Positions 1-32,000 of a stretch of DNA of 32,000 nt are shown piece by piece. How positions within the stretch are numbered: position 1 is the stretch's first letter; each line of letters begins with the position of its first letter. The translations under genes were made by a program, and so were the position numbers. The DNA comes from Halomicrobium mukohataei DSM 12286 (GTDB lineage: Archaea; Halobacteriota; Halobacteria; Halobacteriales; Haloarculaceae), in contig NC_013202.1 in NCBI RefSeq assembly GCF_000023965.1, forward strand, positions 810,001-842,000. The letters run 5' to 3'. The notes below the pieces were generated by a model. That model ran no database searches. It was not told the DNA's origin and saw nothing but the letters and a program-made list of their open reading frames with translations.

Positions 1-1
1 C

Positions 2-1219
2 ATGTCGACCGAGGTGGCCTACGAGCCGGTCAGCGTCAAGGCGGTGCTGGCCGAGATGAAAGACACCGCCGAGCTGTTGATCGATCTCTCGTACTCGGCG
101 GTGTTGCTGGGCAGCGACGAGGTCGCCGCGGAAGTGCTCGAACTCGAAGAGCGGATGGACGTGTTGCAGTTGCGCGCCCGGATGAGTCTGCTCATGGCCG
201 CCCGGAACACGGAAGACGCCGAGGCGCTGGCTCCCGTGCTGGGGATGGTCGGAGCCGCGGAGAAGATCTCCGATGCGGCCGGCGACATCGCCAAGGTCGT
301 GCTCGAAGACATCGGCCTGCCGGAGGCGATGCGGGCCACCCTCCCGGAGGCCGTCGAGACGATCGTCCGTGCGACCGTCGCGCCGGGGTCGCGACTCGCC
401 GACGAGACGCTGGGCGACCTCAACCTCGAAACGGAGACCGGCGTCCGCGCCATCGCGGTCCGGCGGGCCGGCGACTGGCTCCTCAACCCCGACGCCGAGA
501 CGACCGTCGCGGCCGGCGACGTGGTGCTCTTTCGCGGCCCGGACGACGGAATCGGCGCGGTGTATCGGGACGCGACCGGCGAGGGCTACGAGCCACCGGC
601 ACCGCCCGAGAGCGACATCGAGGACCTGGAGCGGGCCGTCGACTCGATCGTGCTGATGAAGGACATGGGCGAGCTGGCCGTCGATCTGGCCTACGGCGCG
701 GTGCTGTTCGACGACACGGATCTGGCCGAGGAGGTCGTCGAACTCGAAGCCGAGGTCGACGCCCTCCAGTCCCGGTTCGAGGCCTGGACGCTCCAGGCGG
801 CCGGTCGCCACGACGACCCGATCTCGCTGCGCGGGCTCGTCCACCTGGCCCGGGCGACGGAGGTGATCTCCGACGCCGCACTGGAGATCAGCGAGGGCGT
901 CTTGCGGGGCCTCTCGACACATCCCGTCGTCGCCGAGGCGGTCCGAGAGTCCGACGAGGTGATCGTCAGCGTCCCGGTCGCGGCCGACAGTGCCCTCGAC
1001 GGCACCACGATCGGACGACGGCAGGTCAAGACGGAGACGGGAATGCGGATCATCGCCGTTCGCCACGCTGGCGCGAGCGACCGGACCGGACGCGAGGGGG
1101 GCGACTGGGAGGTGTCACCGGGGCCGGAGACGACGCTCGAAGCCGGCGACGTACTGATCGCGAAGGGGACGCGCAGCGGTGCCGAGCGGTTCGGGGCGCT
1201 GGCCGGCCAGCGCGACTAG
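2..1219 (+). CDS. TrkA-C (RCK_C) domain protein with PhoU-like helical modules, probably a K+ transport/channel-associated regulator
   Basis: ATG at position 2 opens a 405-aa acidic ORF. It contains two tandem modules. Each has a helical segment (AAEKISDAAGDIAKV / ATEVISDAALEISEGV) followed by a TrkA-C-like segment (ETGVRAIAVRR...GDVVLFRG / ETGMRIIAVRH...GDVLIAKG). The family was assigned from memory. The true N-terminus could lie upstream of the window. Confidence 0.7.
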   Translation: MSTEVAYEPVSVKAVLAEMKDTAELLIDLSYSAVLLGSDEVAAEVLELEERMDVLQLRARMSLLMAARNTEDAEALAPVLGMVGAAEKISDAAGDIAKVVLEDIGLPEAMRATLPEAVETIVRATVAPGSRLADETLGDLNLETETGVRAIAVRRAGDWLLNPDAETTVAAGDVVLFRGPDDGIGAVYRDATGEGYEPPAPPESDIEDLERAVDSIVLMKDMGELAVDLAYGAVLFDDTDLAEEVVELEAEVDALQSRFEAWTLQAAGRHDDPISLRGLVHLARATEVISDAALEISEGVLRGLSTHPVVAEAVRESDEVIVSVPVAADSALDGTTIGRRQVKTETGMRIIAVRHAGASDRTGREGGDWEVSPGPETTLEAGDVLIAKGTRSGAERFGALAGQRD

Positions 1220-1473
1220 AGCGACCGGATCTGGCGGATCGCCGAGCCGGCGACGAACACCGCAGTGATGAGCCCGCCCAGCGAGACGAACAGGACGAAC
1301 GCCAGCCCGGCGTACAGCACCGCCGGCCGCTGGGCTCCGGGGATGACGACGAAGAAGGCGAAGACCGCCGCTGTGAGCAGCGCTGCCAGGAAGAAGCCGC
1401 GCTTGGCGTGAGTCGGGACGTTCAGCGCTGCCACGAGCGCGCCGGGGCCGGTGTCGGGCTGACTCTCTGACAC
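1216..1473 (-). CDS. Small hydrophobic membrane protein (about 2 TM segments), hypothetical
   Basis: 85-aa ORF with a GTG start (cac at 1471-1473). It has two long hydrophobic stretches (FFLAALLTAAVFAFFVVIP, LAFVLFVSLGGLITAVFVAG) and lies in an otherwise gene-free gap. No homolog was recognised. Confidence 0.45.
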   Translation of the reverse strand: MSESQPDTGPGALVAALNVPTHAKRGFFLAALLTAAVFAFFVVIPGAQRPAVLYAGLAFVLFVSLGGLITAVFVAGSAIRQIRSL

Positions 1474-1595
1474 GGCACTCCCTTGGGACGGCCCGAATAA
1501 GGAGCCGTCGGTTCAGCCCAGCCCGCGACCGCGAGCGGGTTCGCTACGGCGCGAATCCGAACCAGTAAAAGTCCCGGCCACTCAAAGTCGTTCAA

Positions 1596-2552
1596 ATGGT
1601 TACCCTCGGGACGGCGACGGCCCAGCCGGGCGAGACGGACACGGGACGGCTGGCAGTCGGCGAAACACGGGACGGAAGCGAGGTCGGGCTGCCGGTCGCC
1701 GTCGTCAACGGGGCCGACGACGGCAAGACGCTGTACCTCCAGGCCGCGAGCGACGGCGACGAACTCAACGGCGTCGGCGTCGTCCAGCGGGTCGTCCCAC
1801 GGCTCGATCCCGCCGAGATCTCCGGAACGATTCTGGTCGTCGGGATCGTCAACTACCACGCCTTCCAGGTGGCAGAGCACCGGAACCCGATCGACGACAC
1901 GAAGATGAACCGGGCGTACCCGGGCAACGACGAGGGCACGTCCTCGGAGCGGATCGCCGCGGCGACGTTCGACGCCGCCACGCGAGCGGATCTCGTGGTC
2001 GATCTCCACCAGGGGTCGACCTCACAGATGATCGACGAGTGTCGCGTCCGCTGTGGCACGCGCCACCGTCTCCACGACGAGTGTCTCGAACTGGCGAAGG
2101 TGTTTGGCTGTGGGTACATCCTCGACCAGAAGGGCCCGGACGGCCAGCTCGCGCGGGCCGCACCGGACGAGGGCGTGCCGACGATAGATCCCGAGCTGGG
2201 CGGCTGTGTCGGCTGGGACGAGCAGTCGATCCAGCTGGGCGTCGAGGGCGTGTACAACGTGTTGCGGTACTACGGGTTCCTCGCGGAGTCTCACAGCTTC
2301 GAGGCCCAGACCCGCGCTCGGGGGTTCGACCAGTACGGCTCCCCGGCGGGCGGTCTCGTCGACTTCCAGAAGCAACTCGGCGACCGTGTCACACGCGGAG
2401 ACACGCTGTACACGATCACCGACGTGTTCGGCCAGCAGAAAGACGTGGTCACCGCCCGCTCCAGCGGGATCTTCTGGCGGGCTCGACGCCTCCCTCAGGT
2501 CGCGACCGGCGAGTACGTCTGTTCGGTGGGCACCGACATCGACTCGGTGTAG
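1596..2552 (+). CDS. Succinylglutamate desuccinylase/aspartoacylase (AstE/AspA, M14-like) family zinc hydrolase
   Basis: ATG start, 318 aa. The N-terminal layout (GxxDGKTLYLQAASDGDELNG ... NRAYPG ... VDLHQG) is typical of this family. Confidence 0.8.
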   Translation: MVTLGTATAQPGETDTGRLAVGETRDGSEVGLPVAVVNGADDGKTLYLQAASDGDELNGVGVVQRVVPRLDPAEISGTILVVGIVNYHAFQVAEHRNPIDDTKMNRAYPGNDEGTSSERIAAATFDAATRADLVVDLHQGSTSQMIDECRVRCGTRHRLHDECLELAKVFGCGYILDQKGPDGQLARAAPDEGVPTIDPELGGCVGWDEQSIQLGVEGVYNVLRYYGFLAESHSFEAQTRARGFDQYGSPAGGLVDFQKQLGDRVTRGDTLYTITDVFGQQKDVVTARSSGIFWRARRLPQVATGEYVCSVGTDIDSV

Positions 2553-2594
2553 CCGGGCGACAGATTTCCGTACCGGCGACCCGACACCACGACC

Positions 2595-3671
2595 ATGTAC
2601 CACTGCGAAGCCTGTGGCCGCGAGTACGGACCCGACGGCCCCTGGCGGTGTGCCTGTGGCCACGCCCTGGACTACGCTCGGCGACCGCTGCCCGACGCCG
2701 ATAGCCCGCCGGACCCGACGACGCTGGACCGCGATCGCGGGCTCTGGAGCTTCGAACCGTTCCTCCCCGTCGAGCGTCGCGTCTCGCTGGGCGAGGGGTG
2801 GACGCCGCTGGTCGACGACGCGGCGTTCGACGCCCAGCTCAAGCTCGACTCCGTCTTTCCGACGGGGAGTTTCAAGGACCGCGGGGCGACGGTGACACTC
2901 TCCCAGGCCGACGCGCTGGGCGTCGAGCGGGTGGTCGAAGACTCTTCTGGCAACGCCGGACTGGCGATCGCGAGCTACGCGGCGCGAGCGGGGATCGACG
3001 CCGAGATCTACGTCCCGGCCGACGCCAAGCCGACGAAGCTCCGCAAGATCGAGCGGACCGGCGCGGACGTGGTCCGGATCGAGGGCACTCGCGGGGACGT
3101 GACCGACGCCTGCCACGACGCGCTCGACGGGGACGCCTGGTACGCCAGCCACGCCTGGCAGCCCGCCTTCTTCGCCGGGACGATGACCTGGGCGCTGGAG
3201 GTGGCCGCACAGCGCGGCTGGGACGTACCGGACGCGGTCGTCGTCCCGGTCGGTCACGGGACGCTCCTGCTCGGAGCCTATCGCGGCTTCCGGGCGCTGC
3301 GAGCGGCCGGCTGGACCGAGCGGGTGCCACGCCTGCTGGGCGCACAGGCCAGTGGCTACGCGCCGATCGCCGCCGGCCGGCCGGCCAGTGACGGCGAGGC
3401 CGACGACGCCAACGAGGTCGCCGACGGCATCCAGATCCACAGACCGGCGCGGGGCGATCAGTTGCTCGACGCCCTCGCCGCGACCGAGGGCACCGCCGTC
3501 GCCGTCGACGCCGCAGCCACCGAGCGAGCCCACGACCGCCTCGCGCGAGCCGGGTATCAGGTCGAGCCGACCTGCGCGACCGCGGTGGCCGGGCTAGAGC
3601 GGTTTCGAGCGGCGGGGACGATCACGGCCGAGGAGGACGTTGTGGTCGTCCTGTCCGGACAGAATTACTAG
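2595..3671 (+). CDS. thrC: Threonine synthase-like PLP-dependent enzyme with an N-terminal zinc-ribbon
   Basis: ATG start, 358 aa. The N-terminus reads CEACG...CACGH. The PLP-lysine motif FPTGSFKDRGA and the SSGNAG loop are characteristic of threonine synthase and beta-family PLP enzymes. Confidence 0.8.
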   Translation: MYHCEACGREYGPDGPWRCACGHALDYARRPLPDADSPPDPTTLDRDRGLWSFEPFLPVERRVSLGEGWTPLVDDAAFDAQLKLDSVFPTGSFKDRGATVTLSQADALGVERVVEDSSGNAGLAIASYAARAGIDAEIYVPADAKPTKLRKIERTGADVVRIEGTRGDVTDACHDALDGDAWYASHAWQPAFFAGTMTWALEVAAQRGWDVPDAVVVPVGHGTLLLGAYRGFRALRAAGWTERVPRLLGAQASGYAPIAAGRPASDGEADDANEVADGIQIHRPARGDQLLDALAATEGTAVAVDAAATERAHDRLARAGYQVEPTCATAVAGLERFRAAGTITAEEDVVVVLSGQNY

Positions 3672-3889
3672 CGGCAGTCGGCGACGTCGACGGCGAACTC
3701 GGCGTCGACCGCGAGCCAGTGGGTCTCGGCGTCGACGGGGTCGATGTTCTCGGGATAGAGGATACACCGCTCTGAGTTGTCCGCACGCTCCTCGACGACG
3801 GCAGACAGCTGTTCGCTGGGGAACTCCTCCTGGGGGAGCGGTTCCGGGGCGATCGACGGATCGGGCTCGCCCGACGATGGCTGGCTCAT
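3668..3889 (-). CDS. Small acidic haloarchaeal protein, hypothetical
   Basis: ATG start, 73 aa, very acidic. The motif ERCILYP...THWLAVD resembles a family of small haloarchaea-specific proteins (recalled from memory, not verified). Confidence 0.55.
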   Translation of the reverse strand: MSQPSSGEPDPSIAPEPLPQEEFPSEQLSAVVEERADNSERCILYPENIDPVDAETHWLAVDAEFAVDVADCR

Positions 3890-4030
3890 AGCGCCACTGT
3901 TGGTCCCCGAGCGGTATTGTTACAGAGCGACTACCGGAACGTCGGAGACGGTAATCGCAGGCAGTCGGGGGCCTCCGGGCGGCCGTAAGTAGACCCTAAA
4001 GCTAAGCGGGCGGACGCGAATAGGCGGACG

Positions 4031-5710
4031 ATGGAGATTCTGGTCAACCAACTCGGTTACGAGACCGATGGCCCGAAACGAGCGGTCTGTCGCGCGACAG
4101 AGCGCCACGACCTCGATGGCTTCGTGTTGCACGACGGGGACAGCGTCGTCTTCGAGGGGACGCCGGAGTTCGTCGGCGGCGTCGCCGACTGGGGAGAGTG
4201 GGTCTTCTGGACGCTGGAGTTCTCCTCGCTCACCGAGCCCGGCGAGTACACGCTCCGGGCCGGCGAGGCCCACTCGCGGCGCTTCGAGATCGGCGAGGAC
4301 CTCCACAAGGAGACGCTCCTCTCCGATCTGCTGTACTACTGCAAGACCCAGCGTGCCAGCGGCGAGTACGACCGGGCCGACCGATCGGTGCCGTTCGTGG
4401 GCGACCGCGAGGGGACGGTCGACGTACGCGGCGGCTGGTACGACGCCTCGGGCGACATGAGCAAGTATCTGAGCCACCTCAGCTACGCCAACTACTTCAA
4501 CCCACAGCAGATTCCGATCGTCGCCTGGGGACTGGCCGACGCCCGTGACAGACTGCACGACGGCGACCACAGGCTGGGCGGGGAACTCGACGCGCGACTG
4601 CGCGAGGAGATCCACCACGGCGCGGACTTCCTCGTCCGGATGCAGGACGACGCGGGCTACTTCTACATGACCGTCTTCGACCAGTGGTCCAAGGACGTGG
4701 ACCGCCGAGAGATCTGTGCCTACGAGACCGAAGAGGGACACAAGACGATCGACTACGAGGCCGGATACCGCCAGGGCGGAGGGGTCGCCATCGCCGCGCT
4801 GGCTCGCGCCAGCCAGGTCGAGGGACCGGGCGCGTTCGACCGTGAGACCTACCGCGAGGCCGCGGTCGAGGGGTTCGATCACCTGCAGGCCCACAACACG
4901 GAGTACCTCGACGACGGGACCGAGAACGTCATCGACGACTACTGCGCGTTGCTCGCCGCCACGGAACTGGCCGCCGCCACGGACGACGAGCGGTTCCGGA
5001 CGGCCGCCAGAGAGCGCGCTCAGTCGCTGCTGGACCGCCAGACCGGCGACGACCGCTACGACGGGTGGTGGCGTGCCGACGACGACGATCGCCCCTTCTA
5101 TCACGCGTCCGACGAGGGACTGCCGATCGTCGCGCTGTTGCGCTACCGGGCGGTCGACGCCGACGGGCCGCTGGACGACGCCATCGTGAACGCGATCGAG
5201 CGCTTCTGGGGCTTCCAGACGACGGTCGGCGACGAGGTCACCAACCCCTTCGACTACCCGCGCCAGTACGCCAGACCGGTCGACGAGGACGAACCGCGCG
5301 CGTCGTTCTTCATGCCCCACGAGAACGAGACCGGCTACTGGTGGCAGGGCGAGAACGCCCGGATCGCCTCGCTTGCGACCGCGGCCGCGCGGTCGCGGGC
5401 ACAGCTCGACGCGGAACTGGGCGAGCGCCTCGATCGGTTCGCCCAGGCCCAACTCGACTGGATCCTCGGGTCGAACCCCTTCGGCGTCTGCATGGTCCAC
5501 GGCGTCGGCGCGCCGGAGCCGACCTACCACCGCCAGTTCCGCAACGTCCCCGGCGGCGTCCAGAACGGTATCACCGCCGGCTTCGAGAACGAGGCCGACA
5601 TCGCCTACTGTCCCGAGCCCTGGGGCGACGACCACGCGCACCGCTGGCGCTGGGCCGAGCAGTGGATTCCCCACTCGGCCTGGCTGTTCCTGGCGGTCAG
5701 CTCGCTGTAG
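4031..5710 (+). CDS. Glycoside hydrolase family 9 protein with an N-terminal CelD-type Ig-like domain and no signal peptide
   Basis: ATG start, 559 aa. The N-terminus ILVNQLGYETDGPKRAV is typical of the cellulase N-terminal Ig-like domain. GH9-like motifs are GGWYDASGDMSKY and, near the C-terminus, GSNPFGVCMVHGVG...YHRQ. No hydrophobic or Tat leader is visible. Confidence 0.78.
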   Translation: MEILVNQLGYETDGPKRAVCRATERHDLDGFVLHDGDSVVFEGTPEFVGGVADWGEWVFWTLEFSSLTEPGEYTLRAGEAHSRRFEIGEDLHKETLLSDLLYYCKTQRASGEYDRADRSVPFVGDREGTVDVRGGWYDASGDMSKYLSHLSYANYFNPQQIPIVAWGLADARDRLHDGDHRLGGELDARLREEIHHGADFLVRMQDDAGYFYMTVFDQWSKDVDRREICAYETEEGHKTIDYEAGYRQGGGVAIAALARASQVEGPGAFDRETYREAAVEGFDHLQAHNTEYLDDGTENVIDDYCALLAATELAAATDDERFRTAARERAQSLLDRQTGDDRYDGWWRADDDDRPFYHASDEGLPIVALLRYRAVDADGPLDDAIVNAIERFWGFQTTVGDEVTNPFDYPRQYARPVDEDEPRASFFMPHENETGYWWQGENARIASLATAAARSRAQLDAELGERLDRFAQAQLDWILGSNPFGVCMVHGVGAPEPTYHRQFRNVPGGVQNGITAGFENEADIAYCPEPWGDDHAHRWRWAEQWIPHSAWLFLAVSSL

Positions 5711-5792
5711 CGTAGGGAGCGGTATATAGGACACATAGCAACCGCCTACATCCCCCGTTCCGTCGCCACCGCTACGAGCGGAGACGCCACAC

Positions 5793-6575
5793 ATGCCAGA
5801 GACACGCCAGTCCCGGATCGAGCACGCGCTCGAACTGCTCGACCGGGAAGTGACCTACGCGAGCGACGAACGGTCCGCGTTCGAGCGGTTCCGGTCCCGC
5901 GTCCGGACGCTCGATCCGACGAGTCCGAGAGATCCCGGCGTCCAAGCGGGCGGCGGTGGCGTCGTCGCTCTGGAAACGGCCCCACCGCCGGACGCCGCGG
6001 CACGCACGGTCCGGCAGGCCTACGACGAGACGGTCCTGTCGGTGTCACACTTCGAGGCCGAGTACGGGGAGACGTTACGGCAGAACTTCGAGGCGGAGGT
6101 GGGGACCGAAGTCGCCGTCCAGGTGTTCGAGACCGGGCGGGTGACGCCGCCGGTCCACGACGCCCTGCTGGCGGCCACCGAGCAGGCGATCGAGGAGCGG
6201 ACGACGTACCTGGAGACGCTCCGGACCGAACGGGAGTCGCTGTGTCGGGCTCGCGACCGGCTCGACGACTGCGAATCGCGCGCGGCCGAGCTCGGGACAC
6301 GGCTCACGACGACGGACAGCCCGGACCGCAGTGGGATCGACGAACAGCTGCAGTCGCTCGAAGCGGTCTGTGAGGGCGTGGCCGAGACCAGACAGGAGCT
6401 TCTCCACGGCCGTTCGACCGCACAGCTGGTCGGCATCTCCGGTGAGACCCTCGTCCAGTTCCTCTACGCGGAGTGTACGGCGACGTGTCCGGTGCTGGCC
6501 GACGCCGCCGACTGCATCGAGACGATCCGACACCAGCGTCGGCGGTGTCTCACGCTGCCGGCCGCCACGTCGTGA
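5793..6575 (+). CDS. Hypothetical acidic protein (haloarchaeal type)
   Basis: ATG start, 260 aa, with acidic composition and GC-rich third codon positions. A TATA-like ggtatatagg lies about 65 nt upstream. No family was recognised with confidence. Confidence 0.6.
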
Positions 6576-6607
6576 CGCCGCGCGACCTGCCCGTGGTGGT
6601 CGGCGAC

Positions 6608-7870
6608 TCACCGCTCGGGGTGGCACGGGCCGTCGAAGCCGCCGCGGACGAGGGGCTTGGCGACGTGACGCCGCGCCACCGGCGGGACCTCGTACCAGCC
6701 GGGCTCGATCTCTCGGGCCAGCGGGCGCTCGACCTTGCCGTCGCGGTTGGTGTCACAGTCTCGACAGCGGTAGCCCTGATCGCGCCCGGCGCTGCTCATC
6801 GACCGACCGCACGCCGGACACTCCGGCGTGACCAGTTCCGTCTGGACGGGATCACGCAGCGCGAACTTCTCCAGTTTGAGCGTGCCGTCACCGACCTCAC
6901 CACAGACCGTCAGCACGTCGCCGGGACGGAGCGCCCGGACCCGGTCCCGGAAGCGCTTGGTCGGCTCGAAGGCGGCACACTCGACCGTCGCGTCCCCGTC
7001 GGCCAGTGTGAAGAAGACGTGGCCGCCTTCCCGCGTTTCCGGTGGCTCGACGACGGTCCCGTCGGTCCGGTAGGCACTCCCGTCGGTCAGTGCGTCCAGG
7101 GGAGCCGACTGGAGGTGGGCGTCGGTCCCCTGATTCGTGACGAAGGTCCGGGTTCGATCGACGGGCTCGCTGCCGATCGCCGCCGCGACGCTGCGACAGG
7201 CCTCGGGATCGTCGCCGCGGATCCCGTAGAGGATCGGACAGGGCGTCCGGGGGACACAGACCGGATATCCCGACGCGTGATCGACGGTGTCCCAGACCGT
7301 CGGGTAGTGGCGGTCGGCGGCGGCGAAGACGGAGTCGGTGTCGACGGAGCGCTCGGTTCCCCAGCGGTCGCGCTCGCGGTAGGCGATGTGCTCGTACGTC
7401 CAGTCCCCGAAGGCCCGCCAGGCACCGACCGCGGCGAGCGCGCCGATCAGGCCGCGACCGTTGCCGACGGTCGTCGACTCGAAGCCGGCGTCGGCGATCC
7501 GTCGGCGGGCCGTCTCGACGTCGAGCAACTCGCGGACGGCGGCCCGGGAGTGGTCGGCGACGGCCTCGGGGACGGCCGTCGGATCACAGTCCGCGACGAC
7601 CAGTCCGGGGTTCGTCCGGGGATCGTCGGCCGCCATGGCGAGCGCGTCGGCCCCGAGATCGAGTGCGCGATCGGCGGACACGTCACAGTGGACCGCCAGC
7701 GCGGCGTTGCCGCGAGTCTTGTGCTCGACGGCGGGGTCGAGTCGGACCAGGAGCGTCCGCTGGACCGACCCGCCCGCGGCCTCGATGCGCTCGGCCAGCC
7801 GCGTGGCTGCGAACGTCGTACACATCCCCTCGGTGCGGGAGTCGGTGTCGTCGAGGCCGATGACCGTCAC
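6608..7870 (-). CDS. tiaS: tRNA(Ile2) 2-agmatinylcytidine synthetase TiaS
   Basis: It carries the N-terminal IGLDDTDS...GMCTTF motif and a C-terminal zinc ribbon (CPACG...CRDC). The ORF-track start at 7993 is a TTG and adds 41 basic residues. The GTG at 7870 places the start directly before [11 protein letters not shown], as in characterised TiaS proteins. The start remains uncertain (7870 versus 7993). Confidence 0.8.
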
Positions 7871-8041
7871 GCCGTCGGCTACGCTGCGGGACGGTTTCGG
7901 CGTTTCGACTGGGCTGCCCAGCGGGAACCGTCTGCGCGTACCTGTCGTCGAATAGACGAGAATTGGAGATACAGCCGTCCTATCCCGGCGCAACGCATAT
8001 ATGCAGCGAATATCTTGTGTTATAGAGAGGGACGAAGTACT

Positions 8042-9010
8042 ATGTCACGGTCGGCACTGGTCGAGAACGTCACGGCGATGCTGGGAGACGCTGGCTTCCT
8101 CGTCAGCGACCGGTGTGCGATTCGGCCGAAGAGCTTCGACGTTGCGGCGCGGCGCGGTGAGGACGTGTTGCTGGTGAAGATCCTGGGCAACATCGACGCG
8201 TTCGACGCCATGACCGGCGCGGAGATGCGACGCCTGGGCACCTACCTGAACGCGACGCCGATGGTCGTCGGGCTCCGGACCCGCGACGAAGAGCTCAAAC
8301 CCGGCGTCGTCTACTTCAGACACGGCGTCCCGGTGCTGTCGCCGGACACGGCGATGGACCTGTTCGTCGAGGAGGTCCCGCCGCTGATCTACGCCGCGCC
8401 GGGCGGGCTGTACGTCAACATCGACAGCGAGGTCCTCGCGGACGCTCGCGAGGATCGGGACTGGTCGCTGGGGCGACTCGCAAAGGAACTGGGCGTCTCC
8501 CGTCGGACCGTCTCGAAGTACGAGGACGGGATGGACGCCTCCGTCGACGTGGCCGCAGAACTCGAAGAACTGTTCGACGCGCCGCTCACGTCGCCGGTCA
8601 GCGTCCTCGACGGGGCCGAGGAAGTTCGCGACGAAGAGGAGACGCCGGAAGATCCGGAGGTGGCTCCCGAAGACGAGTCGCTCGTGACGGTCTTTACCCG
8701 GATCGGCTTCGAGGTCCACCCGACGGACCGAGCGCCGTTCAAGACCGTCTCCGAGAACGAGCACGAGCGCCAACAGGTCCTGACCGGCCGCTCGGAGTTC
8801 ACCAAGACCGCCGAGAAGCGTGCCCGGATCATGTCCTCGGTCGGGGAGGTCACCCGGACCCGCTCGATCTACGTGGTCGACGAACTCAAACGGGAGTCCG
8901 TCGACGGCACCGCCATCATCGAGCAAAGCGAGATGGAGGCCATCGACGACGCCGACGACCTGCGAGACCTGATCATGGAACGGGGCGAGGATCCCGAAGA
9001 AGTTGCGTGA
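8042..9010 (+). CDS. Euryarchaeal putative HTH-type (XRE/Cro-like) transcriptional regulator, about 322 aa
   Basis: ATG at 8042, inside the over-extended 6473..9010 ORF. The acidic protein begins [19 protein letters not shown]. It has a central helix-turn-helix, [23 protein letters not shown]. An AT-rich TATA-like region lies at 7996-8026. Confidence 0.8.
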
Positions 9011-10022
9011 CAAAGGCCGCTCGTCACTGCTCCGAGCAGGACGGAAGTTAGGGCGCGCCGCTGCCGTACGTCTCGTCGAGGTACTCGACGATGTCAGACC
9101 CACCGTTTCCTCCTCGGGTTCGGTCTCTCCGTTCCCGAACCACTCGTCGCAAAACGTGGGCGAAAAGACCGTCCACTCGCTTCGCTCGTGGACGAAGAGA
9201 ATCCTTACGCTGCGCCGCTCCCGTACGTCTCGTCGAGGTACTCGACGATGTCAGACCCACCTTTTCCTCCTCGGGTTCGGTCTCTCCGTTCCCGAACCAC
9301 TCGTCGCAAAACGTGGGCGAAAAGACCGTCCACTCGCTTCGCTCGTGGACGAAGAGAACCCTTACGCTACGGTTCCGTACGTCTCGTCGAGGTACTCGAC
9401 GATGTCAGACCCACCTTTTCCTCCTCGGGTTCGGTCACTCCGTTCCCGAACCACTCGTCGCAAAACGTGGGCGAAAAGACCGCCCACTCGCTTCGCTCGT
9501 GGACGAAGAGAACCCTTACGCTACGGTTCCGTACGTCTCGTCGAGGTACTCGACGATGTCAGACCCACCTTTTCCTCCTCGGGTTCGGTCACTCCGTTCC
9601 CGAACCACTCGTCGCAAAACGTGGGCGAAAAGACCGCCCACTCGCTTCGCTCGTGGACGAAGAGAACCCTTACGCTACGGTTCCGTACGTCTCGTCGAGG
9701 TACTCGACGATGTCAGACCCACCTTTTCCTCCTCGGGTTCGGTCACTCCGTTCCCGAACCACTCGTCGCAAAACGTGGGCGAAAAGACCGCCCACTCGCT
9801 TCGCTCGTGGACGAAGAGAACCCTTACGCTACGGTTCCGTACGTCTCGTCGAGGTACTCGACGATGTCAGACCCACCTTTTCCTCCTCGGGTTCGGTCAC
9901 TCCGTTCCCGAACCACTCGTCGCAAAACGTGGGCGAAAAGACCGCCCACTCGCTTCGCTCGTGGACGAAGAGAACCCTTACGCTACGGTTCCGTACGTCT
10001 CGTCGAGGTACTCGACGATGTC
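9011..10022. repeat. Tandem array of a 154-bp unit, about 6.6 copies, non-coding, embedded in a convergent intergenic region
   Basis: The anchor gtacgtctcg recurs at 9066, 9223, 9377, 9531, 9685, 9839 and 9993, giving periods of 157, 154, 154, 154, 154 and 154. By eye, the copies starting at 9377, 9531, 9685 and 9839 are identical. The copy at 9223 has 2 substitutions. The copy at 9066 has more substitutions plus a 3-nt insertion. Positions 9011-9065 are a degenerate partial copy. The final partial copy (9993-10022) is the genuine 3' end of the glutaredoxin gene. Confidence 0.95.
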
Positions 10023-10232
10023 GTCGGACTCGGCCATTCCTTCGACGCCGTTGTCGGGGTCGACGAGGACCGGGACGCCGGTCTGGCCCGAGACCTCCTC
10101 GACTTCGGTGCGCTCGTCGTGGGAGCGCGGGACCATGTGGGACTGGTAGTCGAGATCGAGTTCGTCGAGCTTGTCGATCACTTTCGCGCAGTACGGGCAG
10201 CCTTCCAGCTCGTACAGTTCGAGGTTCGTCAT
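9978..10232 (-). CDS. Glutaredoxin (CPYC active site)
   Basis: ATG start, 84 aa. Motifs are LYELEGCPYCAKV and GVPVLVD. The stop is TAA at 9978-9980. Confidence 0.88.
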   Translation of the reverse strand: MTNLELYELEGCPYCAKVIDKLDELDLDYQSHMVPRSHDERTEVEEVSGQTGVPVLVDPDNGVEGMAESDDIVEYLDETYGTVA

Positions 10233-10307
10233 CGAGAGATAGTAGACGCTCGCGGTATATCAGCACCACGGTGGTGTGTGGCGTCCGGACACACCAGCAG
10301 ATCGACC

Positions 10308-11708
10308 TCAGAGACTCGTGAGGATCCCGCTGGTTCGGACGACGAAGTAGACGATGAAGGCGGCGGCGAGGAGCCACTGACCGACCAGCACGTCGTCAAA
10401 CTCTCCCTGTCCGGTCTTGACGATCGGGTAGGAGACGATCCCGGCGGCGATCCCGTAGGCGATCGAGTAGGTGAAGGGCATGACGATGATGGTGAGCGCG
10501 GCCGGCACCGAGTGTGCGAAGTCGTCCCACTGGATGTCGACGACGTTGCGCATCAGCAACACGGCGACGACGACCAGGGCGATGTGGGAGGCGTACTGCG
10601 GGATCGCCGCCGCCAGCGGCACGACGACGAGCGAGGCGAGGAAGAGGACGGCGATGACGAGCGCCGTCAGGCCGGTCCGACCGCCCTCCTCGACACCGGT
10701 CGCGGACTCGATGTACGTCGTCACCGTCGAGGTGCCGAGCATCCCGCCGATCGTCGTCCCGACGGCGTCGGCCATCAGCGGTTTGTCGATGTCGGGGAAG
10801 TCACCGTTCTCGTCGAGGAAGCCACCGGCCTGGCCCACGCCGACGAGCGTCCCGGCCGTGTCGAAGAAGTCCACGAAGAAGAACGTGAACACGATCAACG
10901 CGAAGGAAAAGGCCTCTACGTCGCCGAAGCCGCCGACGAACGCCCCCGCCAGCGGCGCGATGTTGTACTGTGCCTGGGGGATCGACTCGGGTGTGAGCAC
11001 GCCCCGGGAGAAGACGCCGGCGGCGGTCAGTCCCCAGCCGACGAGCGTCGTCGTGAGGATCCCGAGGACGATCGCACCGCGGATCCGCGCCGCGTAGAGG
11101 ACGAACGTCAGGAACAGACCGGCGACCGAGAGGATCGCGACGGGATTACTGGCGATGCTGCCGAGTGCTACCAGCGTCGCCGGGTCGTCGACGACGATCC
11201 CCATCGCCTGGAGGCCGATGATCGCGAGGAAGAGTCCGAGACCAGTCCCGACCGCGAACTTGACTGGTTCGGGAAACAGTTTGATCACGTACTCCCGTGC
11301 GCCGATAGCCGTGAGGACGATGAAGACGACCCCCTCGACGACGATCGCGGCGAGTGCAGTCTCCCAGGGAACGCCCAGAACGCCGATGACGGTGATCGCG
11401 AAGAAGGCGTTGAGTCCGAGTCCCGGCGCGAGGCCGAAGGGCCTGTTCGCGTAGAACGCCATCACGAACATCGCGATCGCGGAGGTGACGATCGTCACGA
11501 CCGCGAGCATCTGGAACACTTCGCCCGGCGTGAACCCGTCGATAGCGATCCCGCCCGGGACACCGTCGTCCGGGAACGCCGTGAGGATCGCGGGGTTGAC
11601 GACGACGATGTAACTCATCGTCAGGAACGTCGTGATCCCGGCCAGTACCTCCGTCCGAACGTCGGTGTCGTGTTCGTCAAGTCCGAAGAATCGTTCGAAT
11701 ACGCCCAT
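10308..11708 (-). CDS. NCS2 family nucleobase permease (AzgA-like adenine/guanine/hypoxanthine type)
   Basis: ATG start, 466 aa, polytopic membrane protein. The N-terminus FFGLDEHDTDVRTEVLAGITTFLTMSYIVVVNP is typical of AzgA-type NCS2 permeases. Confidence 0.85.
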   Translation of the reverse strand: MGVFERFFGLDEHDTDVRTEVLAGITTFLTMSYIVVVNPAILTAFPDDGVPGGIAIDGFTPGEVFQMLAVVTIVTSAIAMFVMAFYANRPFGLAPGLGLNAFFAITVIGVLGVPWETALAAIVVEGVVFIVLTAIGAREYVIKLFPEPVKFAVGTGLGLFLAIIGLQAMGIVVDDPATLVALGSIASNPVAILSVAGLFLTFVLYAARIRGAIVLGILTTTLVGWGLTAAGVFSRGVLTPESIPQAQYNIAPLAGAFVGGFGDVEAFSFALIVFTFFFVDFFDTAGTLVGVGQAGGFLDENGDFPDIDKPLMADAVGTTIGGMLGTSTVTTYIESATGVEEGGRTGLTALVIAVLFLASLVVVPLAAAIPQYASHIALVVVAVLLMRNVVDIQWDDFAHSVPAALTIIVMPFTYSIAYGIAAGIVSYPIVKTGQGEFDDVLVGQWLLAAAFIVYFVVRTSGILTSL

Positions 11709-11786
11709 CTACCTGTCACTCAGTCTTGTCGCTGTTAAACGTGACGAGAACGGCGGCGGCAGGTTAGCGTTTTGATAATTAGACGC

Positions 11787-12347
11787 TCACTCGGCAGCGT
11801 CGTCAGGCCGGTCGGCCAGCAGATCCGACGCCGTCACGAGCGAGGACAGTTCGAGGTCGTGCTCGGCGAGGTTCTCGCGGGCACCCTCTTCGCGGTCGAC
11901 GACGACGAGCACTCGCGAGACCGTCGCACCCGCCTCACGGAGTGCCTCGGCGGCGTCGACGGCGCTCTGGCCGGTCGTCGCGATGTCTTCGAGGATCACG
12001 ACCTCTTCGCCCTCGGCGAGGTCGCCCTCGATGAGGTTGGCGGTGCCGTACTCCTTCTGTTGCTTGCGCGCGATGACGTACGGCGTGCCCGTCTCGACGC
12101 TTGTGACGGCCACCAGCGGGACCGCACCCAGTGCGACGCCCGCGAGCGTGGTCCCCTCGGCGTACCAGTCGGCCCCGGCGAGCGTCTCGGCGAAGGCCTC
12201 GCCGATCAGTGCCAGACACTCCGGGTTCGTCTCGAAGACGTACTTGTCGACGTAGTAGTCGCTGGTCCCTCCGTGTGAGAGCTCGAACTCGCCGTACTTG
12301 ACGGCGTCAGCGTCCCGCAGCGCGGTGATGAGTGCGTCGTTGGCCAT
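11787..12347 (-). CDS. pyrE: Orotate phosphoribosyltransferase
   Basis: ATG start, 186 aa. It has the [19 protein letters not shown] motif and the PRPP-binding loop [13 protein letters not shown]. Confidence 0.85.
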
Positions 12348-12433
12348 ACCAGCAGTCTGCAGTGTGGCCGGTAAAAGGCGTTGAAACGGTGCGACCGTCC
12401 GGGGGAGGACCAGCGAGTGACCCGGGAGGTATC

Positions 12434-12514
12434 ATACGGATTATTGTAGCGATTTACCGGTGATCGTCTACTCCGTGGCGACGATCACCGGTAAGCAACT
12501 ACAATAAACCGTAT
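12434..12514. repeat. Long imperfect inverted repeat (35-nt arms, 11-nt spacer)
   Basis: The left arm is 12434-12468 (atacggattattgtagcgatttaccggtgatcgtc). The right arm, 12480-12514, is its reverse complement at 30 of 35 positions. The inner 15 bp are perfect, followed by a 4-nt internal loop and an outer 16 bp with 1 mismatch. The right arm abuts the stop codon of the 12514..13206 gene. Confidence 0.85.
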
Positions 12515-13206
12515 CAGTCGACGAGTCGCCAGCCGCCGTCGGCCCACTCGATCACGTCGCGTCGTTCCATCTCTGTGAGCACCTCGTCGAGACGGTCGGG
12601 CTGAGCGATCTCCATCTGGATGCGTTCGACGCCGTGATACTCCCGAAACAGGTGCCGGAGGTCGTCCTCGTCGTGGACTCGCTGGTCGCTCTTTGCCATC
12701 AGTCCCGAGAGGAGTTCGATCATGTCCTCGACGAAGTTCCAGGGGTAGACGACCCATGTCCACTCTTCGAGGCGTTCGCCGACGAAGTCGGGTTCGTGTT
12801 CGCTGGTGTCGAGCAGCTGTAGCGTGGCCGTGCGGACGCTCGCGGGGCCGGCCTCGCGGACGTAGTCGGCGGCGGTCTGGATCGACTTGCCGGTGTCGGC
12901 GATGTCGTCGACGACCAGCACGTCCTTGTCGGCGACGGAGTCGTCCGGCATCGGGTACTTGATCTTTGCCTCCTGGCCGGACTGGGCCGTGCCGACGTAG
13001 TGTTCGACCTTCAGACTCGTCAGGTCGTCCAGTCCGAGGAAGTCACAGAGACAGCGCCCGCCGAACCAACCCCCGCGGGCCAGCGCGACGACCACGTCGG
13101 GCTCGAAGTCGGCGGCCTTCACGTCGTTGGCGACGCGGCGACACAGGTCGTAGATGTACTCCCAGTTGGTGATGGTACACGAGAACTCCTCGGGGAGATC
13201 GCTCAT
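12514..13206 (-). CDS. Type I phosphoribosyltransferase (purine PRTase-like) with a C-terminal extension of roughly 80-100 aa
   Basis: ATG at 13206 (cat at 13204-13206), in frame with the stop at 12514, giving 230 aa. The PRPP loop is VLVVDDIADTGKS. The upstream part of the 502-aa track ORF is Arg-rich junk that overlaps the kinase gene. Confidence 0.8.
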   Translation of the reverse strand: MSDLPEEFSCTITNWEYIYDLCRRVANDVKAADFEPDVVVALARGGWFGGRCLCDFLGLDDLTSLKVEHYVGTAQSGQEAKIKYPMPDDSVADKDVLVVDDIADTGKSIQTAADYVREAGPASVRTATLQLLDTSEHEPDFVGERLEEWTWVVYPWNFVEDMIELLSGLMAKSDQRVHDEDDLRHLFREYHGVERIQMEIAQPDRLDEVLTEMERRDVIEWADGGWRLVD

Positions 13207-13271
13207 ACACGACCTGCGTGTGCGGGCGACCTTAAGCCGATTGCAACGGGTAGGCTTCCGCTCGATACGTG

Positions 13272-14681
13272 TCACTCCGGCGCTGGAGCGGCCGCACGCG
13301 GCAGGACGACGGTGATCGTGTTGCCCGTCTCGTCGTTGGTGGTAAACTCGATCCGGCCGTCCGAGAGATCGACGATCCAGTAGACCAGCCACAGTCCCAG
13401 CCCGGTGCTGTGGTACACGTCGCTCATCGGTTTGTCGCCGGTCAGCACGCGGTACTCGAACTCCGGCAGGGGCGGGCAGTCGTCGTCGATCACGATCACG
13501 ATCTCGTCGTCGCGAACGGTGCCGGTGATCCGGACGGTCGGAGCGTCGCTCTCGGCGTGTTTGACGGCGTTCTCGATCAGCTCCGAGAGCGCGACTTCGA
13601 CTTCCGCCAGCGCACTGGCGACGAGCTCGGGAGAGAGTGTCGTCTCGACGGTGGCTGCCGGGTAGCGAACGCGGACGCTCGCGAGCGCGGCGTCGACGGC
13701 CTCGGTCATATCGACGGTCGTCGGGCAGGCGGGCGACCGAAAGAGGTGGATCGTCTCGCGCTGTTTTTCGGTCGTCTGGAGGAGTGCCTCGCCGACCCGC
13801 CGGATGACTGCGGCCCGCTCCGGGGCGTCGACCTCGGGATCGTCGGCGATCAGCTCCGCCTGCCCGAGGATGGTCGTCATGTCGTTGCGGATGTTGTGGC
13901 GCAGGAGGTTGTCGACGACTGCGAGCTGGCGCTCCCGGCGGTTGCGATCGGTCACGTCTCTGGTGAAGCCGACGATGCGAACGACTTCCCCGTCCTCGAC
14001 GATCGGCTCCGCCTGGACCCACACCCAGCGGTTGTAGTTCTCGCCCGGGTTGACCCGGTACTCCATGTCGACCGATTCGCCACGGGAGAGCGCCGCCATC
14101 GAGCGCTCGACGGCGGGCACGTCGTCGGGATAGACACAGTCCATAAACGCGTCCGTATCCGCCTCGATGGCGTCGACCGAGCCGCCGTAGACGGATTCGT
14201 AGGCGGGGTTGAGAAAGAGCAGCTCCGACCAGTCCCCGCTGAACATCCAGAGCACGTCGTCGGTGTTGGCCGCTAGCTCCCGGAGTCGCGTCTCGGTTTC
14301 GTCGCGCTCGCGTTCGGCAGTGACCCGATCCGAGATATCGCGCGAGCTGACGACGTAGCCGCCCAGCTCCGAGTCCGTCAGGTTAGACATCCGACTCTCC
14401 AGCCACACCCATCCCCCCTCGCGCTGGCGGTGGCGGTACTCGACGGTCACGTCGAGGAACTCGTCGTCGACGGCGATCGTCTCCTCGAAGCGGGTCCGAA
14501 CGTAGTCCCGATCGGACGGATGCATGAACTCGAAGGCGTTCTCGCCGATCAGATCGTCTGGATCGTACCCGAGGATCGTCTTGGCCGCTCGATTGAGGTA
14601 CTGGTAGGTCCCGTCCCGGTCGACGACCGCGATCTTGTCCTGCGCGTAGTCGAGGAGCACGCGATCGACCGGTCGGTTCAT
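13272..14681 (-). CDS. PAS-domain sensor histidine kinase
   Basis: ATG at 14681 (codon 44 of the track ORF, whose own start is GTG). There are two PAS-like segments (IAVVDRDGTYQYLNRAAKTILGY; WMFSGDWSELLFLNPAYESVYG). These are followed by an H-box region (LRHNIRNDMTTILG) and an HATPase_c region (ELIENAVKH...GLGLWLV). Confidence 0.8.
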   Translation of the reverse strand: MNRPVDRVLLDYAQDKIAVVDRDGTYQYLNRAAKTILGYDPDDLIGENAFEFMHPSDRDYVRTRFEETIAVDDEFLDVTVEYRHRQREGGWVWLESRMSNLTDSELGGYVVSSRDISDRVTAERERDETETRLRELAANTDDVLWMFSGDWSELLFLNPAYESVYGGSVDAIEADTDAFMDCVYPDDVPAVERSMAALSRGESVDMEYRVNPGENYNRWVWVQAEPIVEDGEVVRIVGFTRDVTDRNRRERQLAVVDNLLRHNIRNDMTTILGQAELIADDPEVDAPERAAVIRRVGEALLQTTEKQRETIHLFRSPACPTTVDMTEAVDAALASVRVRYPAATVETTLSPELVASALAEVEVALSELIENAVKHAESDAPTVRITGTVRDDEIVIVIDDDCPPLPEFEYRVLTGDKPMSDVYHSTGLGLWLVYWIVDLSDGRIEFTTNDETGNTITVVLPRAAAPAPE

Positions 14682-14804
14682 ATCAGCGTGTATACACCGC
14701 GTGCGGGCAAAAGGATGGTGGTCGTTCACATGTGTCGGGCAGCGGGTGTCGAAAGCGACGGAGGCGGTAGCCCTAAGCCGGTCGGCACACGAGTGCACAG
14801 CGAG

Positions 14805-16169
14805 ATGCACGTCTTCGGGTCCAGCGGCGTCAGAGGTGTGGCAAACGAGGAGGTGACACCGGCGTACGTCCTACAGATCGCACAGGCGACCGGCTCGGTG
14901 TGGGACGACGCCCGAATCGCGCTGGCACGAGACACGCGGACCAGCGGGGAGATGCTCGCGGACGCCGCGGCCAGCGGGCTGGCCAGCACCGGCCACTCCG
15001 TCGACTTGCTCGGCGAAGCGCCGACGCCGACGTTACAGGCCTACTGTGCCCGTCACGGCGTCCCCGGCATGATGATCACCGCCTCGCACAACCCGCCAGC
15101 GTACAACGGCGTCAAGCTGATCGGCGCGGACGGGGTCGAACTCGACAGGACCGTCCTCGACGACATCGAGGATCGCCTCGAAGCCACGGAGTTCGACACC
15201 GTCCGGTGGGACGGGCTGGGCCGGACGAGGGCGGTCGACGGAGCCGGCGACGACTACATTACTGAAGTCCTCGACACCGTCGACCGGACGGCGATCGCGG
15301 CGGCGGATCTGACTGTGGTCGTGGACCCGGGCCACGGAGCCGGCTGTCACACCAGCCCGACGTTCCTGCGAGAGCTCGGCTGTACCGTCCGCACCGTCAA
15401 TGCCCAGCCCGACGGCCACTTCCCCGGTCGCGACCCGGAACCGATCGACCCGCACCTCGCCGACCTGCGAGAGTACGTCCGCACGACCGACGCCGACCTC
15501 GGCATCGCACACGACGGCGACGCCGACCGTGCGGTGTTCGTCGACGAGACCGGGACGACGATCAACGGCGACGCCGCACTCGCGGCGCTCGTCGAGGCGA
15601 CCGTCGAACCCGGCGACACCGTCGTCTCGGCGGTCAACGCCTCACAGCGCCTCGTCGACGTCGTCGAGGCCGCCGACGCCGAGCTGACGCTGACCCGGAT
15701 CGGCTCGACGTACCTCATCACGCGGATCCAGCAGCTCCGGGCGGCCGGCGAGACCGTCAGCGTCGCAGGTGAGGGCAACGGCGGCATCATCTTCCCGGGC
15801 TACCGGATCGCCCGAGACGGGGCCTACACCGCCGGGAAGTTCCTCGAACTCGTCGCCGAGGAACCCGCAAGCGAGATCGCCGCCCGCTTCGACGACTACG
15901 TCAACGTCCGCGCGGCCGTCGAGTACGAAGACGAGACAGAGCGCGCGGCGATGCTCGACGCCGTCGAAGCGGCCGCCACCGAGGCCGTCGCGGACCTCGA
16001 TACGACCGATGGCTACCGGCTGAACTACGGCGACGGGTGGGTCCTGGCCCGTCCGTCGGGGACCGAGCCCGTCGTCCGGATCTACGCCGAGGCCCACACC
16101 CAGCAGCGGGCAGACGAGCTGCTATCGACCTTCGCGGACCCGATCGATCGAGTCCGCGAAGACGGGTGA
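14805..16169 (+). CDS. Phosphohexomutase (archaeal phosphoglucosamine/phosphomannomutase family)
   Basis: The in-frame ATG at 14805 gives MHVFGSSGVRG. Motifs include the active-site serine loop TASHNPPAYNGVK, the metal loop HDGDADR and the C-terminal RPSGTEP motif. The product is 454 aa. Confidence 0.85.
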   Translation: MHVFGSSGVRGVANEEVTPAYVLQIAQATGSVWDDARIALARDTRTSGEMLADAAASGLASTGHSVDLLGEAPTPTLQAYCARHGVPGMMITASHNPPAYNGVKLIGADGVELDRTVLDDIEDRLEATEFDTVRWDGLGRTRAVDGAGDDYITEVLDTVDRTAIAAADLTVVVDPGHGAGCHTSPTFLRELGCTVRTVNAQPDGHFPGRDPEPIDPHLADLREYVRTTDADLGIAHDGDADRAVFVDETGTTINGDAALAALVEATVEPGDTVVSAVNASQRLVDVVEAADAELTLTRIGSTYLITRIQQLRAAGETVSVAGEGNGGIIFPGYRIARDGAYTAGKFLELVAEEPASEIAARFDDYVNVRAAVEYEDETERAAMLDAVEAAATEAVADLDTTDGYRLNYGDGWVLARPSGTEPVVRIYAEAHTQQRADELLSTFADPIDRVREDG

Positions 16170-16173
16170 GCGA

Positions 16174-17358
16174 TCACGCCAGCCCCGACAGCTCGTCGAG
16201 CGCGTCACGGAGCGCGTCGCGTTCGGCCCGCAGGTCGGCGAGTTCGTCCGCGACCGCGCCCGTCCAGAGCCGTTCTCGCTCCGCGTCAGTCAGACGCTCG
16301 CGGGCGACCGCGCTGTCTCGCAGCCGATCGTACTCCGACCGGCGAGTGAGCGCCCGGACGGCCCGCAAGTCGTTCACCACGTCCGGGGCGAACCGGGCGA
16401 CGACCGAGATCCGTTCGTTGCACTGCCAGCGCAGCGTGTCCGCCGCAGGCGGGGGCCAGCCGACGGTCAGGGGATCTGCGTCGAGCCGTTCGAGGTAGGT
16501 CTGGCTGGTCGCGACGGATCGCTTGAGGGCGTCGGCGTCCTCGACGTAGTGGTCCAGCTTCGACCGCGAGTACTCCGCGTACGCGAGCAGCTGCGGGATC
16601 GGCTCGGTGCCCGCCTCGTGGCCCCGGACGTACGCCAGCAGGTCCTCGGGCGGTTCGCGAAACGGGACCAGCGGGTACAGCGCCGTCGTCTCGACGAAGT
16701 CGAGTACCTCGCGGGCCGACGCGTTCGATCGGAAGGCGTCGAACGCGTCGGCGACGGCATCGTCGTAGCGCTCGATGGGGTCGCGGAGCCGCTCCGTCGG
16801 CGCGTCGAGGTCGGCCTCGCCCAGTTCGAGCAGGCGCTCGCGGTCGTCGATCCGGTCCGCGACGGTGTCGAGGCGACGCCGTGCGGCGCGTCTGGCCTCC
16901 CCGTAGCGCTCGCGGGCGTCCTCCCACTCGACGAGGGGGTCGGCCGTCTCCTCGGCGGCGTCGATGCGCTCGCGGACGGCCGCGAAGTCGTCCTCGGTGA
17001 GCCGGCGCTGCTGGAGGCGCTCGTCGATCTCCTCGAAGACGGTCCGCTCGGGCAGTTCCTCGTCGAGGTCGTTCGTGAAGTGGGCGATTCGGTCCTGGAA
17101 CTCGATGAAGGCCGCGAAGTCGCCGTCGCCGGTCGCCCGGCCCTCGTACTCCGTCAGCAGCGCGCGAAGCTCCTCGCAGGCCGTCCGGAGGGCCCGCAAC
17201 GAATCCTCGCCGGCCGGCGCGCGGCTCTCTTCGTTCACCGCGCGCTCTTCCGTCGCCCCCTCACTTCGTTCGGCGCCGACGCTCTCGACGCGCTCGCGGG
17301 CCGCCCGCCGGTCGGCGTCGGCTTGCCGGAGTCGCGTGACCGCGTCAGCGTCGGCCAT
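16174..17358 (-). CDS. Hypothetical acidic, Arg/Glu/Asp-rich helical (coiled-coil-like) protein
   Basis: ATG at 17358 immediately follows the hisI stop codon (minus strand reads ...GAG TAG ATG GCC...). 394 aa. No family was recognised with confidence. Confidence 0.65.
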   Translation of the reverse strand: MADADAVTRLRQADADRRAARERVESVGAERSEGATEERAVNEESRAPAGEDSLRALRTACEELRALLTEYEGRATGDGDFAAFIEFQDRIAHFTNDLDEELPERTVFEEIDERLQQRRLTEDDFAAVRERIDAAEETADPLVEWEDARERYGEARRAARRRLDTVADRIDDRERLLELGEADLDAPTERLRDPIERYDDAVADAFDAFRSNASAREVLDFVETTALYPLVPFREPPEDLLAYVRGHEAGTEPIPQLLAYAEYSRSKLDHYVEDADALKRSVATSQTYLERLDADPLTVGWPPPAADTLRWQCNERISVVARFAPDVVNDLRAVRALTRRSEYDRLRDSAVARERLTDAERERLWTGAVADELADLRAERDALRDALDELSGLA

Positions 17359-17724
17359 CTACTCGTAGACGTCGTCGGGATCGAACACCTGCTCGCCGAC
17401 GACCTCGCCGTCGACCGTGCGGTGGAAACAGGAGCGGTAGCCGGTGTGACAGGCACCGCCCTCCTGGTCGATCAGATAGAGGATCGCGTCCCCGTCACAG
17501 TCCATCCGGATCTCCTCGATTTCCTGCGTGTGGCCGCTGGTCCCGCCTTTCTTCCAGAGCTCGTCGCGGCTGCGCGAGTAGTAGTGGGCGTAGCCCGTCT
17601 CGCGAGAGCGTTCCAGAGCCGCCTCGGAGACGTACGCGAGCATCACGACCTCGCCGGTGTCGGCGTCCTGTGCGACCGCCGGCAGGAGGTCCTGTTCGTC
17701 GAAGGCGAGTTCGCCGTCGCTCAT
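17359..17724 (-). CDS. hisI: Phosphoribosyl-AMP cyclohydrolase
   Basis: The motifs [25 protein letters not shown] ... [20 protein letters not shown] ... DCDGDAILY ... [11 protein letters not shown] are diagnostic. I prefer the ATG at 17724 (MSDGELAF...). An upstream ATG at 17751 would add 9 basic residues. Confidence 0.85.
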
Positions 17725-17761
17725 GAGCGGGCGAAGGCGTGTCCGCCGCATAGGTCTTCTG

Positions 17762-18787
17762 CTAGCCGAGCCCCAGCGTCCTGAGCAGCGACACCAGCAC
17801 GTCGCCGTAGGTAATCGAGAGGACGAGTCCGGCGAACGTCGGCACGAGGAACGGGATTCCCGGCGAGATCCACACCTCGTCCTCGGCGGCGATCACGTCG
17901 AGACCGTCGCACAGCCCCTCGGGCGTGGTGCCGTACGCTCCGTCGATGTCGTCGAGGAACGCCTCCGCCCCCCAGGGGTCGTCGTAGTCGGCGGGCGATG
18001 GCGCGGGTGTCGTGCCGCCGTCGGTCCGAATGTTCCCGTCTCCGACCTCGCCGGGGACCGCCGGCAGGCTGTCGGGGTCCCGGTGGGCCGCCGGATCGGC
18101 GCGCAGCTCGGCCAGCGTACAGTCCCGCCAGCGCAGGTACATCCGGAGGGCGTCGAGGTCGAGCCCGCGGCGAGTGAACCCGTCGGGCGTCTCCAGCAAG
18201 AGCCCGTACTCCTCGGTCAGCTCCGGCGTCGCGACGGGCTTGCCGATCACCATCGGGAGCCCGACGCGACCGCGAGCGAGGTTCGAGGCGGCGACGCCGA
18301 CCGGATACAGCGCCCCCGCGACGACCGTGTTCGAGAGGATCGTCAGCGAGAACACGCCGATCGCGGGCTGGAAGGTCGGAACCGTCGTCGTCGGCAGGTA
18401 GTAGATCGGGTACGCGGGAAAGAGCAGCGCCAGCACGTAGAACGCCTTCGTGTCGGCTCCGCCGAAGCTACCCATGTACCAGAACGCCGTCACCAGCGGG
18501 ACGATGAACCCGAGGCTGATCGCCGCCTGGACGAAGAACAGTCGGTCGCCGCCGACGTAGGCACCGTACCCGTCCCAGGCGAGCAACGCGATCGCCAGCG
18601 CCGCCAGCGGGAGCCAGGCTCTGGTCGGGACCCGCCGGGTCTTGACGTCGCGATAGGCCGCCCACCCGAAGACGGGGATCGCGACGAGTCGGAGGAGATC
18701 CGAGGCCGGTGCCGCCACCCCGATTCCGGGGACGGTAACGAGACTGTCGAACGTCGAGGATAACACGAGCGGTGGATATCGGCCCAC
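17762..18787 (-). CDS. A24-family aspartic peptidase (archaeal prepilin/preflagellin peptidase, PibD/FlaK-like)
   Basis: Polytopic membrane protein. The first catalytic Asp sits in [12 protein letters not shown] and the second in [10 protein letters not shown]. The track start is a GTG at 18787. An internal GTG at 18718 (giving [14 protein letters not shown]...) is an equally plausible start. Confidence 0.72.
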
Positions 18788-18858
18788 GAAGATATCACTT
18801 GCGGGGAGAAAGCGGGGCCGTTACCCCCAGGCCATCCGTGGCCGAGAACAGCAGGTCC

Positions 18859-19248
18859 TCAGATGACGCGGTTCTGCAGGTAGTCGAGGTGCTTCGCGTT
18901 GTACACGATCTTGACCTCGTCGGCGTCGGGGCTGCCGATGCAGGTCAGACGGACGTTCTTCTCTTCGACTTCCTCGTCGGAGAGGATCTGCTGCATGTCC
19001 ATGTCGATCTCGCCTTCGACGACGATAGCTGCGCAGTTGGCACAGGCACCGGCGCGACACGAGAAGGGCCAGTCGTAGCCCTGGGCTTCGGCGGCTTCGA
19101 GGATGTACTCGCCCTCGTTGACTTCGAGCGTGCCGTAGTCCTCGTCCGAGAGGTCGGCGTCGGCGGCGTCTTCGAAGACGCCGTCGTCGTACATGTCCCA
19201 GCCTTTGTCGTCCACTACTTCGTAGTTGAGGTACTCAACTGTGGGCAT
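18859..19248 (-). CDS. fdx: Halophilic plant-type [2Fe-2S] ferredoxin
   Basis: The start is ATG at 19248, because the first codon of the track ORF at 19251 is GTG. Cluster ligands are in [12 protein letters not shown]...LTC. The acidic N-terminal extension is typical of haloarchaeal ferredoxin. Confidence 0.9.
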
Positions 19249-19316
19249 CACCTGTTCGGTTGGCCCCCCGCACTGTTAGACTTTGCTGTTCCGCCCGAGC
19301 GGCCGCCGGAATTCGG

Positions 19317-20513
19317 TCAAAAAATCGGGACGAACTTGAACACCAGATAGGCGGCGAGCGTCGCGACCGCGGGAACGAAGTTTTGTGTGAGGATCACTCT
19401 CGCGGTCGTCTCCGGCTCGAACAGGTCGGCCGCCTTCGGAATGTCCTCGGGCTCGCCGATCGGCTGTTTGTGCTTTTCGCTCGGCGTGCCGGCCTGACCG
19501 CCGACGGTCGGCGCGTCGGGCGCGTCGGCGGTGAGTGCGCCGACCGACACCTCCGGAGTCTCGCCTTTGACCGTGTCCGAGATCGTCGTCGTCCGGGTGG
19601 CGCGGCCCCAGCCGAGCCCGACGATGCTCATCGTGGCGATGATGACGAAACTCGCCGGCACCCCCAGCGCCGAGAGGAAGGTGACGATGGTGGAGCTGAC
19701 GGCCGCGACCAGCAGCGCCGCCAGCAGCGGGAGATCGGTGAGATCGTTCCCGACGGTGTCCATCGTCCGCCGGGCGATCGTGAACGCGCCAAGACCGATC
19801 GCGCCGCCGCCCAGCAGGATGGCCGGCGTCATCTCCAGGGAGTTGTTTCCGACCAGCGGTGCGACCGCGTTGGCGATGTTCGAGGCACCCGCGGCGAAGG
19901 CCATGTAACAGCCGATCCCGACGACCAGGAGCGTCCCGATCAGTTCCCGGCGCGTGGTGTTCTCGCCCAGCACCGGCCGCGGGACCGACCCCGACCGATC
20001 GAGGGCGAGCAGCGAGCCGTCGGTCTGTGGGATCGCGAAGCGCTCGACCAGCGCCGGGTAGAAATACCGGCCGATGACGCCGCTGACCCAGAACGCGATC
20101 ACCGGCGAGACCAGCCACCAGGAGACGATCTCTCCCATCGCCTCCCAGTTGAGCGTCCCCTGGGCGATCCCCAGCCCCGCCATCGCGCCGACGGCCGTCA
20201 TCGACGTGGAGGCGGGGACGCCGACGACGTTCGAGAGGAAGAGCGCGAACCCGATGAAAAAGAGCACGACGATGCTGACGAGCATCGTGAACTCCGAGGA
20301 GACGATCCCGCTGCCCAGCGTCTTGACGACCTCCCGGCCGACGAAGTGGCCGCCTGCGAGGGCGAAAATCGTCATCAGAGCGGCGGCCCCGAACTTCGAG
20401 AGCGTCCCAGCACCGACCGCTGGGCCGAAGGCGACGCCCGTCGAGGACCCTCCGATGTTGAACCCGACGAAGATCGCAACGAGAATACCGACCAGAAACA
20501 GTACTTCGACCAT
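19317..20513 (-). CDS. Inorganic phosphate transporter, PiT family
   Basis: ATG at 20513 gives MVEVLFLVGILVAIFVGFNIGGSSTG, which contains the PiT signature GxNxGGxST. It is polytopic, with a hydrophilic central loop. Confidence 0.85.
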   Translation of the reverse strand: MVEVLFLVGILVAIFVGFNIGGSSTGVAFGPAVGAGTLSKFGAAALMTIFALAGGHFVGREVVKTLGSGIVSSEFTMLVSIVVLFFIGFALFLSNVVGVPASTSMTAVGAMAGLGIAQGTLNWEAMGEIVSWWLVSPVIAFWVSGVIGRYFYPALVERFAIPQTDGSLLALDRSGSVPRPVLGENTTRRELIGTLLVVGIGCYMAFAAGASNIANAVAPLVGNNSLEMTPAILLGGGAIGLGAFTIARRTMDTVGNDLTDLPLLAALLVAAVSSTIVTFLSALGVPASFVIIATMSIVGLGWGRATRTTTISDTVKGETPEVSVGALTADAPDAPTVGGQAGTPSEKHKQPIGEPEDIPKAADLFEPETTARVILTQNFVPAVATLAAYLVFKFVPIF

Positions 20514-20591
20514 ATCCGTGGCACGTCCCAGAGCCGTTAAAGGGTACCGACACCCGCTTTTGCGGGTGTTCAGCACTCACGTGTCACACGC

Positions 20592-21281
20592 TCACATATC
20601 GCTGTCGTCCCCGTCGTCGCCCTCCGTCCGCTCTTTTTCCGGCAGGACCTCGCGTTCGCGCTCGACGGTCTCTTTGACATCGTCTGCGACCTCCTTTGCC
20701 GTCCCGGTCTTCTCGCGGGCCTCGTCGGCCTTCTCGGTGGCTTCGTCGGCTTTCGCCGTGGCCTCGTCGACGCGTTCGGTCGCTTCACCGACCCGCTCGG
20801 CGGCGTCGTCGGCGGTGTCCGGGTCCGCGTCGGCGACCTTGTCGGTGACCTCGTCGACCTGTTCCGTGGCCTCGTCGACCTCCTTGGCCGCGGTCTCGAC
20901 GTCGGTGGCGGCGTCCTCGACGGTGGCGGCCGTCTCGTCGAGTTCGTCGGCGACGGTCTCGACTTCCTCGGCGGCCTGTTCGAGTTGCTCTGCGGTCTCG
21001 GCGACCGTCTCGGTGCCGTACTCGTAGGCCCGCGCGATGACGACGAACTGGACGATACCCATCAGGACGAACAGCGTGACCGCGATCCCGACGGCGATCT
21101 CGAACGTCGAGACGACGGCGGCACCGAGGTCGACGACCCCGAAGACGAGCAGGGCATAGGCCCCGGCCAGTCCGGCGGTCGCGACGCCGGTCGCACGGGC
21201 AAACTGTCGGTACGCCGACGACTCGTCGAGGACGGCTGCCTGAAACCGAGCGAGCAGCCCGGGACCGGAAGATCGTGACAT
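20592..21281 (-). CDS. Membrane-anchored protein with a long acidic, repetitive helical C-terminal tail
   Basis: ATG start, 229 aa. Two hydrophobic segments are followed by about 130 aa of degenerate repeats such as VDEATEQVDEVTDKV, ERVGEATERVDEATAKADEATEKADEAREK. Confidence 0.65.
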   Translation of the reverse strand: MSRSSGPGLLARFQAAVLDESSAYRQFARATGVATAGLAGAYALLVFGVVDLGAAVVSTFEIAVGIAVTLFVLMGIVQFVVIARAYEYGTETVAETAEQLEQAAEEVETVADELDETAATVEDAATDVETAAKEVDEATEQVDEVTDKVADADPDTADDAAERVGEATERVDEATAKADEATEKADEAREKTGTAKEVADDVKETVEREREVLPEKERTEGDDGDDSDM

Positions 21282-21374
21282 GCCTCCCTATCGAGTGGAC
21301 GTGCGCATAAGGGTTCGGAACGCGACGGCCGGGACACCGATACCCTTTCACGGATCGCCGGCACACTGACGGGT

Positions 21375-22097
21375 ATGTTTCCGGAGTTTGCGGTGATCCC
21401 GGCGGTGGACATGCAGGACGGGCAGGTGGTCCAGCTGGTCGGTGGGGAACGCGGGACCGGCAAGCGCTACGGCGAGCCTGTCGCGGCCGCCCGACGGTGG
21501 ATAGAGGCCGGTGCGACGACGCTGCACCTGGTCGACCTCGACGGTGCCTTCGAGGGTGAGCGAGCGAACGCCGACGCGATCGACGCCGTCCTCGACGCCG
21601 TCGACGCGGACGTGCAGTTGGGCGGGGGCATTCGGACGGCCGAGGACGCGATCGACCTGCTCGACCGGGGCGTCGACCGGGTCATTCTCGGCACCGCGGC
21701 CGTCGAGAACCCCGACATCGTCGCCGAGATCAGCGAGGAACATCCCGAGAGCGTCCTCGTGAGCCTCGACGCCAAGGACGGCGAAGTGGTCGTCTCGGGG
21801 TGGACCGAGGGGACCGGGCTGGACCCGGCCGAGGCCGCGAGCCGCTACGCGGAGCTCGGTGCCGGCGGGATTCTCTTCACCGACGTGGACGTCGAGGGGC
21901 AACTGGAGGGGGTCCGCACGGAGCCGGTCCGGCGCGTCGTCGACGCCGTCGAGATCCCCGTGATCGCCAGCGGCGGCGTCGCGACCGTCGAGGACGTGCG
22001 AGCGCTCCGGGACGCGGGTGCGGCCGCCGTCGTCGTCGGCAGCGCGCTCTACGAGGGCGCGTTCACGCTCGAAGAAGCGATGGCGGCGGTCGAGTGA
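21375..22097 (+). CDS. hisA: ProFAR isomerase (1-(5-phosphoribosyl)-5-[(5-phosphoribosylamino)methylideneamino]imidazole-4-carboxamide isomerase)
   Basis: ATG start, 240 aa. Motifs are VIPAVDMQDGQVVQLVGG, LHLVDLDGA and VIASGGV. Confidence 0.9.
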   Translation: MFPEFAVIPAVDMQDGQVVQLVGGERGTGKRYGEPVAAARRWIEAGATTLHLVDLDGAFEGERANADAIDAVLDAVDADVQLGGGIRTAEDAIDLLDRGVDRVILGTAAVENPDIVAEISEEHPESVLVSLDAKDGEVVVSGWTEGTGLDPAEAASRYAELGAGGILFTDVDVEGQLEGVRTEPVRRVVDAVEIPVIASGGVATVEDVRALRDAGAAAVVVGSALYEGAFTLEEAMAAVE

Positions 22098-22121
22098 CGA
22101 TCGCCCGTACCGCCGGCAGTG

Positions 22122-23195
22122 TCAGGCGTCCCTGATCGTCACTTCGCGGGCGGCGTACTCCTCGTAGTACGGTCCCAGACCGCAGGCCTGGCCGCCGACG
22201 CTGACCAGTCCGTCGTCGGTCTCGACGACCAGCGAGTTCTCGATGGGGAAGGCGTTGTTCACCGGTTCGACGAGGTTCTGGCGCACCTCGCGGATCGGGA
22301 CGCCCTCGAACTGGCGGGCCGTCTCGTCGGTGGTGGCGACCACGTCGAGGTCGGCGACGACGTCGTGGCCCGCCGTCGTGTGGAGGGCCGCGGTCGTCAC
22401 GCCCGAGCGAAACAGCTCGAAGGTCGCCGGCAGCGTCGGTGGTTCGGCGACGAAGCGCTGTTCGCCCATGGGCCAGACGTTGCTGACGTAGTTGCCGAAA
22501 AAGCCAGAGGCGACCTCGTTCTGGTTGAACGCGAGCGCGTAGCCCCGGCCGTGGCGACTGGTGAGCATCCCGTGCGAAGCCAGCACGCCCCCCAGCGCGT
22601 CCCGAACGACGAACAGCGGCGGGCGGCCGTCCCAGCTCCGGACGACGTGTGCGTACCGACCGGGGTCGTCCATCTCGGCGACGTGCGACTCCGCGGACTC
22701 GCCGGCCAGCAGACAGTAGACGGTCAGTCCCCGCTCCCGGGCGTCGGCGAGCGCGTCGGCGACGGTGGGAAAGGCGTTCGACGGGACGATCGCGAAGACC
22801 TCTCGCTCCGCACGCGCCAGTTGGCGTTCGAGGCGGCGCTCGACGGTCTGGCTGGCGTGGACGACCTCGAACCCCGCGGCCGTCTCGGCCGGCTGATCGT
22901 ACACGCTCTCGACGGCGGTCTCGAACTCCGAGAGGTGCATCGTCAGCGCGTCGACGGCCTCCTGGGGTGGTCGGGCGCGGAGCTTCGTCGGCGTCGCGCT
23001 CTCGTCGACGATGACCAGTCCGCGTTCGGCCAGTGCGGTCGCGATCTCGTAGACGTAACTCTGTGAGACGCCCGCGGCCTCCGAGACGGCCCGGGTCGTC
23101 GCTTCCCCCCGCTGTAGAATTACCAGGTAGGCGTCGACCTCCTTCGTCGAGAGTCCGAAGGCCGACAGCGTCTCCCTGATCTGGCTTTCACCCAT
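22122..23195 (-). CDS. TrmB-family transcriptional regulator
   Basis: ATG start, 357 aa. The N-terminal winged helix LSAFGLSTKEVDAYLVILQRGEATTRAVSEAAGVSQSYVYEIATALAERGLV is typical of TrmB, and there is a large C-terminal effector domain. Confidence 0.85.
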   Translation of the reverse strand: MGESQIRETLSAFGLSTKEVDAYLVILQRGEATTRAVSEAAGVSQSYVYEIATALAERGLVIVDESATPTKLRARPPQEAVDALTMHLSEFETAVESVYDQPAETAAGFEVVHASQTVERRLERQLARAEREVFAIVPSNAFPTVADALADARERGLTVYCLLAGESAESHVAEMDDPGRYAHVVRSWDGRPPLFVVRDALGGVLASHGMLTSRHGRGYALAFNQNEVASGFFGNYVSNVWPMGEQRFVAEPPTLPATFELFRSGVTTAALHTTAGHDVVADLDVVATTDETARQFEGVPIREVRQNLVEPVNNAFPIENSLVVETDDGLVSVGGQACGLGPYYEEYAAREVTIRDA

Positions 23196-23317
23196 GCGAG
23201 GACTTTTCTTATACTATTAGAAAAACTTTTCTCGTCGGATCACCACGCTTCGGCTATGACCGCAGGTGTCGCACGCACTGGCGCTCTGGCCCCGGACCAC
23301 CGGACGGCAGGTGAAGC
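23196..23317. promoter_or_regulatory. Divergent TrmB/MFS control region with an AT-rich core and a direct repeat
   Basis: The AT-rich stretch at 23201-23232 (gacttttcttatactattagaaaaacttttct) contains acttttct at 23202-23209 and again at 23225-23232. TATA-like tatacta lies between the two copies. Confidence 0.35.
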
Positions 23318-24529
23318 GTGACCGGGTCGAACCGCCGGCTCTGGACGGCGGCCCTGTTCGCGACGATGGCGCTGACCGGCGCGATCTTGATGATCCGTGG
23401 GCCGGTGATCCCGGAGTTGCGAACCGCCTTCGACGCGCCCGCGTGGCAGGTCGGTCTGATCAGTACCGCCGGCACCGCCGGCTACCTGGTCGTCGTCTCG
23501 ATCGTCGGCTTCGGGGCCGGCCACCTGAAGCCCCACCGGTTGATCGTGGGCGGGCTGCTGGGCAGCGCGCTCTCGCTACTGGCGATGGGTGCGGCCCCGC
23601 TGCTGGCGGTGTTTCTCGTCGGCACGCTCGTGCGCGGAACGATGAACGGTGTGCTCAGAGGACTGAATCGGCCGATACTCAGCCACTTCTACCCGGAGAG
23701 CCGCGGCCGGATGTACAGCTACTACGACATGACCTGGGCCGCCGGTGCGATGGTCGGACCGATCGGCGTCGTCGCCGTCCTCGCAGTGGCCGACTGGCGG
23801 CTGGCCTACTACGGGCTGGCCGTCGGGATGGCACTGCTCGCCGTCGTCGTCTGGCGGCTCGACGCTCCCGCGGTGACGGGAACCGAGGAGCCGTTCGACC
23901 GTCGGGAACTGCTGGCGCTGCTTCGCAGGCCCGAGATCGCCGCGATGATCGTGGTGATGTTTCTGGGGACCGGCGTCGAGGGCGGACTCTTCCTCTGGTT
24001 GCCGACCTACGTGGACAGCGTCGTGCCGACCGGCGTCGCCGGCCTCGGCCTCTCGGCGGCGGCGCTGTCGTCGCTGTCGCTGTCGGTGATGATCGCCGGC
24101 TACGTCCCCGGTCGCCTCCTCTATGGCCGCCTCTCGGAGCGAGTGGGCTACCTCAAGATCCTCATCGGGATCCTCGCGCTCCTGGTCCCGACGTTCTACG
24201 CGACGTTCGTCCTCGCGACGGGACTGTGGCTCCTCCCCGGCGTCGTCGTCATCGGCGCGCTCATCTCCGGCATCTTCCCGATGCTCGTCTCCTACGCCAC
24301 CGACGCCGTCCCCCGCCACAGCGGCCCCGTGACCGCCGTCGCCGCCATCTCCTCGTCGCTGGGCGTCGGCATCGCGCCCGCCGTGATGGGGTGGGTCATC
24401 AGCGGCTCGGACCCCGGCGCGGCAATGCGACTCCTGCTCGTGCCCCTCGTGGCCGCCCTCGCCGTGGTACTCCTCGCGCGAGTGGCCGAGCAACGGCGCG
24501 AACGGGCGGGCCTCTCCGTGGCCGACTGA
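23318..24529 (+). CDS. MFS transporter
   Basis: 403 aa with about 12 hydrophobic segments. The GTG start at 23318 is needed to include the first TM segment (LWTAALFATMALTGAILMI). It is divergent from the TrmB regulator. Confidence 0.8.
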   Translation: MTGSNRRLWTAALFATMALTGAILMIRGPVIPELRTAFDAPAWQVGLISTAGTAGYLVVVSIVGFGAGHLKPHRLIVGGLLGSALSLLAMGAAPLLAVFLVGTLVRGTMNGVLRGLNRPILSHFYPESRGRMYSYYDMTWAAGAMVGPIGVVAVLAVADWRLAYYGLAVGMALLAVVVWRLDAPAVTGTEEPFDRRELLALLRRPEIAAMIVVMFLGTGVEGGLFLWLPTYVDSVVPTGVAGLGLSAAALSSLSLSVMIAGYVPGRLLYGRLSERVGYLKILIGILALLVPTFYATFVLATGLWLLPGVVVIGALISGIFPMLVSYATDAVPRHSGPVTAVAAISSSLGVGIAPAVMGWVISGSDPGAAMRLLLVPLVAALAVVLLARVAEQRRERAGLSVAD

Positions 24530-24649
24530 TACCGTCGGCTGTCACCGTTGCAAGACCTCCGTGACCACGGTGTCGCGACATGCCGTACGGAGTTCCAGCC
24601 GGCAGTATGAACGTTGCCGCTGGGGCTGCCGGGCGCGGACGACGCCGTC

Positions 24650-24826
24650 CTACCGCGAGGACCGCGCCGCCGGCCCCTCGGACTGGACGAACTTCGGGAG
24701 GATCAGCGCGTAGGCCCCGCCTGCGACCAGCAGCGCGCCGACGATGTCCGTCGCCATCGTGTGAAAGAGGAGCGCGCCCGCCAGCATGACCGCCGACGCG
24801 CCAGCCTGTACTTTCGCGTCGTCCAT
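24650..24826 (-). CDS. Possible 58-aa two-TM membrane protein, below the ORF-track length cutoff
   Basis: My own translation from the ATG at 24826 is MDDAKVQAGASAVMLAGALLFHTMATDIVGALLVAGGAYALILPKFVQSEGPAARSSR, ending at TAG (24650-24652). Third codon positions are GC-rich. Confidence 0.4.
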   Translation of the reverse strand: MDDAKVQAGASAVMLAGALLFHTMATDIVGALLVAGGAYALILPKFVQSEGPAARSSR

Positions 24827-24947
24827 ACGTCACACTCGTCGAAGATCCCCATAAGCACCCGGCAGACAGCCGTCTGACGCCGTTCCGTGGGTGTGGTCAG
24901 TCATCGACGGGCGGTGTTCAGATAGGCAGGGACTGCTAGAGCGGATA

Positions 24948-25156
24948 CACAGAAAGCCCTCTGGCCGGCTATCACGTGGCGGCGACGCCGCCACGCTGTA
25001 CTCGCTCTTTCATCCGCCAGAAGTCGGCCACTTGGGCCGTCTACGTGCCTGGTGGATGAAAGGGCGAGGCGCGGTAGACGGATCTGCGCCGGCACTATTC
25101 GACCGACGGGAGAATATCCGGCACAGATCCGTCTAGCGTGGCGAGGGCTTTCGGTG
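24948..25156 (+). ncRNA. Candidate structured non-coding RNA (four-way junction fold), family unknown
   Basis: Nested complementarity was read directly from the sequence. The closing helix pairs 24948-24961 with 25143-25156 (13/14). A perfect 10-bp-arm palindrome lies at 24975-24995. A helix pairs 25001-25020 with 25049-25068 (20/20, including 2 G-U on the + strand). A second helix pairs 25075-25092 with 25118-25135 (17/18), with an extra inner 5-bp stem. The overlapping ORFs encode basic, non-halophilic peptides. Confidence 0.35.
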
Positions 25157-25244
25157 TCTGCAACGCAGAAAATGCAGCGGCTTCTCTGAGCACGACCCAT
25201 CGCGGGGCGCAACCGCCAAATAGCCGGCCCGACACTACTGGCGT

Positions 25245-25832
25245 ATGACCGACCGCACCGCGGCCGTCACCCGCGAGACGGCAGAGACCGACATCGAGGT
25301 GACGCTGGACGTCGACGGCGACGGCGAGTCGACGGTCGACACCGGCGTCGGCTTCTTCGATCACATGCTGGACTCGTTTGCGACCCACGGCCTGTTCGAC
25401 CTGACCGTCCACTGTGACGGCGACTTAGAGATCGACGACCACCACACCGTCGAGGACGTGGCGATCACGCTGGGCGAGGCCCTCGCGGAAGCGCTGGGCG
25501 AGAAACGCGGCATCCGGCGCTTCGCCGACCGCCGGGTCCCGCTGGACGAGGCCGTCGCCGGGGTCGTCGTCGACGTGTCCGGTCGGCCCTACTTCGCGTT
25601 CGACGGCGAGTTCTCGCAGGGACGGGTCGGCGGGCTGACCAGCCACATGGCCAAGCACTTCTGTCGGTCGCTCGCGACCAACGCCGGGCTGACGCTGCAC
25701 GTCGAGGTCGACGGCGAGAACGCCCACCACGAGATCGAGGCGCTGTTCAAGGGACTGGCGCGGGCGCTGGACGACGCCACCCGGATCGACGAGCGCCGGT
25801 CGGACGTGGCGAGCACGAAAGGCGAGCTATGA
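25245..25832 (+). CDS. hisB: Imidazoleglycerol-phosphate dehydratase
   Basis: ATG start, 195 aa. Motifs are [35 protein letters not shown] and [13 protein letters not shown]. Confidence 0.9.
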
Positions 25833-26356
25833 GCAGCGACACCGGTGGAGCGACGTTCGACACGATCATGGAGAAGTTCTCCGACTCGCCCGGCCAACAG
25901 CAGGTGATCCGCCTGCTGCTCGAACGGGGCTTCTCCGTCAACGACGACGGTCGAGTCGTCTCCGGCGGCATCGAGATTCCGAACACGGAGGTCGCCCGCG
26001 AGGTCGACGTGGACCGCCGTGTCGTCAACGCCACGACGAGCGCGATCCTCGAAGACGAACAGCTCACGCGCATCTTCCAGAACATCTCGGCGATCCCGAG
26101 CCTGATGGACCTGGCTCCGGTGCTGGATCTGACCGTGCTGACCGTCGCCGTCAGCAACGCCGAGGAGAGCGGCATCGTCGCGGCCGTCACCGACGCCATC
26201 GCGGACCACGACATCACGATCCGGCAGGTGATCTCCGAAGATCCGGAGTTCACCGACGACCCGCGCCTCTATGTCATCACCGACGAGGCCTTCCCCGGCG
26301 AGTTGATCACCGACATCAAGGCGCTGCCGTTCGTCCACCGGATCGAGTTGCAGTAG
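25829..26356 (+). CDS. ACT-domain protein, putative regulator of amino-acid metabolism
   Basis: Its ATG overlaps the hisB stop in the sequence ATGA. 175 aa. An N-terminal HTH-like part is followed by a C-terminal ACT-like part ([34 protein letters not shown]). Confidence 0.7.
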
Positions 26357-26411
26357 CGTTTCGGCGCGGCGGCGCTGTAGCTTTTTCCCGCTGGTCGCCC
26401 AACGACAGGCA

Positions 26412-27440
26412 ATGAGTCGCTATCGCAACGTGGGGCGGTTCCTGCGTGCGGTCTACACGGAAGTCCGCGCCGAACGGATCACGTTCATGGCCGGGAGTAT
26501 CGCCTACCACGCGTTCATCTCGCTGCTGCCGTTCTTGCTCGTCCTGTTACTGCTCGTCACGGAGTTCGGCGATCCAGAGACCGCGAGCCGACTGGTCGCG
26601 GCCATCGGGACGTACTTCTCACCGAACGAGAGCGGGCTCCTGACCAACGTCGTCGAAGGGGCGCGCAGCGAGACCAGCCTGTCGATCCTCGGCGTGCTGA
26701 CGCTACTCTGGGGCGCGCTCAAGATCTTCCGCAGTCTCGACACCGCGTTCTCGGACATCTACGAGACCGGCGACGAGAACACGCTGGGGGACACCTTCGC
26801 CGACGCGATCGTGGTCCTTGTGGCGCTCGTGGTCGGCCTGCTGATCGTCGGACTGGCGAGTACGCAACTCTCGTTCGGCGACGGCCCGGTCGGGACCCTG
26901 CTGTCGAAAGTCGTCGCCGTCGCGGCGCTGACACTGGTATTTCTTCCCGTGTTCTACGTCTTTCCCGACACCGACGTGACCGTTCGCGAGGTCGTCCCCG
27001 GCACCGTCGTCGCCGCCGGGGGCTGGACCGCCCTCGAATCGCTGTTTCGCTACTACGTCGCCTTCACCGGCACCTCCGAGACCTTCGGCGTCGTCGGGAC
27101 GATCCTCCTGATCGTCACGTGGCTCTACTTCAACGGCCTCGTCCTGCTGGTCGCGGCGGCGACGAACGCGGTCCTGGCCGGCCGTTCCGAGGACGTGGCC
27201 GCCATCGGCTGGGGCGAGGAAGAACTGGTCGAGACTGTCGAATTTGCCGAGCCCCTCGAAGAGATCTGTGGGGCCTTGGACGCCGGGGAGCCGGTGACCG
27301 TCCAGACCGGCGAGACCAGCGTGACCCTCCCGCCGGCGGACGAGCGCGACTGCAGCGTCGAACAGATCGACCGCCCGGACCTGCTGGGCGGCGACGAGGC
27401 ACGGGGCCGGCTCGTTCTGCGCTGGGAAGGCGAGCGGTGA
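26412..27440 (+). CDS. YihY/BrkB (ribonuclease BN-like) family membrane protein
   Basis: ATG start, 342 aa. The motif ITFMAGSIAYHAFISLLPFLLVLL and five to six TM segments are followed by an acidic soluble tail. Confidence 0.8.
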   Translation: MSRYRNVGRFLRAVYTEVRAERITFMAGSIAYHAFISLLPFLLVLLLLVTEFGDPETASRLVAAIGTYFSPNESGLLTNVVEGARSETSLSILGVLTLLWGALKIFRSLDTAFSDIYETGDENTLGDTFADAIVVLVALVVGLLIVGLASTQLSFGDGPVGTLLSKVVAVAALTLVFLPVFYVFPDTDVTVREVVPGTVVAAGGWTALESLFRYYVAFTGTSETFGVVGTILLIVTWLYFNGLVLLVAAATNAVLAGRSEDVAAIGWGEEELVETVEFAEPLEEICGALDAGEPVTVQTGETSVTLPPADERDCSVEQIDRPDLLGGDEARGRLVLRWEGER

Positions 27441-27480
27441 CTCGCTGGGAGCGAACTGTGTGCCGCCGGGAGGACGAGGG

Positions 27481-27663
27481 ATGACGACGGCGACCATCAC
27501 CGTCGAGACCGGCTTCGTTCTGGGGGCCCAGATCGTCGGGCCGGAAGCCTCGGAGCTGATCGCCGAGGTCGGCCTGGCCATCGAGATGGGCGCGACCCTC
27601 GAGGATCTGAGGTCGACGATCCACACCCACCCGACCCTCTCGGAGGCGATCCACACCCGTTGA
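27481..27663 (+). pseudogene. Remnant of the C-terminal dimerisation domain of a dihydrolipoamide dehydrogenase-type pyridine nucleotide-disulfide oxidoreductase
   Basis: The peptide VLGAQIVGPEASELIAEVGLAIEMGATLEDLRSTIHTHPTLSEA matches the conserved C-terminus of LpdA/MerA-type flavoproteins. No FAD/NAD domains lie upstream, because the YihY gene ends at 27440. Confidence 0.7.
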
Positions 27664-27940
27664 GTCGTCGGACCACGCCCGCGAGGCGATCAGTCCAGCG
27701 CCGGACACTGTTCGAGTGCCGCCGAGAGCCTCGGACACCACGGAGTCTGGGAGAGGCCCCGGCCCTGTCGGTGGGTAGTATACAAACCCAGGACGGAGGC
27801 GCACCGTTGCGCGACCCACTGCCGGTGTGGGGTGAGAAAGCGTGATACCGAGAACGGCACCCCACGAGAATATGACCAATTCCCTATAATTTGGAGTCCA
27901 CTGGCAGAGAACAGCGGACGAACTCGATCGACGTGACGGA

Positions 27941-27975
27941 GAGGTCACTGTGCCTTCGGGTGACCCTCGATTTTT
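27941..27975 (+). terminator. Hairpin followed by T5, a possible orphan terminator
   Basis: gaggtcac (27941-27948) pairs with gtgaccctc (27960-27968), with one bulge. It is followed by the run ttttt (27971-27975). No intact gene lies upstream on this strand. Confidence 0.3.
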
Positions 27976-28029
27976 CAGAGGACGACAAGACGATAATTGA
28001 TGGTTAAATTTACGTTACTGATTTCACAG

Positions 28030-28072
28030 TTATCTAATATAATATATCTATTCACATTTAATACCCGAAACT
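28030..28072 (+). promoter_or_regulatory. AT-rich promoter region of the TetR gene (TATA-like element about 27 nt upstream of the ATG, suggesting a leaderless mRNA)
   Basis: ctaatataatatatcta at 28034-28050. Local GC is far below the window average. Short direct repeats are present (tatcta twice, ttcaca twice). Confidence 0.35.
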
Positions 28073-28693
28073 ATGTCTGGGAAGAAAAGACCGACCGATG
28101 CAACGCTTCGAGAAGGTTTCGTCGAGGCAGGTCGCTCCCTCGTGTTGGACAGCGATCCAGAAGCCATCGACGGTGCCGATGTCGCAGCTGAGCTCGGCGT
28201 CGACGAAGACCGCTTTTACCGGTGCTTCGATAGCACTGGCGAGTTGCTACTAGAGATATACTCTCGGGAAGTCGAATCGTTTACCGAGCAGCTTCGCGCA
28301 GAACTGAGTGAGATCGGCGACGACAGCGAGGCGATCCGATTGTTCTTCGAACGATACCTCGCATTCTTCGCCGAGAACCCGTACATGGACGCCGCACGGT
28401 CGATCGACGACGCCTTCGGGCTCGCCCTCGAAACTCCCGAGCGGGCCAGAGCGTTCGAACGGACGCTACTCGAACAACAACTTCCACTCATCGAACAGGT
28501 CCAACAGCACAGCGACGGCCCGATAGCAGAGATGGATCCGGCCATCGTCTTCGGCTTTCTCCGACCGCTTCGGAGCCTCCACAGTGACGTACAGACATCG
28601 GATCGAGCATATTTCGAAGCGGTTCTCGACGCTCTCGTCGACGTGCTCGTTCGTGGTTTGACGAGTAATGGACCTGCCGAGCAGGTCCACTGA
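28073..28693 (+). CDS. TetR/AcrR-family transcriptional regulator
   Basis: ATG start, 206 aa. An N-terminal HTH region (LREGFVEAGRSLVL...IDGADVAAELGVDEDRFYRCFDSTGELLLEIY) is followed by an all-helical C-terminal domain. Confidence 0.78.
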   Translation: MSGKKRPTDATLREGFVEAGRSLVLDSDPEAIDGADVAAELGVDEDRFYRCFDSTGELLLEIYSREVESFTEQLRAELSEIGDDSEAIRLFFERYLAFFAENPYMDAARSIDDAFGLALETPERARAFERTLLEQQLPLIEQVQQHSDGPIAEMDPAIVFGFLRPLRSLHSDVQTSDRAYFEAVLDALVDVLVRGLTSNGPAEQVH

Positions 28694-28794
28694 CAGAAGT
28701 GACTACGTGAGGACCCGCCGGACGGAGCGGTTGCCGACCCAAATCACCGTCACGATCGGGCCGGAGCAGCGCGGCCAGCCACTCGTCGAGGCAC

Positions 28795-29643
28795 TCATGG
28801 CCACTCCGCATCGACACCGACTACCGATGCGGTCGTCTCCCAGACCCGCTGGCGGACAGCCGGATCCTGCGCCTCCGGCGGGAGCTCGGCTGGGGCGTCA
28901 TCTCGGTAATAACGGCCAGACCGAGTCTCGAAGCTCGGATCGGTGGCCAGCGAGACAAGTCGGTTCGCGGCGGTTCCCACGTCGACCCCCCAGAAGGGTA
29001 GGATATCCGCGACGCGAGCGAGCACTTTCCGCCACCACGGTACGTTCCGGACGATGTTGGTCCCGGGGACGAAGCCGGGATGAAAACAGTTCGCTGTGAC
29101 GTCGCTGGGGTCGAGTCGCTCGGCCAGTTCCGCGATGAAGACCACGTTCGCCAGTTCGGCGCGAGCGTAGGCGTCGACCCAGTCGTATGCAGACCGCATC
29201 TGTAGGTCGTCGAACGCCAGTTCGCCGAGGCGATGGAGATGAGACATCGTCAAGACGATGCGGCTCGAAGTGTTCGCTCTGAGTCGACCGATCAACTCGT
29301 GGGTTAGCAGATACGGGGCGGCGTGGTTGACAGCCAGCGTCAACTCGACGCCGTCAGCAGTCTCAGTGCGGGTCGGTGAACAGGTCCCGGCGTTGTGCGC
29401 GAGCACATCGATACTGTCGTACTGACTGCGCAACGCAGCTGCTAAGGAACGAACAGCTGCCTGCGTGCCGAGATCAGCCTCGTAGAATCGTATCTCGCCC
29501 GCAGACTCGGTGTCGGCGAGTTCGCGACCGCGGTCCGCATCACGGCCCACTACGGCTACCTCTGCGCCACCCTCGGCTAACCGGATCGCAGCCTCCCGGC
29601 CGATACCGCTGGTGCCACCAGTGAGGACGATCGTCGATGTCAT
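28795..29643 (-). CDS. Short-chain dehydrogenase/reductase (SDR) family oxidoreductase
   Basis: ATG at 29643 (codon 42 of the track ORF) gives MTSTIVLTGGTSGIGREAA, containing the TGxxxGxG motif. NHAAP is present. 282 aa. Confidence 0.85.
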   Translation of the reverse strand: MTSTIVLTGGTSGIGREAAIRLAEGGAEVAVVGRDADRGRELADTESAGEIRFYEADLGTQAAVRSLAAALRSQYDSIDVLAHNAGTCSPTRTETADGVELTLAVNHAAPYLLTHELIGRLRANTSSRIVLTMSHLHRLGELAFDDLQMRSAYDWVDAYARAELANVVFIAELAERLDPSDVTANCFHPGFVPGTNIVRNVPWWRKVLARVADILPFWGVDVGTAANRLVSLATDPSFETRSGRYYRDDAPAELPPEAQDPAVRQRVWETTASVVGVDAEWP

Positions 29644-29846
29644 CGATTGCCCCCTGTCCAGCAACGCGGTTCGATCCCGACAGCTCGCACCGAGGCAGTG
29701 GGAGTCGACCGCGGTCCGAAATATCGGTGTCGGCGGTCGTCTCGTCGCTCTCGTCGGCGACGGCACGATACGTCGGTTTCAACAGTGAATCCGTATTCGG
29801 ATCGAAGCATGCGTAGCGAGTACGATCGACAGTCGCAGTGAACCGC

Positions 29847-30656
29847 TCAGTAGTCGCCAAGGACGGCGAGCCGTCGTGCCCGGCGCTGACACCAGACGAA
29901 CACGGCATAGCCCGCAACAAGGTAGAACAGCCCGGTCCCCAGCAAGAGCAGCAGCGAGACGGGATCGAAGTCCCAGAGGCGATAGCCATCGGTCATAGCC
30001 GCTTGCAGCATGGCGCTGCCCTGAGCCAGCGGAAGCAGTCGGAGTAGGTCGACGCCAGTCGTGGGCACAGCGACGAGGCCAGCCAACGCGAAATTACAGA
30101 GGGCGAGCCAACTGTCGACTTTCTTGTAGAGGACCGATATGCCACCGACCGCGAAGCCGATACCGAACACCGAACTGACAGACAGTAGCACGATCGGCAC
30201 GATCGTGAGGAGATCCACCTGGAGCTGTTGGCCCGTGATCACGAGCATCCCCAGGAGCATCAACGTCGAAACGAGCCCGGCGAAGACGAGCGTAGCGAGT
30301 GCCTTCGTCAGGAGTACGACGTTGAATCCCAGCGGCGTGAGGAAGTGTCGCTCCATCGTCCCCCACTCGGATTCCTTCCAGATCGCTTTCCCCACGTCGA
30401 TGAACGCGATCGTCGAAAGCGTCCAGAGGAAAAATCCGACAACGATACTGTCAAGCGACTTGTCGAACCCATCTCCGACGAGGGCACGGCCACCGAGGAA
30501 GATCACCCCGAAAATGAGGGCATAGGCGAGTAACAATCCGCCCGTATCGACCGGATATCTGAGATAGACGAGAAGTTCCCGCTTTGCAACAACGCGGATC
30601 AGGTTGGCGTACGACGCCCAGCCGCCCACAGCGGATCGGGCCCCCACGTCACTCAC
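29847..30656 (-). CDS. ABC-2 type transporter permease
   Basis: 269 aa with about six TM segments. The GTG start at 30656 overlaps the end of the upstream ATPase fragment by 8 nt, which is typical operon coupling. Confidence 0.78.
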   Translation of the reverse strand: MSDVGARSAVGGWASYANLIRVVAKRELLVYLRYPVDTGGLLLAYALIFGVIFLGGRALVGDGFDKSLDSIVVGFFLWTLSTIAFIDVGKAIWKESEWGTMERHFLTPLGFNVVLLTKALATLVFAGLVSTLMLLGMLVITGQQLQVDLLTIVPIVLLSVSSVFGIGFAVGGISVLYKKVDSWLALCNFALAGLVAVPTTGVDLLRLLPLAQGSAMLQAAMTDGYRLWDFDPVSLLLLLGTGLFYLVAGYAVFVWCQRRARRLAVLGDY

Positions 30657-30958
30657 CCCCCGTCACTTCAACGAAGGCCTCTTTCATATCAGGGGTGTCG
30701 GTCGCGATGTCGACGATCCGTGCGCCTGCATCCTGAAATCGGTTCATGAGGTGGTACAGTCCGTCGCTGTCGACAGCGAGTCGCACGATCGTGCGTTCGT
30801 CTCGGGCGTCTATCGTCGCCTGAGGGAACCGCTCGTTGATCGCAGTCCGGACGGAAGTCGGGCAGTTCCTGAGGTCGATCCGGTATTCTTTCGTACCGAA
30901 CATATCGAGGAGCGATGAAACGGTGTCGTCGGCGACGATTCGCCCGTCTTGCATGATA
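30649..30958 (-). pseudogene. ABC transporter ATP-binding protein, 3' fragment (gene split by IS insertion)
   Basis: Minus-strand reading gives ...IMQDGRIVADDTVSSLL... to the stop at 30649. The matching upstream part (MDVIEDVCDRVIIMQ) resumes at 31955, on the far side of the IS. Confidence 0.85.
30950..30958. repeat. Target-site duplication, left copy (tgcatgata)
   Basis: It is identical to 31955-31963 and lies immediately outside the IS terminal inverted repeat. Confidence 0.8.
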
Positions 30959-31954
30959 CGCTCTTGTGAAGCACGTTGTTGATTTTCAGAGTGCGGCGTT
31001 GAGAGCATGTTTGAGTGCTTCGTCACCTGGTTTTCTGTAGAGTTCACGGCGGAGTTCGAAGGCTCTGAGATACGGCGTTAGCTTGTCTTTCGAGACGCCT
31101 CGATGGGGCGAGAGCCACCGTCGCGTCAGCGACGCGTGGCTCTCGCAGCCGTTGACGTGTACTTCGCCATCAGCGTATTCACCGTCGCTGTGGACGACGT
31201 ATTTGCGGGTGAATGAGTCGTCGTCTTCTAGTGGGTCGTAGGCCCGAAATCCGTCCGTATAGACGGTCAGTGACTCCTCTTCGTGGTCAGCAAGCAGGAG
31301 TCGAACGGTCGATTCGTCAGCGGATTTCGCTGGCACGACGTACCGCTCGTCCGAACCACGATCGACGAGCGTGAACACCGGCGGTTTGTCGCCGTCGTAC
31401 GATCCCCGTCCACGCGTGGACAGGCCACGCGAGCGCGACTCCTGGTCACGCTCGCGGCCTTTGAGACCAGCAGAGACGTACACTTCGTCGATTTCGACCG
31501 GTCCAGACAGCGTAATCGAAGGCGCGTCGAGAGTTCTGGCGAACTGCTCGACGTGCCGTCTCACCGTCCGGTAGGAACAATCAAGCTCTGCCTCGATTTG
31601 CCGAATACTCGTGTTGAACCGTAAGAACACGTAGATCGTGAAGTACCATTCTTTGAGCTTCAGCTTCGAGTGAGCGAAGATCGTGTCGGTCTTGTCGTTG
31701 AACGTGCGACCGCAATTCTTACACAGATACCGTTGATACACCCGGTAGCTGCCGTTTCTGACCGTCAGGTCAGAACGGCAGCGGGGGCACTCGACGCCAT
31801 CACGCCAGCGAACCTGTTCCAGCAGGTCCGCTGCAGCCGATTCCGACACGAACCGGCTTATTGGGAACATATCGGGCACCGCTAGCGCGGTGCCCTTGCC
31901 CTCTTCGACTTTCAGCTCCAGCCATCGCTATCAACAATCTCCTTCGCAAGAGCG
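30959..31954 (-). mobile_element. IS1595-family (ISH4-group) insertion sequence, 996 bp
   Basis: The terminal inverted repeats are cgctcttgtgaagcacgttgttga (30959-30982) and tcaacaatctccttcgcaagagcg (31931-31954), matching at 20 of 24 positions. There is a single transposase ORF. The element is flanked by an 8-9 bp direct repeat and interrupts an ABC ATPase reading frame. Confidence 0.88.
30986..31879 (-). CDS. IS1595-family transposase (N-terminal zinc-finger plus DDE domain)
   Basis: 297 aa. It has the CPRCRS...CKNCGRTF zinc finger and DDE-type core blocks (VEIDEVYV ... VYTDGFRAYD ... NGCES). The track start is GTG at 31879. An ATG at 31870 is an alternative start. Confidence 0.9.
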   Translation of the reverse strand: MPDMFPISRFVSESAAADLLEQVRWRDGVECPRCRSDLTVRNGSYRVYQRYLCKNCGRTFNDKTDTIFAHSKLKLKEWYFTIYVFLRFNTSIRQIEAELDCSYRTVRRHVEQFARTLDAPSITLSGPVEIDEVYVSAGLKGRERDQESRSRGLSTRGRGSYDGDKPPVFTLVDRGSDERYVVPAKSADESTVRLLLADHEEESLTVYTDGFRAYDPLEDDDSFTRKYVVHSDGEYADGEVHVNGCESHASLTRRWLSPHRGVSKDKLTPYLRAFELRRELYRKPGDEALKHALNAAL

Positions 31955-31963
31955 TGCATGATA
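31955..31963. repeat. Target-site duplication, right copy (tgcatgata)
   Basis: It is identical to 30950-30958. Confidence 0.8.
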
Positions 31964-32000
31964 ATAACTCGATCACAGACGTCCTCAATGACGTCCATAT
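31955..32000 (-). pseudogene. ABC transporter ATP-binding protein, 5' part of the IS-split gene (continues beyond the window)
   Basis: The reverse complement reads ...ATG GAC GTC ATT GAG GAC GTC TGT GAT CGA GTT ATT ATC ATG CA, which translates to MDVIEDVCDRVIIMQ. This is the region just downstream of the D-loop in ABC ATPases. Confidence 0.7.

Follow-up and report, generated by a model that had tools for sequence, protein, structure and literature searches.

Tandem repeats that extend into neighbouring genes are known from mycobacteria, where the units of the MIRU-VNTRs overlap the stop codons of flanking genes. Small, structured and dispersed extragenic elements such as REP/BIME, ERIC, Correia and BOX are found mostly in 3' or convergent intergenic regions, are co-transcribed with the upstream gene and have reported effects as terminators or mRNA stabilisers, and both BIME and BOX form tandem modules in variable number. 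Most long-unit satellites of prokaryotes are unique and have been ascribed to replication errors (Subirana & Messeguer 2019, PMC6749651). Transposase-free small mobile repeats, namely SMR, MITE and PATE, have been described for Haloquadratum walsbyi (PMC3119063); the mobilisation of the SMRs is unknown, and they were reported to occur without target duplication and to prefer other mobile elements as targets (PMC3119063). A study on Porphyromonas gingivalis describes a minisatellite located within a MITE (PMC4596501), and a study on Haloferax describes archaeal oligo-T terminators and hairpin-plus-U 3' ends (PMC7237163).

The repeat array of Halomicrobium mukohataei DSM 12286 resembles the catalogued satellites in its long unit, its head-to-tail order, its intergenic position, its restriction to one locus and a copy number that differs between the assemblies of relatives, of which the low values may stem from collapsed repeats (PMC6749651). 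In the window, i.e. the whole stretch of 32,000 nt analysed here, Tandem Repeats Finder reports a period of 154 with 6.2 copies, 98% matches and no indels at 9064-10022, which places the head-to-tail array of 154-bp units, about 1 kb in length, exactly where the initial annotation had seen it between two convergent genes; with these values it is a tandem repeat or minisatellite in the sense of at least two head-to-tail copies of high identity. The anchor GTACGTCTCG, for which 0.35 matches would be expected by chance, is found exactly at the seven positions listed before (9066, 9223, 9377, 9531, 9685, 9839 and 9993) and nowhere else in the window. The four units next to the glutaredoxin gene grx (9407-10022) are indeed identical, the following unit differs by two substitutions (9253-9406), and the 157-nt unit at 9096-9252 carries several substitutions and a 3-nt insertion. 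The divergence gradient noted from the letters alone is hence real, the copies beside grx being the youngest and those farther off older, and the GC content of the array is lower than that of the flanks (0.59 versus 0.62-0.69), again as had been estimated. The units of 154 nt are contiguous and contain no unique spacer sequence between them, in agreement with the earlier exclusion of a CRISPR array. A similarity of about 65% to the unit had also been proposed for positions 9011-9065. This clearly applies to 9048-9065, which belong to a terminal partial grx copy, while the remaining part at 9011-9047 shows weak similarity in a co-linear comparison (p ~0.011) that is not significant in local alignment.

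As such, the array is a known kind of object that has been catalogued previously. The satellite catalogue lists it for H. mukohataei DSM 12286 at NC_013202.1:819062-819989 (PMC6749651), as 6 x 154 bp = 928 bp in supplementary files 2 and 3, with the same consensus and the same two polymorphic positions as in the window; the entry consists of coordinates and consensus without an interpretation, and the dissection of the unit presented here is new. The window is furthermore identical to the Halomicrobium assembly GCA_009217585.1 (CP045142.1) over 20.2 kb. The catalogue entry together with this identity indicates that the array is real and an assembly artefact unlikely. An artefact, in which a single unit became expanded or the array was mis-assembled, might be suspected from the one full unit in H. 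katesii DSM 19301 and in a metagenome contig. However, the complete assemblies CP045142.1 and NC_013202.1 both contain six full units with matching internal variants, three unit variants in a fixed order are impossible to obtain by over-expanding one copy, and collapse in the short-read drafts is likelier, so that we assign a nearly negligible probability to an artefact.

Compared with the satellites of the catalogue, the unit is resolved here into a gene 3' end and a copy of a dispersed structured element. On the grx-sense (minus) strand, each unit of 154 nt consists of a segment X of 45 nt and a non-coding segment Y of 109 nt. X represents the last 14 codons of grx plus the stop codon, and every unit opens with GACATCGTCGAG...GCGTAA. 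Hence, the unit is not the anonymous intergenic DNA that it had been taken for, because 45 of its 154 nt are the 3' coding end of grx including the stop codon. The gene grx (9978-10232, minus strand) encodes an 84-aa glutaredoxin according to the list of open reading frames and an identical protein with the Pfam domain Glutaredoxin, and the first unit forms part of this functional gene: its X (DIVEYLDETYGTVA followed by TAA, minus strand) corresponds to the last 45 nt of grx at 9978-10022. This first unit, p1 (9869-10022, minus strand), continues from X at 10022-9978 into Y at 9977-9869. Hairpin A of p1 (9967-9942) starts 10 nt past the grx stop codon and is succeeded by a T4 run (9939-9936) and by a rod (9935-9870) in the order a, T4, P2, hairpin C, P2', A4 and a', all on the minus strand; the MFE fold of a single Halomicrobium unit independently predicts the same rod. 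The units p2, p3 and p4 (9715-9868, 9561-9714 and 9407-9560, minus strand) are identical to p1, and p5 (9253-9406, minus strand) differs from p1-p4 by a G>A in hairpin A and a T>A in the loop of hairpin C. The oldest full unit is p6 (9096-9252, minus strand; 157 nt), in which the X part ends with ...ETYGSGAA*.

Beyond p6 the array closes with X' (9048-9095, minus strand), a terminal partial copy of 48 nt of which the first 32 nt equal X and which ends with ...DIVEYLDETYGSGAP*, encoding ...ETYGSGAP*. The ends of p6 (..GSGAA*) and X' resemble the Grx C-termini of other genera (G-S/D-G-A-A), and the terminus of the active grx, ..GTVA*, is derived. X' is probably the ancestral 3' end of grx that remained downstream. 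The stop codon of X' is separated by a spacer S of 37 nt (9011-9047) with weak likeness to the start of Y from the stop codon of the convergent gene (8042-9010, plus strand), which encodes a regulator of 322 aa with the Pfam domains PDDEXK_19 and HTH_3 and bounds the array without being part of the repeat. An origin of the unit that spans the ends of both convergent genes was considered and rejected, since the distal 62 nt of Y are no more similar to the reverse-complemented 3' end of the regulator gene than expected at random (p = 0.41 and 1.0; local alignment p = 0.22).

The segment Y has relatives outside the array. A blastn search with one unit against plasmid records produced matches in unannotated gaps of megaplasmids from Haloferax, Natrinema, Natronococcus, Halomicrobium salinisoli and H. 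urmianum, and these matches run through Y alone. With a Natrinema copy as query, 25 places in 18 records were found at 78-92% identity over up to 162 nt, and the Y homologues at unrelated loci of other genera are 73-87% identical to the unit. Judged by these homologues, Y belongs to a family of elements that are dispersed over the megaplasmids of nine or more haloarchaeal genera. In the general layout of the family, a GC hairpin, often with the cap GAGCGAAGCGAG, is followed by T5, the 8-nt segment 'a', a second T5, GCGCC, a variable inner hairpin, GGCGG, A5, GG and a'; an invariant pairing of T5 with A5 closes the rod helix. The spacing from the second T-run to the A-run is 38-42 nt in 20 of the 21 copies, and the Halomicrobium copies carry T4/T4/A4 where the family has T5/T5/A5. 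A covariance model (R1), which was built mostly on copies from unrelated loci of other genera, recognises the six units on the minus strand with 77-85 bits (9853-9971, 9699-9817, 9545-9663, 9391-9509, 9237-9355 and 9080-9198) and detects no further copy, neither elsewhere in the 32-kb window nor at grx in the relatives. Hence, the refuting condition named with the initial annotation, a match of the unit to a repeat family, applies by half: the array as such is unique to the grx locus, and its Y core belongs to a dispersed family.

This family of structured, intergenic elements, of which Y is one copy of ~65-110 nt, is apparently undescribed. At the gathering score, Rfam 15 has no match in the window; with E<=10 in the array region the sole match is KDPG-aldolase at 9021-9104 with 23.9 bits compared to a threshold of 54.6 bits, and this sub-threshold match covers X' and S, outside Y. 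Rfam also gave no matches at E<=0.1 for 15 plasmid loci, no tRNA was found in the window, and four short diagnostic motifs of the element were searched for in the literature of the searchable library, where no paper contained them. A link to viruses or proviruses was rejected: blastn against a phage collection had no matches, and a search of viral contigs for the exact motifs yielded two 19-mers and nothing else, neither of which was confirmed by the covariance model. The dissection of the array has thus exposed a conserved and covarying non-coding element of ~110-200 nt that is present in at least nine haloarchaeal genera and has no entry in Rfam.

These findings bear on the simplest explanation, according to which the array arose by purely local and neutral tandem duplication of anonymous intergenic DNA together with a gene end, and Y would be nothing distinct in itself. 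In the window as well as among species-representative genomes the array is confined to the grx locus, its gradient with identical young copies suits slippage or unequal crossover, and uniqueness as well as an origin by replication errors are usual for long-unit satellites (PMC6749651). However, the homologues of Y elsewhere (73-87%), the model scores of 77-85 bits and the covariation of the helices contradict this explanation with regard to the identity of Y, which makes it distinctly unlikely as a whole; the neutral amplification step taken alone may still apply.

The covariation was assessed with two alignments. The R1 alignment is fitted to the structure of the model and its pair counts are biased towards it, so that an anchor alignment, in which the paired segments were cut by fixed anchors without guidance by structure, represents the cleaner test. 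In the anchor alignment, the rod has 27 cells with two-sided changes compared to 11.8 +/- 2.1 in shuffles, and the covariation score is 0.192 compared to 0.075 in shuffled alignments (reached in 0/500), with slid controls at <=0.098. The R1 realignment of 29 copies gave 0.249 versus 0.127 (0/500) and slid controls at <=0.087; its covarying pairs include CG12/GC12 and UA13/CG11/GC2, and RNAalifold detects further covarying pairs in the inner hairpin C. Within Halomicrobium, hairpin C occurs as GGTTCGG/CCGAACC and as GGTCCGG/CCGGACC, and the inner hairpin shows one compensatory change and one change from G-C to G.U. G.U pairs are frequent in the R1 alignment (GU:17 at pair 41-117 and UG:7 at pair 4-32), and because they would be A.C mismatches on the opposite strand, the fold belongs to the grx-sense strand. 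In the T/A helix four or five U-A pairs are invariant while the neighbouring pairs covary, which suggests that the invariant T and A runs may serve beyond pairing. Comparative alignment thus shows a conserved grx-sense fold of the family, in which the helices covary and the T5/T5/A5 runs are invariant.

Across the loci the flanking genes vary and the element sits in 3' regions. Of 18 independent loci, 14 have a convergent gene as the next annotated one downstream, and wherever an upstream stop codon is at most about 60 nt away, the element is in sense orientation to the gene that this codon ends; it is located where convergent transcription must stop. Hairpin A, with a covarying stem of 4-7 bp, is followed by T4-T5 in all copies (21/21), and a GC stem-loop plus T-run downstream of a stop codon is the sequence signature of a hairpin-plus-oligo-U 3' end. 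A generic scan for promoters and for terminators, the latter defined by no fewer than 5 T within 8 bases, had no matches in the array. These features are similar to the Haloferax terminators (PMC7237163) with regard to the GC hairpin and U-run directly past the stop codon and to the presence of T-runs on either strand where convergent genes meet; different from ordinary terminators, the sequence is conserved across unrelated loci and genera and is extended by a covarying rod of 65 nt. We infer that the element probably acts as a 3'-end module on the grx-sense transcript, consisting of the GC hairpin with oligo-U and a subsequent stable rod. The A-run is an oligo-T on the opposite strand, and the element could hence serve as predicted two-way terminator of both convergent genes. 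If this role is true, the element would provide high-GC archaea, in which T-runs are scarce, with a portable module for termination or for transcript 3' ends. The 3' extragenic location is shared with REP/BIME. In contrast to REP/BIME, ERIC, the Neisseria Correia and the pneumococcal BOX elements, the family belongs to another domain of life and has no sequence relation to them; moreover, the module repeated in tandem here takes in coding sequence from the host gene, and the element possesses three invariant T5/A5 tracts. The six-fold amplification is probably neutral or nearly so. The array moves the ends of grx and of the regulator gene about 0.9 kb apart, and the earlier suggestions of a multi-copy structured RNA or of a buffer between convergent genes were reasonable guesses that are compatible with the present data.

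The NsiR1 tandem array of Nostoc is the model for tandem sRNA genes, and the Halomicrobium array could similarly be read as a row of small-RNA genes that are transcribed independently, every unit having a promoter and a terminator of its own. The covarying structure on the sense strand and the hairpin with a U-run would agree with such genes, as would a TTTATT-like box that was seen by eye about 30-35 nt upstream of the conserved block in three Natrialbaceae copies. However, the longest A/T-only run in the 154-nt unit is 4 nt and the unit thus lacks a TATA-like box, the family as a whole does not share the upstream TATA-like box, and the element mostly begins within tens of nt of the upstream stop codon. 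An NsiR1-like organisation has in our view a low probability.

The array was compared with the grx loci of related genomes. Six full units are present in CP045142.1 and DSM 12286, two full units plus X' occupy the corresponding position in Halomicrobium sp. IBSBa (Grx 92% identical), and one unit plus X' occurs in H. katesii DSM 19301 and in a metagenome contig (L012) of the IBSBa type; the low counts come from draft or metagenome assemblies and are possibly collapsed. An exact 22-mer of Y has one match among species-representative genomes, with H. katesii DSM 19301 as the sole carrier, and one in JGI metagenomes, both of them at the grx locus. Among the loci compared, the array is missing at grx in H. 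urmianum, in the relatives with a P0003-type Grx and in Halomicroarcula limicola. In the latter, the stop codons of grx and regulator gene are 37 nt apart without an array, which equals the distance from X' to the regulator, and X' plus the spacer therefore resembles the ancestral end of grx. Everything upstream of X' and the 37-nt spacer looks like a later addition. X and X' covary by lineage, with GAC in mukohataei and GAA in IBSBa, indicating that the copies undergo homogenisation. The unit of H. katesii is chimeric, because its 5' part is close to p1-p4 and its 3' part to p6, as would be expected from recombination or deletion between array units or from assembly collapse.

A comparable arrangement was found on Haloferax plasmids. 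In Haloferax alexandrinus and Haloferax lucentense, a rod of 69 nt is flanked on either side by a direct copy of a 45-nt segment; the copies are spaced by 114 nt and include the stop codon of an upstream ORF of 224 codons. The first dozen bases of the right copy are, by eye, nearer to the 3' tail of the family (..AGTGACC) than to the target. The homologous locus on pHM100 of Haloferax mediterranei has flanks of 89% identity and one copy of the 45-nt segment without the rod. The comparison shows a filled site with a 45-nt duplication versus an empty site on a related plasmid, so that filled and empty states were caught at least once. The architecture X-Y-X' is common to Halomicrobium (X of 45 nt, X' of 48 nt) and Haloferax. 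At the other approximately 15 family loci no flanking direct repeats of at least 12 nt were detected; the long flanking duplication is thus confined to two loci, and the coupling of insertion with duplication is based on n=2. The duplicated target in Halomicrobium would measure 45-48 nt if hairpin A is part of the element, or up to about 85 nt if the likeness between S and Y is real.

Regarding its possible mobility, the family shares with the Haloquadratum SMR, MITE and PATE repeats a size of about 80-110 bp, inverted-repeat ends, a rod-like fold, the non-coding nature and several copies per genome. Compared by description, it differs from the SMRs in the position at gene 3' ends, in the covarying arms and in the ~45-nt duplications at two insertions. 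The arms of the rod are inverted repeats that covary between copies (CCCAC/GTGGG, CGAAC/GTTCG, GCGTA/TACGT), which is not expected of ends that are bound by a transposase. The 2-10 bp target duplication typical of MITEs was not seen by eye at the two resolved junctions (the repeat screen had a minimum of 12 nt), and no mobilising enzyme was identified for the element. A fixed duplication length of about 45 bp, if true, would be unlike classical IS or MITE transposition.

Archaeal integrases use att cores of about 44 bp, as in SSV1, and the oligonucleotide d(GCGAAGC) forms an unusually stable DNA mini-hairpin. It is conceivable that the element is a DNA-level site at which a protein recognises the folded single strand or the duplex. 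Such a site could be an att- or attC-like recombination site, a target for a Y1 transposase as in REP elements, or a site for plasmid maintenance. The direct repeats of ~45 nt can be read as att-core-like duplications and resemble the archaeal integrase cores where they flank the rod, GCGAAGC caps recur, tyrosine recombinase genes occur within 1-2 kb in three of about 18 loci, two copies flank one ORF in a cassette-like manner in Natrinema versiforme, and the family is enriched on megaplasmids, although the search set consisted of plasmids only. Nevertheless, neighbouring genes are inconsistent across loci, an attC-like R''/R' consensus or GTTRRRY core is not visible by eye, the insert of 69-109 nt is too small for an attP with gene-specific cores for two genes, and the invariant T/A runs and the G.U pattern better suit a role as RNA or terminator. 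We regard a DNA-level site as rather doubtful and favour an element that acts in the transcript.

Our data fit a scenario in which the element would have entered the 3' end of grx in the ancestor of the mukohataei/katesii/IBSBa clade. This insertion may have duplicated about 45 nt of the target, possibly via template switching at microhomology, and the Haloferax junction likewise hints at formation at a short similarity, as in template switching. Between the direct copies of X, unequal homologous recombination or slippage during replication would then have produced (X-Y)n-X', and the latest expansions at the gene end would have given the newest, identical units. The gene grx stays intact because every unit brings its last codons and the stop codon. 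We therefore consider it fairly probable that the array is a locus-specific minisatellite with a chimeric X+Y unit, which resulted from the arrival of the element with target duplication and from subsequent recombination, and that it carries a terminator-like module. The link between a tandem repeat and a small, non-autonomous dispersed element is shared with Porphyromonas gingivalis, in which the minisatellite reportedly lies inside the MITE (PMC4596501), while the repeat unit here is formed by the element plus the duplicated target. If insertion and duplication are truly coupled, this would show concretely how a small mobile element can give rise to a minisatellite, and would hint at an unknown insertion mechanism. 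A bolder reading, to which we give a small chance, would see in the rod a new class of archaeal mobile structured elements that insert into gene 3' ends or directly downstream of them with a ~45-bp duplication of ruler-type or templated origin, act as portable bidirectional terminators and seed minisatellites through their duplications.

Each unit also contains a 41-codon ORF with a GTG start that runs into the Grx tail. A coding function of the unit was rejected, because the compensatory helix changes across the family would cause non-conservative amino-acid changes. For genome annotation, each additional unit represents a pseudo-copy of the grx C-terminus with a stop codon.

The intergenic region that separates the array from the regulator gene seems to be an insertion hot spot. 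In the lineage of Halomicrobium sp. IBSBa (L002 6560-7440, and the metagenome contig L012), an additional gene, which encodes a protein of 163-214 aa with a twin-arginine-like signal, is located on the array side of the regulator gene, i.e. between both, and is accompanied there by a strongly AT-rich stretch. A transposase-like ORF adjoins this insert in L012. In the window, the terminal partial copy of the glutaredoxin 3' end and the spacer are spanned by a match to the KDPG-aldolase RNA (RF03115; 9021-9104, minus strand). This match has 23.9 bits (E=0.054), below the Rfam gathering score of 54.6, and is probably due to chance.

The filled and empty sites in Haloferax differ in the end of the upstream ORF, because its stop codon TAG in H. 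alexandrinus (L018 2967-2969) is replaced by GAG at the empty site of H. mediterranei pHM100 (L038 ~765), while the matching codon in the duplicated target copy reads CAG. A cassette-like layout is found on Natrinema versiforme pNVE500 (L023), where two element copies in the same orientation (377-550 and 1448-1621; 91% identity, offset 1071 nt) enclose a hypothetical ORF of 274 codons (611-1435) as the sole ORF between them.

The cap GAGCGAAGCGAG or a near variant of it occurs repeatedly on several distinct hairpins of the element, for example at L025 1431-1448, L020 ~3000-3012 and window 9960-9949. It contains GCGAAGC, a mini-hairpin of exceptional stability, with potential tandem G.A pairs on either side. 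The cap might represent a protein-binding or nuclease-resistant motif.

Furthermore, the whole array is open in all three plus-strand frames of the window (9003-11738, 9091-10149 and 9188-10321), because none of the plus-strand frames of the unit holds a stop codon and its length of 154 nt is not divisible by 3. These long plus-strand ORFs are spurious and could mislead gene callers. Elsewhere in the window, several overlapping, imperfect tandem repeats with a period of 18-21 nt and 74-83% matches are present at 20705-20941, which are likely amino-acid repeats in-frame inside a gene.
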